Below are positions 1 through 64,000 of a stretch of DNA of 64,000 nt, one piece after another. This DNA is from Nitrospirales bacterium. Its GTDB lineage: Bacteria; Nitrospirota; Nitrospiria; Nitrospirales; UBA8639. Under the pieces are notes generated by a model. That model was not told the origin of the DNA. It made no database searches and saw only the letters and a list, made by a program, of their open reading frames with translations. The number at the start of each line of letters is the position of its first letter. Position 1 is the stretch's first letter. Both the position numbers and the translations under genes were made by a program. Location: the NCBI GenBank assembly GCA_963555755.3, contig OY820905.2:3104001-3168000 (forward strand). The letters run 5' to 3'.

Positions 1-33
1 CGGCCTTGCTGGACAACCTTTTTCAACAACCCC
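1..33. repeat. Right end of a family-A MITE/REP-like element, truncated by the window edge
   Basis: cggccttgctggac...ctttttcaacaaccc matches the terminal part of the elements at 5482-5651, 6614-6734 and 21398-21520. Confidence 0.6.
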
Positions 34-164
34 TTTCCCTTCAGGAGGCATTCATTGATTGAAATCAATGTCATTTTGCCCTTTATAATCATTGGTTTTC
101 CTTAATATCCAACCCCTACCAGCCGAAAACTCTGAACAACTTTCACTAGAATAGAGGTTTGAGA

Positions 165-1004
165 ATGACAGATTTTGCGCGAGAACTGACCGTTGCCGTG
201 GAATTGGCGAGGAAAGCCGGGGCTGCCATCATGGAAGTGTATGCCACGGATTTTTCCGTCGACTATAAAGGCAAGAACGATCCCGTAACTGATGCCGACA
301 AACGTGGGAATGAGCTTATTGTCAAAGGGCTCCAACACGCCTTTCCCGACGATATCATCGTTGCCGAAGAAAGCGAAAAACCCGACGACAATCAAACGGG
401 CAACCGGGTTTGGTATGTCGATCCCGTGGATGGCACTAAGGAGTTTATTGCCAAAAATGGCGAATTTTCCGTGATGATCGGGTTGGCCGTCAACGGACAC
501 GCCAAGCTTGGGGTAGTCTATCGGTCAGATGAAGATAGGCTGTATGCCGGAATAGTGGATCAGGAAGCCTGGATGGAAGTGAAGGGCGAACGGACTCGTT
601 TAGCAGTCACTTCACCAGAACCTTCGGCCTCAATTACGCTGACAGTCTCACGCTCGCATCGCAATCCCCTGTTGGAGAAAATTGGCCAAGACATCGGGGT
701 GGGAAAAGAAATTCCTTCAGGCAGCGTCGGGTTAAAAATCGGCCTCATTGCCCGAGGTCTGGCGGATGTGTACATGGAACCCGGCCCCTATACCAAGCTC
801 TGGGATGCTTGCGGGCCCGAAGCCATACTTCGCGCAGCCGGCGGACATTTTACGAATGTCTTTGGGGAACAATTGGTCTATGGCCTCACCCAACTCAAAA
901 ATACGCATGGGTTGGTTGCGACCAATAGGGCGTTTCATAAAAAGGTCATTCAAGCCCTGGAACCTGTGGCTCGTGAGTTAGGGCTTGCGCCACAAGTAGG
1001 GTAA
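165..1004 (+). CDS. cysQ: 3'(2'),5'-bisphosphate nucleotidase CysQ (inositol monophosphatase family)
   Basis: Motifs DPVTDAD, EE, WYVDPVDGTKEF, VSRSH, GSVGLK, WDACGP; ATG at 165 follows a GAGG RBS. Confidence 0.9.
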   Translation: MTDFARELTVAVELARKAGAAIMEVYATDFSVDYKGKNDPVTDADKRGNELIVKGLQHAFPDDIIVAEESEKPDDNQTGNRVWYVDPVDGTKEFIAKNGEFSVMIGLAVNGHAKLGVVYRSDEDRLYAGIVDQEAWMEVKGERTRLAVTSPEPSASITLTVSRSHRNPLLEKIGQDIGVGKEIPSGSVGLKIGLIARGLADVYMEPGPYTKLWDACGPEAILRAAGGHFTNVFGEQLVYGLTQLKNTHGLVATNRAFHKKVIQALEPVARELGLAPQVG

Positions 1005-1240
1005 GGGTGTAGTTCCCTATCCCTAAGCCATAAGGTCGAACAAATCCCTTCTTGTTCTAAAGCATGTCCTTCCTTCTTCTAATTTTTTCGGAATTGATTG
1101 TATCCAGGGTTTCGTCCCCTCAAAGAAATGAATAGGGGAGTGCCACCCTACAATGCTCGAATTCCCCCATCAGGAATTTCTCAGGGCCCCACTGGCCATT
1201 CTCTGAACCGATCGAGGCGGGTGGTGATACAGCACAAGGG

Positions 1241-2284
1241 TTATTCCCGAATCGCGTGGGACCGCTTTTGGGCATAGGCCTTGCGAACGGCTCTGTACAT
1301 GTCGAGGGTAGCCACTTCTACGCCTTCGTAATGTTCGAGATTCTGTGAGCGTTCGTTCACGATTTCAGTCGCGCGCACTGAAGCTTGCGGGAGAAAGGGC
1401 AAAAAATACGTTAAAGGATCGAGAAGCACATCCCCAACCGTTCCGATTCCATCCCGAACAGTCGTTGGAGGAAGAAACGGCAGGATGAGATAGGGACCGG
1501 GTTGCACGCCGTGCTTGGCAAGGGTTTGACCAAAGTCTTCCCCTGGGACAGCCTTAAGATCGAGGTAATCGCCAGCCACGTCAAACAACCCCGCGACACC
1601 CACCGTGCTGTTGACCACAAACCGCCCGACCTCGATTCCGGCGTTCTCCCATTTCCATTGCAACAGATCATTCACGGTGCGTGGGACGAACCGAATGTTT
1701 GTAATGGCTCGACCAATGGCCCGTTCAACAGGATCGGGTACCAGCCAGGCATACCCCGTGACCACCGGCTTTAACACATACCGATAGGCTTGCATGTTAA
1801 ACGAAAACACTTTGACATTCATGGGCTCCCAGGGGTCACGGATGACCTCTGTTTGCGCGTCGTCACTAAAGGGACCTGGGTAGGTGTCTTTCACAACCAT
1901 TTCTTCTAGCCGCTGAACGTCTGGCTTGATGAATTCGTCTGTTTCCAAGCTCGAAGTCTGGTCAGTGTCTACTCTTGTCGCCACTTGTTGGGGGGCCTGT
2001 TCATCCGCCTGAGGATCGGCGTGTGAGGCATAGGAGCCCTGATTAATTCTGAGGGTATGCAGCCGTGATTCAGCATCGGCCAGTTGTTGATCCAAACGTG
2101 TGGTTTGTTCGGCCAAGATCTTATTATTGAGGGGAATGTCGGCGGAGGCTTCGCGTGTCACCCCGGCCTCGACCTGAAAAGGCAGAGCTATGATAAAACC
2201 GGTAGCGATGACACTTACAAGAAGCCCTGTGGTTTGTGCAAAATTTCTTCCTCCAAAACACCTAATCAATTGAGCTGTGGCCAT
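1241..2284 (-). CDS. mlaA: VacJ/MlaA family lipid asymmetry maintenance protein with a long N-terminal extension
   Basis: Motifs DPWEPMN, RFVVNSTVGVAGLFDVA, EDFGQTL, GPYLILPFLPPTTVRD; the start codon is uncertain (2284 or 2311). Confidence 0.85.
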   Translation of the reverse strand: MATAQLIRCFGGRNFAQTTGLLVSVIATGFIIALPFQVEAGVTREASADIPLNNKILAEQTTRLDQQLADAESRLHTLRINQGSYASHADPQADEQAPQQVATRVDTDQTSSLETDEFIKPDVQRLEEMVVKDTYPGPFSDDAQTEVIRDPWEPMNVKVFSFNMQAYRYVLKPVVTGYAWLVPDPVERAIGRAITNIRFVPRTVNDLLQWKWENAGIEVGRFVVNSTVGVAGLFDVAGDYLDLKAVPGEDFGQTLAKHGVQPGPYLILPFLPPTTVRDGIGTVGDVLLDPLTYFLPFLPQASVRATEIVNERSQNLEHYEGVEVATLDMYRAVRKAYAQKRSHAIRE

Positions 2285-2675
2285 GAATGTGACTCCGTAT
2301 GAGTATAGCAAGCTTCTGCCTACCCATGCCGAAAAGTGGTTTCGTGTTCTCTTAGGAATGTTTTGCCAAATTCCCCCACTCCTCTTTCGGTTTATGCCGA
2401 AAGACCTTTATGAAGTATTTCTTTCACCTCCGAACATCATTTTTTTGTTTTGGGGATGTGTAGTGAAATTCTGATGACTACCGAGTCATGTATTCCTATG
2501 CCTGTTCATATTTGGAGAATGTTGAAAATGGGCGTCATTGTGGACGTGAAGCGGAAGGGTGGTCTTGATTTTTCATCTTGCCTCTTTTCGCATCACGCAT
2601 TACCCTCCACTCATTACGTCCCCCAAAAAGCACGGTAGCGGACTTTTTCAACAGCCCCTGCTAGAATCCGATTGA

Positions 2676-4298
2676 ATGTCTGATTCACCCCAACCACCAT
2701 CATCCGTAAATCAGCCATCCGAGGACCATCGCTCCATTGCCGGAGCAGCGGGTCTCATCGGTGCGGCAACTTTTAGCAGCCGCATCCTCGGCCTTATCCG
2801 TGACATCATTCTGGCTCGTCTGTTAGGGGCCTCAGCTTCGGCGGACGCTTTTTTTGTGGCCTATCGCGTTCCCAATTTGCTGCGAGAGTTACTTGCGGAA
2901 GGCTCGATGTCCTCGGCCTTCATTCCGGTGTTTACCGAATACCACACCCTACGCACCAAACGAGAGACGTGGGAATTAGCCAGTGCCGCATTTACCACAC
3001 TGCTCTCCATCGTCACGCTGATTACGCTAATCGGGGTTGTCGTGGCGCCGACGATTGTCTGGCTCCTGGCGCCGGGTTTCCACGATGAGCCAACGCAATT
3101 GGAGATGACGACCATCCTCACGCAAGTCATGTTCCCGTATCTCATTTTTATCAGCTTGGCGGCGTTGACCATGGGGATGCTGAATTCGCTTCGAGCCTTT
3201 GCAGCCCCCGCGCTCGCTCCGGTGTTTTTTAATATCTGTGTGATCGCGGCGGCATTGTTCCTTGCTCCGTTGCTGGATGAGCCGGTGATTGGCGTGGCTA
3301 TTGGGGTTGTGGTCGGTGGGCTCGCGCAGTTTGTGATGCAACTACCTAGTGTGCACAAACGTGGTTTTCTATTTCAATGGCGCTTTGATCTGGGCCATCC
3401 GGGAGTTCGACGGATTGGGTGGCTCATCGTACCTTCGTTGTTGGGCACGTCCGTCACCCAGATCAATATTACAGTGAATACGATTCTGGCATCGTATTTT
3501 GAGGGAGGGCCAACGTACTTATTTTACGGCATGCGGCTCATCCAATTTCCTCTGGGAATTTTTGGGGTCGCTCTGGCCACGGCAATTCTCCCCACACTTT
3601 CCGCCCAAGCGGCCAAAGGATCGATGGATGAACTTCGGCAAACCGTAGGGTTTGGGTTGCGGATGATTTCGTTTATTATCCTTCCCGCCATGGCGGGGCT
3701 TATTTTACTGCGGGTTCCCATCGTCCATCTCTTCTTTGAACATGGGGCGTTTACGGCGGCGGATACGGCAGGGACTGCGGTCGCGCTTCTTGGGTATGCG
3801 GTAGGGTTGTGGGCGTTTGCCGGTATGCGGATTATCGTCGCGGCTTTCTACTCGATGCAGGATACTAAGACCCCGGCCATTGCGGCAGTCACGGCGATGT
3901 TCATCAATATTTTATTGGCACTGTGGCTCATGGGTCCGCTCGAATATGCGGGATTAGCCTTAGCCACGGCACTCTCGGCCATGGTGAACATCACGATTCT
4001 CGTCTCCGTGCTTACCTCCCGCTTGGGAGGCATTGATTGGTGGCACTTTGGGCAATCATTCGGACGTGCCTTAATTGCGACCATTCCCGTGGTGGTGGCC
4101 TGTCTGTGGATTGCCAATTTGGCGGTGTGGCAGCGGGAAGACGAGTGGATCGCGAAAAGTATCATGCTCGTGGTAGGGATTGGGTTAAGTGTGACCGGAT
4201 ACGTGGGAACGCATGCCCTGTATCAATCTCAAGAACTTGATGTATTGTGGCAACTGGTTCAAACGAAAGTCCTACGCAGGAAATCCTCGGCAACATAA
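2676..4298 (+). CDS. murJ: Lipid II flippase MurJ (MviN)
   Basis: SRILGLIRD, ADAFFVAYRVPNLLRELLAEG, RLIQFPLGIFG; many transmembrane segments. Confidence 0.95.
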   Translation: MSDSPQPPSSVNQPSEDHRSIAGAAGLIGAATFSSRILGLIRDIILARLLGASASADAFFVAYRVPNLLRELLAEGSMSSAFIPVFTEYHTLRTKRETWELASAAFTTLLSIVTLITLIGVVVAPTIVWLLAPGFHDEPTQLEMTTILTQVMFPYLIFISLAALTMGMLNSLRAFAAPALAPVFFNICVIAAALFLAPLLDEPVIGVAIGVVVGGLAQFVMQLPSVHKRGFLFQWRFDLGHPGVRRIGWLIVPSLLGTSVTQINITVNTILASYFEGGPTYLFYGMRLIQFPLGIFGVALATAILPTLSAQAAKGSMDELRQTVGFGLRMISFIILPAMAGLILLRVPIVHLFFEHGAFTAADTAGTAVALLGYAVGLWAFAGMRIIVAAFYSMQDTKTPAIAAVTAMFINILLALWLMGPLEYAGLALATALSAMVNITILVSVLTSRLGGIDWWHFGQSFGRALIATIPVVVACLWIANLAVWQREDEWIAKSIMLVVGIGLSVTGYVGTHALYQSQELDVLWQLVQTKVLRRKSSAT

Positions 4299-4330
4299 TT
4301 TTTGCACGTGGTGGGACGAGGTAACACTTC

Positions 4331-4795
4331 ATGAAGGCTGTGATTCAACGAGTCACTTCAGCTTCAGTGGAAGTTGATCACCAAATGATTGGACAAATCG
4401 ATGAGGGTTTGCTAGTCCTTATCGGGGCCGCAAAAGGCGATACCTCTGTAGATGTCGACTACCTGGTTGAGAAAATTCCGAACCTTCGAATTTTTCCCGA
4501 TGACGAAGGGAAAATGAATCGATCCTTGATGGACATGGGCGGCCAGCTTCTTCTTGTCTCGCAGTTTACCTTGTTGGGGGACATGCATCGTGGCAAGCGT
4601 CCGGGTTTTGATCAGGCGGCTCATCCAGACCAGGCCAGGCAATTGTATGACTCTGCCATTGCCAAATTTCGAGAAAAAGGGGTGCCGATTCAAACAGGCC
4701 AGTTTGGCTCGAACATGTTGGTTTCATTGAAGAATAATGGGCCAGTGACCTTTATTCTTGATAGTCGAAAAGGAGGCTCTGGTAAAATAGATTAA
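4331..4795 (+). CDS. dtd: D-aminoacyl-tRNA deacylase
   Basis: MKAVIQRV, SQFTL, NNGPVT motifs. Confidence 0.95.
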   Translation: MKAVIQRVTSASVEVDHQMIGQIDEGLLVLIGAAKGDTSVDVDYLVEKIPNLRIFPDDEGKMNRSLMDMGGQLLLVSQFTLLGDMHRGKRPGFDQAAHPDQARQLYDSAIAKFREKGVPIQTGQFGSNMLVSLKNNGPVTFILDSRKGGSGKID

Positions 4796-4888
4796 GGAAC
4801 GTTTTACCCACTTCCGATAAGGGGACTTAGAAACAGCTCGAGACTCTTTTTGGGCTACCTGGTGAATGGTTCAGTTGGAGGGAAGATT

Positions 4889-5455
4889 ATGGAAGCGACG
4901 GTTCCTCAACATCATCCACTCAGACAATTGTTCGGCGCCCTTACCGAGCGCAATTTTACGGAAACCTTAGGGTGGCCTGATTTCAATGTCACCGCCTACA
5001 TCTCAAATCTTCTCGTTGAATTCGCCCACATTGACCGGTTACACAGCATTCAAAACCAGAAGGGGCAAACCGTCGAAACCGTCGTCGAACTCCTCTATGA
5101 ATCTGAAGCTCACGGGGACAGCGACTCCTCAGAGCGGGAATGCGAAATCCACCGACATATTGGCGACTTCACGCTCTTTATTGCCGGGTTATTTCCGGAA
5201 TACCTCCGTTACTTGAAATCCAGCGGGATGATTTACCACAACGATCATCTGGTGGACTATATGAAAGCCGGGAAACGCTCGTACAGCATCGTGGCTGCCT
5301 TTCAGCAGGGTGAGTTCAAAGAACAGCCAGCCTTATTTCAAAAACTCTCTTCCAACTTTGAGCTGTGCGTCACAGGTCTGGGGTTTGTTCGTGAAGATCT
5401 GAACCGCATGGGCCATCCACCGTACCAACAAGCCAAAGACATTTTGCTGCATTAA
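4889..5455 (+). CDS. Conserved hypothetical protein (helical, HIGDFTLFIAGLFPE motif)
   Basis: Long ORF with GGAGG RBS before ATG 4889; function not recognised. Confidence 0.7.
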   Translation: MEATVPQHHPLRQLFGALTERNFTETLGWPDFNVTAYISNLLVEFAHIDRLHSIQNQKGQTVETVVELLYESEAHGDSDSSERECEIHRHIGDFTLFIAGLFPEYLRYLKSSGMIYHNDHLVDYMKAGKRSYSIVAAFQQGEFKEQPALFQKLSSNFELCVTGLGFVREDLNRMGHPPYQQAKDILLH

Positions 5456-5481
5456 AGCCGTGCCTCGCGCTCGCCCTCTCA

Positions 5482-5651
5482 GGGAATGTTGAAAAAAGCC
5501 GCCAGCGGCGTTCTCGCCCTTTTGCCGTGCTCACGTACGAAGCGTACGCTCCGCGCGCCAAAAGGATCGCGGCCTTTCCTTCGATAAACTCAGGACAGGG
5601 CTGGATAGACCCTTCGGCTAGACTCAGGGCATGTTTTTTTGAACATTCCCT
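5482..5651. repeat. Family-A MITE/REP-like element with nested CCTTCG..CTCAGG palindromic motifs
   Basis: Terminal inverted repeats gggaatgttgaaaaa / ttttgaacattccc; internal gccagcggcgttctcg and gtgctcacgtac..cgtacgctccgc are shared with other copies. Confidence 0.8.
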
Positions 5652-5686
5652 CCAACTGATGAGGTTCCGCTCATCCTGAGCATTAA

Positions 5687-6613
5687 ATGGCTATTAGAGT
5701 GAAATATTCAACCGCCCCTCTCACAGTGCTCGTTCATGGTGGAGCCGGCGGCAAAAAACCCACTGCGGCCCAACGGTCTTGTCTCACTGAATCCCTCATC
5801 TCCGGCATGCACATTCTGAAAACCGGAGGCCCTTCTATCGATGCCATTGAGGTGATGATCCGTCTGATGGAAGGTTCTGGCTTGTTCAATGCTGGGATCG
5901 GTTCGCGTCTGCAGCGCGATGGCAGAAAACGTATGGATGCGGGTCTCATGGAAGGTGCACACCTCAAGGCTGGGGCGATAGCCAGTATCGAGGGAATCCG
6001 ACACCCTATCTCAGCGGCCCGCCTTGTCATGGAACACACCGAGCATGTTCTGTTGGTTGGTCATCACGCCACTCGCTTTGCTCGCCACTTTAAGGTTGAA
6101 AAAGACCGTTTGGGTTCTTCATCCCATCGTCAGAGGATAGCTTCATTAAGCCGAGAAAAAGAACGTTCGAAGACGCTCAAACTTTTTCGAGCCTTGACCC
6201 AATACGAAACTGTTGGGGCGGTGGTATTAGATAGCAAAGGAATAATCGCTGCAGGAACATCAACAGGAGGCTATTCCATGATGCTCCCAGGCCGAGTCGG
6301 AGACTCCCCTTTGATCGGGTGCGGGGTCTATGCTGACAATACTTGCGGAGGAGTCTCAATGACGGGCAAAGGTGAATCCATCATAAAATTGGCCTTAGCG
6401 AAACATATTTTGATGGATATGAAGCAGGGAAACAGTCCGCGTGTGGCAACACGAAAAGCCTTGCGCGAACTCGTTCTACGGATTCAGGGCGAGGCGGGCG
6501 CGCTAGTCCTTGCTCCGGATGGACGATTCTCAATTCAGCACACCACTCGGTGGATGAGCGCCGGATTTTGGAATGGCCGAGGGAAGCCCACTGTCGCTGA
6601 CAAGTTCTCCTAG
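5687..6613 (+). CDS. iaaA: Isoaspartyl peptidase/L-asparaginase (Ntn hydrolase)
   Basis: VHGGAG, FNAGIGS, MDAGLM, catalytic ETVGAV, GTSTGG, GRVGDSP, TGKGE. Confidence 0.9.
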   Translation: MAIRVKYSTAPLTVLVHGGAGGKKPTAAQRSCLTESLISGMHILKTGGPSIDAIEVMIRLMEGSGLFNAGIGSRLQRDGRKRMDAGLMEGAHLKAGAIASIEGIRHPISAARLVMEHTEHVLLVGHHATRFARHFKVEKDRLGSSSHRQRIASLSREKERSKTLKLFRALTQYETVGAVVLDSKGIIAAGTSTGGYSMMLPGRVGDSPLIGCGVYADNTCGGVSMTGKGESIIKLALAKHILMDMKQGNSPRVATRKALRELVLRIQGEAGALVLAPDGRFSIQHTTRWMSAGFWNGRGKPTVADKFS

Positions 6614-6734
6614 CCGAATGTTCAAAAAGGTCTGTCCAGCAAGGCCGCAGGGTTGTTGGCGAGCGGAGCGTACACCAGTACGTGAGCACGACAACAACCC
6701 GAGAACGCTGCTGGCAGCCTTTTTCAACATTCGG
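6614..6734. repeat. Family-A MITE (121 bp) flanked by CTAG
   Basis: TIRs ccgaatgttcaaaaagg / cctttttcaacattcgg, with CTAG at 6610-6613 and 6735-6738. Confidence 0.85.
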
Positions 6735-7334
6735 CTAGGGCATGACATCGAGCTCGCTTAACACCTCCTCCAAGTGTCCATCGACTTTCACCCTGTGAAA
6801 GATATCATCAATCTTTCCGTTCTCATCAATGATAAACGTCGTCCGCTCAATGCCCATGAACTTCCTGCCGTAGAGGGATTTTTCCTTCCACACCCCGTAG
6901 GCCTGGAGCATCTTCTTGCTTTCATCACTGATCAAGGGAAAGTTGAGGTTAAATTTTTTGGCAAATTTCTTGTGGGACTCCACGGAATCTCCGCTCACGC
7001 CGATCACCTCGGCACGAATGCCATGGATTTCATCAATCCCATCCCGGAAGGCACAGGACTCTTTCGTGCACCCTGGGGTATCGTCTTTGGGATAAAAATA
7101 CAGGACGACTTTTTTCCCTTTGTAATCCGATAGACTCACGATTTTTCCATCTTGATTCGGTAGCGAAAAAGCCGGTGCCTTTTGGCCGTTCTTCAACTGC
7201 ACGGTTGAAGCTGGCGGTGCAGACTTAGCGGCTTTCGCTGGCTTCGCCACCTTCTTTGTCGTCGTCGCGTTCTTTTTTGTGCTTCCACTTGTCGTCGTTT
7301 TCGAATTGGTTTTGCTCTTTGCCGTATTGGCCAT
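6735..7334 (-). CDS. bcp: Thioredoxin-dependent peroxiredoxin Bcp/PrxQ with a Lys/Thr/Ala-rich N-terminal tail
   Basis: YFYPKDDTPGCTKESC (PxxxTxxC plus resolving Cys), ERTTFIID. Confidence 0.93.
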   Translation of the reverse strand: MANTAKSKTNSKTTTSGSTKKNATTTKKVAKPAKAAKSAPPASTVQLKNGQKAPAFSLPNQDGKIVSLSDYKGKKVVLYFYPKDDTPGCTKESCAFRDGIDEIHGIRAEVIGVSGDSVESHKKFAKKFNLNFPLISDESKKMLQAYGVWKEKSLYGRKFMGIERTTFIIDENGKIDDIFHRVKVDGHLEEVLSELDVMP

Positions 7335-7500
7335 GGGTTGCCCCTCCTTGGTTATTCACTCCCCAATATTATTCTTGGGGACTTGCAAGGCGTTCCCTTT
7401 CACCATACAAGGATTTTTTTTCAGCAAGAATCCTCGGAAATAGTATGATATACCGGGTGCCAAATCCAAGCATCTCATTTTGAAAAAAGATTGGACAAGA

Positions 7501-8658
7501 ATGAAGATCGTAGTTGATGAAAATATTCCCTTTGGGAAAGAAGCATTTTCCACACTGGGAACGGTCATGGTTCTGCCTGGGCGCCAGATTACCTCGGAAT
7601 GTCTTCAGGATGCGACAGCCCTCATTGTTCGTTCGATCACGCGGGTCAATAAAGTCTTGCTGGCTGAGACTGGCATCCGGTTTGTGGGTACTGCCACGAG
7701 TGGAATTGATCATATTAATCAGGCCTACCTGACTCAACGAAACATTGGTTTTGCCGATGCTGCCGGAAGCAATGCCAATTCAGTCGCAGAGTATGTGCTG
7801 ACTGCCTTGGTCACTGTGGCCTCTCGATTCAAGATTTCGTTGGGGGGAAAATCATTAGGGATTGTTGGTGTTGGTCGAATTGGACGTCTTGTCGCGAAGA
7901 AGGCTCAGGCCCTAGGCATGAGGGTCATTCTTCATGACCCTCCCCTTGCACGAGAAACTGGTGACCCCTGCTACCAATCGCTTGACGAGGTATTGCAGGC
8001 GGATTGTGTAACTCTCCATGTCCCCCTTATTCAAGAGGGAATTGATACGACCATCCATTTGATCGGGGAGGAACAACTAGCTCACATGTCGCCCTCTTCT
8101 GTGTTGATCAATACTTCGCGTGGAGAAGTCGTGGACAATCTTGCCCTTCTCAAGTCTATTGAACAGAATGAACTCCGAGGCGCAGTTCTGGATGTGTGGG
8201 AAGGCGAGCCATCCATCAATTGGGAACTAGCCAATCGTGTGACCATTGCCACACCTCACATCGCTGGCTATTCCTTCGACGGAAAAGTCAATGGCACCAT
8301 AATGATTTACCAAGCCGCTTGTCGCTATTTTGGGGTTGCTCCTATCTGGCAGGCTCCAGTCGATTACTCTCAGCCCTCAGACTCGGTGAATTCAATCGAT
8401 GCCCACGACCAGGAACTACAAGCCCTTGTCTTTCAATTAGCCACCCGGCTCTACGATCTTCAGGGTGACGATGCCCGTATGCGATCCTTGTTAACTCTAC
8501 CTTCTTCAGAACGCCCTGCGGGCTTTGACCAACTTCGCAAGGATTACCCCACACGTCGAGAGTTTTTCGCTTCACCGGTGGGTCTTCAACAGGCATCCCC
8601 TACCTTAGTTTCGGGATTGGCAGACCTTGGCTTTTCAATTTATCATGTTGAAAAATAA
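7501..8658 (+). CDS. pdxB: Erythronate-4-phosphate dehydrogenase
   Basis: MKIVVDENIP, VRSITRV, GTATSGIDH, GSNANSVAEY, GVGRIG, LDVWEGEP, TPHIAGYS, FDQLRKDYPTRREF. Confidence 0.92.
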   Translation: MKIVVDENIPFGKEAFSTLGTVMVLPGRQITSECLQDATALIVRSITRVNKVLLAETGIRFVGTATSGIDHINQAYLTQRNIGFADAAGSNANSVAEYVLTALVTVASRFKISLGGKSLGIVGVGRIGRLVAKKAQALGMRVILHDPPLARETGDPCYQSLDEVLQADCVTLHVPLIQEGIDTTIHLIGEEQLAHMSPSSVLINTSRGEVVDNLALLKSIEQNELRGAVLDVWEGEPSINWELANRVTIATPHIAGYSFDGKVNGTIMIYQAACRYFGVAPIWQAPVDYSQPSDSVNSIDAHDQELQALVFQLATRLYDLQGDDARMRSLLTLPSSERPAGFDQLRKDYPTRREFFASPVGLQQASPTLVSGLADLGFSIYHVEK

Positions 8659-8676
8659 ATGAAATTTAATATTATC

Positions 8677-8706
8677 TTGACAGAATGACACATCATGATA
8701 TAGATT
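8677..8706 (+). promoter_or_regulatory. Candidate sigma70 promoter of the cys operon regulator
   Basis: TTGACA at 8677-8682 and TAGATT/TATAGA near 8699-8706 in an AT-rich intergenic region. Confidence 0.5.
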
Positions 8707-8727
8707 AACGTAATTCCGATCGGGTTT

Positions 8728-9195
8728 ATGTTAATTAAAATGATCAGGGTACCTTTAAAAATCACGTATGGAATTTTGGTGGCGCTAGATCTGGCGTTGC
8801 GGTATGACACGGCCCCGGTTCAGGCCAAGGTGATTGCCAAACGGCAATCGATCCCTATTCGTTTTATTGAGCAGGTCTTACAGACCTTAAGGCAAGGCGG
8901 GGTCGTTGATAGCGTGCGGGGGGCCCAAGGCGGGTATTCTTTGAAAACGGCTCCTTCCGACCTCTCGTTGGCCGATATCGTTGAAGCCATGAATGGCTCA
9001 TTGGAAACAGATGTACGACAAATTCCTACCAACGGTCAGTTAAAACGTCCTATACATCATGAAGCCTTATTATCTACAATATGGGACCGCGTTCGCCAAG
9101 CGGAGCTGGACGTGTTGAATTCGGTCACCTTGGAAACCCTGACAAAGCAATACACGCAGTTGGAACAAGAACAGGTTCCCATGTACCACATTTGA
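8728..9195 (+). CDS. cymR: Rrf2 family transcriptional regulator (CymR-like, no Fe-S cysteines)
   Basis: IAKRQSIPIRFIEQV, SVRGAQGGYSL, C-terminal MYHI; first gene before the sulfate assimilation genes. Confidence 0.8.
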   Translation: MLIKMIRVPLKITYGILVALDLALRYDTAPVQAKVIAKRQSIPIRFIEQVLQTLRQGGVVDSVRGAQGGYSLKTAPSDLSLADIVEAMNGSLETDVRQIPTNGQLKRPIHHEALLSTIWDRVRQAELDVLNSVTLETLTKQYTQLEQEQVPMYHI

Positions 9196-9220
9196 ATGGT
9201 TGAGTAATTATTTATGGGAT

Positions 9221-9245
9221 ATAACAGACCATTCAGGTCAAATTT
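9221..9245. promoter_or_regulatory. Candidate Rrf2 operator
   Basis: ATAACA-GACC-ATTCA-GGTC-AAATTT, a 25-bp dyad with the spacing of IscR type-1 sites, upstream of the sulfite reductase. Confidence 0.4.
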
Positions 9246-9299
9246 ATCAGTTATCGTGAGCACGTTGATTTCATTACAGACTTTTTTCGGAGGCGCATC

Positions 9300-11774
9300 A
9301 TGAACACGGGCCGGTTATCCACAATTCCCGAGATCCAGACCATTCCCATTCCTCAGGATATTCAAGAGGAGATTGAGACGTTTGAAGATGAAGTCACGCG
9401 TTTGCAATCTGGTGAAACCCCCATGGATCTCTTCAAGCCGTTTCGCCTGCAATACGGCATCTATGGGCAACGTCAGCCTGATGTGCAAATGATTCGCATT
9501 AAAATCCCGTTTGGTGGGATGACCGCCAATCAACTCCGTCGAATCGCGGAATTGACGGACATCTATGCGACAGGCGTGGCTCATGTCACGACGCGCCAAG
9601 ACATTCAACTCCACTACGTTCCGCTAAGCGATGTCAGCACGATCATGCGAAAGTTAGCCGAAGTCGATGTGACCACGAGGGAAGCCTGTGCCAATACCGT
9701 GCGAAACGTGACAGCTTGCCACTTGGCTGGTGTGTGCCAAGGTGAAGTCTTCGATGTGACGCCCTACGCGAAGACCATCGCGTATCACTTGCTACGAAAT
9801 CCGTTAACGCAAACTCTGCCACGGAAATTTAAAATTGCCTTATCAGGGTGCCGACATGATTGTGCCATGACGCCCATCCACGATGTCGGTCTGTTGGCCG
9901 CAAAAGCCGAAGACGGAACTATTGGGTTCAGGATGGTTGTGGGTGGTGGTTTGGGCGCCGCACCTCGGATCGCACATCTGCTTCGTGAATTCGTACCGGT
10001 GGACGACCTCATTCCCTCGATCGAAGCCGTGATTAAAGTCTTCGATAACCTCGGCAACAGGAAAAACCGTAGCAAAGCTCGGATGAAGTTTGTGATTGAA
10101 AAGTTAGGCTTTGAGAAATTTCGTGGTCGCTGGGAAGAAGCGTATGAAACGCTTTTTGGAAAAGCACCAACACACCAACCTATTAAATTGCTCGACCACC
10201 TGGACCCGGCGCCCCTCATCATGCCCACGAAAAACGGAGCAAACGGCAATGGCAGCAACGGCGGAGGCACGACCTCGGAAACACCCTTTGCCATGTGGCG
10301 GCGAACGAATGTGGTGAAACAGCGGCAAGAAGGATTTGCGGCGGCGGTGCTCAGGCTCCCCTCGGGGGATATTACCGCCGATCAAATGCTGACTGTCGCT
10401 GACCTGGCTGAAAAATATTCTAATGGCAACATCCGGACCACCATCGGGCAAAATTTGATCATTCGATGGATTTCGGATGGGCAATTAGAAGCGTTGCACC
10501 AAGAACTGGAGGCTCATGGATTGGGCCAACCCGGTGCCAATAAGACCGAAGATATTGTTGCGTGCCCGGGAACCGACACTTGTAGTTTGGGCATTACATC
10601 TTCCAAAGGCCTGGCCCGTGCTTTGGCCGATATCTTTCCTCCCGGCCAAGTCCCTGAGGATTTAAAAGGCACGACGATTCAAATCAGTGGCTGTCATAAT
10701 TCCTGTGCCCAACATCATATCGCCACCATCGGGCTACATGGGGTAGGGAAACGCATCGGCGAACATATTGCACCCGTGTACGAACTTCACCTGGGTGGAC
10801 AGATCAATGGCACCGCGCAGATCGGACAAATGACCGTGAAACTTCCGGCCAAGAATGTGCCAGCCGCCTTGTCCCATATTATTGAGATCTATCGACGAGA
10901 CCGGCAAGAAGGGGAAAGCCTCTTGGCCTTCATCAAGCGAACCGGAAAACCCAAGTTGAAAGAAGCATTGATTCCGTATTCCATTTTGCCTCCCTATGAG
11001 GAAGACCCATCATACTATATGGATTGGGAAGCGGATCAGGAATTTTCCGTGGAAGACCTCGGGCCGGGCGAATGTGCGGGAGGCGCGGTCGAGATGATCG
11101 ACAATCGCATCTTGGAAGCCGAGCAAGAACTCTACCAAGCTCGACTGTTAGCCGAGAAACATCAGTTCGCCATGGCCATTAATAAAGCGTATCGCGCCGT
11201 GGTTGCAGGCGCCAAAGCCTTGCTGGTGACCGAAGGCATTGATCCCAATACTGATGCCGATACCTTAGCGGAATTTGACCAGTTTGCTGCTGGGAAAAAC
11301 GAGCTCATTCCCGAGGCGTATCGAAATATTTCCGGCAAGGCTGGTGACCTGGGCACCAAGGATAGTTCCGCTGATTTTACCCAAGAGAAATTGGCGTTTG
11401 CGAAAGGATTCGTGGATGTCTGCCGTCAACTGACAGAGCAAATTGGGCAGGACCTGAAATTGGGACTTGGAGAAGTTTCTGAAGAAACCCAACCTGCCAC
11501 CGAATCAGAAGCTGCAGTCCCGAGCGAACCGGCTGAAGACGTGACGGTGTTAGATCTTCGTGGGGTCATGTGCCCACTGAATTATGTCAAAACCAAATTG
11601 AAACTCGAAATGATGGATGATGGCGAACGGCTAGAAGTGTGGCTCGACGCTGGAGATCCAATCAAGAATGTGCCCATGAGCTTGCGAAACGACGGACATA
11701 AAGTGCTGGCGGAAAATCCGCTGGAAGCCGATCAACAACATTTTAAAGTGTTAGTCGAAAAGGTGGAAGCCTAA
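9300..11774 (+). CDS. sir: Sirohaem/[4Fe-4S] sulfite reductase fused to a HEPN-like domain and a C-terminal TusA/SirA sulfur-carrier domain
   Basis: TTRQDIQLH, LPRKFKIA, ACPGTDTC and ISGCHNSCAQHH cluster ligands; HEPN-like AEQELYQAR..AYRAVVAGAKALL; TusA LDLRGVMCPLNYVKTKL. Confidence 0.88.
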   Translation: MNTGRLSTIPEIQTIPIPQDIQEEIETFEDEVTRLQSGETPMDLFKPFRLQYGIYGQRQPDVQMIRIKIPFGGMTANQLRRIAELTDIYATGVAHVTTRQDIQLHYVPLSDVSTIMRKLAEVDVTTREACANTVRNVTACHLAGVCQGEVFDVTPYAKTIAYHLLRNPLTQTLPRKFKIALSGCRHDCAMTPIHDVGLLAAKAEDGTIGFRMVVGGGLGAAPRIAHLLREFVPVDDLIPSIEAVIKVFDNLGNRKNRSKARMKFVIEKLGFEKFRGRWEEAYETLFGKAPTHQPIKLLDHLDPAPLIMPTKNGANGNGSNGGGTTSETPFAMWRRTNVVKQRQEGFAAAVLRLPSGDITADQMLTVADLAEKYSNGNIRTTIGQNLIIRWISDGQLEALHQELEAHGLGQPGANKTEDIVACPGTDTCSLGITSSKGLARALADIFPPGQVPEDLKGTTIQISGCHNSCAQHHIATIGLHGVGKRIGEHIAPVYELHLGGQINGTAQIGQMTVKLPAKNVPAALSHIIEIYRRDRQEGESLLAFIKRTGKPKLKEALIPYSILPPYEEDPSYYMDWEADQEFSVEDLGPGECAGGAVEMIDNRILEAEQELYQARLLAEKHQFAMAINKAYRAVVAGAKALLVTEGIDPNTDADTLAEFDQFAAGKNELIPEAYRNISGKAGDLGTKDSSADFTQEKLAFAKGFVDVCRQLTEQIGQDLKLGLGEVSEETQPATESEAAVPSEPAEDVTVLDLRGVMCPLNYVKTKLKLEMMDDGERLEVWLDAGDPIKNVPMSLRNDGHKVLAENPLEADQQHFKVLVEKVEA

Positions 11775-11919
11775 GGGTTCGCACAAGAATAACTTCCCCT
11801 GTTTGGGTGCTGAGACGCCTGTCTAGCAAGGCGCGAGGACTGCGCACACTCCTTATGGAAAGGACGAGCAACGCCGCCAGACGGGATGGATCGACGCCCA
11901 AACAGGGGAAGGTATTCCC
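11773..11919. repeat. Family-B MITE-like element (right TIR shortened)
   Basis: Near-identical to 43227-43385; arms aataacttcccctgtttggg / cccaaacaggggaaggtatt. Confidence 0.85.
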
Positions 11920-11958
11920 TGAGTCGAAGGATACGGAAGGAGAGTGAGAAAGAGCGTT

Positions 11959-12675
11959 ATGAGTGAATCACTACGGACCCAACCCTCCATTGACGAATTA
12001 CAAAAATTAAGCCAACGACTGGAAGGCCAGTCGCCACAGGACGTACTCGGATATGCGTTAGAGCAATACTTTCCGAGCATCGTGCTAGCTTGTAGCTTTG
12101 GCCCGGAAGATATGGTGCTGTGGGACATGATGTACCAGATCAATCCCAAAGCCTCTCTCTTTTATCTCGACACGGATTTTCTGTTTAAGGAAACACACGA
12201 TGTCCGGGACCGCATGATCGCCAAGTATCTTCTGGCACCGAACCAATTGATCGAAATGAAGCCTGAATTCACTCCGGAACAACAAGCCGAGAAGTTTGGT
12301 GATCGGCTCTGGCTTCAACAACCGGATCAGTGCTGCAAAATGAGAAAAATAGAACCCCTCACGCGCGTGTTAAAAAATTATACGGCGTGGGTAACGGGTA
12401 TTCGCCGCGACCAAGCTCCGACTCGTGCGAATGCGGGCCTTGTGGAATGGGATGGGAAATTTGAACTCGTCAAATTCAATCCACTGGCTACATGGACCAA
12501 CGAGGATGTCTGGGCGTACATCAAAGCGAATGATGTGCCCTACAATGTTCTTCACGATCAAGACTACCCCAGCATTGGGTGCACGCATTGTACCGCGCCT
12601 GTCCGTTCGGGTGAAGATCCGCGGTCCGGTCGCTGGCAGAATTCTGAAAAGACCGAGTGCGGTCTCCACAAATAG
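11959..12675 (+). CDS. cysH: Adenosine-5'-phosphosulfate (APS) reductase, CysH family
   Basis: SFGPED, LDTDFLF, CC..RK, TGIRRDQ, SIGCTHC (the CC..CxxC Fe-S ligands), ECGLH. Confidence 0.92.
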   Translation: MSESLRTQPSIDELQKLSQRLEGQSPQDVLGYALEQYFPSIVLACSFGPEDMVLWDMMYQINPKASLFYLDTDFLFKETHDVRDRMIAKYLLAPNQLIEMKPEFTPEQQAEKFGDRLWLQQPDQCCKMRKIEPLTRVLKNYTAWVTGIRRDQAPTRANAGLVEWDGKFELVKFNPLATWTNEDVWAYIKANDVPYNVLHDQDYPSIGCTHCTAPVRSGEDPRSGRWQNSEKTECGLHK

Positions 12676-12747
12676 CTGACACGTATTCATCACGCGATAT
12701 TTTTTCATCAGCTCAATCAATAGAGATGTGAGAGCTGCGACTACACG

Positions 12748-13830
12748 ATGCAACACCTAATCACAAAAATTGGAAAAGGCCAACGGGGCGTTCGAGACCT
12801 GACGTGGGATGAGTCGAAAGAGGCCATTCAGTTGATGATGGAAGGGAAAGTTACCGGTCATCAAGTGGGTGCATTTCTCATGGCCATGCGGATTAAATTG
12901 GAAGGCGTTCCCGAGCTCGCCGCGTTTACTGCCGCGACTCGATCCTACGTTGCTCCCCTTAGCATACCAGGCGACCCGACCGTGGTGGATGTTCCGGCCT
13001 ATGGAGAAAAGCACAACACGATTCATATCTGCCTCGCCGCCGCCTTTATCGCCGCTGCTGCCGGAGCAAAAATTTGCTTGCATAGCATCGGAAACCCCAC
13101 TGCATCCTCCGACCTTACACGGGTACTCGCCGAGCTAAGAATTCCGAACAATTTACAGGGGGAAGGTTTAACCCTGGTGCTCAAGGATTTCGGATTTGCT
13201 TACCTAGACTTGTCACTTTATCATCCGCCGTTGGTTCGCTTTCTTGAATTACGTGAGGAGCTTGGTGCGCAAAATCTCTTCCATCAAGTTGCGCGCCTGT
13301 TAAATCCCACGCGGGCACAGTCCCAAGTCATCGGGGTGGCCCATCCTCCGTATTTAGAGAAAATTCCCGAAGCGGTCTCCATGCTAGGCGGGGATCGCCT
13401 TGTAGTGTTCCAAGGAGTCGAGGGTTTTCCTGAGCTTTCAATCTCCACCCCGGCCCTTATGCGAGAGCTTCGAGATGATCGAGTCGTGCCCGTGCATTTG
13501 AAACCACAAGATGTTCGGTTGCCGTTGGGATCATTTCAAAATATGGCGATTCCACAACCCTCCTCCTCCATTTCGCTTCCCACGCAGGAAGCATTGATCA
13601 TCGCCAAAGTGTTAAATAATGAAATCACGGACTCCCTTAGGGATTGGACCCTCTACAATGCTGCGTTGCTACTGTATGCCGCAGGGCAAGCACCATCCAT
13701 AGCGGCCAGCGTTCCCCTTGCCCAACAAACCCTTGAGTCGGGTGTCGCCGCGAAAAAGCTTAAGGAACTGTCCACCGTATCATCCTCACCAACCACAACA
13801 ACTCCTGAGAAAAAGGTCGTCCACGCGTGA
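12748..13830 (+). CDS. Anthranilate phosphoribosyltransferase-like protein (TrpD2/YbiB-like)
   Basis: [43 protein letters not shown]; lacks the TrpD GTGGD and KHGN motifs. Confidence 0.75.
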
Positions 13831-14624
13831 GACATATTCGCCAACTCGAAGATCAAAGTGTGTATATTCTTCGGGAAGCCTATAAACACTTCGATAACTT
13901 GGGCATGCTGTGGTCCATGGGCAAAGACTCCACGGTCTTGCTTTGGCTGGCGCGAAAAGCATTTTTTGGGCAAGTGCCCTTTCCTCTCCTGCACGTGGAC
14001 ACCAGTTATAAGATTCCAGCCATGATTGAATACCGCGATCGCCTGGCACGCGAATGGCGACTCAACCTGGTTGTAGGGCAAAACACACAAGCCTTAGCCG
14101 ACGGCATGAATCATGAACGAGGCCGAGTGGAATGTTGCACCGCCCTCAAAACCAATGGACTCAAGATGTTATTGGAAGAGAAGGGATACACGGGGATTAT
14201 CTTGGGTGTCCGCGCTGATGAAGAAAGCACTCGCGCCAAAGAACGGTACTTCTCCCCACGCGATAAAAACAATGATTGGGATTTTCGAGATCAGCCTCCC
14301 GAGCTGTGGGACCAATTTAAAACATCCTTTCCTCCTGGCACACATATTCGAATTCACCCGCTTTTGGATTGGACGGAAATTAATATTTGGGAATACATTA
14401 AACTCGAAAACATTCCCTTCATGGACCTCTATTTAGATAAAGGTGCTGGCGTTCGGTATCGAAGTTTAGGCTGCGCCCCTTGCACCATGCCAATTCAATC
14501 GACGGCCACCACCGTGGATGAAATTATCGAAGAATTGCGCGCCACCAACGTGGCTGAACGATCCGGTCGCGCTCAAGACGAAGGCCGAGGAATGGAGTTA
14601 CTGCGCAAAGATGGCTACATGTAA
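13827..14624 (+). CDS. cysD: Sulfate adenylyltransferase subunit 2
   Basis: [45 protein letters not shown]-terminal GYM. Confidence 0.95.
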
Positions 14625-16482
14625 GACCGAACCTCAAGGCACCCCCCAAGATACAAACGAAATCCGGGATCGCATGGATATTGTGATCGTCGGACATGTG
14701 GACCACGGGAAATCGACTCTCCTTGGACGGTTGTATGCGGACACGGGCACGTTGTCGGAAGGTAAGGTAGAAAAAATTCAAGCCATCTGTAAACAGCAAG
14801 GCAAAGAATTTGAATACGCATTTTTGTTTGACGCGTTTTTAGAAGAACAGCAACAAGGCATTACCATTGACACTGCTCGCACGTTTTTCCAATGGGCTGG
14901 ACGTCAATACATCATCATTGACGCACCGGGACACAAAGAATTCCTGAAAAACATGATATCCGGCGCCGCGCGAGCCGAAGCCGCCTTACTTCTCATTGAC
15001 GCCCTCGAAGGCGTGAGGGAGCAATCCAAACGGCATGGCTTATTGCTGTCGATGTTGGGCGTCAAACAAGTCACGGTCGTGGTGAACAAAATGGACCTCG
15101 TCGGGTACCGGCAGGATACGTTTGATGGCATTGAAAAGGAATATCGAGAATTTCTTGCACAACTCAATGTTACACCTCAGTTTGTGATCCCAGCCAGCGC
15201 CAAACTCGGCGATAATATCGCCAAGCCTAGCCCGAACTTGTCGTGGTATACCGGGCCGACGGTGCTGGATTCCCTGGCCAAGTTTTCCTCGGAATCTGAA
15301 AAGGAAGAACAACCCCTGCGGTTTCCGATCCAAGACGTGTACAAATTCGATGCCCGTCGGATCTTAGCGGGACGCATCACATCCGGACGCGTTAAAGTGG
15401 GCGATCGTTTGATTTGCTCGCCATCGAATAAAACCGCTGTGGTGCAGAGTGTGGAAGCATTCAATATTGAACCGCCACCCACGCAAGCCTGGGCGGGGCA
15501 ATCCGTGGGTGTCACCCTGGATGAGCAAATTTTTGTGGAGCGTGGTGAGGTCCTCAGTCACGAGGATTCCCTTCCCTTGGTCTCAACCTCCTTTCGAGCG
15601 AATCTTTTTTGGCTCGGGCGACGTCCCCTCGAAATGAACAAACCCTATCTTGTTCGGTTAGGCACTCGCGAAGTGGAATGTCACGTGGTGGCGATTCATC
15701 GCATCGTGGATGCCAATGATCTCTCGCTGGATAACCAAGACACCAACACCGCGGTTCAACGAAACGAGGTGGCTGATATCACCCTCCAATCCAAAGCTCC
15801 TCTGGCTTTCGATTTGTACAATCATTTTGAAAGCACGGGACGTTTTGTTTTGGTGGATGACTATGATGTGGCAGGAGGCGGCATCATTACCGAGATGGTA
15901 GAAGATCGGGAAGAAACGTTGCGGGTTGAGGCACGGCAACGTGATTTTGCTTGGGTCCAAGGGGACGTCAGCTTGGCCGATCGTTCCCAACATTATGGCC
16001 ATCGCGCGGCGTTGGTTCTCTTGGTGGGACCGGACACGACCAGTAAAACCTTCTTGGCCAAAAAGCTCGAATCGGTGTTGGTGGCCGAAGGGCGACATGC
16101 CTATATGTTGGATGCGGAAAACCTGCGCCGTGGACTCGACGCGGATTTACCCGAAGAGGAAGCGTTGGAAATTGTTCGCCGATATGGCGAAGTTGCTAGG
16201 CTGCTGGTCGATACGGGATTGTTGGTGATTTCGACCACGAATTCTTTTCAACTTCCAGCCGATCAAGTCACCGAAGCCATTCGCACCTTGGTCCATCCTG
16301 CACATGTCCTCACCGTATACATGAGCAAGAATACCGGTACCCCCTCAATCCAGACTGATCTTTCCTTTGCCGGTCCTGAAGACTTTACGGCCACGGCCCA
16401 CGACATTCTTGAAGCTCTCAAACAAAAGGGCATTCTGGCCGAGGCGATTGGCAATCAACCCGGCTTTCAATTCTCGATTTAA
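14611..16482 (+). CDS. cysN: Sulfate adenylyltransferase subunit 1 with a degenerate C-terminal APS-kinase-like domain (CysNC-like)
   Basis: [31 protein letters not shown]-terminal [14 protein letters not shown]; start at 14611 or 14674. Confidence 0.9.
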
Positions 16483-16561
16483 CCTCCCAGCTTTTTTTCT
16501 GCCCCCCACCATAAGAGCATCTTGATTCCTAGCGTTATGTTGTAAAAAACCTTGTACAAGA

Positions 16562-16686
16562 TCCGTTCGTCCTGAGTCTGTCGAAGGACAAGACGGTTGA
16601 ATAGGGTTCCTTCATGCCCTTCGATACACTCAGGAGAGCGTTCGACCGTCTGTCCTGAGCGAAGTCGAAGGGCTCAACACGAACGA
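16562..16686. repeat. REP cluster of the CCTGAG..GTCGAAGG / CCTTCGA..CTCAGG type
   Basis: cctgagtctgtcgaagg, ccttcgatacactcagg, cctgagcgaagtcgaagg; related motifs at 5578-5630 and 11918-11930. Confidence 0.75.
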
Positions 16687-16885
16687 AAGGTGAAAGGATT
16701 TGTGTCACACAACACTATGTGCTTGAACCTAGAAATGGCAGTTGGATCACAAAAGTCCGCGCAAGCTCTTGGCGCACCTAGCAAAATAAAAAAATGTCTT
16801 ATCACCACCAAGGTGACTACGACTTTTTTTATTTCACCAGGCACACCAATAGCTTACACGGCTTTTTTGCGCCCAACTGCCGTTT

Positions 16886-17203
16886 CTAGGTTGAGGACAA
16901 CTTCAGGCCAACGATTCCAATCACAATCACAAAGATAAAAAACAAGCGCGCCAAGTCTCTGGGTTCGTTAAACAATATAATGCCCATTATAGCCACACCC
17001 ACGGCCCCAATTCCGGTCCAGACTGCATAAGCCGTTCCAATTGGTATGTCCCGCAAGGCCAACGCCAAACACACCATACTCACGCTTATCGCCGCCACCG
17101 TGCCCACGCTTGGCCACAACCGCGAAAACCCATCCGTATATTTGAGCCCCGTGGCCCACACAATTTCCAAACCACCGGCCACCAATAAATATACCCACGC
17201 CAT
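16886..17203 (-). CDS. sugE: SMR family efflux transporter, SugE/Gdx type
   Basis: [35 protein letters not shown], four transmembrane helices; AAGGAGG RBS. Confidence 0.92.
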
Positions 17204-17380
17204 ATCAACCTCCTTTGCCTGTCGGATCCTACCCCAAATGGCTCTTTGTAGCACGGCGGAGATGTTTAAGGAACGTCTGTTCTGCCCCGATCAGAGATTA
17301 CGGGGTAACAGCCCTGGCGCGTGACCGAAAGTTAGGATATAGTAGGGATAGGAAAACGGTGAAGCATAATATCAAACAAT

Positions 17381-17733
17381 GGGGGTGACTGGCTTCGACG
17401 GGGAACAAGAGGTCAACGGTGCGTGTCGAGCTCTCGGAGTCTCGTAAAACCTTCGGGAAACATATAATTGCCAACGAACCATTGGCTCTCGCAGCTTAAT
17501 TGACTGCGACGTCTCTCCATTCTCTGTCTGCGGGCATGGAAGAGGCGCTACTTTAGCAGGCTGGTCCAATGCTGGTGCTCCAGCGGCTGCGGATGAGACC
17601 TTTCTGGGCTAGCGAACGCTCTAAGCCGGTCAGTGGGCGTGGGCGGACGCGAATTTTAAAACATTGACTACACACGTAGGACCATTGTGCTGAATGTCTT
17701 CGGACGCGGGTTCAAATCCCGCCACCTCCACCA
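17381..17733 (+). ncRNA. ssrA: tmRNA (tag reading frame ANEPLALAA at 17470-17499)
   Basis: 5' GGGGGTGACTGGCTTCGACG, 3' T-arm GCGGGTTCAAATCCCGCC-ACCTCCACCA, tag ending in LAA-stop. Confidence 0.96.
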
Positions 17734-17775
17734 ATACATTGTCCTAGGATGTCCAATAAAGGACAATGACCAACG

Positions 17776-17803
17776 AAAAAGCCGCTTATATAGCGGCTTT
17801 TTT
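17776..17803 (+). terminator. Rho-independent terminator (bidirectional) after ssrA
   Basis: aaaaa-gccgct-tatat-agcggc-tttttt. Confidence 0.8.
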
Positions 17804-18065
17804 GTTTTTAATCCTCCGGCAAAGGTTCATCAAATCCATTGACATCTGGGGGCAGCATTGGGTCCTGATCGGTTATGAAAAAAACGAGTCAGGAGAGGCT
17901 ACACGGCGGGGGCAACATTGGAGGAAACAGTGAAACTTTCCAATGAAAACATCTTTTAACATCCGATAGTTAACAGACTTTTTGGTAGTCGCCACCCCAT
18001 AACAAGGCCCTTGGACTCCGACCAGTCCGAGGGCTTTGTGTTGAGGCTTCCCATATATCTTTTAG

Positions 18066-18819
18066 GGCATTGGTAATGTAATAGATATTCAAGTTCGCCG
18101 TTCCACTTTGCCATCAGGAGCAGGACCGAATACCGCAACCTCCTTTCGCTTTTGCTATAACACTTCGTGCTCCCGCGAAAGCGGGCCAGAAAGTGGCGGA
18201 ACACACTATTGTAGCCTTCGACGGTGAAGGTTTCCGATTTCGACTGGATGTGGTACTCCGGGGGCACAAAGTGCTCATACGGTTCCCAGTAGTCTGTCAT
18301 GACTTGGGCAAGCAGCGGACTCTTCATGGCATCCCACAAGTGTTCCCCAGTTACGACCCCTCGGGTGCCAGTGACAACATGGAGGAAGCGTTTCCCAAGT
18401 CGATCAACAGCAATCCAGCTCCAGCAATAGTTTTTTTATGCCCCACATAGCTATGCAGCTCATCGAGTTCGACAATCTGGGCGGAGGGGCGCTTGATCTG
18501 AGCCACCTCTTTCCCCAAGGCGTGGATCCATTGGTAGATCGCCACATGCCTAAACCCTAAAATCCGACCAATCGACCGAAAGCCCGGGCCTTCCAAGTAC
18601 AGAGTCACGGCCAGGCGGCGTTGGGCTGAGGTGGAAGTATCGGACTTGTGGGAAACCGTGTACAGATACTGGCATTCTTTGCACTTATAGCGCTGGCGGC
18701 CGATAAGGATTCCACTTTTGACTCGGGCAGCACTGGAACATCGCGGACAATTCAACATAGGCATCTCCCCCAAAAATAAGGAAAGGAGCGTACCAAATAT
18801 CTATCAAATTAACGATACC
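18066..18819 (-). mobile_element. IS1-family element (InsA zinc finger/HTH and InsB DDE joined by a frameshift at an A7 run)
   Basis: Imperfect TIRs ggcattggtaatgtaatagatatt / aatatctatcaaattaacgatacc; InsA CPRC..RQRYKCKEC starts at 18758; ELDELHSYVGHKK, then frame change to WIAVDR..TDYW..VEGYNS; no TSD seen. Confidence 0.88.
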
Positions 18820-18986
18820 TCATTATTATTGGCTCTTGACACGTTCTTCAACATTCACGTGTCTGGTCAAATATTGCCGGGCAACCCGTTCAGCCCTTGG
18901 ATCGAACACGGTCCAAGGGCTTCTATATTGACCAGACCTGAGCCAAAACCTTCAGAAATTAAAACGATTCACCGATAAAGATAGAT

Positions 18987-19642
18987 TATGCCTTCCCATT
19001 TAACTAAGGTTGCTTCAGTTTATTGAATCCCAAGGGTTTTGAGCTGCTGGTCAGGATTTTCAACAAACTCTGGAAGGTACTCATTGGAGTCTCACGGCGG
19101 TTATAGCGAAAGACAAACTCATCAAGATAGTGTTGCAGGTATTTTGAATCCACTCCATGGTGAATCCCGTTCAGCCAGGTCTGCAGATTGCCGAACGCTC
19201 TATGGATGTGTGGAGCGTGCTTCCCAGCACTTGCTGGGTCACCCTGGGTCCGTCTCAGGTGTTCGTATCCTGCCAAGGCTTTTGCCGAGTATCCCTTCCA
19301 ACCATCGGACTTGATCTTACTGCCCTCAGCGACATGGCTATTGAGGAATGCTTTGATCTCGTTCTCTCCAGCGTCTTGAAGAATCGCTAATCGTAAACGC
19401 CCTGCTTTCTCTCGAAAGTGATCCCCTTGTGTGTACGTGACAATTTCTACGGCTCCGGCTATTAACGTCTTGGTTTTCGCTTTCGCGACGCCACGGCCCG
19501 TTTTGCCTTTTACCGGTCCACCGATATGGGTTTCATCGGCTTCAACTGTTCCTGCGAGCCGTTCACGGTTCTGTCGTACCATTCCTCGTCGCAATCTGTG
19601 GAGCAAATACCAGGCGCTTGATACTGAGTTGACGCTGCAATT
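18987..19642 (-). pseudogene. Partial IS1595 copy (3' two-thirds of the transposase) inside a tandem duplication
   Basis: Identical to 19742-20408 apart from an 11-bp deletion; it has only one TIR. Confidence 0.85.
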
Positions 19643-19741
19643 CAGCCCTTGGATCGAACACGGTCCAAGGGCTTCTATATTGACCAGACCTGAGCCAAAA
19701 CCTTCAGAAATTAAAACGATTCACCTTAGATAAAGATAGAT

Positions 19742-20753
19742 TATGCCTTCCCATTTAACTAAGGTTGCTTCAGTTTATTGAATCCCAAGGGTTTTGAGCT
19801 GCTGGTCAGGATTTTCAACAAACTCTGGAAGGTACTCATTGGAGTCTCACGGCGGTTATAGCGAAAGACAAACTCATCAAGATAGTGTTGCAGGTATTTT
19901 GAATCCACTCCATGGTGAATCCCGTTCAGCCAGGTCTGCAGATTGCCGAACGCTCTATGGATGTGTGGAGCGTGCTTCCCAGCACTTGCTGGGTCACCCT
20001 GGGTCCGTCTCAGGTGTTCGTATCCTGCCAAGGCTTTTGCCGAGTATCCCTTCCAACCATCGGACTTGATCTTACTGCCCTCAGCGACATGGCTATTGAG
20101 GAATGCTTTGATCTCGTTCTCTCCAGCGTCTTGAAGAATCGCTAATCGTAAACGCCCTGCTTTCTCTCGAAAGTGATCCCCTTGTGTGTACGTGACAATT
20201 TCTACGGCTCCGGCTATTAACGTCTTGGTTTTCGCTTTCGCGACGCCACGGCCCGTTTTGCCTTTTACCGGTCCACCGATATGGGTTTCATCGGCTTCAA
20301 CTGTTCCTGCGAGCCGTTCACGGTTCTGTCGTACCATTCCTCGTCGCAATCTGTGGAGCAAATACCAGGCGCTATCCACCTTCTTGATACTGAGTTGACG
20401 CTGCAATTGCACAGCACTGATGCCAGGTGTGTGCGTGGAGACGAAATAGGCAGCCCAAAACCAAAGCCGTAGCGGCAAGTGCGATCTATGCATCACTGTG
20501 CCGCTTAGCGGTGATGTCTGTCTATGACACGACGAACACTCAAACCGGAAATATTTTTTGAGCCACCAACCACCGCGATGACCGCAAGCTGGACACATAA
20601 ACCCGTCTGGCCACCGAATCGCCCGCAAGTACTCGAAGCACGCTTCTTCGGTGTGGAACCTAACAGAAAAATCCAAGATATCAGCAGCATACCCTGTGTC
20701 CATAGTCCAGCAGACTAGTCTAGGGACTAACCTTAGTCAAATGGGAAGGCATA
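19742..20753 (-). mobile_element. IS1595-family element (1012 bp; transposase 19759-20703)
   Basis: TIRs tatgccttcccattt / aaatgggaaggcata; 8-bp TSD agatagat; CPAC..CSSC zinc ribbon, VEADET, SDGWKGY, YLDEFVFRYN. Confidence 0.95.
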
Positions 20754-20807
20754 AGATAGATAATAGAGGGAAAGTTTTGGAGGCCTTTAGATTAGGAGGT
20801 CATCTCC

Positions 20808-21293
20808 ATGAAAACGAAATCCCTTTTCTCCAACATGGTCATGACGATAGGGGGCGCAGTCGCGCTACTCACTTTTCTCCCCTCCGATTCCTGGGCTTGC
20901 CACGATTATCCCAACCCCATCGCATTCCAACATCCTCTCTCAAATGAATCAGATCTGCTCCCCAATGGCATGATGGCCATTGTGTATCAGCATGAACAAG
21001 GCGAACAGGTGATTCATGTCACAGTCCATCGCATTCATATGGTCATGGCCGGATATCACCCACACCTACCGGAACGACAAGACCCAAAATATATTGTGTT
21101 GCAAACCGACGGCACGCTCAGCTCCATGACCTACGTCATCATTGCGAATGCCTTGTATTATGGAACTGGACGGGACTCGCTTGGATTCCCCACCAAAACC
21201 TGGATCGACTCGAAGGAAGACGGGCTCAATGGAAACGAGCGAGCCACTTTTCAAACGGCAAAACTCCAAGAAAAAATGGCCTCAGTCCGCTAA
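20808..21293 (+). CDS. Hypothetical secreted protein
   Basis: AGGAGG RBS, signal-peptide-like N-terminus ending in SWA. Confidence 0.7.
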   Translation: MKTKSLFSNMVMTIGGAVALLTFLPSDSWACHDYPNPIAFQHPLSNESDLLPNGMMAIVYQHEQGEQVIHVTVHRIHMVMAGYHPHLPERQDPKYIVLQTDGTLSSMTYVIIANALYYGTGRDSLGFPTKTWIDSKEDGLNGNERATFQTAKLQEKMASVR

Positions 21294-21397
21294 AACGTTT
21301 CGGACTCGGAATCTTCTTTAGTGGGAGTGCCGAATAATTCAATAAAATTATCTTGGTTTGGGACGACTGACTCACATTTTTATTTGTCTGAAGGAAA

Positions 21398-21520
21398 GGG
21401 GCTGTTCAAAAAGGCCCGTCCAGCAAGGCCGCAGGGGCTTTGACGCGCGGAGCGTACGGTAGTACGTGAGCACGACAAAGACCCGAGAACGCCGCTGGCG
21501 GACTTTTTCAACAGCCCCTT
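21398..21520. repeat. Family-A MITE
   Basis: TIRs aaggggctgttcaaaaagg / actttttcaacagcccctt; internal sequence matches 6614-6734. Confidence 0.85.
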
Positions 21521-21881
21521 AATCAAATACCAACGTGCACTTCTCTCGTAAATGGTGAGGGTCGATCGGCTTGAGCATGTAATCGGTCGCGCCTTCTTCT
21601 ACCGCCCGGACTAGCCCCATCACATTTTCCTGGATGGACAACGCAATAATCGGAACGTTGGGGTGTATTTTCCTGAGATATCTGAGCATCGACACCCCAT
21701 CATTGCCCGACATTTCCAGATTTAAAAGAATCCCTTTGATACATGAGGCCTTGAAGAAGTCGTTTCGTTGAAGGCCTTCCCGGCACGTGGCCACGTCAAA
21801 TTCCATCTGTCTGAGATACTCTGTGACGGATATTAGAAGGTCCTGATTTTCACTGACAATCAGAATCCCTTTCCCATTCAT
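21519..21881 (-). CDS. Single-domain response regulator receiver (atypical)
   Basis: ILIVSEN..ILLNLEM..DG..PIIALS..GATDYMLKP; the acidic pocket and phospho-Asp appear substituted. Confidence 0.75.
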   Translation of the reverse strand: MNGKGILIVSENQDLLISVTEYLRQMEFDVATCREGLQRNDFFKASCIKGILLNLEMSGNDGVSMLRYLRKIHPNVPIIALSIQENVMGLVRAVEEGATDYMLKPIDPHHLREKCTLVFD

Positions 21882-22043
21882 ATTCGACTCCTTACTATTC
21901 CAATCCGGCATAGCGAGCTCACCCCTTAAAAGATAAACGCACGAAGGAGTATTTGGTTGACAGGGAAAGAAATAATATAGAGTTTAAGGCTAGTTACAGG
22001 AGGAAAGGGACTTTTAAAAAGGCTTGCCCTCGCAGAGGCAAGG

Positions 22044-22077
22044 TCCCCCTTTGGAAAAGGGGGTGGGGGGGGATTTT
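22044..22077. repeat. CCCCCTTT..AAAGGGGG-type palindromic repeat
   Basis: tccccctttggaaaaggggg; related motif cccctccttacaaaggagggga at about 22637-22660. Confidence 0.55.
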
Positions 22078-22125
22078 CAAATCAATTGGTCCTTTGAATC
22101 CTCCGATGGCTTGGGAGGGGATGAA

Positions 22126-22484
22126 TTAACTCTTTATCATTTCGAGCCGGGTATCAAATTCATGGTCACACGACAGACAACGAATGCAGTCAGACTCGAC
22201 CGTGGGTTCATCATCCCGGATGCCCATCCCGCCACAATCGGGACACCGGGCTAAGTAAAGCGCCTCGTCTTTGAGATTTTCAAACCGCGTGCCCCGTAAA
22301 ATAAATAGGCTCGCCCTCTAGCAGCCAAGGCTGGCCCGCCTTGTCCACAACAGGAAGTGAAATATAATGATGGTTGGCATAGTCCTGGAGCTCTTCATAC
22401 ATCTCAAACCCGTCCTTAATGAACTTCCCGGTCTTCGCCTCATAAGATAGCGAAAACTTTCACGATCACTTTCGTCAGCCCCAT
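22126..22484 (-). pseudogene. About 119-aa zinc-ribbon protein (CPDC..CLSC) broken by two +1 frameshifts
   Basis: AAGGAGG RBS; MGLTKVIVKV / SLSYEAKTGKF..EGEPIY / RGTRFE..RCPDCGG..CIRCLSCDHEFDTRLEMIKS*; shifts at 4-nt homopolymers 22453-22456 and 22298-22301. Confidence 0.7.
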
Positions 22485-22696
22485 GTGACACCTCCTTGTT
22501 TAAAGGGTAGTCCCATCTGACAGGGGATGTAGGTTTCCAAGTATGCCATAAGGTGCCGATCCAGAAGCAAGAGATTTGTGCATCAGGTTTTTGGAAGTCT
22601 ATAATTCACTCCAGAGGAAAATCTCTACCTCCCCTTGCCCCTCCTTACAAAGGAGGGGAATTTTTGGGTTGTTAAGAATTCCATAAGGAGGACTGT

Positions 22697-23035
22697 ATGA
22701 GTCTTGCTGATAATCAATGTGTGCCGTGTCGGGGTGGGGTGCCGCCGGTTGAGCCGGCGAAGGCGCAGGAATTACTTGGGCAGTTGGAGAAAGGGTGGGC
22801 GCTGAATCCAGAAGGCCACCTTGAACGGGCCTACGAATTCAAGAATTTTGCTGAGGCTCTCGACTTTGTGAACAAAGTCGGGGCAATTGCGGAAGACCAA
22901 GGCCATCATCCTGATCTGTTCTTGGCCTGGGGCAAGTGCAAGGTGGAAATTTGGACGCATAAGATTCAAGGCCTGACCGAGAGCGATTTCTTTTTCGCGG
23001 CCAAAGCAGATCGGGTGTTCGCTAGCAATGCCTGA
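22697..23035 (+). CDS. phhB: Pterin-4-alpha-carbinolamine dehydratase
   Basis: CVPCRGG, AEDQGHHPDL, WTHKIQGLTESDF. Confidence 0.93.
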   Translation: MSLADNQCVPCRGGVPPVEPAKAQELLGQLEKGWALNPEGHLERAYEFKNFAEALDFVNKVGAIAEDQGHHPDLFLAWGKCKVEIWTHKIQGLTESDFFFAAKADRVFASNA

Positions 23036-24950
23036 TTCGCTCATTACGATCGACCCGTCTTCTCAAACCAGTGCATCTCTGGCTGAGGAATTGCCATGGG
23101 TTGATCCCGGTGGGAAGCCGCAAATCGCGCTGCCGTTTGGGTATTCCAAGTTTCCGTCCATTCAGCTTGGCACGCTGTCGCGTGTGTTAAAAAATCAGAG
23201 CATCGGGTCCAAGGGCTATCATTTCAATTTGCTCTTTGCGCAACGCATTGGACTTCAGCTTTACGAAGTACTGTGTGAAAAGCGTGGGATGATCGGGGAG
23301 TGGCTCTTTTCCTCGATCCTCTTTCGAGACAACCCTAAGCATGCTCAATACCCCGATGTTTTTAAACCGGTGCTTGAAAGTACCGCTCGTGAAGCTGGTT
23401 GCTCAACTGGCTACCTCGAAGAGGTCGCGCACAAAATTGCGCCGCAATTTCGCATCGAAATCATGACCTCGTACGATTGGAATCAATACAGAGTTGTGGG
23501 GTTCACCTCGACGTTCGATCAAAACGTGGCCAGTCTCACCATGGCCAAGCTGATCAAAGATTTGTACCCCAATGTTCGCATCGTGTTTGGGGGCGCCAAC
23601 TTCGACGGCGAGATGGGCTTGGAACATTTTCGGGCGTTTCCGTGGATCGATTATGTGGTGGTCGGCGAGGGGGAGGAAGTCTTCCCGACTCTGGCGAAAA
23701 AGATTCTTCGGGAAGAGGAAAACCATTTCCCTCCAGGGGTTGCCTATCGAAAAGAGGGTCAGATTCAATTTCAACCCAACACGAAACTCTTTTCCAATTT
23801 TACTGAAGTTGGCCCGCCTGATTATGACGATTACTTTGAGATGGTGAAGGAGCTGGAAGGACAGGGGTCAACCGGGCTCAATCGTATCTTGCTTTATGAA
23901 GGCTCGCGTGGATGTTGGTGGGGAGAGAAGCATCATTGCACCTTCTGCGGATTGAATGCGCAGTCCATGCAGTTTCGGGCCAAGTCTTCGGAGCAAGTGG
24001 CTCAAGAAATGGATGTGCTCTCCAGCCGGTATGACACCACGCGTTTCCGTTTAGTCGATAACATCATCGATTTAAAATACATCGACCAACTCTTTGGTAA
24101 ATTTGCTGCCGGTCACTATGACCTTGATATATTCATGGAGACCACGGCCAACTTAACCAAACAGCAGATTCAAACCCTGGCCCACGGCGGAGTGAAGTGC
24201 ATGCAACCGGGCATTGAAAGTCTAAGTGCGGCACAACTCAAGGAAATGGATAAGGGTGTCAGCCCGCTCCGAAATATTCAGTGCCTCAAGTGGAGCCGGT
24301 ATTACAACCTAGATGTGAACTGGAATATCCTGCTCGGCTTTCCTCAGGAAACCAATGACGATTACCAACTCCAGATCGATCTCATCCCTTCTATTCTTCA
24401 CCTACAACCACCTGAAGGCACGGGTAAACTGTGGCTCGAACGATTCAGCCCCTATTTCATGCGGCCTGAAGACTATGGTGTGCGGATTACCGGTCCCGGG
24501 ACCGCCTATGAATATGTGTATGATTCACGAAAGGTCGATCTCAGTAAGATCGCCTACGATTTTGAATATGAGATTGATTGGAAGGTAGACCCTGCTCTCT
24601 ATGAACAATTGATCAACCTCGTGCAGGAATGGCGGGCTCGGTATTTCTCAGAGAATCGCCCGTTCTTGTTCTATGCCAAAGCCATGAGTTATGTGACCGT
24701 CTACGATGGCCGCACCCATCAACCGACGAGCGAACGGTTTGACTGGCCATTGTCGTTGATTATTGAGGGTTGCAATGAAACTCCCAAAACGTTGGACCAA
24801 ATCCGTCGGGCTGCCACCACATCGCCTTCCCACCAGGATTCGGCCCCGTCCATTGATACCGTCGTATCAACCCTTGTGACCAAGCGACTCTTGGTGGAAG
24901 ACAAGGGTCGCTATTTCACGCTAGCGCTCCCCGCCAATCCAAACCTTTAA
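23028..24950 (+). CDS. Cobalamin-dependent radical SAM enzyme of the RiPP-maturation C-methyltransferase type
   Basis: PSIQLGTL, B12-binding FTSTFDQN..FGGANFDG..GEGE, SRGCWWGEKHHCTFCGLN (Cx7Cx2C), QPGIES, WNILLGFP, ERFSPY. Confidence 0.85.
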   Translation: MPDSLITIDPSSQTSASLAEELPWVDPGGKPQIALPFGYSKFPSIQLGTLSRVLKNQSIGSKGYHFNLLFAQRIGLQLYEVLCEKRGMIGEWLFSSILFRDNPKHAQYPDVFKPVLESTAREAGCSTGYLEEVAHKIAPQFRIEIMTSYDWNQYRVVGFTSTFDQNVASLTMAKLIKDLYPNVRIVFGGANFDGEMGLEHFRAFPWIDYVVVGEGEEVFPTLAKKILREEENHFPPGVAYRKEGQIQFQPNTKLFSNFTEVGPPDYDDYFEMVKELEGQGSTGLNRILLYEGSRGCWWGEKHHCTFCGLNAQSMQFRAKSSEQVAQEMDVLSSRYDTTRFRLVDNIIDLKYIDQLFGKFAAGHYDLDIFMETTANLTKQQIQTLAHGGVKCMQPGIESLSAAQLKEMDKGVSPLRNIQCLKWSRYYNLDVNWNILLGFPQETNDDYQLQIDLIPSILHLQPPEGTGKLWLERFSPYFMRPEDYGVRITGPGTAYEYVYDSRKVDLSKIAYDFEYEIDWKVDPALYEQLINLVQEWRARYFSENRPFLFYAKAMSYVTVYDGRTHQPTSERFDWPLSLIIEGCNETPKTLDQIRRAATTSPSHQDSAPSIDTVVSTLVTKRLLVEDKGRYFTLALPANPNL

Positions 24951-25067
24951 CAGAATTCACCTGACCGAGATTCTGCTTTCTACAAGAACTAGACATTCCT
25001 GTGCAACTCGCGTACATGATGAAGCGTGAGGCCGTTCTTAATTCTTTAAGCTAGGTTGCACTCAAGG

Positions 25068-25820
25068 ATGAGGCGTTTCCTTCAACTGACCCTTCTTTTC
25101 CTTTTGACTTGCCTTCTTACCACCCCGTTGAACTCCTGGGCCGATAACCATCTGACATATCAAAACCGAGGGTCCTACTACGAAGGGATCAAGCCTAAAC
25201 CTGTCTCTGGCTACGACATTGAACTCATTTCGGTTCTTGCCGACTATCGTGAATCGACGACCTCGTTCCCCGAGGAACTCAAGATTCAGTTTTATCTTCC
25301 TGAGGACACGGATGTCCATATCACCGTACGGGAATTGGACTATCGGAGGTTTTATTGGCTGGACAAGGTGGCGCATGCGGCATCATGGTCGAAGGGGTTT
25401 GGCAATACCTTTACGTGGGCAACGGGTCCTGTCCTTCAAGACCTTGATGACAGCATGAATATGTATGACTTGGGTGTGCTCACGTGCCTTGGGCAATCTA
25501 CACCTGCGAGTATCGAGCACATTGCCCCGACGATTTTTTACCATACATCTCCACCTGCGACCGTGACTGGGTATTGGTTTACACTCAAACCCAATAGTCG
25601 CGCCTTGGTGAAGTGTGCGGTCTATCCCAAAGAAGCGGATGAGGGGATTTGGTTTCGCGCCTTTCGCCGAAAACCGGCCGGGCAGCCATTCTCGGTGAAA
25701 TGGGATGCCTCCGAAGCTCCGGAAGGTTCGTATTTTTTTCTGGTGACAGGCTACTTCCTGGACAGCAATCAACCAATAAATCAAACCATCCATTTCTATC
25801 AGAAGCCCTCGGCGCCATGA
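25068..25820 (+). CDS. Hypothetical secreted beta-rich protein
   Basis: Signal peptide ending SWA, YQNRGSYYEG motif, C-terminal Ig-like WD..PEGSY. Confidence 0.7.
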   Translation: MRRFLQLTLLFLLTCLLTTPLNSWADNHLTYQNRGSYYEGIKPKPVSGYDIELISVLADYRESTTSFPEELKIQFYLPEDTDVHITVRELDYRRFYWLDKVAHAASWSKGFGNTFTWATGPVLQDLDDSMNMYDLGVLTCLGQSTPASIEHIAPTIFYHTSPPATVTGYWFTLKPNSRALVKCAVYPKEADEGIWFRAFRRKPAGQPFSVKWDASEAPEGSYFFLVTGYFLDSNQPINQTIHFYQKPSAP

Positions 25821-26920
25821 GCAGCCAAGAGAATTCAGAAAAACGGTCGTCCAAGAAACCGTTGACACTATGGATAACCTCGGGAAGTGTCATGATTGGC
25901 GGCGTGCTCGTGATGGCGCTGGCCCTGATGTACTATCCTACCCCAACACATATTTCCTTGGAAGCCGCCGTCAGCCGTGCAGAAATGACGTTGGGCACTT
26001 TTCCAACCCAACAAATTTTGAATCCCCTTGAAATCGAGACGATTTCGTTCGGGCAGTTTTCCAAGATCGAGTTCCATCCTTCCTCGTTATACGTCGCGGA
26101 CCCCAACCAATATCATATGGAGACCGATTCCTTTTCCCCCACAGCCTGGCAACCGCTCACGATGTTTGGATATGTGCGGATTTCACCCAAAACGCAGGAA
26201 AATTTGGTCACGATACAGCCTGAGAAGCGAAGCAGAAAGATTCTGGGAATCTTGGATCCCATCCATGTCCGTGAGGAATCCAATGTTATTTTTGAAGTGG
26301 ATGAACATGATCCCCAAACCGTGACGATGAAGATTTCGGGATCCGAGACCTGAGTGTTTTTTACTCCCACTCAGCCATTCGAAATCATTGCGGATGAAAC
26401 GAACGTGGACGGCATCAAAGATTTTCCTTTTCCGGATGAACCCTCCCTCACCTTTCGCCCTGAACTCCCTGAGCACCGGTCAAAAATAGAAATTCGAGGG
26501 ACAGACCAACACCTCATCTTGATACTCAAGGTATCCCTTTCTTCTGGGAATCAAATATTTTCAGAACATCCTATCACCATAAAAACCCTCGACCTTTCCC
26601 GTCAGGATGCATCAGGGAATCGAGTCACGGCGTTGGTGACACCGGGGGTGTTGCGGTATCCCGACTTTCCCGATCTGTCAGCTCACACCATCCCGGTAAC
26701 CGAGTATGTCAGTATTGAACCAAAGAAGGTGATGACCATCAAACGTATGACACTCTTGACGGACAAATCCGGGTTCATGTTGTTACTCGATGGCACAGCC
26801 AAACACATTCGATCAGGATCGGCTGAATTCCCCCTGGACCATCGTCTCTCGAAATTCGACGAATTGTTGAACAATGCCAAGGTGAAATTACTCTTTGGGT
26901 TGTGGAAGGATCTAAAATGA
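25817..26920 (+). pseudogene. Membrane-anchored hypothetical protein with an in-frame TGA at 26351-26353
   Basis: ATGA overlap with the upstream gene; N-terminal transmembrane helix; ORFs 25817-26353 and 26354-26920 are contiguous in one frame. Confidence 0.65.
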
Positions 26921-27199
26921 TAATTGGTTCGACAACCCTTATATAATCCCCTGGAGTACTTTGTGGTAACGTTCTGTTCTTTATTCATGATCATGCATCC
27001 CTGACGTTTGCTGGGGCGAGGAGCAAAGGAGCCAGGACAAACCGTCCCCCCAGGGCAAGGAACGGCAATCAACGTTCAATAGGAAGTCGATCCTGTGAGG
27101 TCCCATATAAGGCCAAAGAGTCGTTCGCGCGCCGTGGGAGGGCTTCGAGAAAGGAGAAGCTCATGGGACGGTATTACCTGGGCGTTCATGCCTTGGGCT

Positions 27200-28062
27200 C
27201 GGCGGAGCTGGAGTACCGAATCGCCTTTTTGGCGAGGGCTGTTTGAGCGGAGAGGTGGCTTTGCACCTCGGAGCGAGTTCCCGAGCCATCTATTCGGTGC
27301 GGAGGCGGAGGGACCCGTAGGGACGCGCACGGGCAAAACAATCGACATAGGTAGGCGGTCACCCGCTTTCCCTGTCACACCACCGTACGTACGGGTCCGT
27401 ATACGGCGGTTTGGTGGGTTAAGCGATTGGCCACCAGGAGAGACTTCTCTCAACTGGTCACCCCTCGCCGGGCTTTCAACTGGGCGGTTCGCCGCGAGCG
27501 ATTCGACACTTCCTCGTCAGTCCTTAGGGCTTCACCCCTATCCTCTGTCGGGAAGGCCAGGGTTAACTGGTTATTCAGCCGCTTGTCGCTCGTGAGTTCC
27601 GCTGCCTACATACCACTCCGCACCGTTCAGGCCTTCGTCCCTGCCGGGACTACTATGCCCTCTGCTGACTCCTCTCACCCGGTCAAGATAGATCACTCCA
27701 TCCTCAGTCTTGGTGCCAAGACAGACGAGAGGTCTCCCGAGGTAAGCTCAACCGCCTTCAGCGCACGACCGCCAGATTTACACCCAATGCCCTTGATGGA
27801 TATGGACTTCGTGAAAACCAGCTCACTCGTCCGACACTGACTGCCTCGTATCTGGTTCTTGTTCATCGGCCCGCGCCTTTGCTCTACGCTTCCTTCAGAC
27901 CCCGCCTCACGACGACGCCCTTGCGCTTCGCTATGACTTCACCTCCATCAGGTTGTCAAAGGGACTTGCACCCTCAAGCTGTTGAACATGCTCGGCACAC
28001 TGGTTTTGGGCACTTTTGCCGAAACAAAAGTGCCTCGTCTGCAGGGGCGAAACCCTGCATAT
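27200..28062. repeat. Multi-hairpin MITE/REP-like element split by the group II intron (halves 27200-27340 and 28001-28062)
   Basis: Hairpins ggcacttttgccgaaacaaaagtgcc and tgcaggggcgaaaccctgca; gagcgagttcccgagcc and gggacccgtagggac motifs; outer limits approximate. Confidence 0.6.
27341..28000 (-). ncRNA. ORF-less group IIC intron (660 nt)
   Basis: 5' GTGTGCCGAGCATG; domain V ACCGCCGTATACGGACCCGTACGTACGGTGGT with CGC triad (about 27379-27412); domain VI ending CCTATGTCGAT; no reverse transcriptase ORF. Confidence 0.9.
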
Positions 28063-28070
28063 AAATCCAA

Positions 28071-28104
28071 ACCTGGATTCCCGATTAAAAATGTCGGGAA
28101 TGAC
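28071..28104. repeat. GTCATTCCCG..CGGGAATCCAG-type REP palindrome
   Basis: ctggattcccgattaaaaatgtcgggaatgac. Confidence 0.6.
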
Positions 28105-28173
28105 CGATGGGGGGCTGATAGGCAGTTTACTTTGGTCTCGACTCTTAGATTACAAACGCTTTTGTCGCCTTCC

Positions 28174-28203
28174 TTGACACTATTTTCCCCCACTCCCTAG
28201 AAT
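28174..28203 (+). promoter_or_regulatory. Candidate sigma70 promoter for the trmFO operon
   Basis: TTGACA-18 nt-TAGAAT. Confidence 0.6.
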
Positions 28204-28240
28204 GCCTCTCTTGCCTATTTTCAGGGAGAATTGACGATTA

Positions 28241-29557
28241 ATGCGCGATGATGTGGTCATAATTGGTGGCGGGCTGGCGGGGTCGGAGGCGGCTTGGCAG
28301 GCGGCGGAGCGTGGGGCGAAGGTCACGCTTTATGAGATGCGACCAAAGAAAGAGACGGCGGCACACAAGACGAGCAATTTGGCTGAGATTGTGTGTTCGA
28401 ATTCTTTGGGATCCGCTGACCCGATTAGCGCACCTGGCATCTTGAAAGAAGAGATGCGGCTGTTGAACTCACTGGTCATGCGAGTGGCTGAATTGGCTCG
28501 AGTGCCGGCTGGCGCCGCGCTGGCGGTTGATCGCGATATCTTTGCACAAGAAATTACGAGAACGTTGGAATCGCATCCGAATATTCGGATCATTCGTGAA
28601 GAGATTCGAGAGATTCCGACTGATGCTCTTTGCATCGTGGCCACGGGGCCTTTGACGTCGGAAAGTTTGGCGCAGGCTTTGACCGAGTTGACGCATAAAA
28701 AGAACCTGGCCTTCTTTGATGCCATTTCCCCAATCATCGATGCGGAATCCATTGATATGGACAAGGCCTTTCGTGCCTCACGCTATGATAAGGGCGGCGC
28801 GGATTATGTGAATTGTCCGATGGATGAAGCCACGTATACGGCCTTTTACGATGCGTTAATGGCGGGAGAAAAAGTCGAATCCAAGGACTTTGAGAAAGTC
28901 CCGTACTTCGAAGGGTGCATCCCGATTGAAGTCATGGCAGAACGCGGGAAGCAGACCTTAACCTTTGGTCCGATGAAACCCGTGGGGCTGGTTGATCCGC
29001 GCACTGGCACACGACCGCATGCGGTGCTGCAATTGCGTGCGGAAAATCGGTACGGTTCGTGTTATAACATGGTGGGGTTTCAAACCAAGTTAAAGTATCC
29101 TGAGCAGCAGCGGGTGTTTCGCATGATCCCCGGTCTTGAGCGGGCCGAGTTTCTGCGGTTTGGGAGTGTGCATCGAAATACGTTTGTGAATTCTCCTGAG
29201 CTCTTGCGGAATACCCTGCAGTTGAAAATGCGAGGGACAACCTTTTTGGCGGGATGTATTATTGGGGTTGAGGGATATACTGAATCCGCGGCAAGCGGAG
29301 GTTTGGCTGGAATCAATGCCGCTCGTGCGTTGGCTGATTTACCCTTGATCACTCCTCCGTTGGCTACGGCACATGGGGCGTTGATCAATTATATTACCAC
29401 GAGTGATGCTCGGTATTTCCAGCCAATGAATACCAACTTTGGAATCTTTCCGCCGCTTCCCACGAAGATTCGCGACAAGGAACAGAAACGGCGCTTGATT
29501 CACCAACGTGCGATGGATGAGTTTCAAGCATGGAAGACGCAATTCGCGCTTTCCTAA
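28241..29557 (+). CDS. trmFO: tRNA (uracil-54-C5)-methyltransferase TrmFO (Gid)
   Basis: IGGGLAGSEAAWQ, EIVCSNS, YFEGCIPIE, FGPMKPVGL, GSVHRNTF, GVEGYTES, FQPMN. Confidence 0.96.
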   Translation: MRDDVVIIGGGLAGSEAAWQAAERGAKVTLYEMRPKKETAAHKTSNLAEIVCSNSLGSADPISAPGILKEEMRLLNSLVMRVAELARVPAGAALAVDRDIFAQEITRTLESHPNIRIIREEIREIPTDALCIVATGPLTSESLAQALTELTHKKNLAFFDAISPIIDAESIDMDKAFRASRYDKGGADYVNCPMDEATYTAFYDALMAGEKVESKDFEKVPYFEGCIPIEVMAERGKQTLTFGPMKPVGLVDPRTGTRPHAVLQLRAENRYGSCYNMVGFQTKLKYPEQQRVFRMIPGLERAEFLRFGSVHRNTFVNSPELLRNTLQLKMRGTTFLAGCIIGVEGYTESAASGGLAGINAARALADLPLITPPLATAHGALINYITTSDARYFQPMNTNFGIFPPLPTKIRDKEQKRRLIHQRAMDEFQAWKTQFALS

Positions 29558-30513
29558 CGCATCTGGATTTTGAGCGGGGTGCTTCCCGCGAAACCCTTCG
29601 CAGTTACCAGTCGGACCTTCGACAGTTTGTCGCGTTTTTGCGAGGCGTCCATGGGGAAACCGTTCCGGGCCCTGGAGATATTGACCCGACGACGATTCGC
29701 CAGTTTTTAATTTGGTTAGCTGAGAGGCAGGATAAAAAAACATCGCAAGCCCGAAAGCTGGCCTGCCTCAAAAGTTTTTTTAAGTTTTTGAATCAACGAG
29801 AACTGATTGCCACAAATCCGGCGGCACTCATTCGATCGCCCCGGGTTGGTCAGCATCTGCCGCGCGTGCTGTCAAAAGACGACGCGGAGCGGTTGATGGA
29901 GTCGCCGGACGAAAAGGCCGGTGCTAAAACAGCGAGGGACCGGGCCATCTTGGAGACGTTGTATTCCACCGGTGCGCGAGTCAGTGAATTGGTTGGCATG
30001 AATTGGGGGGATGTGAATCTTGATGATGGCATGGTGCGGCTTCGTGGAAAAGGCAAAAAGGAGCGACTCGTGCCGATCGGGCAAGTGGCCATTGACGCGA
30101 TTCACGATTATGTGGCATTAGGTTCGGCCAAATTATCCGTGGACAAGACTGCTGAGGAATCGATGGGGGCGGGATCCCAGGCGTTTCCTGAAGACCGTCC
30201 GGTTTTTCAAAATAATCGAAAGGGCCGGTTGTCGGTCAGAAGTGTGGAACGGATGGTGCAACAATATGCTGGGCAGCTTCAGGTCGGGAATGTGACGCCG
30301 CACACGTTGCGGCATTCGTTTGCCACCCACTTGCTCGATGAAGGTGCCGACCTTCGCGTGATCCAGGAACTCCTTGGGCATGCTTCATTGGGAACCACGC
30401 AGAAATATACACATCTGGCCATGGATCGTCTGATGGAAGTGTACGACCAGGCGCATCCCCGAGCGGGAAACACGCCTCAGGTCCCCAAGACCAACAAAGG
30501 AAAGAAAGCATGA
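29530..30513 (+). CDS. xerC: Tyrosine recombinase XerC
   Basis: [51 protein letters not shown]; canonical position before hslV. Confidence 0.92.
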
Positions 30514-31046
30514 AAATACGATCAACCACAATCCTCTCGGTCCGGCGAAATGGAGCCGTGACCATGGGCTCCGATGGCCAAGTCACCGTGGGCACCACGG
30601 TGATGAAAGCCAATGCCCGCAAGGTCCGGCGTCTGTATCATGACAAAATCCTGGCCGGATTTGCTGGAGCCACGGCGGATGCGTTTACCTTATTTGAAAA
30701 GTTCGACGTGAAGCTGGAAGAATACCGAGGGAATCTGACGCGGGCGGCCGTGGAGTTAGCGAAAGATTGGCGAACGGATCGGGTGCTGCGTCGCCTGGAA
30801 GCGTTGCTGGCTGTCTCGGATGGCACGCAATCCTTTATCCTGTCCGGGACGGGCGATGTGATTGAACCCGAAGATGGCATTTTGGCCATTGGTTCTGGCG
30901 GGCCCTATGCCTTAGCGGCGGCTCGAGCCTTAATAGCCAATACGGAGTTAAATTCGAAGACCATTGTGCTGGAATCCATGAACATTGCCGGAGGCATTGA
31001 TATTTACACGAATCGGGAAATCGTTATTGAAGAGTTGCACGTATGA
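30510..31046 (+). CDS. hslV: ATP-dependent protease subunit HslV
   Basis: [35 protein letters not shown]. Confidence 0.97.
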
Positions 31047-32446
31047 TGAAAAAAACAGAAACCCCTACTCAGCCTGTGAAATTAGATGACATGACTCCGC
31101 GACAAATCGTCGAAGAGTTGGATCGTTATGTGATTGGTCAGAGCGACGCCAAACGGATGGTCGCGATTGCGTTGCGAAACCGGTGGCGCCGGCAACAATT
31201 GGATCCTGAACTTCGAGAAGAAATTTACCCTAAAAATATCATCATGATCGGGCCAACAGGGGTGGGTAAAACAGAAATCTCGCGACGCATTGCGAAGCTC
31301 GCGGATGCGCCCTTCATAAAAGTCGAAGCGTCCAAGTTCACGGAAGTGGGCTATGTTGGTCGAGATGTCGAATCCATCATCCGCGATCTGACGGAACAAT
31401 CTGTGAACATGGTCAAAAGCTCTTCGCTGGAGCGAGTGGAACGCAAGGCCGAAGATTTGGCGGAAGAACGTGTATTGGATTTATTGTTGCCCTCGAGCAA
31501 GCCACGGACCACTGGTTTCCAGGATGATGGCGAGGAGTCGAATGGTAAAGAAGCCATGGAGCCAGTAGATTCTACTCGGCAGAAACTGCGCAAGCAGTTA
31601 CGCGAAGGGACTCTGGATAAACGAACCGTGGAAATCGAAGTCAAGGAACGCGGTCTACCGGTCGGCATTATTTCGAATATTGGTGGCATGGAAGACATCG
31701 AAAATAATCTTCGGGAAATGTTGGGTGGCATGATGCCGGGCAAGAGGAAAAACCGGATCATGAAAATTCCCGAGGCGTTGAAATATTTTACCCAAGAGGA
31801 AGCACAAAAGCTTCTCGATATGGATGAAATCACTCGTGAGGCCGTCGATCGTGTGGAAGAGTCAGGCATCGTGTTTCTTGATGAAATCGATAAAATCGCG
31901 GGTAAGGAAAAAAATATGGGACCCGATGTTTCACGCGAAGGCGTGCAGCGAGACTTACTGCCAATCGTCGAGGGCTCGACCATTCATACGAAGTACGGCC
32001 CGGTTCGGACGGATCATATCCTTTTCATCGCCGCAGGCGCGTTTCATGCGGCCAAGCCGTCAGACCTGATTCCGGAGTTGCAAGGCCGGTTTCCAATCCG
32101 AGTTGAATTAGAGGCCCTGACAAAAGAGGATCTGGTTCGGATCTTAACGGAACCTCAAAGCGCTCTCGTGAAGCAATATAAAGCTTTGCTGGGAACTGAA
32201 GGTATCACGCTTGAGTTCACGAAAGATGGCGTTGAAGAAATTGCCGCCACCGCCGTCGAGGTCAATGATCGAACGGAAAACATTGGCGCACGACGGTTAT
32301 TCACCATTGTGGAGCGGTTGTTAGAAGATGTGTCCTTTGACGCTCAAGAACTGATTGAGAAAAAAGTGGTCATTGATGCAGCCTATGTCACAGGGCATTT
32401 GAGCGATATTGTGAAGGATCAGGATCTGAGCCGGTACATCCTGTAG
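31043..32446 (+). CDS. hslU: ATP-dependent protease ATPase HslU
   Basis: [44 protein letters not shown]. Confidence 0.97.
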
Positions 32447-32451
32447 AGGGA

Positions 32452-32532
32452 CGTAATGCGTAATCCGTAAAGCGTAAAGCGTAAAGCGTGAAAACATTTT
32501 TTCGCTTCCTGCATAACGGATCACGCATCACG
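32452..32532. repeat. Inverted heptamer array (CGTAAAG-type units, then CATCACG-type units)
   Basis: cgtaatg cgtaatc cgtaaag cgtaaag cgtaaag cgtgaaa ... cataacg gatcacg catcacg. Confidence 0.85.
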
Positions 32533-32545
32533 ATTCTAAAAAGCC

Positions 32546-33439
32546 ATGGAACGATTAATTAAAAAAGCCGATGTGCTCGTTGAGGCGTTGCCGTATATCC
32601 GAACGTTTGCGGGAAAGACCATCGTGATTAAATACGGTGGGAAAGCCATGACGGAGGATAATCTGAAAGACGGCTTTGCGGAAGACGTGGTGCTGATGAA
32701 GTATGTTGGGCTCAATCCCGTGATCGTTCATGGAGGCGGACCACAGATTAATGAAATGCTTTCTCGTTTAGGCATTCAGCCGACTTTTAAACGCGGCGTT
32801 CGAGTGACGGATCGAGCGACCATGGATGTGGTGGAAATGGTCTTGGGTGGAAAAATCAACAAAGAAATCGTGACTATGCTCAACCAGCATGGCGGGCGGG
32901 CCGTTGGCATTACCGGCAAAGACGGAAGGTTAATCCTCAGTAAACCCTTTAGTGCGAAGGCTTGGGTTCAGGGGCTCAGCCAAGAGGCACAGAGTCATTC
33001 TGATGAAGATTATGGGTTTGTGGGCGAAGTGGATAAAATTGATCCGGCAATCCTGACCATGCTTCAGCAGGATAATTTCATTCCGGTCATCGCGCCAATT
33101 GGTGTTGATCGTAATGGTAAGCCGCATAATATCAATGCCGATCTTGTAGCCGGTGCCATAGCCGGTGCGTTGAAAGCTGAGAAGCTGTTGGTCCTGACCG
33201 ATGTAAAGGGAATCCGTGATGCGGACAATCGGCATCTCTCCACTCTCTCGAAAAAAGACGTCGAACGAATGGTGAAGAAAGGCACGATTACCGAGGGCAT
33301 GTTGCCTAAAGTCCGATCGTGTTTGAAGGGCATCGAGGCGGGTGTGCACAAAGCGCATATTATCGATGGACGAATCCCTCATGCAATTCTCTTGGAAATT
33401 TTCACAGACAAGGGCATAGGCACGGAAATTGTGGCCTAA
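32546..33439 (+). CDS. argB: Acetylglutamate kinase
   Basis: VIKYGG, VHGGGPQI, RVTD, NINAD, LTDVKG, GMLPK, IIDGR. Confidence 0.96.
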   Translation: MERLIKKADVLVEALPYIRTFAGKTIVIKYGGKAMTEDNLKDGFAEDVVLMKYVGLNPVIVHGGGPQINEMLSRLGIQPTFKRGVRVTDRATMDVVEMVLGGKINKEIVTMLNQHGGRAVGITGKDGRLILSKPFSAKAWVQGLSQEAQSHSDEDYGFVGEVDKIDPAILTMLQQDNFIPVIAPIGVDRNGKPHNINADLVAGAIAGALKAEKLLVLTDVKGIRDADNRHLSTLSKKDVERMVKKGTITEGMLPKVRSCLKGIEAGVHKAHIIDGRIPHAILLEIFTDKGIGTEIVA

Positions 33440-33441
33440 GA

Positions 33442-33532
33442 CGTAATGCGTGAACCGTAAAGCGTGATGCGAACAAACAGGCTGTTAAGAAATTTTCCTC
33501 TACGCATGACGCATCACGGATTACGCTTCACG
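33442..33532. repeat. Inverted heptamer array
   Basis: cgtaatg cgtgaac cgtaaag cgtgatg ... catgacg catcacg gattacg cttcacg. Confidence 0.85.
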
Positions 33533-33545
33533 AAAAATCAAACCA

Positions 33546-34184
33546 ATGAAACTCGCGAAATCGCAAAACAGCCCTGATAGTAAGAATCGTTCCGCCATTC
33601 CTCAACCCGATCGGAAGTCCGTTCTTTTATTAGTCCATTTGCAAAATGATTTTTGTCCGGGTGGGGCCTTGGCAGTGACCGAGGGCGATCAAGTCATTCC
33701 CGTTGCCAATGCCTGTATTCGCTTTTTTACTCGTGAGGGGTTTTCAATTGTTGCGACACGGGATTGGCATCCAGAGAACCATTGCTCCTTTCAAGCCCAA
33801 GGCGGACCCTGGCCCCCGCATTGCGTGCAAGGTTCACGGGGCTCTCAATTTCATCCTGATTTGAAAATGGCGCCAGGAACGTTAATTGTGTCGGGAGCCA
33901 CCAATGCTCGACAAGAAGCGTATTCGGGATTCGATGGCACTTCGTTAGAAGATCGCCTTGAAGATTTAGAAGTGCAGACACTGTTTGTGGTAGGACTCGC
34001 TACCGACTATTGCGTGAAGCAAACCGTCCTCGATGCCTGCCGATTGGGATTCCGGGTCGTGGTCTTAGAAGATGGAGTTCGTGGAATCAATGCGCAATCT
34101 GAGGATTCACAAAAAGCCCTCCAAGAGATGCAAGCCGCCGGAGCCATGATCGCAAAATCAACAGATTTGGGGATCTCTCGCTAG
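33546..34184 (+). CDS. pncA: Nicotinamidase/pyrazinamidase
   Basis: QNDFCPGGALAV, DWHPENH, WPPHCVQG, YSGF, GLATDYCV; the usual catalytic Asp (VDxQND) reads VHLQND. Confidence 0.85.
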   Translation: MKLAKSQNSPDSKNRSAIPQPDRKSVLLLVHLQNDFCPGGALAVTEGDQVIPVANACIRFFTREGFSIVATRDWHPENHCSFQAQGGPWPPHCVQGSRGSQFHPDLKMAPGTLIVSGATNARQEAYSGFDGTSLEDRLEDLEVQTLFVVGLATDYCVKQTVLDACRLGFRVVVLEDGVRGINAQSEDSQKALQEMQAAGAMIAKSTDLGISR

Positions 34185-34234
34185 GAACCTGTTCCAGATT
34201 AGCCGAATCTACTGCGGAGGCGCTGGATTTAGGT

Positions 34235-34951
34235 TCAATATCCCCAATGCTCATGCCGAACCGGCAGGCGGTTGAGCACCTCACGATAGAACTGCCAATT
34301 GGGCATGAATCGGTCCATTTGCGCAACGAAACGGGCGTTGTGCGTCGGTTCAAGTATGTGAACCATCTCGTGAACCACGATGTATTCAAGGCACTCTTGG
34401 GGTTTCTTTGCGAGGTCGGTGTTGAGGCGAATACTGTGCGTGCCCGAGTTGCAGCTGCCCCACTTGGTTTTCATGCGCTGCACAAAAAACTGCTCTACCT
34501 TCACGCAGATGAGCGGTTCCCATTTTGCGATCAAGAGCGGCACGACTTGCCTGAGCTGGACGCGATACCATTTTGCCACGATAGCCTGCTTCTTGTACTC
34601 ATCGGTTCCCGGACGAACGCGCAGAAGCATCCGGTTGTGCTTCAATTCGACGAACGATGATTGGTCGCTCTCCGAGACCGTGAGCAGGTAGCGCTTTCCC
34701 CAAACATAATGGCTTTCGCGGTTGAGATACTCACGCGGAGTTTCACGTGCTTGTTCGCAGAGTTTTTGCTGTTGGCTCTTGATCCAGCCAAGCTTGGTAA
34801 TGGCAAACACCCGGATGTTGTCGAGGTCCATTCTGAATGGGGCGGAGATTCGTACTTGGCCCGTTGGAGGGTAGACACTCAGGTGAATGTTCTTAATGCC
34901 CTTCTTTACCACATCCACGGTGATTTCACCCAGCTTGATCCGCGTGACCAT
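34235..34951 (-). CDS. M48/YgjP (DUF45)-like zinc metallohydrolase linked to type I RM
   Basis: MKTKWGSC, YIVVHEMVH..H; coupled to the hsdR stop. Confidence 0.88.
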   Translation of the reverse strand: MVTRIKLGEITVDVVKKGIKNIHLSVYPPTGQVRISAPFRMDLDNIRVFAITKLGWIKSQQQKLCEQARETPREYLNRESHYVWGKRYLLTVSESDQSSFVELKHNRMLLRVRPGTDEYKKQAIVAKWYRVQLRQVVPLLIAKWEPLICVKVEQFFVQRMKTKWGSCNSGTHSIRLNTDLAKKPQECLEYIVVHEMVHILEPTHNARFVAQMDRFMPNWQFYREVLNRLPVRHEHWGY

Positions 34952-37900
34952 CAGTATTCCTTCTGCTGCTTGATGATGAGAAAGATGCGCTCGACCTCAG
35001 CCTCGTTCTGCAAGATTCCATACAAGGCAGCTTTGATCACGCGTTCACGGGCTTGTACGCCCCGCCAGCCGTCGGGTCGGGTGCGCTTGACGGTTTCATC
35101 AATCTTGACCGCAAGTTCCAGCACATTATCGTTTGTCGCGTTCCCATAGGAACCCGTGGACTCTGCGGCAACGCTTGCATCGCCGACAGAGGCTCCCGAT
35201 CCGAGGTTATTATAGAGGGCGCGGCGCCCCGGCGTATTCAATTCTCCTGGCATATCCTCAGCCTGCCCGGCCTCTACTCTGTTGGCCAGTTCAGCGATGT
35301 GTCTCAAGTATTCTTCATATGCGATGGCCTTCGATCTGCGTGACGCAATGATCTCATTCAGCAATGCGGACATCTTGTCATAGTAGGCCGGATCGTTCAG
35401 GTGTTCCTTAATGATCTTGCGGCGAACGTTGTTCTCGATGGTCTCAGCGATGGCGTTCTTATTGCCCTTCAATCCGTCGAGCTGTGTGGCGATGGCATTG
35501 GCAATGCCCGTCTTCACGATCAACTCCAAAAGACCCATGTTATCGAAGGGCGAAATCTTCCTTGGCTCGTCCGCCTCGATGTAAGTGTCGATGAGATGCC
35601 GCATGTCGGCCTCGAAGGCTTTGAGGTCGAGCGTCTCACCACTGGCATTGCGGATGATTTCGCGGAGGTCCAGGTAGTGCTTGAGCTGTTGCTTGATGCG
35701 GTTGATGTCGGCACCGTCATATCCGGCAGCGTCCAGTTCGTCGGCAATGTTAGCGTAAGCGCGCACAAGCGCCACCGTCGCCTTGTAAAGCGCGGCGCGT
35801 TGTGGTTCCCGTTCCTTTAAATCGGCAGCGATCTCCGTGTTGCCGCAAAAGTAGTGGATGTGCTCCAACTCGCCTTTCGGCGGCTCCACGGGTTCGCACA
35901 ACAAGAGGAGAGCCTCCAGCGCGTGGTCGAGCCGTTCTTTTCCTTTCTTGAGGCGATCCTGTAGCAACACCTCAGGATCGGCGCCTCCCGCGCTGCGATC
36001 CAACTCAGTGGTATAGACGGCAATGGCGTTCTCCACCTTCTTGAACAGGTCCTTGTAGTCCACGATGTAGCCGAAATCCTTGTCCTCGCCGTCCAGCCGG
36101 TTGACGCGGCAAATGGCCTGGAACAGGCCGTGGTCCTGCATGGATTTGTCGATGTAGAGATAGGTGCAAGGCGGCGCGTCAAAGCCGGTGAGCAGCTTGT
36201 CCACCACAACGAGCAATTTCATATTCGACGGCTCCTTGGTGAACAGGGCCTTCGCCCACTCTTCGTAGGTCTCCGTCTTGGTCAGGCCCGGCTTGGCTTC
36301 GATGTTTTTTAGCAGCTCCGTGTAGGTGTTGTAGGTGAACTGCTTGTCCGTCTCGGTGTTCGCGCCGACTTCCTCCTTAGTCACGTCCTGGGCCTGTGGG
36401 TTATAGGATGTCACCACTGCGCACATGCCCTTGAACTGGGTCTTCTGAAACAAGGTGAAATACTTGCATGCTTCGTAGATGCTTGACGCCACCAGGAGGG
36501 CATTCCCGCGCTCGCTGGAAAGGCGCGGCTTCACGCTAAAGTCGAACACAATGTCGCTCACCACCCGATCCATCCGTGACTTGGAACTGAGCACGTTCTG
36601 CATCGTACCCCACTTCTGCTTCAGCTCATCCTTCTGCCAGTCGTTCAGTCCCTTGGTCTTGGCTTCAAACCATGCGTCGATCTTATCCACGGAGCCCAGT
36701 CTCTGGTCGATGTCCCGCGCCTCATAAACCAGATCCAGCACAACACCGTCCTCGACGCCCTCGCTGAACTTGTAAGTGTGGATGTAGCCGCCAAAGACCT
36801 CAAGGCTGGTCTGCTTGTCTTTCTTAAGGAGTGGGGTGCCGGTGAAACCGATAAAGACGGCATTGGGCATCATCGCCTTCATCACGCGGTGCAGCCTGCC
36901 GCTCTGCGTGCGGTGGCACTCGTCCACAAAAACGAATACCTCGCCCACCGTCTGACTGGGCTGCGCCTCCAACTCTTTGATGAACGCATCGAAATCATCC
37001 ACGTCTTTCCGACCAAACTTGTGGACGAGTGAGCAGAGCAACCGCGGCGTGGCTTGGCCGAGCTGGCTCATCAGGTCGCGGCCGCTGGTGGTGCGCTTAA
37101 TCGCCTCGCCTGATTCGGTAAAAACTCGCTCGATCTGTTTATCCAGCTCGTCGCGGTCGGTGATGATAGCCACGCGGGCGTTGGGATTGTTCTCCAGAAT
37201 CCACTTGGTCAGCAGTACCATCACGATGCTCTTCCCGCTCCCCTGCGTGTGCCAGATGATGCCGCCCTTCTTTTCTACCACATGGAGTTGAGCAGCCTTC
37301 ACACCGAAATACTGGTGCGTGCGCGGCAGCTTCTTTACACCGCCGTCAAAGAGCACAAAGTCGTGCATCAGCTCGATCAGCCGAGCCTTGCCACACATCT
37401 TGAGCAAATACTTGTCCAGCTTGAAGCGACTGTTGTCGTGCTCGTCTTCCTTCCACTTCAGGAAATACTTCTCCTGCGTGCCGATCGCGCCGTATTGCAA
37501 TCCCTCGGAGTCGTTGCCGGCGAAGATGAACTGCACCGTGCTGAAAAACCATTCATTGAACTCAGGCTGTTGATTGGACAGACTCTGTCGAATGCCGTCG
37601 CCGATGCTCACGCGGCTGTTCTTCAGCTCCAGCACGCCGATGGCAATGCCGTTCACATACAGCACCAGATCGGGCCGCCGCTCATGGTTCCCCTTGAGCG
37701 TCACTTCCTCGGCAATGGCGAAGTCATTCTGCTCAGGCTTCTGCCAATTGATGAGGTGGATGGTCTCCGTGACCTTGCCCGCCTCAATCTTCACCGGCAC
37801 GCCATAGCGCAGCAGTTTGTAGACCTCCTGGTTGTTGCCGTAGAGACTGCGGTTGTGGTTGTCCGCATCGGTGCGAAGTGCATGGATGGCCTTGTTGATC

Positions 37901-38073
37901 TGCGCCAGCTTGTAGTCGGATTTTGTCAGGTAGGCCGTGAGCAATCCTTCTTCAATGTTGCTGTTGCCATCCCGGTCCGTCCAATCACCGAGGTATCGGT
38001 AGCTCAACTCGTCGCGGAACAAAGCGATGACACGGTTCTGCGTGGCGCGTTCAGGTTGGCCGATGGTGCTCAT
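34951..38073 (-). CDS. hsdR: Type I restriction endonuclease subunit R
   Basis: RPDLVLYVNGI..ELK, WHTQGSGKS, DECHR, FTGTP, LLTGFDAP, QAICRVNR. Confidence 0.96.
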   Translation of the reverse strand: MSTIGQPERATQNRVIALFRDELSYRYLGDWTDRDGNSNIEEGLLTAYLTKSDYKLAQINKAIHALRTDADNHNRSLYGNNQEVYKLLRYGVPVKIEAGKVTETIHLINWQKPEQNDFAIAEEVTLKGNHERRPDLVLYVNGIAIGVLELKNSRVSIGDGIRQSLSNQQPEFNEWFFSTVQFIFAGNDSEGLQYGAIGTQEKYFLKWKEDEHDNSRFKLDKYLLKMCGKARLIELMHDFVLFDGGVKKLPRTHQYFGVKAAQLHVVEKKGGIIWHTQGSGKSIVMVLLTKWILENNPNARVAIITDRDELDKQIERVFTESGEAIKRTTSGRDLMSQLGQATPRLLCSLVHKFGRKDVDDFDAFIKELEAQPSQTVGEVFVFVDECHRTQSGRLHRVMKAMMPNAVFIGFTGTPLLKKDKQTSLEVFGGYIHTYKFSEGVEDGVVLDLVYEARDIDQRLGSVDKIDAWFEAKTKGLNDWQKDELKQKWGTMQNVLSSKSRMDRVVSDIVFDFSVKPRLSSERGNALLVASSIYEACKYFTLFQKTQFKGMCAVVTSYNPQAQDVTKEEVGANTETDKQFTYNTYTELLKNIEAKPGLTKTETYEEWAKALFTKEPSNMKLLVVVDKLLTGFDAPPCTYLYIDKSMQDHGLFQAICRVNRLDGEDKDFGYIVDYKDLFKKVENAIAVYTTELDRSAGGADPEVLLQDRLKKGKERLDHALEALLLLCEPVEPPKGELEHIHYFCGNTEIAADLKEREPQRAALYKATVALVRAYANIADELDAAGYDGADINRIKQQLKHYLDLREIIRNASGETLDLKAFEADMRHLIDTYIEADEPRKISPFDNMGLLELIVKTGIANAIATQLDGLKGNKNAIAETIENNVRRKIIKEHLNDPAYYDKMSALLNEIIASRRSKAIAYEEYLRHIAELANRVEAGQAEDMPGELNTPGRRALYNNLGSGASVGDASVAAESTGSYGNATNDNVLELAVKIDETVKRTRPDGWRGVQARERVIKAALYGILQNEAEVERIFLIIKQQKEY

Positions 38074-38555
38074 GTCAGCACCTTCCAGTGGCCGCCTTTT
38101 TGGGGTCCGACAAATTTCAAGCGACCGGCCTTGACCAGATTGGCACTAGCGCGTTCAACCGCACTGACAGATTTTCCAATTGCAACAGCTACTTCAGAAA
38201 GCGTCATCTCAGGATTATCCGCGAGTACCTGAAGGATTTTCACCGGCGTTTTCACCGGCGTTTTCACCGGCGTTTTTTCTCCGGATTTATTGGCTCCCGG
38301 CATCTCATATTCTGATGGGAGCATGGGAAAAGCAAACTCGATCCAGAGGCCGTGGCTATCGTAACTGAAGTGAGGAGCGGTATAACCCTGTTCAATACAG
38401 GTGTTGCGGATGAGGTCAATGCCACGGCCCCATGCTTCGATTTTGCCAGCTCGAAAGAAAGCATTTGCGATGTCAGGATTCGCCGGCTGCGATGGATGTT
38501 TGGCAAGGAGTCGTTCCAAAGACCAATCGGGCGGCAGTTGGCCGGGATTCAATTT
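38070..38555 (-). pseudogene. C-terminal remnant of an AlbA/RecG-C (ATP-binding plus HTH) regulator, 5'-truncated at the RAYT element
   Basis: NPGQLP..S.P.NP.IANAFFRAG.IEAWGRGI and terminal FVGPQKGGHWKV; no N-terminal domain. Confidence 0.7.
38237..38272. repeat. 12-bp tandem repeat x3 (encodes KTPV)
   Basis: ttttcaccggcg x3. Confidence 0.9.
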
Positions 38556-38572
38556 GATGTGTTGGGATTCTT

Positions 38573-39328
38573 TCATACCATCCATGCCTTCGGGGCAGGT
38601 GTCTGGCGTGTGGGGATGGGCGAATGATTATTCGCCCCTACGAGGGGGGTGTGTAGGGAATTCCGTTCCCATTGTATCGGGTTATCCAGAATATATTGCC
38701 GGATACGATTCAATTCCGTTTCATTCCGAATAATGTGATCCCAATAATTACGTTGCCAGATTTTGGATGAGACAGATCGTTGCCGGTACCATGTTGTCAC
38801 CCCAATTTTGAATCCACGCACCATAGCCCCGATGGTGCGGGCCGTGCCGGTGGGGTGCGGTGGATTGGCGGATGGGGGCGAATTATGTTTTGATTGTATG
38901 GGCAAATGATTATTCGATTGTAGGGGCGAATAATTATTCGCCCCTACGATAATCACGATGCCGTGAATGTGGTTGGGCATGACCACCCATCCGTCCAATT
39001 CAACATTTGGGAAATGATCAGGAATCTGCAACCAGCAATCGGCGGCCGCACGTCCCGCATCATTCAAACCCATCGCGCCCTCCGTGATGGTTCCGAAACG
39101 GCAAAGCCGATTCTGTGCGCAAATGGTAATAAAATAGGCCCCCGCTTGGGAATAATCATAGCCCCGCAACCGAACCGAACGACGGGGTCGCGGCCGATCG
39201 TTATCCGATTGTACGGACGAATGGTTTGTGGGTATGGCCGGATCATTGATGGGTAGGGGCGAATAATTATTCGCCCGAACGGGTATAGGTGATGGAATAG
39301 GCGCCACCCTGGTAATCATGGTTGTCAT
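38573..39328 (-). CDS. REP-associated tyrosine transposase (RAYT, IS200/Y1 HUH superfamily)
   Basis: RRSVRLRGYDYSQAGAYFITIC, VVMPNHIHGI (HUH), WQRNYWDHIIRN..YILDNP. Confidence 0.9.
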   Translation of the reverse strand: MTTMITRVAPIPSPIPVRANNYSPLPINDPAIPTNHSSVQSDNDRPRPRRSVRLRGYDYSQAGAYFITICAQNRLCRFGTITEGAMGLNDAGRAAADCWLQIPDHFPNVELDGWVVMPNHIHGIVIIVGANNYSPLQSNNHLPIQSKHNSPPSANPPHPTGTARTIGAMVRGFKIGVTTWYRQRSVSSKIWQRNYWDHIIRNETELNRIRQYILDNPIQWERNSLHTPLVGANNHSPIPTRQTPAPKAWMV

Positions 39329-39590
39329 ATCAATCGAATCCTGCCGGTTACCAATGCGTGCATTATGCCCTGTTTCACCGTGCGGGTGTTGGTTGCCCTT
39401 CCTGCGGTGTTTGCGATGTTCATGATGGGGATGGGCGAATGATGATTCGCCCCTACGGGGATGGATGATGATCGGGGGATTGTTTTGGGCATCATGGGTT
39501 TCATGTCAATCGAATCCGTCCCGATAATCATTCCTGTATCCTGCGATAATTTCGGTGCCCAGGTGGTGTAGGGGCGAATAATTATTCGCC
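38618..39590. repeat. Cluster of GTAG-type REP palindromes GTAGGGGCGAATAATTATTCGCCCCTAC
   Basis: Copies at 38618-38641, 38920-38947 (perfect 28-bp palindrome), 39253-39276, 39433-39456 and 39568-39590; partial copies at about 38876 and 38900. Confidence 0.92.
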
Positions 39591-39639
39591 TGAACGGGTA
39601 TAGGTGATGGAACAGGGATCGCCTTGGTCATCATGATTG

Positions 39640-40791
39640 TCATATCAATCGAATTTTCCCGGTTAATAATTCCTGCATCATGCCCTGCTTGAGCTGGCGG
39701 GTTTTGGCCAGCTTGGTTTCCAGCGCGGCGATCTCCGCGTCCATGTCGCTCAGGATGGCGGCGATGGCGGATTGTTCGTCTGGATCAGGTCTGTTGATTT
39801 CGATTGCTTCGATTGTCCGTGCATTGAGGCTCGGAACGCCGGACGCCTCGTTATGTTGTTTCCAGTTGATCAAACAGCACCGATAGAAGATAAACTTGGC
39901 ATGATTGGGTGCATGAACGTCTGAGTAGAAGAGCGTGTCCACCGTCCAGAACGGGGTGTCCATGTATTGAGGTTGGTCAATCGTTCCCTTTCGACCGATC
40001 AGGACAGATGGCTTATCGTAGAGGAAGCGATTCGTCCTGCCAATTTCGCCGCCAGTCGCAAGGATTGGGTAAAGTCCGTCCATAGCTTCCACGTCACGCT
40101 GACTCCTGCCATGGCAGATGGTCAACATTTCCCCCAACCGTTTTATTTCCCACTCCCCGCTGAAGCCCGGTAGGCGCGTTTTGCCGGTGAGGAGTTCCTG
40201 CATGGCGCCTTGTTTGAGGTGGCGTTTTTTGGTGAGGAGTTGCTCCAGGGATTCGATGAGGGCATCCGCATCGCTCAACGCCTCCGCGATGGCTTCTTGT
40301 TCGGGAATGGGAGGCAGGGTGATTGGAAGAGTCTTGACAATTTTGAAACTTAGAGCGGGCATCGCACCGCCAAACATGGATGTTTGGAAGTAATTAAATG
40401 CTTTATCGCTCTTGAGGTATATATACAGAAAGTCTTTTGACAACTTGGAGAGTATTGGCTCAACCTTGAAAAGATTATTTGCCAATACTCCTTGCAGCCC
40501 CCTACCGATAAAGCCTGCGGTGGCCCCATACCGAACGACTACTATATCTTGTTCATTGACAACTTTGTTCCAACACAAATGTGGAGTTATGAATCGGTAA
40601 TCATCAGAGCCTTGGGTATAGTTTTCGATTCGAAGAAATCTTACAAGTCCATCGCTGTAAGAGGCTAATTGCTTGTCTAAATCAACCTGTATTCCTTGCG
40701 TGAAACGGCATACCTCACCTAATTCTTTGGTAATCCACTCCTCCGGAATCACCCCCAACTCGGTCTGCTTGTAGCCGGGTTTCACTTCCAT
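39640..40791 (-). CDS. hsdS: Type I RM specificity subunit S
   Basis: GYKQTELGVIPEEW, two TRDs, two P..EQ.AIA..LSD.DA..KQG.MQELLTGK.RL helices. Confidence 0.95.
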   Translation of the reverse strand: MEVKPGYKQTELGVIPEEWITKELGEVCRFTQGIQVDLDKQLASYSDGLVRFLRIENYTQGSDDYRFITPHLCWNKVVNEQDIVVVRYGATAGFIGRGLQGVLANNLFKVEPILSKLSKDFLYIYLKSDKAFNYFQTSMFGGAMPALSFKIVKTLPITLPPIPEQEAIAEALSDADALIESLEQLLTKKRHLKQGAMQELLTGKTRLPGFSGEWEIKRLGEMLTICHGRSQRDVEAMDGLYPILATGGEIGRTNRFLYDKPSVLIGRKGTIDQPQYMDTPFWTVDTLFYSDVHAPNHAKFIFYRCCLINWKQHNEASGVPSLNARTIEAIEINRPDPDEQSAIAAILSDMDAEIAALETKLAKTRQLKQGMMQELLTGKIRLI

Positions 40792-43202
40792 GAAAACCCC
40801 ATTGTCGCTAAATGGCGGTTCACTTTCACCTCCAACTCAGCCACACGGCTGACCATCTGCGGTATTGGGGTTTCATAGCGTTCGGCCAGTTCCTTCACCC
40901 GCTGGGTGAGGGTCTGGCTGATGCGGTCCATTTCCCCGTGGATGTCGCGGTCCAGCGCGGCGAGCCATTTGTCGTCCACTACCAGCGTCTGAATCTCAGC
41001 CTCGGTGAGCTTGGGATATTGGGCGTAGGCTTTGGCGTCCAGCTCGGCCTCCGCGTCCTTCAGTTTCTTTTTGAGTTCGGTTTCCCTGTTGCTGAATTCC
41101 AGCCATTCCTCCAACACCTTCTTCTCTTCCGCTATCAATTCTCCATTCTCAATTTTCAATTCCTTCAGTCGCGCACCGACTGAAGCCTTATTCACCTTGT
41201 CCAGCTCAGAGAACGCGCCGTCCTCCCCACCGTATTCCTCCTCCAGCTCGGTGATTTGAGCGGTAACGGTTTCCAACTCAGCCACGAGTTTGTCGATGGC
41301 TTCTTGCTCCCTGGCAAAATAGCGGGCGACGATGAGCGACTTGGGCACGAGGTCGCAGATCCAGCCTTTGTCTTTTTCCTTGCCTTTCTTGTCTTTCTCG
41401 ATGATGCGGGTGGTTTCGGCCTTCCAGCCGTCGTCGGCGATGAGGTAGCAGTCGTCCTGCATGGTTTCGGCCCAGTAGTCCATGAGGTGTTGATAGACAT
41501 CGTAATTGTCGATGAGCGGTTTGCCTGTGTAGTGGGCGAGTAGGTCCTCGGAGAGTGCGACGATGATTTCTTTCGGATGGCAATCAGACTTCAATGCCTT
41601 AAGCGTCTTGGCGGTTTTTTTCTGCCATTCGGCGAAGTGGGCGTTCATGCCGGTGATGAAGGTGGCGAACTCCGGGTGCTCGTAGATGGTGGGCTTTAAT
41701 TGAGAGGGGAGAATGGATAATTGAGAATAATTGGGGCGGAGGGGTTGGAAGAGGGCGGCTTTGAGGTTGGGGCAGATGGACCAATACTTTTCCATTGCGT
41801 CGATGTCGCGGTTGGGGATGCCGCCTTTCAGGTGGCCTTCGATGTCCTGGAGGTCTTCGGGCTCTTGGCTATCAATGTAGCGCGGGAGGTTGAGGTTGAA
41901 CTCGTTCTTTTCGATTTCCTCGAAGGAGACCATGCGGGAATATTTGGGGACATCGAGGCGTTTGTTAAAGACATCCACAATCTTATGGATGTCTTGAGAG
42001 CGGAGGCGGTTTTTGGGGCCGTCCTTCATGAAGCCTGCGCTGGCATCAACCATGAAGATGCCCTTGCGGGTGTGGGCGTCCTGCTTGTCGACGACGACGA
42101 TGCAGGCGGGGATGCCGGTGCCGAAGAAAAGGTTAGCTGGCAGGCCGATGATGCCCTTGAGGTAGCCCTTGCGGATGAGGTTTCGGCGAATGTCGGCCTC
42201 GGCATTTCCCCGGAACAGGACGCCATGCGGCAGAATGCAGGCGCCTTTTCCACTTCCACTTGGGCCCGTGCTTTTGAGTGAGCGGACGATGTGTAGCAGG
42301 TAGGCGTAGTCGCCTTGCTTGCCGGGCGGCGTACCGAAAGGCTTGAAGCGCTCGAAGGGGTCGTTGAGCGGGTCGATGCCGGTGCTCCAGCGTTTGTCGG
42401 AAAATGGCGGATTGGCGACGACGTAGTCGAATGTCTTGAGGGTGCCGCCGTCCTGGAACTTGGGATCGGCCAGCGTGTTGCCTTGCACGATGAGCGCGGT
42501 GGGGTTGTTGTGCAGGATCATGTTCATCCGTGCGAGACCACTGGTCGCGGCGTCTTTTTCCTGTCCATAGAGGGTGACGGCGGTACGGGCCTCGTCAGAC
42601 ACCTTTAGAAGTAGGGAGCCTGAGCCGCATGTTGGGTCATAGACGGTGGTATCGCTGGTCGTCTTGGCGTCATGGATGCCGATGATTTGGGCGATGATGC
42701 GGCTGACCTCGGCGGGCGTGTAGAACTGACCCTTGCTCTTGCCACTCTGCGTGGCGAAGTGGCGCATGAGGTATTCATAGGCATCGCCAAGGATGTCATC
42801 GCCTTCGGCGCGGTTCTTGGAGAAGTCGAGCGCCTTGTTCTCGAAGATGGCGACGAGATTAGTGAGGCGGTCCACCATCTCCTTGCCGGTGCCCAGCTTA
42901 GTGGCGTCATTGAAGTCCGGCATGTCGGACAGTTTGTTGGCATTGGCCAGCGGGGCGATGATTTTCTTGTTGATCTGATCGCCGATGTCGGACTTGCCCT
43001 TGAGCGCGACCATGTCCTTGAAGGAGGCGCCTTCGGGGATGGTGATGGGCGCGTAGGGGACGCCGGCGTATTTGTCGCTGACGTATTTGATGAAGAGCAG
43101 GACAAGGACGTAATCCTTGTATTGGCTAGCATCCATGCCGCCGCGCAGTTCGTCGCAGCTACTCCAGAGTGAGCTGTAGAGTTGAGATTTCTTTAAGGCC
43201 AT
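40782..43202 (-). CDS. hsdM: Type I RM methyltransferase subunit M (long C-terminus)
   Basis: GQFYTP, YDPTCGSGSLL, ANPPF, LPHGVLFRG, NLNLPRYI. Confidence 0.96.
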   Translation of the reverse strand: MALKKSQLYSSLWSSCDELRGGMDASQYKDYVLVLLFIKYVSDKYAGVPYAPITIPEGASFKDMVALKGKSDIGDQINKKIIAPLANANKLSDMPDFNDATKLGTGKEMVDRLTNLVAIFENKALDFSKNRAEGDDILGDAYEYLMRHFATQSGKSKGQFYTPAEVSRIIAQIIGIHDAKTTSDTTVYDPTCGSGSLLLKVSDEARTAVTLYGQEKDAATSGLARMNMILHNNPTALIVQGNTLADPKFQDGGTLKTFDYVVANPPFSDKRWSTGIDPLNDPFERFKPFGTPPGKQGDYAYLLHIVRSLKSTGPSGSGKGACILPHGVLFRGNAEADIRRNLIRKGYLKGIIGLPANLFFGTGIPACIVVVDKQDAHTRKGIFMVDASAGFMKDGPKNRLRSQDIHKIVDVFNKRLDVPKYSRMVSFEEIEKNEFNLNLPRYIDSQEPEDLQDIEGHLKGGIPNRDIDAMEKYWSICPNLKAALFQPLRPNYSQLSILPSQLKPTIYEHPEFATFITGMNAHFAEWQKKTAKTLKALKSDCHPKEIIVALSEDLLAHYTGKPLIDNYDVYQHLMDYWAETMQDDCYLIADDGWKAETTRIIEKDKKGKEKDKGWICDLVPKSLIVARYFAREQEAIDKLVAELETVTAQITELEEEYGGEDGAFSELDKVNKASVGARLKELKIENGELIAEEKKVLEEWLEFSNRETELKKKLKDAEAELDAKAYAQYPKLTEAEIQTLVVDDKWLAALDRDIHGEMDRISQTLTQRVKELAERYETPIPQMVSRVAELEVKVNRHLATMGFSWK

Positions 43203-43226
43203 TGAAGAACTTCCCTTGCCTGCCTA

Positions 43227-43385
43227 AGGGCTCGCGCAAAAATAACTTCCCATGTTTGGGTGCTGAGGCGCCTGTCTGGCAAGGCGCGAGGACTGCGCAT
43301 ACTCCTCGTATGGAAAGGACGAGCAACGCGGCCAGACAGGATGGATCGTCGCCCAAACATGGGAAGTTATTTTTGCGCGAGCCCT
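43227..43385. repeat. Family-B MITE (about 160 bp) with long perfect TIRs
   Basis: agggctcgcgcaaaaataacttcccatgtttggg / cccaaacatgggaagttatttttgcgcgagccct. Confidence 0.9.
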
Positions 43386-44535
43386 AAATACCGTCCAATT
43401 GTTTCCAAGCCTTTCTCTTTGTAAGCGTCGCGACCTGGTTCAATGCATCGATCGTGTGTGTTTGTAGATTGAGTCGCCCCTTCTTCTTTTCCCAATTGTT
43501 GACGGACGACACATTCACGCCGAGAAGCTTGGCGAATTGGCCTTGCGCCATGTCAAACTTCGCTCGCAACTCTCTCACGGTCTTGCCTGTAGGGGATCGA
43601 ACGCTCAACACTGTACGCGATACCTTCTTGACATCCGCTTTTTTTGAAGCAGTGCCTTTCTCGCGATCGACTAAGCTACTGTTCGTCTTTGACTTCTTTT
43701 TCGCCAGCTGCTTGCCTGCGGTCTTGCCGGTCGTCTTTCCTTTGCCGGAGCGTGTGGCAGTTCGCTTAGTGGCCGTTGTCCGGCTCAAACCATGTTGGGA
43801 TCGATCCTTCCCCGACGCTTCTTCTTCAGCCATCTCAATCCCAAATACGTCTTTGAGGTCGCCTTTGACGATGCGCCGGCGACCGCCTCCTTCCCCGGCG
43901 GTTGCGGCCAAGACCGCGTCGGCGTCAGCGCTGATCAATTCCTCATGGTCCACGCCACGCAGAAGGAACAGCATCTCCGGCTTGTCATCGAGCCTCGCTC
44001 CCACTCCGTACAGTACCGCGGCAACGTGCTTGCACATGACGGCCCAATCAGGACAGGTGCAGTTCAAACTGATCTCACTGGAAAGCGGGAACAGCCCCTT
44101 CTCGCGGTCGGTGACGACCGCCATGATGCTCTTGGAAAGCTTGCCCTGAAGCAGTTCCAACAAGGAGCCGATCTGTCCGACACAGCGGCTTTTCACGTCG
44201 TCCCATTTCCTTTTCGGCAATGTCTTGATCGAGACGGTCACGGTGTACAGATCCGAACCGCTGACCATCGCCTTGACCGTGCCCTTGTATAATTCAAGAT
44301 GACACACCGAACCGTTGCGGACATAGGTGCGCCCGCGTGGCAAGCGATTCTCGTAGTCGCCCAACGATTCGAAGTGGGCACACCATGCCTCGCCCCAGAA
44401 TGTTCGAGCGATCTTTCGCCCCTCGATTTCCACGGGCTGGATATTGGCACCCGTTTTTCGCAACTTGCCCATTTTCTTCAACGCACGTGTGCGGCGAACG
44501 GCTACAGGAACGTATGGCTTCCAGCTCCAATACAT
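43384..44535 (-). CDS. SWIM zinc-finger protein with a basic linker and C-terminal XRE-type HTH
   Basis: NRLPRGRTYVRNG, CTCPDWAVMCKH (SWIM), C-terminal LRAKFDMAQGQFAKLLGVNVSSVNNWE. Confidence 0.88.
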   Translation of the reverse strand: MYWSWKPYVPVAVRRTRALKKMGKLRKTGANIQPVEIEGRKIARTFWGEAWCAHFESLGDYENRLPRGRTYVRNGSVCHLELYKGTVKAMVSGSDLYTVTVSIKTLPKRKWDDVKSRCVGQIGSLLELLQGKLSKSIMAVVTDREKGLFPLSSEISLNCTCPDWAVMCKHVAAVLYGVGARLDDKPEMLFLLRGVDHEELISADADAVLAATAGEGGGRRRIVKGDLKDVFGIEMAEEEASGKDRSQHGLSRTTATKRTATRSGKGKTTGKTAGKQLAKKKSKTNSSLVDREKGTASKKADVKKVSRTVLSVRSPTGKTVRELRAKFDMAQGQFAKLLGVNVSSVNNWEKKKGRLNLQTHTIDALNQVATLTKRKAWKQLDGI

Positions 44536-44545
44536 TTTGAACCTC

Positions 44546-47248
44546 CTACATCCTGGCTCGATCAATATCCAGCGCAACAAGATCGAGCAGCTCTTGATCA
44601 CTCATTTCGGTCAACATGCTTTCGGCGCCGCCCTCTAGGATATCATTAGCAAGCTCTGTTTTCTCTTGGATCAGCGCGTCGATCTTCTCCTCGACCGTGC
44701 CCCGGCAGATGAACTTGTGGACCACCACGTTCCGGTGTTGGCCGATGCGGAACGCGCGGTCCGTCGCCTGATTCTCCACCGCGGGGTTCCACCAGCGGTC
44801 GAAATGAACCACGTGTGACGCGGCCGTGAGATTTAACCCTGTTCCGCCCGCCTTGAGAGAAAGCACGAAGAACGGCGGACCGTTTTCCCGCTGGAACGCA
44901 TCGACCCATGTCTGACGCTTCTTGACGGCCGTACCGCCATGCAAAATAAGTCCTTCCCGGCCGAAGAGGTTCCCGAGGAAGGCGGCGACCGGGTCCGTCA
45001 TCTCGCGGAACTGCGTAAACACAAGCACCTTTTCCTGACGCGAGTGGATCTCCTGGCAGATGGCCCCAAGGCGGTCGAATTTTCCGCTTGCAGCCGGATC
45101 ATACCCCCCATCACCCAGCAACTGGCTGGGGTGGTTGCAAATTTGCTTGAACCGCATCAGGTACGCCAAGACCAGCCCGCGCCGCTTCATACCCTCAAGC
45201 CCCTCCAACGCGCGCTTTAACTCGTCGACAGACTTTGCATATAAAACTGCCTGTTGCTTCGAAAGCCCACAGAAGGCCTTCATTTCGGTCTTGTCGGGCA
45301 GATCCGAAATGATTGCCCTATCGGTCTTGAGACGACGAAGGATATAGGGACGCACCAGGCGGCGCAGTGGCGCATAGCGATCCTGCTGGCGATCATCCAA
45401 CCCCTTGACGAACCGCTTGAATTTACTGGCCGACCCCAGCAGACCAGGGCAAAGAAAATCAAATAGTGACCACAGGTCGGACAGCCGGTTTTCCACCGGG
45501 GTACCCGTCATCGCAACCCTCGCCTCACTCGTGATCTTCTTGACCGCCCGAGTCTGGCGCGCCGACGGGTTCTTGATCGCCTGGGCCTCGTCCAGGATCA
45601 TCAGCCGCCAATCCACGTCAAGTAGCCAACCCTGGCGCACGAGCATCCCGTAGGTGGTCAGAACGATATCCGTTTTTTCGAACGCCCTACCAGGGTTTCT
45701 GGCCATGGCAGCGAGATCGGCTTTGGCCGACTCAGACGGATGGACAAAACAGGACACCAGTGTGGGGGTGAACCGTGCCATCTCCGCCTTCCAGTTCGCA
45801 AGCAGCGAGGCCGGAAGCACCAGCAACGACGGCTTGGCTGGCTGTTTGTCGGCCTGCTTGACCGAGAGTAACAGCGACAAAACCTGGATGGTCTTGCCCA
45901 ATCCCATGTCATCGGCAAGGCATGCGCCCAGGCCAAGATTCGAAAGGAACCACAGCCAGTTGTGCCCCGTCTGCTGATATGGCCGGAGGGTTCCGAGAAA
46001 GCCCTCGTTCCGTCTGACCGTGGCCAGTTCATCCGGATTGCGTAAGCCAGAAAGAATATCCGAAAGCCAGCTCCCGGCGTTGATGGTTGACCACGAGCGA
46101 TCCCCGTCTTGTGATATTGCGTCGGCGTCGAGATCCGACGGCGCGCCAGCGAGCAACCGCATCCCCTCGATAAAAGAAATCCCTTCCTCGCTTGCTTCCT
46201 TCTTCACGTGTTCCCAATGCGCCAAGGCTTCGGAGAGCCGCTCTCGGTCGACTTCGATCCATTGCCCTTTCAGATAAACAAGCCCCTCATCGGCTTCCAT
46301 AAGCCGTTGCCATTCCTCTTGGGTCAACTCTCGGTCGTCCAAGGCGATCCCGACCTTGAAGTCCAGCATGGCATCGACCCCGAAGCGGTTCTGTTTTTTC
46401 TCACCGAGGGTCACGGCCACGCGTGGCCGTGACCGCTTGCGCCACCAGTTCGGCACCCGCACGAGTAGGCCGCTCTCTTCCAGCAATGGAACCTCCTTGA
46501 GAAAGCGGTACGCTTCGCCGGGCGTCCAAGCCAGAGGGTGAAACACATCGCCCGATTCGACCAATGCCTTGACAAAATCGCTCTTCTGCGACGCCAAGTG
46601 CACGGGCGACAATAGGTTCACCATGGTTTTTTTATTGCGTTCGCCCGCATACTCACGCATGGCCTGATGCAGTGGCTGGTACTGCACGTGTCCGCCTTTG
46701 GAAAGACGCGGTGCATACGTCGCGAGAAACGCGAACGGGAGATTAGGATCGTGCTTGTTTTCCGCAAGATGAAAGCAGACGCGCCCGACCTGGTGCCAGA
46801 GTGGAGCCTGCTTGTTTAGCCACCGAGCCAGCCCAACTCCGGATGTGGCAACTGCTTGCCGCACCCACGTGTCCAAGTCAACCCAAAGGTCGTGAATAAC
46901 AGCCTCGCTCAAGTACTCCGCGCCGTGCATGGGCGGGATTGACAGCAGCATGGTGGCCACTTCCGCCTCTGTGGGTAAGTCGATCGAAGCCGGTTGTTCC
47001 CAGGCGGACTCCGGCGTACGACAAAGCTCGGTCATGTAACGGCAGGAAAAATCTCGCCAGTAGGAAATGGCCGAAGAAGTTGGCGCATCCGGCCTTGATG
47101 CCCCAAGCGCAAAAAGACCGGCAGCCTGGCACGATGAAAAGGCGTCAAGCACTTTCTTGATCCAACCGCGGGGCTGATTCTCGCCTGCCGTATGATCCTC
47201 TTGCATGGTCAAGTGACCGGCTGGCGTCAAGATGAGTTGGAGGCTCAT
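44546..47248 (-). CDS. SNF2-family helicase/ATPase
   Basis: LRPYQ, LADDMGLGKT, DEAQAIKN, TGTPVEN, SLKAGGTGLNL, QATDRAFRIGQ. Confidence 0.93.
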   Translation of the reverse strand: MSLQLILTPAGHLTMQEDHTAGENQPRGWIKKVLDAFSSCQAAGLFALGASRPDAPTSSAISYWRDFSCRYMTELCRTPESAWEQPASIDLPTEAEVATMLLSIPPMHGAEYLSEAVIHDLWVDLDTWVRQAVATSGVGLARWLNKQAPLWHQVGRVCFHLAENKHDPNLPFAFLATYAPRLSKGGHVQYQPLHQAMREYAGERNKKTMVNLLSPVHLASQKSDFVKALVESGDVFHPLAWTPGEAYRFLKEVPLLEESGLLVRVPNWWRKRSRPRVAVTLGEKKQNRFGVDAMLDFKVGIALDDRELTQEEWQRLMEADEGLVYLKGQWIEVDRERLSEALAHWEHVKKEASEEGISFIEGMRLLAGAPSDLDADAISQDGDRSWSTINAGSWLSDILSGLRNPDELATVRRNEGFLGTLRPYQQTGHNWLWFLSNLGLGACLADDMGLGKTIQVLSLLLSVKQADKQPAKPSLLVLPASLLANWKAEMARFTPTLVSCFVHPSESAKADLAAMARNPGRAFEKTDIVLTTYGMLVRQGWLLDVDWRLMILDEAQAIKNPSARQTRAVKKITSEARVAMTGTPVENRLSDLWSLFDFLCPGLLGSASKFKRFVKGLDDRQQDRYAPLRRLVRPYILRRLKTDRAIISDLPDKTEMKAFCGLSKQQAVLYAKSVDELKRALEGLEGMKRRGLVLAYLMRFKQICNHPSQLLGDGGYDPAASGKFDRLGAICQEIHSRQEKVLVFTQFREMTDPVAAFLGNLFGREGLILHGGTAVKKRQTWVDAFQRENGPPFFVLSLKAGGTGLNLTAASHVVHFDRWWNPAVENQATDRAFRIGQHRNVVVHKFICRGTVEEKIDALIQEKTELANDILEGGAESMLTEMSDQELLDLVALDIDRARM

Positions 47249-47428
47249 GGGTGCGTCTTGGAGGAACGGATGCGGCATCTACACGATCACCATCGTTAGA
47301 CCAATCATGATAAAAAATGGGGCACTTCTAACATTCCTACATTTCCTGCTATTCCGAATCACAAAACAGGGGGCAGAGTACTTGAAATATTTCAGAATCG
47401 AATCACGCGCTCTGACCCCTTGAGTACG

Positions 47429-48613
47429 TTATTGGCTGAGTTCCTTCATGAGATCAGTGAGAGAAATGGCACGGGTTTTCTGGCCAAGTGGAAAGGTTTC
47501 CTCACCGGCATAGACCACAAAACGCTTGGTGGCTTTCACATCTTCACAAGCCGTATAAAAACCTTTGGACAGGGATGGCGCACTGCTCCGCTTAATCTCA
47601 ATCGCCCATTTTTCCTTACTCGTCAACTCAAGCAATAAATCAATTTCTGCCCCACCTGATGTCCGGTAAAAGTAGGGTTTTATCCGTGAGGGCGTGATAG
47701 AGAGAATATTTTCAATGACAAAACCTTCCCAACTTCCGCCAATCACCGGATGACCCATCAGATCGTTAAATGTCTGGATATTGAGCAAGGCATGGGTGAT
47801 TCCACTGTCTCGCACATAGATTTTTGGAGCCCGGATAAGACGCTTGCCGATATTGTCCGTCCACGGTTGGAGCCGGCGAACTAACAGCAGATCCACTAAG
47901 AGATCCAAATACCGTGTCACAGACTGTCCGCTGACACCAAGGTTTCTCGCAAGGTGCGCGGCATTGACCATCGTACCTTGATGGTGCGCCAACATGGTCC
48001 AAAAACGGCGTAAGGTTTCAGCTGGAATCCGTGGGCCAAGCTGAGGAATGTCTCGTTCAAGGTAGGTTCGGAGAAAATCATCTCTCCAGTCTAGGCTGTC
48101 CTCATCAGATTTGGTGAGTAGACTTTCTGGAAAGCCACCACGGAGCCATAGCCGGGTGAGCTGGCGTTGCAGGCTTTGTTTCTTTTGATGCCCGAGCCAT
48201 TCAAGGCTATCGATAGGATGCAACTCAATATAGGCGAGTCTTCCGGCAAGGGTTTCACTCGATTGTTTGAGCAGGTCAAGGGAGGCCGATCCAAGAAATA
48301 AGAATTGCCCGACCTTGTTGCCGCGTCTTCGCTCTTTATCAATGATTCCACGAAGCGGTGCAAAGATTTCAGGAATACGTTGAATCTCATCGACAATGAT
48401 GAGCTTTTCTCTGTTCTCTGTATGAAATGCCTCAATATCGCTGATTTTGGCCAAATCCCGAGGCTTTTCCAGATCCAAGTAGACCGACGGACGACAATCC
48501 GCAATGTTCAGGGCCACAGTCGTTTTCCCCACCTGGCGGGGTCCTATAAGAGCCACAGCCGGATTTCGGTCCAGTAAACTCTGAATTTTGTTTTGGATTC
48601 TACGCTCGATCAT
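47429..48613 (-). CDS. AAA+ ATPase (AAA_14 plus DUF4143 type) with a C-terminal PD-(D/E)xK-like motif
   Basis: GPRQVGKT, VDEIQ, LGSAS, RGGFPES, PKIYVRDSG, EIDLL..AIEIK. Confidence 0.88.
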   Translation of the reverse strand: MIERRIQNKIQSLLDRNPAVALIGPRQVGKTTVALNIADCRPSVYLDLEKPRDLAKISDIEAFHTENREKLIIVDEIQRIPEIFAPLRGIIDKERRRGNKVGQFLFLGSASLDLLKQSSETLAGRLAYIELHPIDSLEWLGHQKKQSLQRQLTRLWLRGGFPESLLTKSDEDSLDWRDDFLRTYLERDIPQLGPRIPAETLRRFWTMLAHHQGTMVNAAHLARNLGVSGQSVTRYLDLLVDLLLVRRLQPWTDNIGKRLIRAPKIYVRDSGITHALLNIQTFNDLMGHPVIGGSWEGFVIENILSITPSRIKPYFYRTSGGAEIDLLLELTSKEKWAIEIKRSSAPSLSKGFYTACEDVKATKRFVVYAGEETFPLGQKTRAISLTDLMKELSQ

Positions 48614-48838
48614 CCATGCAAATATACCATATCATGGAAGAATTACATAGATATAAAATGTTGAGGGTTACTACCAAAAAGAGGCGGGTTTGATGACTTT
48701 CTTGTTAAGCGGTGCTAGGAGAAGGAGGGCCTGGGTTGTGTAGCATGTATTGTCATGGGTGATACGTGGAAGACACAGCATGGTTTCTTTTTTTCTACGC
48801 TTCACACATGACGTCCCAGGATAACGCTGCAAACGGCC

Positions 48839-49480
48839 TTATTCAACATTCCCTTGATTCTTTTTTTTCGTTTTGGAATGAACGCGGATAATTGAGGTGG
48901 CAATGCCTCGACTCAAGTCGCTAATTGTCTGATTTAGGGCGGAGACGATGGCCGCGTAATCTGAACCTTGGAGCGGAGCTGTGAAATGTGATTTTTTTGC
49001 GTCGAGGACAGTCCGTGTGTCTTCCCCAAAGACGTGCCACCGAGCAATAAGATGGGCTTCACCATCGGACGCGGTATCAAGACGGGTGATATCAATCCTC
49101 ACCTGGTAATCAATCCGTGTCGTTCGTTTCCACGGATAACTCGCCACCCGATCCGTTTTCATCAGTACGGACAAATTGTCAGAAAGGACTTGAGGAATAT
49201 TATCCTTGAGGGGTGCAGCCCATTTATGAAAATCGGCCAGGTTGAGCTCATTGGCGCTGATTCTTGTGACGATCTGGGGCCGATCAACATATTCGGGAAT
49301 GTCGATGGGACCGATTCCGATCGTGAGGCCTAACGGGGCTTTGACAATAGCTTTTTCCGATGACGAAAAAGAATTTAGTAAATAGAACTTTGAAGGCTGT
49401 GAGGTGGCCCCGCAACCGGCAAGGCTCAGAAAGACCAGGAGTACGGTTATCAATGTCCATCGATCAGCGGGTTTCAACAT
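48839..49480 (-). CDS. pqiC: PqiC-like lipoprotein (second copy)
   Basis: Lipobox LAGC, FYLL, IGPIDIPEYVDRPQIV, HKWAAPL. Confidence 0.85.
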   Translation of the reverse strand: MLKPADRWTLITVLLVFLSLAGCGATSQPSKFYLLNSFSSSEKAIVKAPLGLTIGIGPIDIPEYVDRPQIVTRISANELNLADFHKWAAPLKDNIPQVLSDNLSVLMKTDRVASYPWKRTTRIDYQVRIDITRLDTASDGEAHLIARWHVFGEDTRTVLDAKKSHFTAPLQGSDYAAIVSALNQTISDLSRGIATSIIRVHSKTKKKNQGNVE

Positions 49481-49481
49481 C

Positions 49482-49907
49482 TTAATTCTCTCTGGATTCC
49501 CCTTTGCCATGAATCAACGCTTCAGGGTGACGCTCCAAGTATTCGGCCATATGCCGGATTGAGCGAGCGGAAGCGGAAAGTTCCTCAAGGTTATTCCGCC
49601 GTTCATACCGTAAGCTCGAGTTTTCGTAAACGATCCCTTTCGCAGTTGATAAGGTTTCTTGGGCATTTTTGAATGTGGTTTGAGCAAAATCAGTGGTCGT
49701 TCGAAAAATTCCTATAAGCTGAGCAGCAGGGCCCTCTTGTCAGGAAAGTGTCACTTGTGCTTGATCCATCGCTGCTCGTGTAACTTCGAAGGCATCACGA
49801 AAACTCGCTGCCAATTCTCCTGATGGGCCTTCCTTCATCGCCAGCGTAGTCTCAGTTTGCCCAAATGCCATTCGGCCGACACCCAGTACACGTGTTGTTG
49901 CACACAT
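49482..49907 (-). pseudogene. 3' remnant of a pqiB/MCE gene with an internal TGA
   Basis: Manual translation ends LEELSASARSIRHMAEYLERHPEALIHGKGESREN*, matching the PqiB end at 52830-52932; in-frame stop near 49740. Confidence 0.75.
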
Positions 49908-49970
49908 AGGTCTCGTACTTTCAGCAAAAACCTGATAAGAAGACTGTTATCCCAATCAGGGTTGATTACC

Positions 49971-50588
49971 ATGCACATGGTCTCTACACATTCCTTAATT
50001 GCGTGCCACGATTGCGATCTTCTCTTTCGCAAGCACCTATTGCGTTATGGTGAGCGTGCACTGTGCTCCCGCTGCGGTGCAGTGCTGTACCATAAAAAGC
50101 CGGATACGCTCGATCGAACCCTTATCCACTCCCTGACGAATCTGATTCTTTTTGTGTTGGCCAACGTCTTTCCATTTATGTCTTTTCAACTTCAAGGCCG
50201 CGAGCAGGTCACGCTTCTGACTTCGGGAGGAATGGAATTGTACCAACAAGGCTTTTGGGAACTGGCCTTCTTGGTGATTGCAGTTGGGGTCTTGTTTCCC
50301 TTACTGAAGATTTTGGGGACGCTGTATGTCCTCATGCCCTTGAAATTTAATCGCAGAGTGTGGAAAGCGAAGGAGACCTTTAGGTTCGTAGAGGCCCTCA
50401 CCCCATGGGCCATGATGGAAGTGTTTATGCTTGGAGTGATCGTCGGTTATGTGAAGTTGATTGATTTGGCCACGATTGTTCTGGGGGTCTCGCTCTTTTC
50501 CTTTACAGCGCTTATCGTGCTTATGGCTATAACTGCAGCGGCCTTGGACCCTGAAGAGGTCTGGGAAAGGTTGGAACGTGCGCAATGA
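49971..50588 (+). CDS. pqiA: Paraquat-inducible protein A, N-terminal half
   Basis: CHDCD..CSRCG zinc motif, PWAMMEVF, transmembrane helices. Confidence 0.9.
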   Translation: MHMVSTHSLIACHDCDLLFRKHLLRYGERALCSRCGAVLYHKKPDTLDRTLIHSLTNLILFVLANVFPFMSFQLQGREQVTLLTSGGMELYQQGFWELAFLVIAVGVLFPLLKILGTLYVLMPLKFNRRVWKAKETFRFVEALTPWAMMEVFMLGVIVGYVKLIDLATIVLGVSLFSFTALIVLMAITAAALDPEEVWERLERAQ

Positions 50589-51220
50589 GTGAGGCTTTCA
50601 CAACGGCTGCTAGGGCTTCGTTGCTCAGCTGTCACACCTGTCACCTGTTAAGTCATGCTCGACGTTTGCCGGCGGGATGCCACGCGGTGTGTTCGCGCTG
50701 TGGAACGACACTCCATTTCCGTAAACCCAACAGCCTCGTTCGGACATGGGCGTTGACCCTGACGGCATTTATTCTCTACATTCCTGCGAACCTGTTACCT
50801 ATCATGAGCGTGATCTCGTATGGTGAAGGTGAGCCGGATACTATTATGAGTGGAGTGACCCACCTCATTGAAGCTCAGATGTACCCCATCGCGTTTTTAG
50901 TTTTTTTCGCGAGCGTTACCGTTCCCATGGCAAAGCTCATTGCCATAACCTATTTGCTTATCTCAGTTCAAAAAAAATCCCGTTGGCGTCCAAAGGATCG
51001 AACAGTGATGTATAGGGTGACTGAGGTCATCGGTCGATGGTCAATGCTGGATATTTTTATGATCGCCCTTCTCGCCGCATTGGTGAAACTTGGGGCAATT
51101 GCCACGATTGAACCAGGCCTCGGGGCCGTATGCTTTGCGGGGGTCGTCGTGATCACGATGTTTGCGGCGATGAGCTTTGATCCGAGACTTATTTGGGATG
51201 CTATGGAGGAAAAACCATGA
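50585..51220 (+). CDS. pqiA: Paraquat-inducible protein A, C-terminal half
   Basis: CHTC..CSRCG, YIPANLLP, IGRWSMLDIF, FDPRLIWD. Confidence 0.92.
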   Translation: MSEAFTTAARASLLSCHTCHLLSHARRLPAGCHAVCSRCGTTLHFRKPNSLVRTWALTLTAFILYIPANLLPIMSVISYGEGEPDTIMSGVTHLIEAQMYPIAFLVFFASVTVPMAKLIAITYLLISVQKKSRWRPKDRTVMYRVTEVIGRWSMLDIFMIALLAALVKLGAIATIEPGLGAVCFAGVVVITMFAAMSFDPRLIWDAMEEKP

Positions 51221-52932
51221 GTGACGAGCGACCGCATCAATCTCAAGTCGATGAATTGCCAGAGGCTGTTGTTGAAAAGCCTCGTGGAATGTCCATCGTT
51301 TGGCTCATCCCCGTGGTCGCAGCACTCATCGGAGGCTGGCTTGCCTATAAGACCATCTCTGAGAGCGGCCCTACGATCACTATTACATTCGAAGATGCTT
51401 CGGGTCTTGAGGCGGGAAAGACCAAGATCAAATATAAATCGGTCACCGTGGGTGAAGTTGAGAATATTGAACTGACGAGCCTCCAGAATGTCACGGTCAC
51501 GGCCAAGGTTGCCAAGCATGCTGAACAATACATGACGGAAAACACCAAGTTCTGGGTGGTCCGGCCTCGAATCGGGAGTAGTGGAATTTCCGGACTCGAG
51601 ACCCTTATTTCAGGCGCCTATATTGGCGTTGCTCCCCGGACCGGACCGCCGATGTTAATGTTCACCGGGCTTGAGACACCTCCGGGCGTACAAGTAGATG
51701 AAGAGGGAGCCACCTTTACGCTACAAGCGACGGACGTTGGCTCAGCTTTCCCAGGCACACCGATCCTGCACCACGACATTAACGTCGGGCGGGTTGTTGA
51801 TCACAATTTTGCGGAGGGCGAGGGTGGTGTGATCATCGACATTTTTATTGAAGCCCCGCACCATTTACTCGTGTGGGATACCAGTCGATTCTGGCGGAAG
51901 ACGGGGATTGACGTCTCCTACGGAACCCAAGGGTTGGAGGTCCAAATCGAGTCACTGGCTACGTTGCTCGCGGGAGGTATTGCCTTTGACACCCCGGTCA
52001 CGGCTGGGGGTTCGAACGAACCAAGCAAATCTGGCACTGTGTTCACGTTGTTCAAAAATATCAAGAGTATAGGTGAAGCCAAGTACATCAGGAAGGTCCC
52101 TTACCTTCTACATTTCGACGGATCCGTGAGAGGGCTCAGTCTCGGTGCCCCGGTAGAATTTCGAGGCATCAAGATTGGTACCGTCACGGATGTGGCGGTG
52201 ACGATCAACCCCAAGACCCTAGACATTGAGATTCCCGTGATCATTGAAATTCAGCCCGAACGACTGACCACCCCTGAAGCCCTGGGATCAAAAAAGCCGT
52301 ATGAGGTGGGGGCCCTCATGGTTAAGCGTGGAATGAGAGCCCGATTAGAAACGGGAAGTTTGCTCACGGGGCAACTCTTTATTGATCTCGATTTTTATCC
52401 CAAGCTTGCCCAAGAATCTTTGCTTATGACTGGTAAATATCCTGAGATTCCCACTATTCCATCCGCCATGGATGAATTTCGGAGAACCGCCTCTGATGTG
52501 TTGGCGGAAATACGGAAAGTTCCCTTCGACAAAATCGGACAAGAGATACTGGAAACGCTTCAAGGCGCCAACCAGTTCGCCAATTCGCCTGAGTTGTTAG
52601 AAGCTGTTCACACCTTAAATGCCACACTTGAGGAAATTCATGAATTGACGCGGGACACAAAAGGTTCCCTCAACAGAAGTTTTGATAGTCTTGAGACATT
52701 GACACAGCACCTGGATATCAAAGTGGTCACGTTGGCCGACAGCATTGAAAAAACCTTAGGCACCGCTCGTTCCGCTCTGGAGATTGCCGATCCCAATTCC
52801 CCCGCTGCGGTGAATCTCGCCACTGCCTTGGAGGAATTGTCGGCTGCTGCGCGCTCCATTCGGGTGTTGGCTGATTATCTCGAGCAACATCCGGAAGCAT
52901 TGGTCCAGGGCAAAGGCGGAGGAGAGAGGTAA
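51217..52932 (+). CDS. pqiB: Intermembrane transport protein PqiB (three MCE domains)
   Basis: SIVWLIP, GLEAGKTKIKY, FWVVRPRI, GLSLGAPVEFRGI, YLEQHPEALVQGK. Confidence 0.93.
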   Translation: MSDERPHQSQVDELPEAVVEKPRGMSIVWLIPVVAALIGGWLAYKTISESGPTITITFEDASGLEAGKTKIKYKSVTVGEVENIELTSLQNVTVTAKVAKHAEQYMTENTKFWVVRPRIGSSGISGLETLISGAYIGVAPRTGPPMLMFTGLETPPGVQVDEEGATFTLQATDVGSAFPGTPILHHDINVGRVVDHNFAEGEGGVIIDIFIEAPHHLLVWDTSRFWRKTGIDVSYGTQGLEVQIESLATLLAGGIAFDTPVTAGGSNEPSKSGTVFTLFKNIKSIGEAKYIRKVPYLLHFDGSVRGLSLGAPVEFRGIKIGTVTDVAVTINPKTLDIEIPVIIEIQPERLTTPEALGSKKPYEVGALMVKRGMRARLETGSLLTGQLFIDLDFYPKLAQESLLMTGKYPEIPTIPSAMDEFRRTASDVLAEIRKVPFDKIGQEILETLQGANQFANSPELLEAVHTLNATLEEIHELTRDTKGSLNRSFDSLETLTQHLDIKVVTLADSIEKTLGTARSALEIADPNSPAAVNLATALEELSAAARSIRVLADYLEQHPEALVQGKGGGER

Positions 52933-52936
52933 AGCC

Positions 52937-53557
52937 ATGAAAAGACGACTTGTTCTGTTGTTAATACTGAGCACATGGGTCATGAGCGTTTGGGGGTGTG
53001 CCACAACTCAACCTGCCAAATTTTATCTATTGAGTTCGTTGACCAAACCGAATGTGCTGGCCAAATCAAAGGGCGAAACATCAGACCTTTCCTTGGGTAT
53101 AGGCCCCATCAGTATTCCGAAATATCTGAACCGGCCCCAAATTGTCACCCGAGCCAGCCGCCATTCCCTGACGCTGTCAGAATTCCATAAATGGGCGGAA
53201 CAACTTGAAGACAATTTTGCTCAGGTGGTCGCGGAGAATCTCTCAATTCTCCTTTCCACGGATCGGGTCGAACTCTTCCCATGGAAACGGCAGCGCTCAA
53301 TCGATTACCAAGTGGTCATGGATGTGATTCAGTTTGATCGAAACCCAGAGGGAGAGGCTCTGCTTCTGGCACGCTGGAGCCTGATGGATGGGAAGGGACA
53401 ACCGGTCGTCATGGGAAAGAAGTCCCGTGTGACGGCGAAGCCAACAGGACAAGATTATGAATCTGTGGTTGAGGCGCTGAGTGAAACCCTTGCAGATCTC
53501 AGTCGAGAAATAGCTGGGGTCATCAAACCCTTTGCTCGAGGAAAAAAGAAAAAGTAA
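52937..53557 (+). CDS. pqiC: PqiC lipoprotein
   Basis: Lipobox VWGC, GPISIPKYLNRPQIV, HKWAEQL. Confidence 0.9.
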   Translation: MKRRLVLLLILSTWVMSVWGCATTQPAKFYLLSSLTKPNVLAKSKGETSDLSLGIGPISIPKYLNRPQIVTRASRHSLTLSEFHKWAEQLEDNFAQVVAENLSILLSTDRVELFPWKRQRSIDYQVVMDVIQFDRNPEGEALLLARWSLMDGKGQPVVMGKKSRVTAKPTGQDYESVVEALSETLADLSREIAGVIKPFARGKKKK

Positions 53558-53831
53558 TTGGATTTTTTCGTCCAGCGGAGAACAGAAATTACATCCCGCC
53601 GAAACCGGTCAGATTAACTCTTTCCAAGATTCAATGCGTGGTACGTTGTTGACGGTAGCGCCGGATAAGCATCGAAAGAGTTCGACAAAAGCTGACAACG
53701 TGTAAACAATGGCGCATAGGAAATGCCTATATGAAGCCAGGCACTGAAAACGGCTCTGGTAAAGGAGTTCAATAGTTGGCCCCAACATGTAAGAAGCCTA
53801 TACCGAAAAAAGCGTCGCTGTTTAAGCTTGT

Positions 53832-54208
53832 GATCGGTTTAGAGAAGCAGTTCCTGGCCGGCAAGCGGGACCGGGCAGCCGATCTGGAAAGCGCGATCCG
53901 GGTCTTTCTCGAATTTCTTCGAGGATTTGAATCCCTTGATGTAGACCAACATGACCGTCGATAACACGGACGTGATGGTGCCGCACGTGTCCGCCGTATC
54001 GAAGGTGCTCTATATGGGGAACAAAGTCGGGTTTCGTTACAAGTATCTGGGTCTCGACTGGGTCACCGGGGAATTCAAGGCCCGGTGGACCTTTCCCACC
54101 GACAGCGCCCCGTACAACACCTGGGGCGGTATCGGCTATTTCCTTGAAGATGGTGATCTGATCACTGGTGGTTTCTTTAGCGCCAAGCGAGTAAACTTCG
54201 GAAAATGA
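53832..54208 (+). pseudogene. Two fused gene fragments (LOG-family-like N-terminus, then the C-terminus of an unknown protein)
   Basis: EKQFLAGKRDRAADLESAIRVFLEFLRGFESL resembles the start of LOG/TIGR00730 proteins; switches abruptly at about 53950 to TVDNTDV..LDWVTGEFKARW..KRVNFGK*. Confidence 0.45.
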
Positions 54209-54401
54209 TTTAATGATGTCGTGTATTTTTCTAAGGTCATGGATGCTCGTCATGGCTTTTTTCCTGCGGACGTCATAGACGTTTCTGTGACCTGACGGGG
54301 CCTTTGTGGCATTTATGACACCGGAATATTTGATCACTGCCTCGTAGAAAAGAAGGAAAATGGCCATTCCCACGTTCCCTCTAACCCCAGGAGGTCTAGT
54401 C

Positions 54402-55115
54402 ATGAAGTCGTTAACGCGTATCGTATTATGTGTGTTTGCCCTAGTGGTGGCAGTCGGATGCGCCTCAACCAAGGTAACCAAGCACGAATCGAAGATCGGC
54501 ACGAAAAAAATTACTCGGCCCGATCGTATTTATGTGTATCCCTTTGCGGCCACACCTGCCGACATCCCAACCTGGTCCGCTTCGGCAGGCCGGTATGCTG
54601 AAAGCACCACACCACAAACGTCAGAGCAAATCGAGATGGGTCGAAACCTGGGCGTCCTCGTGGCGAAGGAATTGGTCACGGAAATTCAGAAGATGGGACT
54701 TTCGGCACTGAGGGGTGGCAAACACACCGTTCCACGAATCAACAACCTTCTGATAACAGGTTATTTTGAAGCGGACGAAGAAGGCAGTACGGCCAAACGC
54801 CTCTCACTTGGTTTCGGCTCCGGGGCCGCAGAGTTAACGACAGCCGTGGAGGGCTACCAAATGACCCCTGAGGGCCCGCGCCTCCTCGGATCAGGCCAGC
54901 TCCAATCCGGCGGAGGCAAAACGCCTGGTCTGATTGTCCCTCTTGCGGTTCTCGCCGCCACCGCTAACCCGATTGGCCTTATTGTTATGGGAGGGATGAA
55001 AGTGCATGGTGAGGTGACAGGCAAGAGTAAAATCGAGGGTGCGGCTAAACGAACGGCCGAGACCATCGCTGACCGGCTACGGGTACGATTCAAGGAACAG
55101 GGGTGGATTCGGTAA
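54402..55115 (+). CDS. Lipoprotein, DUF4410-like
   Basis: Lipobox AVGC, PDRIYVYPF, DEEGSTAKRLSLGFGSG; GGAGG RBS. Confidence 0.7.
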   Translation: MKSLTRIVLCVFALVVAVGCASTKVTKHESKIGTKKITRPDRIYVYPFAATPADIPTWSASAGRYAESTTPQTSEQIEMGRNLGVLVAKELVTEIQKMGLSALRGGKHTVPRINNLLITGYFEADEEGSTAKRLSLGFGSGAAELTTAVEGYQMTPEGPRLLGSGQLQSGGGKTPGLIVPLAVLAATANPIGLIVMGGMKVHGEVTGKSKIEGAAKRTAETIADRLRVRFKEQGWIR

Positions 55116-55277
55116 ATGAACAATGAAAAATGAATAGTGAACAATGAAAAAATGAACAACTAAAAATGAAAAGTGAAAAATGAAACTTTAAAAGTTAGAG
55201 AGCCAATTTTTCATTTATCATTGTTCATTTTTAATTCTCCCCATCATTTTTCATTTATCATTATTCATTTATAACTT
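55114..55277. repeat. AT-rich inverted heptamer array (AATGAAA/AATGAAC units, then TCATTTT/TCATTGT units), left flank
   Basis: aatgaac aatgaaa aatgaat agtgaac ... tcattta tcattgt tcatttt. Confidence 0.92.
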
Positions 55278-55631
55278 ATGAGAAATAATCCGCTTAAAGA
55301 TAAGAGTTATACATTTGCAATTCGTGTGGTGAAACTATCTCAATTTTTACAGCAGGATAAAAAAGAGTTTGTGCTGAGCAAGCAAGTGCTTCGCAGTGGT
55401 ACTGCAATCGGTGCACTCATTCGGGAGGCGGAGTTTGGGCAGAGTAAGGCGGATTTTGCTAGTAAAATGAGTATTTCATTGAAAGAGGCTAACGAAACGG
55501 AATATTGGTTGTCTTTGTTAAAGGATACAGACTTTATCAGCAAAGATCAGTTTGAATCTTTGCAGTCAGATTGTAAGGAATTAATCGCCATGTTGGTATC
55601 AACGGTAAAAACTTCAAGAAATGAAAAGTGA
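55278..55631 (+). CDS. Four-helix-bundle protein (TIGR02436 / 23S rRNA IVP family)
   Basis: KSYTFAIRVV..LSKQVLRSGTAIGALIREA..SKADF..ISLKEANETEYWL. Confidence 0.92.
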   Translation: MRNNPLKDKSYTFAIRVVKLSQFLQQDKKEFVLSKQVLRSGTAIGALIREAEFGQSKADFASKMSISLKEANETEYWLSLLKDTDFISKDQFESLQSDCKELIAMLVSTVKTSRNEK

Positions 55632-55732
55632 AAAATGATAAATGAAAAATGGAAATTAAAAAGCTTGAGACCAAATTTTTCATTTATCATTGTTCATTTT
55701 TAATTTCCCCAATCATTGTTCATTTTTAATTT
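55618..55732. repeat. AT-rich inverted heptamer array, right flank (direct repeat of the left flank)
   Basis: aaatgaaaagtgaaaaatga..aatttttcatttatcattgttcatttttaatt..cccc is shared with 55164-55245. Confidence 0.92.
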
Positions 55733-55737
55733 CTGCC

Positions 55738-56094
55738 ATGCAAGACAAAGTCGTCAAATACTCCGTTCTATTCATGGCCCTGGTACTGAGTGCGATTGTG
55801 CTGCAGACGCTGGCGGAGGTGCTCCCGCCTCTGGCTATCGCCGTGCTGCTGCTGTTCGTGTTCACGCCGCTGGCGAGCTACTCGAAGGAAAAGAGCATCC
55901 CGGCGTGGCTCACGTTCTCGGGACTGCTCGTGGCAGTGATCTTGCCCCTGAGCTTCGCCGGTTCTTTCTTCCACTTCTGGGATAGACCACATCGACAAGT
56001 CACCCGCGACGAAGGTCGCCTAATTTTAACCCCGGAGCCGTGGAGAATTTTAACTAACTTTGGGCTTGACTCTTTCAAGATGAAGGCCTACTGA
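55738..56094 (+). pseudogene. N-terminal fragment of a membrane protein (AI-2E-transporter-like)
   Basis: Three hydrophobic helices, then a switch to non-hydrophobic sequence at about 55975; higher GC than the flanks. Confidence 0.5.
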
Positions 56095-56245
56095 CGGTGG
56101 GGAATGGGTATACACACCAATTTAACGTGATTTTCCACCAACATACCGATTAACTCGTTCCGGAGTTAGGAATGGATTTTTTCAATTGTTTTTATTGACT
56201 TGAGGGAAGTTCATAGATTACAAACTTACTGCCTATTAAGCAGAG

Positions 56246-57550
56246 ATGGCATCAAAGGTTTACATGGCCTGGAAAGTTTTAAATTTGAGTCCCATATGTG
56301 ACATGATTCCATGGGCTAAACCGTATTCAAGGAAGTTGAGAGTCCTCCTCACCATTAGCTTGCTCTTGACCGGGAGTGGCTGCCTTTCCCCGATTGCTCT
56401 TCACCAGGCGGTGCTAGAGTATGACCGAACGACTGCCAAAATTCAGGCAGAAATACTCCTCCTGAACATTGTTCGAGCTCAACATGTGGAACCTCTGCAC
56501 TTTACGGCAGTCACCAGTGTGGCGGCCACGTTTAATTTCGAGACAACGGCAGGAATTGCTCCCGGTCAAGCTGGACTGACGGAAACGATCGTGGCTCCCG
56601 TGTTCACCGCCACCGTTTCCGAAAATCCGACCATCACGATTGTGCCTATTGAAGGTGAGGAATTTACTAAACGAGTACTGGCTCCCGTCACGCAGGAGAA
56701 AGTCTCCTTCCTCGCAACCCAGGGGGTTGAGCCGGGTCTCCTGCTTCGGTTGTTAGCCGAAAAGTTTATTGCCATAGGAGACAATGAAACCAAAGTCTTC
56801 CGCAATAATCCAAGATACAAGGACCAATATATTGAATTCCGTAAACGGGTGTTACATCTGTCCTCCTTGGTGGTGGCGAATCAGCTATTTGTAGAACATA
56901 TCCGTTACGAAAAGCGTCTGCCCTTCAAGCTTCCGCCAGAAGAATCGAAAGATGATATCGTTCAGAGCCTGGATGAAATTATTGGGGCGGAAGAAAAGGG
57001 ATACCGATGGAGGTCCATAACCAAGGGTGGTACTCGTGTTCTTACCAAGAAAGTCAGGGGCCGACTAGCTATCACCAACTACTCTATGCGCGAACTCTCT
57101 AATGAAGAACGACGCTTCCTGCACGAAGAAGCCAGAATTCATACCGAGAACACCATTCTTGTTGATATTCGTCCGGATAAACCTGGGGGTAACTTCCCCA
57201 TTCATGGATTTTTTTGGTTCCGCAGCTTCGCGGATACCCTGCAATATGTGGCAAGGGAAAATTCAACCTTTCCCGGGTTCGATGTCCGGCCGGATCCACG
57301 AACAGGCCCAATTGGTCCAAATCCTCCATTACCCCTTAAAATTGAGGTATCTTCAAATAAGCCGGCGAATGCCGCCTTCAAGGTGAAACATCATGACTTT
57401 TGGTACTGGATTAAAAAAGGAACGGGGGGGCTCCCGAAAGGAGACACTGCTTGGAACCTGGAAGCATTTCGCACGCTGAACCAACTCTATCAAATGACCG
57501 TGGCTGATTTGAGCCATAGACCCAGTCCCACCATCACGATAGCAAAATAA
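56246..57550 (+). CDS. Hypothetical lipoprotein
   Basis: Lipobox GSGC; LLLNIVRA..PLHF, ENPTITIVP; start uncertain. Confidence 0.75.
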   Translation: MASKVYMAWKVLNLSPICDMIPWAKPYSRKLRVLLTISLLLTGSGCLSPIALHQAVLEYDRTTAKIQAEILLLNIVRAQHVEPLHFTAVTSVAATFNFETTAGIAPGQAGLTETIVAPVFTATVSENPTITIVPIEGEEFTKRVLAPVTQEKVSFLATQGVEPGLLLRLLAEKFIAIGDNETKVFRNNPRYKDQYIEFRKRVLHLSSLVVANQLFVEHIRYEKRLPFKLPPEESKDDIVQSLDEIIGAEEKGYRWRSITKGGTRVLTKKVRGRLAITNYSMRELSNEERRFLHEEARIHTENTILVDIRPDKPGGNFPIHGFFWFRSFADTLQYVARENSTFPGFDVRPDPRTGPIGPNPPLPLKIEVSSNKPANAAFKVKHHDFWYWIKKGTGGLPKGDTAWNLEAFRTLNQLYQMTVADLSHRPSPTITIAK

Positions 57551-58120
57551 CTATCAGCAATAACTTTGTATCGCTCCCTCGGTCGGGTGGGGTGGTGAGA
57601 GACTTCTGCCCGGTTGTTCGCAAAAAAGAACCCAATAGCACCTGGCTATCCTTAATACAAGCCCTTCCCTCAAGTTACAAAGAGAAAGTGTAGAGCAACT
57701 CGATTTGAAATGTAAACAAAACATGCAAAACATCTGAGGTTGAACAGTAAAAGGCTCACAAGGGGATTGAAGAATATTTCTTCATTTGGTCATGCCTGCA
57801 GCCAATTACCTAGCGAATGTGCCTGCAGGATTCGTGGGAAATACCAAGATGAAAGAGAACGTGACCGATTGTTAAACAGGATCTTACTGCTAGTAGGTGT
57901 TGATCGAACAGCGGAGACCAAAAATGTGAAGAAGTCGTTAAACCCCAGCAACGAAGTTGGGGCAGTGAACTTGTGTTTGATCTATTGGGTCTGTGGGTCG
58001 CTTTGCCAATTGCCGGGGATTCTAGAAGACTGTGTTATTCCAGAAAAGCCCATTAAGAGGCTGAAGGTGTCTCTTCCCCAAGGGATTCAAAAATATTTAG
58101 ATTTTCGAAAAAATTATAAA

Positions 58121-58477
58121 TCAATCAAGTGAAAATGAGGGGGGAACATATAGGGAAAGGCATTCAAGGTCTTGTGTCTCATACAACGACCAGCAGGCTC
58201 CCAAAATTTCTTCCTCTTGGTTTTGGATAACCCAAAGGGGCCCCAAGTCTCCTGGATCATCCCCAATCCAGGCTGGTTGAACAATAGCGGTTGCGTTTGA
58301 ATCACTGCGAATCTGAAGTGAAGTATGAGCGAAATCCGAATCAAGGTTCTCTATAGGTGTGAATGTGACAGTCCAATGTTCCCCATCTGCTTCAAAAGTT
58401 CCCTTACCCATGGTCTCTGAAAAACCAAGTTGTAAGGAACCCAATACTAAAGCAAAGGTCAGCACGAAAAGTCTCAT
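58121..58477 (-). CDS. Hypothetical secreted protein
   Basis: Signal-peptide-like MRLFVLTFALVLG. Confidence 0.5.
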   Translation of the reverse strand: MRLFVLTFALVLGSLQLGFSETMGKGTFEADGEHWTVTFTPIENLDSDFAHTSLQIRSDSNATAIVQPAWIGDDPGDLGPLWVIQNQEEEILGACWSLYETQDLECLSLYVPPSFSLD

Positions 58478-58738
58478 GGGAGTATCATCCCTTTCTCCTA
58501 GATCAAAAGGCAAGGGGCCACAGAGGCATTATTGTGGAAGAAACTCTGCTCTGATTCTTCTGCCAGTTTTCCTCGCCACCCCAAAATGGAGGAAAATAAT
58601 AAGGATTGGCTGGGTAGTGCTCCTCATGCTATGGTGCCGATCATCAATTTGTAGTATCCTCACACGTGACCCTCCACAAAATGTTGTGGTTTATGAGGGC
58701 TCCACTATCTATCTCTTCAACGCCATAAAGCCAAGCGT

Positions 58739-61171
58739 ATGCTGAACCGTGTTTGGGTTTGCCTGATATCCCTCCTCTTGTCCTTGAGCCCTTCTTTTTC
58801 GGAGTCGTCCTTTGCAAAATCCCGATTGCCCAAAGTCCGGATTGGGATAGTTACGGACGGGCCCTATCAAGACTATGGATGGGGGAAGGTCGTCAAAAGC
58901 AAATTATTCCTGAAAGAAATTCTTGAGCTGACGCGGGGTGAATTCGACGTCATTTTTCCTAAAAACAGATTCGTGCATGGGAATTGGTCAGTCAAAGGCA
59001 TTAAGAGAGCGGTTGATTTTCTGCTGGCCGATCGGAGCATCGATCTCATTTTGGCGTTGGGCGTCCTTGCCTCCCATGATATCAGTCGCCGTCCGTATCT
59101 TCCGAAACCGGCTGTGGCCCCCTTTGTGATTGATATTGAACTACAAGGATTGCCTTTCCGTCTGGGCGCATCGGGTGTTCGAAATCTCAATTATTTATCC
59201 TTGCCCCATTCCTTTGAGCGGGCGGTCAAAGCGTATAAAGAAATTTTGCCATTTTCAAAAATGACACTCTTTGTGGATCAAGTGGTGATGGAAGCATTGC
59301 CGCAATTGCAGGTGAAAATTCAACGGGCCGCCAAGGCGAATAATTTAGAGATTACCGCAGTGCCAGTTGAGACGTATATTCAACCAGCCTTGGTAGCCAT
59401 TCCCGATGAGACCGAAGCCGTGTTGGTGACACCGCTTTTGCGCCTCCCATTGTCTGAATTTCAAGCCCTGGTACAGGGGTTAATTGACCGAAAACTTCCG
59501 AGCTTTTCTCTCTATGGTCGGGAGGAAGTGGAGCATGGACTGTTGGCATCGATTGCGCCGGAGGCCAATACGCTTCGAATGGCTCGCCGTGTGGCGCTTA
59601 ATGTTCATCGAATTTTGCTCGGTGAAGATGCTGGAAGTCTTTTGGTTTCCCTGCCGGAAGCCGAGCGACTGACCATCAACATGGCGACAGCCCGCGCGGT
59701 GGAAACCTGGCCGACATTTCGGGTGCTGACTGAAGCGGATCTTATCAATGAAGATGTGGAATTCGTCAAGCGACGTCTGTCGCTGTATGCGGTGGTTCGG
59801 GAAGCGGTGTCGGTCAACCTCGACCTGGCCGCCGCGGATCGGCGAGTCGCGGCTGGAATGGCTACTATCCGCAATGCGCGATCAGCACTTCTGCCTCAAT
59901 TTGAAATGGGAAGTAATGCGACCATGATTGATCAGGATCGAGCGAGTGCAAGCTTTGGCGCGAATCCGGAACGGTCTATGCGGGCTACCGGAACGTTTTC
60001 GCAATTGTTGTACTCCGACAAAGCCTGGAGTGATTTCACCGTCCAAGAAAAAACTCAGATCTCGCGTGAAGCCGAACGCAGCGAATTACGGTTGGACATT
60101 CTTCAGGAGGCGGCCGTGTCGTATTTGAATGTGTTGCGGGGGAAAACTTCCCTCCGCATTCAAAAAGACAATCTGAGGTTGACTCGATCCAATCTTGAAT
60201 TGGCGCGTGTTCGTGAGTCCATCGGTTCGGCGGCTCGGGATGAAGTGTATCGGTGGGAAAGTGAAATTGCGAATGGCCGGCGTGCAGTATTGAATGTCCA
60301 AGCCCAATTACAGCAGGCCAACGTGGCGTTGAATCGTATTTTGCATCGTCCCCTTGAGGAACTCTTTATGACCGAGGAAGCGAGTTTGGAGGACCCCCTG
60401 TTGTTCGGAGACCTCAATCGGTTGTTTGCCTTTATTGATAATCCCAGACACTTTGGTCTGTTTCGAAATTTTCAAGTTCAGGAAGGCCTCAATGTTTCAC
60501 CGGAAATCAGACGACTCAATGCGCTGATTGCCGGTCAGGAACGAACAGTTCTGAATGCCCAACGTGCCTATTGGGCGCCGGAAGTCTCCCTGCAGGCTGA
60601 TGTGGATCAACGTTTTGTCTCCGATGGGGCAGGCCAGGCTGGTCCTCCTGCTGCTTTAGGGGCGGGACAGGACAATACGCAATGGTCCGTGGGCCTCGGA
60701 TTAACCTTTCCTCTTTTCAGCGGGGGGCGGAAAGAAGCCACAGAGAGCAAAGCCTTAGAGGATTTGCGACGATTTCGATTGGAGCGTGAAGCGACAATCG
60801 GGCGAGTGGAAGAGCGCATCCGGTCCGCCCTGTTTCAAGCGTCCGCGTCCTTTCCCGGAATTCGGCTTTCCCGCGAGGCGGCGGACGCGTCGGGAAAGAA
60901 TTTGGAACTTGTCGTGGATCAATACTCGCGCGGGGCCGTTGATATTATTAAATTATTGAATAGCCAGAATGCCGCGTTGAATGCCAACGAATCAGCGGCC
61001 AATGCGGTGTATGATTTTTTGATTGACATGATGAATATTGATCGGGCCGTCGGACGATTCGATTATTTTTTGTATAAAGAGGAACGGACCGCATGGTTTG
61101 GCCGGCTCACCGAATTTTTTAAACAGGCTGGGGTGAAGCCATCGAAACACATGACAATCAGTCCATTTTAG
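58739..61171 (+). CDS. TolC-family outer membrane efflux protein with an N-terminal ABC-type substrate-binding domain
   Basis: Signal peptide; RKLPSFS..VEHGLL..RILLGED..LTINMATARAV (ABC_sub_bind-like); OEP repeats ARSALLPQ and YWAPEVSL..LTFPLFSGG. Confidence 0.85.
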   Translation: MLNRVWVCLISLLLSLSPSFSESSFAKSRLPKVRIGIVTDGPYQDYGWGKVVKSKLFLKEILELTRGEFDVIFPKNRFVHGNWSVKGIKRAVDFLLADRSIDLILALGVLASHDISRRPYLPKPAVAPFVIDIELQGLPFRLGASGVRNLNYLSLPHSFERAVKAYKEILPFSKMTLFVDQVVMEALPQLQVKIQRAAKANNLEITAVPVETYIQPALVAIPDETEAVLVTPLLRLPLSEFQALVQGLIDRKLPSFSLYGREEVEHGLLASIAPEANTLRMARRVALNVHRILLGEDAGSLLVSLPEAERLTINMATARAVETWPTFRVLTEADLINEDVEFVKRRLSLYAVVREAVSVNLDLAAADRRVAAGMATIRNARSALLPQFEMGSNATMIDQDRASASFGANPERSMRATGTFSQLLYSDKAWSDFTVQEKTQISREAERSELRLDILQEAAVSYLNVLRGKTSLRIQKDNLRLTRSNLELARVRESIGSAARDEVYRWESEIANGRRAVLNVQAQLQQANVALNRILHRPLEELFMTEEASLEDPLLFGDLNRLFAFIDNPRHFGLFRNFQVQEGLNVSPEIRRLNALIAGQERTVLNAQRAYWAPEVSLQADVDQRFVSDGAGQAGPPAALGAGQDNTQWSVGLGLTFPLFSGGRKEATESKALEDLRRFRLEREATIGRVEERIRSALFQASASFPGIRLSREAADASGKNLELVVDQYSRGAVDIIKLLNSQNAALNANESAANAVYDFLIDMMNIDRAVGRFDYFLYKEERTAWFGRLTEFFKQAGVKPSKHMTISPF

Positions 61172-61176
61172 GGTGA

Positions 61177-61235
61177 AACGTATCTCGGGGTTCGTCTCTC
61201 GGAGTTTGTATCTCGTATCTCGTGAAGCGTATTTC
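61177..61235. repeat. Left arm of a heptamer hairpin (CGTATCT units); the right arm is at 62306-62330 beyond the IS
   Basis: gtatctcgtgaagcgtatttcgt pairs with acgagatacgcttcacgagatac. Confidence 0.8.
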
Positions 61236-61284
61236 GTGTAAGAAGAAGAAATACGAAATCCGATTGATACTCTGAAAGAACTCT

Positions 61285-62296
61285 TATGCCTTCCCATTTA
61301 ACTAAGGTTGCTTCAGTTTATTGAATCCCAAGGGTTTTGAGCTGCTGGTCAGGATTTTCAACAAACTCTGGAAGGTACTCATTGGAGTCTCACGGCGGTT
61401 ATAGCGAAAGACAAACTCATCAAGATAGTGTTGCAGGTATTTTGAATCCACTCCATGGTGAATCCCGTTCAGCCAGGTCTGCAGATTGCCGAACGCTCTA
61501 TGGATGTGTGGAGCGTGCTTCCCAGCACTTGCTGGGTCACCCTGGGTCCGTCTCAGGTGTTCGTATCCTGCCAAGGCTTTTGCCGAGTATCCCTTCCAAC
61601 CATCGGACTTGATCTTACTGCCCTCAGCGACATGGCTATTGAGGAATGCTTTGATCTCGTTCTCTCCAGCGTCTTGAAGAATCGCTAATCGTAAACGCCC
61701 TGCTTTCTCTCGAAAGTGATCCCCTTGTGTGTACGTGACAATTTCTACGGCTCCGGCTATTAACGTCTTGGTTTTCGCTTTCGCGACGCCACGGCCCGTT
61801 TTGCCTTTTACCGGTCCACCGATATGGGTTTCATCGGCTTCAACTGTTCCTGCGAGCCGTTCACGGTTCTGTCGTACCATTCCTCGTCGCAATCTGTGGA
61901 GCAAATACCAGGCGCTATCCACCTTCTTGATACTGAGTTGACGCTGCAATTGCACAGCACTGATGCCAGGTGTGTGCGTGGAGACGAAATAGGCAGCCCA
62001 AAACCAAAGCCGTAGCGGCAAGTGCGATCTATGCATCACTGTGCCGCTTAGCGGTGATGTCTGTCTATGACACGACGAACACTCAAACCGGAAATATTTT
62101 TTGAGCCACCAACCACCGCGATGACCGCAAGCTGGACACATAAACCCGTCTGGCCACCGAATCGCCCGCAAGTACTCGAAGCACGCTTCTTCGGTGTGGA
62201 ACCTAACAGAAAAATCCAAGATATCAGCAGCATACCCTGTGTCCATAGTCCAGCAGACTAGTCTAGGGACTAACCTTAGTCAAATGGGAAGGCATA
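61285..62296 (-). mobile_element. IS1595-family element, second full copy (transposase 61302-62246)
   Basis: Identical protein and TIRs to 19742-20753; 8-bp TSD agaactct at 61277-61284 and 62297-62304. Confidence 0.96.
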
Positions 62297-62356
62297 AGAA
62301 CTCTTTTACGAGATACGCTTCACGAGATACATTCCGAATCCCCGATTGGAAAAAAT

Positions 62357-63508
62357 ATGAATAACGACTCGAAGGGCTTTGAAATGTGGAAAAACATTTG
62401 CAATGTAAAATTGAGGAGGACGTTCTTTCTCGTCGGATGCCTCATTGTGGGCGGGATGTTTGGGGGATGTGGGGAAGCGCCTCAAGCAGAACCAGAAGAA
62501 TTGATCAGGCCCGTCCGTTCGCAACTGGTCTTTCTGACAGGAAGCGACCAAGTTCGCACCTTTTCTGGAACTGCCAGGGCCGGTCTGGAAGCAAAGTTAA
62601 GTTTTAAAGTATCAGGGACACTTCAACGGTTGTTGGTAAAAGTGGGAGACAAAGTTCGGCAAGGCCAAGTGATCGCCGTGCTTGATGCACGAGACTATGA
62701 CTTGCAAGTTCAACGGGCGGAAGCCACGCTGGCGCGTGCCAAAGCCTCCGCCAGGAGTGCGTCTGCCGACTACTCACGAGTCCGGGCCCTCTACGAAAAC
62801 CGCAATGCCTCTCGAAACGATTTGGATCAGGCCAGGGCTGCGGCTGAATCCTCGCGGGCGGAAGTCGCCTCCAGTACCAAAGATGTGGAAATTGCCAGTT
62901 TGCAATTAGGGTATACCCGATTGTCTGCTCCTGCGACATGCTATGTCGCATCAGTCCCTGTGGAGGTGAATGAAAATGTGCAGGCTGGCGGGATCGTCAT
63001 GGAAGTAGTGTGCGGTTCTCGATTGGAAGTCGAAGTGAGTATTCCCGAAGTGTTTATTGCCCGTGTGAAAAAAGGCAGCGCGGTGACAGCGACCTTCGAT
63101 GCGATTCCGGGCATTCAGTTTCCCTCGATAGTCACGGAGGTAGGCGTGGCATCGGGGAGAACGGGGACCACCTTTCCTGTGACTGTTCAATTGCAACAAC
63201 GAGTTCCAGGATTTCGATCCGGCTTAGCGGCAGAAGTGACGTTTCGCTTTGAAGGGCGGAAGGGCCAGGCCCGAATTCTGGTTCCTCCTGTTGCGGTGGG
63301 TGAGGACCGTGAAGGTCGGTTTGTCTTTGTGTTTGAAGAAATTGAAGGGGGAATGGGAATGGTTCACCGAAAGCCAGTCACCGTTGGAGAACTCACGGCT
63401 GAAGGATTAGAAATCCTCGATGGTCTGGTCGATGGGGAACGTGTCGTCACCGCCGGAGTGCGCCGGTTACATGACGGCCGGAAAGTACGGTTGATGGATG
63501 ATGCGTGA
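62357..63508 (+). CDS. RND efflux membrane-fusion (periplasmic adaptor) lipoprotein
   Basis: Lipobox FGGC, LSFKVSG, VKVGDKVRQGQ, LGYTRLSAP, GLVDGERVVTAG. Confidence 0.92.
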   Translation: MNNDSKGFEMWKNICNVKLRRTFFLVGCLIVGGMFGGCGEAPQAEPEELIRPVRSQLVFLTGSDQVRTFSGTARAGLEAKLSFKVSGTLQRLLVKVGDKVRQGQVIAVLDARDYDLQVQRAEATLARAKASARSASADYSRVRALYENRNASRNDLDQARAAAESSRAEVASSTKDVEIASLQLGYTRLSAPATCYVASVPVEVNENVQAGGIVMEVVCGSRLEVEVSIPEVFIARVKKGSAVTATFDAIPGIQFPSIVTEVGVASGRTGTTFPVTVQLQQRVPGFRSGLAAEVTFRFEGRKGQARILVPPVAVGEDREGRFVFVFEEIEGGMGMVHRKPVTVGELTAEGLEILDGLVDGERVVTAGVRRLHDGRKVRLMDDA

Positions 63509-63556
63509 TGCGTGAAAGACTCTTCCCCCATTACGCATAACTCATTACGCATCACG
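63498..63556. repeat. Inverted heptamer array overlapping the MFP stop codon
   Basis: tgatgcg tgatgcg tgaaag ... cattacg cataact cattacg catcacg. Confidence 0.75.
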
Positions 63557-63636
63557 ATTTTCTCAACAGCTGTAATTTATCAACTATAACTCAATATGGA
63601 ACTGGAAAGTTTTTCAACATCCTGACAGGTCCTATC

Positions 63637-64000
63637 GTGAATATCACTCGTTTCGCCATCGACAACAATCGCATAACCTGTGTGACCCTATTTGTCATTA
63701 TTCTGGCAGGAGTTGGTGCGTACAATAGTATGCCGAGAAACGAGGATCCGGGTTTTATTATTCGCACGGCGCTCGTAAAAACGGTCTTTCCAGGCGCCAG
63801 TCCGGAACGGGTTGAACAACTCGTGACCGATAAACTGGAAAAAGTGATTCAGGAAATTCCGGAGCTTGATGCGGTGCGAAGTGAGTCAAAAACCGGAGTG
63901 TCGATCATCTGGATCGATATCAAGGAACAATATAAAAACATCCGTCCGATTTGGGATAACCTCCGCCGGAAAGTCGAAAAGGCCACGCCGGATTTGCCCG
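63637..64000 (+). CDS. RND efflux permease (AcrB family), 5' part, runs off the window
   Basis: GTG start; NITRFAIDN..MPRNEDP..FPGASPERVEQLVTDKLEK. Confidence 0.9.
   Translation, partial: MNITRFAIDNNRITCVTLFVIILAGVGAYNSMPRNEDPGFIIRTALVKTVFPGASPERVEQLVTDKLEKVIQEIPELDAVRSESKTGVSIIWIDIKEQYKNIRPIWDNLRRKVEKATPDLP

Follow-up and report, generated by a model that had tools for sequence, protein, structure and literature searches.

An intron that encodes no protein, lodged in a dispersed repeat, raises the question of how it came to lie there and by what means it multiplies. The case studied here lies in a 64,000-nt stretch of a Nitrospirales genome; this whole stretch is referred to as the window and its genome as G000. 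The original prediction held the element to be a non-autonomous group IIC ribozyme that uses a dispersed MITE/REP as its landing pad and is mobilized in trans. We consider it probable that the element is an internal-deletion derivative of a IIC intron with a conserved ribozyme, which likely relied on the reverse transcriptase (RT) of full-length sisters to spread by retrohoming and landed behind one hairpin of the repeat.

Anatomy and fold of the window intron

The ORF-less intron occupies 660 nt on the minus strand, from the 5' end GTGTG at 28000 to the 3' end AT at 27341, and has four sister copies at 93.5-97.3% identity. Three Rfam models matched it above their gathering scores (D1D4-3, 134 bits; D1D4-1, 54 bits; Intron_gpII, 42 bits), and the predicted IIC anatomy, with its GTGTG start, CGC triad, AT end and short domain IV, was confirmed. 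Domain I (28000-27738, ~263 nt, bounds approximate) contains the D1D4-3 match at 27916-27746; in the consensus fold it has a single d3 stem-loop and no EBS2 arm, and it carries the AGGAA motif of the epsilon' bulge, which reads AGGCA in many relatives. The EBS1 region is located at 27820-27814. Domains II-III (27737-27630, bounds also approximate) were placed by the D1D4-1 match at 27706-27630 and by covariation. The shortened domain IV (27629-27412, ~215 nt) holds only the N-terminal extension of an RT fused to the last RT codons, owing to a deletion of ~1.2 kb near 27444-27438; the start codon of the extension is ACG in the window copy (27593-27591) and ATG in most other copies. Domain V (27411-27378) and domain VI (27377-27341, with a bulged A at 27348 and the terminal AT) were assigned by Rfam and the consensus fold, and the CGC triad of domain V (27408-27406) was invariant in 18/18 aligned copies. 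At 27412, just before domain V, an A replaces a G in the window copy, the sole case among the 18 aligned copies.

In the consensus fold of the 18 ORF-less copies, pairing was kept in 99.3% of cells. Two-sided changes were found in 26 of 139 pairs as compared to 7.1 in shuffles, a lenient control in that the structure was derived from the same alignment and the sequences are related. Folding of domains I-III, the loss of which had been named as the mark of a decayed relic, is conserved with compensatory changes. By the features of sequence and structure that we tested, the element is best placed in group IIC.

On the minus strand, the upstream exon consists of a 10-bp hairpin (28034-28009) followed by CAAAACCA (28008-28001), so that the intron starts 8 nt behind the hairpin. 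These belong to the 5' half of the host repeat (28060-28001), which comprises a small hairpin, the target hairpin and the spacer CAAAACCA with IBS1. The 3' half forms the 3' exon (27340-27189, end approximate), and its first base, T, is IBS3. A second, different dispersed palindrome adjoins the host repeat at 28104-28075 on the same strand and had many separate matches by BLAST; this palindrome family is abundant, and many copies of the host repeat contain inserted hairpin modules from yet other families. A divergent gene of the GIDA family, which we take to be trmFO-like, lies outside the element at 28241-29557 on the plus strand. No sigma-70-like promoter was found on the strand of the intron. 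Elsewhere in the window a tmRNA gene is located at 17381-17733 (Rfam, 197 bits).

The host repeat is abundant, palindromic and restricted in lineage

When rejoined, the two exons matched empty copies of the repeat across the junction, as had been predicted. The repeat had 112 profile matches in G000, about 91 of them with an empty and intact junction, so the lack of empty host repeats that was to count against the reading was not observed. The repeat is modular and about 190-225 nt in length. One copy gave a DNA fold with z=-3.3, and the outer arms of the target hairpin were paired at 84% in 67 copies versus 64% when shuffled. Copies are clustered, with 34 gaps below 2 kb versus 5 at random. 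The exact hairpin pattern occurred in 22/39 family members, including family genomes without an intron match, versus 0/361 others sampled from the phylum.

The proposal that the repeat is a classical MITE did not hold. Among the 32 of 84 copies in which the 3' end could be placed, the longest exact terminal inverted repeat (TIR) word had a median of 4 nt, and target-site duplication (TSD) averaged 1.6 versus 1.9 in shuffles. No intact empty orthologous site of the window locus was found; decayed remnants of the repeat lie there in three congeneric genomes (G002, G003 and G005), and the contig of G006 ends at this point. The repeat is therefore old at the window locus. A terminator was also rejected, as the target hairpin is followed by CAAAACCA with no T run and no terminator was called on either strand. 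A comparison by eye with the BoxC/PIT consensus as printed in PMC4666352 found no match to its G/C triplex. In Rfam, nothing relevant matched a locus that contains three empty host repeats. Among 17 Y1 matches only one, a broken gene that carries its own palindrome, lay within 300 nt of a repeat copy, and no recurrent Y1 family was seen among the ORFs flanking the repeat. The best description of the repeat is REP-like, that is, a set of abundant, intergenic, clustered and lineage-restricted palindromes. It was absent from the viral contigs searched; among plasmid records, four from Acinetobacter have the core hairpin and nothing more of the repeat, and there is a hint that the hairpin motif has a function beyond this family.

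Several side observations concern the same repeat. Acinetobacter baumannii records have the core hairpin plus CAAAACCAT but no other part of the repeat (L183:1501-1539). An IS family inserts ~25 nt downstream of the intron junction (6/7 ends found), at G000:C1:1962177, 3639836, 3298965, 666014 and 578523 and at C2:2176; one IS copy encodes a 792-aa DruA + DDE_Tnp_1 protein. A group II intron of another type (L179, G000:C1:3614300-3616205), with an AGC triad and a 559-aa frame with YADE, has its end within the host repeat but on the other strand, at a distance of 5 nt from the IIC junction.

Copies of the intron share one junction

BLAST identified five full ORF-less copies in G000, along with two relics, one of the 3' end and one, 45 nt long, of the 5' end. 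All seven (5/5 full, 2/2 relics) sit at one repeat junction with diverged flanks. The four ORF-less copies and two relics found besides the window copy answer the objection that further copies might be lacking, and they support the predicted role of the repeat as landing pad of a non-autonomous, multi-copy IIC intron. The 3' relic retains the C-terminus of the RT and is cut by a Mutator-family transposase; this stub is all that survives of the cognate RT gene in G000. We found no intact cognate RT in this genome: the best tblastn match had 43% identity and was a YADE frame of another intron type, and the 31 GIIM matches indicate that G000 is rich in other group II introns. Since an intact cognate RT is lacking there now and the copies differ from one another by 18-36 nt, the five are probably stranded at present. 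In two DNA runs, depth over the intron and repeat, which is not a measure of copy number, exceeded that of the flanks, and no empty allele of the window locus was seen. Much of the intron is covered by contigs from two metatranscriptome runs, although these contigs give neither strand nor level. The exact 27340-28001 joint was absent from them, which is uninformative on splicing, and the exon joints that were seen carry other letters and come from other copies of the repeat.

Another type of ORF-less group II intron, with an AGC triad, was noted twice, at G000:C1:318367-318455 and 491922-492008, inserted in genes that resemble those of IS transposases. One empty repeat (L182, G000:C1:3780361-3780449) has 8 extra bases at the junction that resemble the 3' end of the intron and may be a trace of homing that was aborted or of loss that was imprecise.

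Eight of the 61 genomes searched had matches. In G005, G006 and G018 the same junction is occupied by copies or relics, of which some have a decayed RT. When GTDB was scanned for the junction, 36 loci turned up in 7 assemblies: six are of Nitrospirales/Nitrospirota, and one, labelled Alphaproteobacteria, may be mis-binned since it had only 2 repeat matches. From this distribution the host of the window would probably be one of the Nitrospirales. The 36 loci were selected by a pattern containing CCAAAACCA, and the unbiased sets are the BLAST sets of G000, G061 and G062. In G061, a Nitrospirales MAG, BLAST and flank retrieval gave 41 units at 34 sites, at least 34 ORF-less (mini) and at least 7 RT-coding, counts that are lower bounds with 40/55 candidates scored. 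The predicted RT-encoding parent was thus located at the same junction in other genomes, although not in intact form in the window genome. The 7 RT-coding units have YADD frames of 432-435 aa. All three RTs scanned passed TIGR04416, and the one tested further had only the Pfam domains RVT_1 and GIIM, without an endonuclease domain; its closest solved structure in the PDB was the GsI-IIC RT (450 bits).

The junction was canonical at 32 of the 34 G061 sites; the two remaining insertions are in the other strand of this repeat and follow a different hairpin + GCCA. In G062, 13 of 15 sites were canonical, one had a disturbed 5' exon and one lay behind an unrelated hairpin. Flags of a non-canonical junction on 1014762, 3779209 and L089 were dismissed by eye as misses of the pattern. 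Five G061 sites were stacks of two or three units, three of which mix mini and RT-coding units. The stacks are clean head-to-tail arrays in which adjacent minis differ by 1, 4 or 6 nt; nesting of one intron inside another was checked for and not seen. An identical partner exists for 10 of 31 G061 mini units. Two ORF-less units, the third of L068 and that of L067, are split by inserts of 931 and 1655 nt, and the former carries a small palindrome-bounded element in domain IV.

A hairpin and about four base pairs of EBS1 probably define the target

The original prediction described a perfect 7-bp match between EBS1, in a loop, and IBS1. TGGTTTT at 27820-27814 is indeed complementary to AAAACCA, and ~5 nt of it do lie in the loop, but the last two U of the 7-mer belong to the d3 stem, where alignment columns 192-193 are paired to 184-183. 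EBS1 and site could be read in 60 of 69 rows. Across these, EBS1 alleles covaried with the site: UGGU, the core at 27820-27817 in the window copy, with ACCA; AUGG with CCAT, one base downstream (7 rows); and CUGG with CCAG (3 rows). Past four bases the AUGG and CUGG alleles were mostly unpaired, and in 3 rows UGGU copies were inserted at sites with just four pairs. Because alleles and site shift in step, the supported pairing appears to be about 4 bp and not 7. A mismatch of EBS1 and site (0-1 bp) was present in 6/60 rows, one G000 copy included, and these six need either later recombination or relaxed pairing. The first base of the 3' exon was T in 6/6 G000 junctions, while G, C and A also occurred in G061; EBS3 was assigned by position only. 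A sister IIC intron at 73% identity (L003 and L010, in G027) has an intact RT and lies behind a different pair of repeated hairpins with its EBS1 changed to match; the EBS1 of the sister lineage, UAGA, pairs with TCTA/TTTA (2 rows).

The concentration on one repeat might require no specialization at all. An ordinary hairpin-seeking IIC intron would arrive there if the repeat were simply the commonest source of a hairpin + AAACCA in these genomes, and 65 of 79 such sites in G000 do fall in the repeat. Since the repeat supplies this share, a longer pairing could alone account for much of why UGGU copies prefer it. Three insertions on other hairpins (L058, L066 and L079) and some relatives with RTs at 67-70%, which by eye lie behind other repeat-like hairpins, agree with such an intron. 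Under the 4-bp rule, however, only 83 of 362 hairpin + ACCA sites in G000 lie in the repeat, yet 7/7 G000 events occurred there, and lineages with a changed EBS1 (AUGG, CUGG) stay on the same hairpin with a shift of one base. On balance we find an unspecialized intron unlikely, though less so than the other alternatives.

Relatives of the RT in metagenomes (n=80) were read for the same feature. Ten were at 82-94%, and all 7 of these with a readable flank were in the repeat. Among the 70 at 48-70%, an ACCA end was found in 0 of the 58 with a 5' flank read, and most lay, by eye, behind terminators or attC-like sites. Some class C relatives with ~68% RT identity (L107-L109, L143, L145 and L146) lie behind other repeat-like hairpins that are not terminators. 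Retargeting of class C introns to repeats may recur.

Occupancy of the repeat in G061 is biased by replication direction

The orientation of the introns in G061 flips at dnaA. Among the 86 repeats listed, and with the terminus assumed to be antipodal, 27/48 co-directional repeats were occupied versus 4/38 head-on ones (Fisher p=1.1e-5); without the terminus zone the values were 25/45 versus 1/31. Both opposite-strand insertions are also co-directional with the fork. Such a bias is what one would expect of an intron that inserts without an endonuclease into the lagging-strand template, toward which class C/IIC insertion is biased according to the available text of PMC8919778. G000 had the same trend without significance (4/43 co-directional versus 2/60 head-on, p=0.23), and the window copy is oriented head-on.

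The copies could instead have multiplied at the level of DNA, by gene conversion or recombination between repeats or as cargo of a mobile repeat. Their mosaic make-up would fit: in domains I-III the identity of G061 minis is 97% with full-length copies of G061 and 92% with minis of G000, whereas the junction region groups the minis together (84% versus 62%), and the EBS1 of some copies is unfit for their own site. As domains I-III follow local full-length copies while the junction region follows the minis, we infer recurrent exchange between minis and local parents. Multiplication at the DNA level sits poorly, however, with the replication-orientation bias, with exact junctions amid diverged flanks and with tandem stacks that mix mini and full units. 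Insertions off the canonical junction still obey hairpin + IBS1, and the repeat has no TIR or TSD. We therefore consider this route very unlikely.

The minis of four genomes have one ~1.2 kb deletion in common. The only other junction class seen is one of 651 nt, in which the breakpoint differs. Most inner branches in a tree of the copies were weak, and it gives no order of events. That each ORF-less copy is a dead relic, deleted in place from an inserted full-length intron, might be read from the end relics and the copies with a decayed RT that share this junction (the G000 stub, G005, G006) and from the 18-36 nt by which the G000 ORF-less copies differ. The shared breakpoints, with only one other class, largely refute it, identical copies at different loci and stems kept by compensatory changes also speak against it, and we give it hardly any credence.

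A model for spread of the ORF-less intron

Under retrohoming with the RT of full-length sisters, the intron RNA would be spliced, and the cognate RT would bind it by way of the 5' part of domain IV that it has kept. The resulting particle would then recognize the hairpin extruded in the single-stranded lagging-strand template, aided by about 4 bp of EBS1-IBS1 and a loose EBS3-IBS3 pair, and reverse splicing at the site would be followed by copying from a nascent-strand primer. Hairpin and IBS1 would survive insertion, and because they are left intact later copies could stack at the same junction. We strongly infer that mobilization occurs in trans.

A bolder proposal is that the lineage is locked on one repeat hairpin and constitutes a third stable target class of class C introns beside terminators and attC. 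Its ORF-less members would behave in a SINE-like way: they would cross species, swap ribozyme segments with local parents, retarget by one-base shifts of EBS1, and move by the RT of an unrelated intron where the cognate RT is lost. This is speculative, and we would not expect it to hold in full.

Relation to known systems

ORF-less IIC introns and the mobilization of ORF-less introns in trans are already known, and we expect neither new chemistry nor a new route of mobility, so that the case is less surprising than it might be. Our literature search, run on articles without their supplements, returned no account of the host repeat or of introns in it. The system offers a natural experiment on IIC target choice: a single hairpin family provides about 100 nearly equivalent sites in each genome, the site shifts to match each of three EBS1 alleles, and there is a strong bias with the direction of replication. 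In the available text of their review, Zimmerly and Semper 2015 (PMC4424553) name no class C targets other than terminators and attC and describe ORF-less introns as rare in bacteria; against this, ORF-less units dominate in G061 (at least 34 versus at least 7).

One close likeness is to the terminator-targeting IIC introns. Like them, the lineage has an endonuclease-less RT, closest to that of GsI-IIC. GsI-IIC itself uses diverse hairpins as targets and has ORF-less copies, which could lower the novelty here. The CGC triad, AGGAA and a short EBS1 are shared with B.h.I1, O.i.I1 and GsI-IIC as these are described in the accessible parts of PMC1702495 and PMC4424553. There the stem-loop lies 3-11 nt upstream of the splice site, a range that includes the 8 nt of the window intron. 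The 3-4 bp of EBS1-IBS1 given for class C/IIC introns in the same portion of Toor 2006 (PMC1702495) and the lagging-strand-template bias in the text available from PMC8919778 are likewise common to both. Unlike terminator-targeting introns, the present lineage targets a hairpin inside a dispersed repeat, with CAAAACCA behind it in place of a T run, and its ORF-less units outnumber the RT-coding ones in G061. As with IIC-attC introns, a class C sub-lineage is tied to one family of repeated DNA hairpins, but the hairpin differs, and the attC-like junctions among our matches, as judged by eye, belong to RTs only ~50% identical.

The repeat shares with E. coli BoxC/PIT an intergenic palindrome and a third, purine-rich tract after the stem; the BoxC consensus, in the section of PMC4666352 available, is a 37-nt G/C-rich motif, whereas the host repeat is ~200 nt, modular and has T/A tracts. 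T. elongatus TeI3c, mobilized by the TeI4c RT, likewise has many ORF-less copies beside few RT-coding relatives with nearly the same ribozyme; from the available text of PMC3898094 and PMC8643678, TeI3c/TeI4c are IIB1 introns with long EBS pairings, in contrast to the hairpin-targeting IIC intron of the window. HYERs, ssDNA-hydrolysing ORF-less IIC ribozymes of about 650 nt, resemble the present element when compared by description only, as given in the accessible text of 10.1101/2024.08.31.610620, and the 650-660-nt ribozymes with natural EBS1 variants found here are candidates for HYER-type assays.
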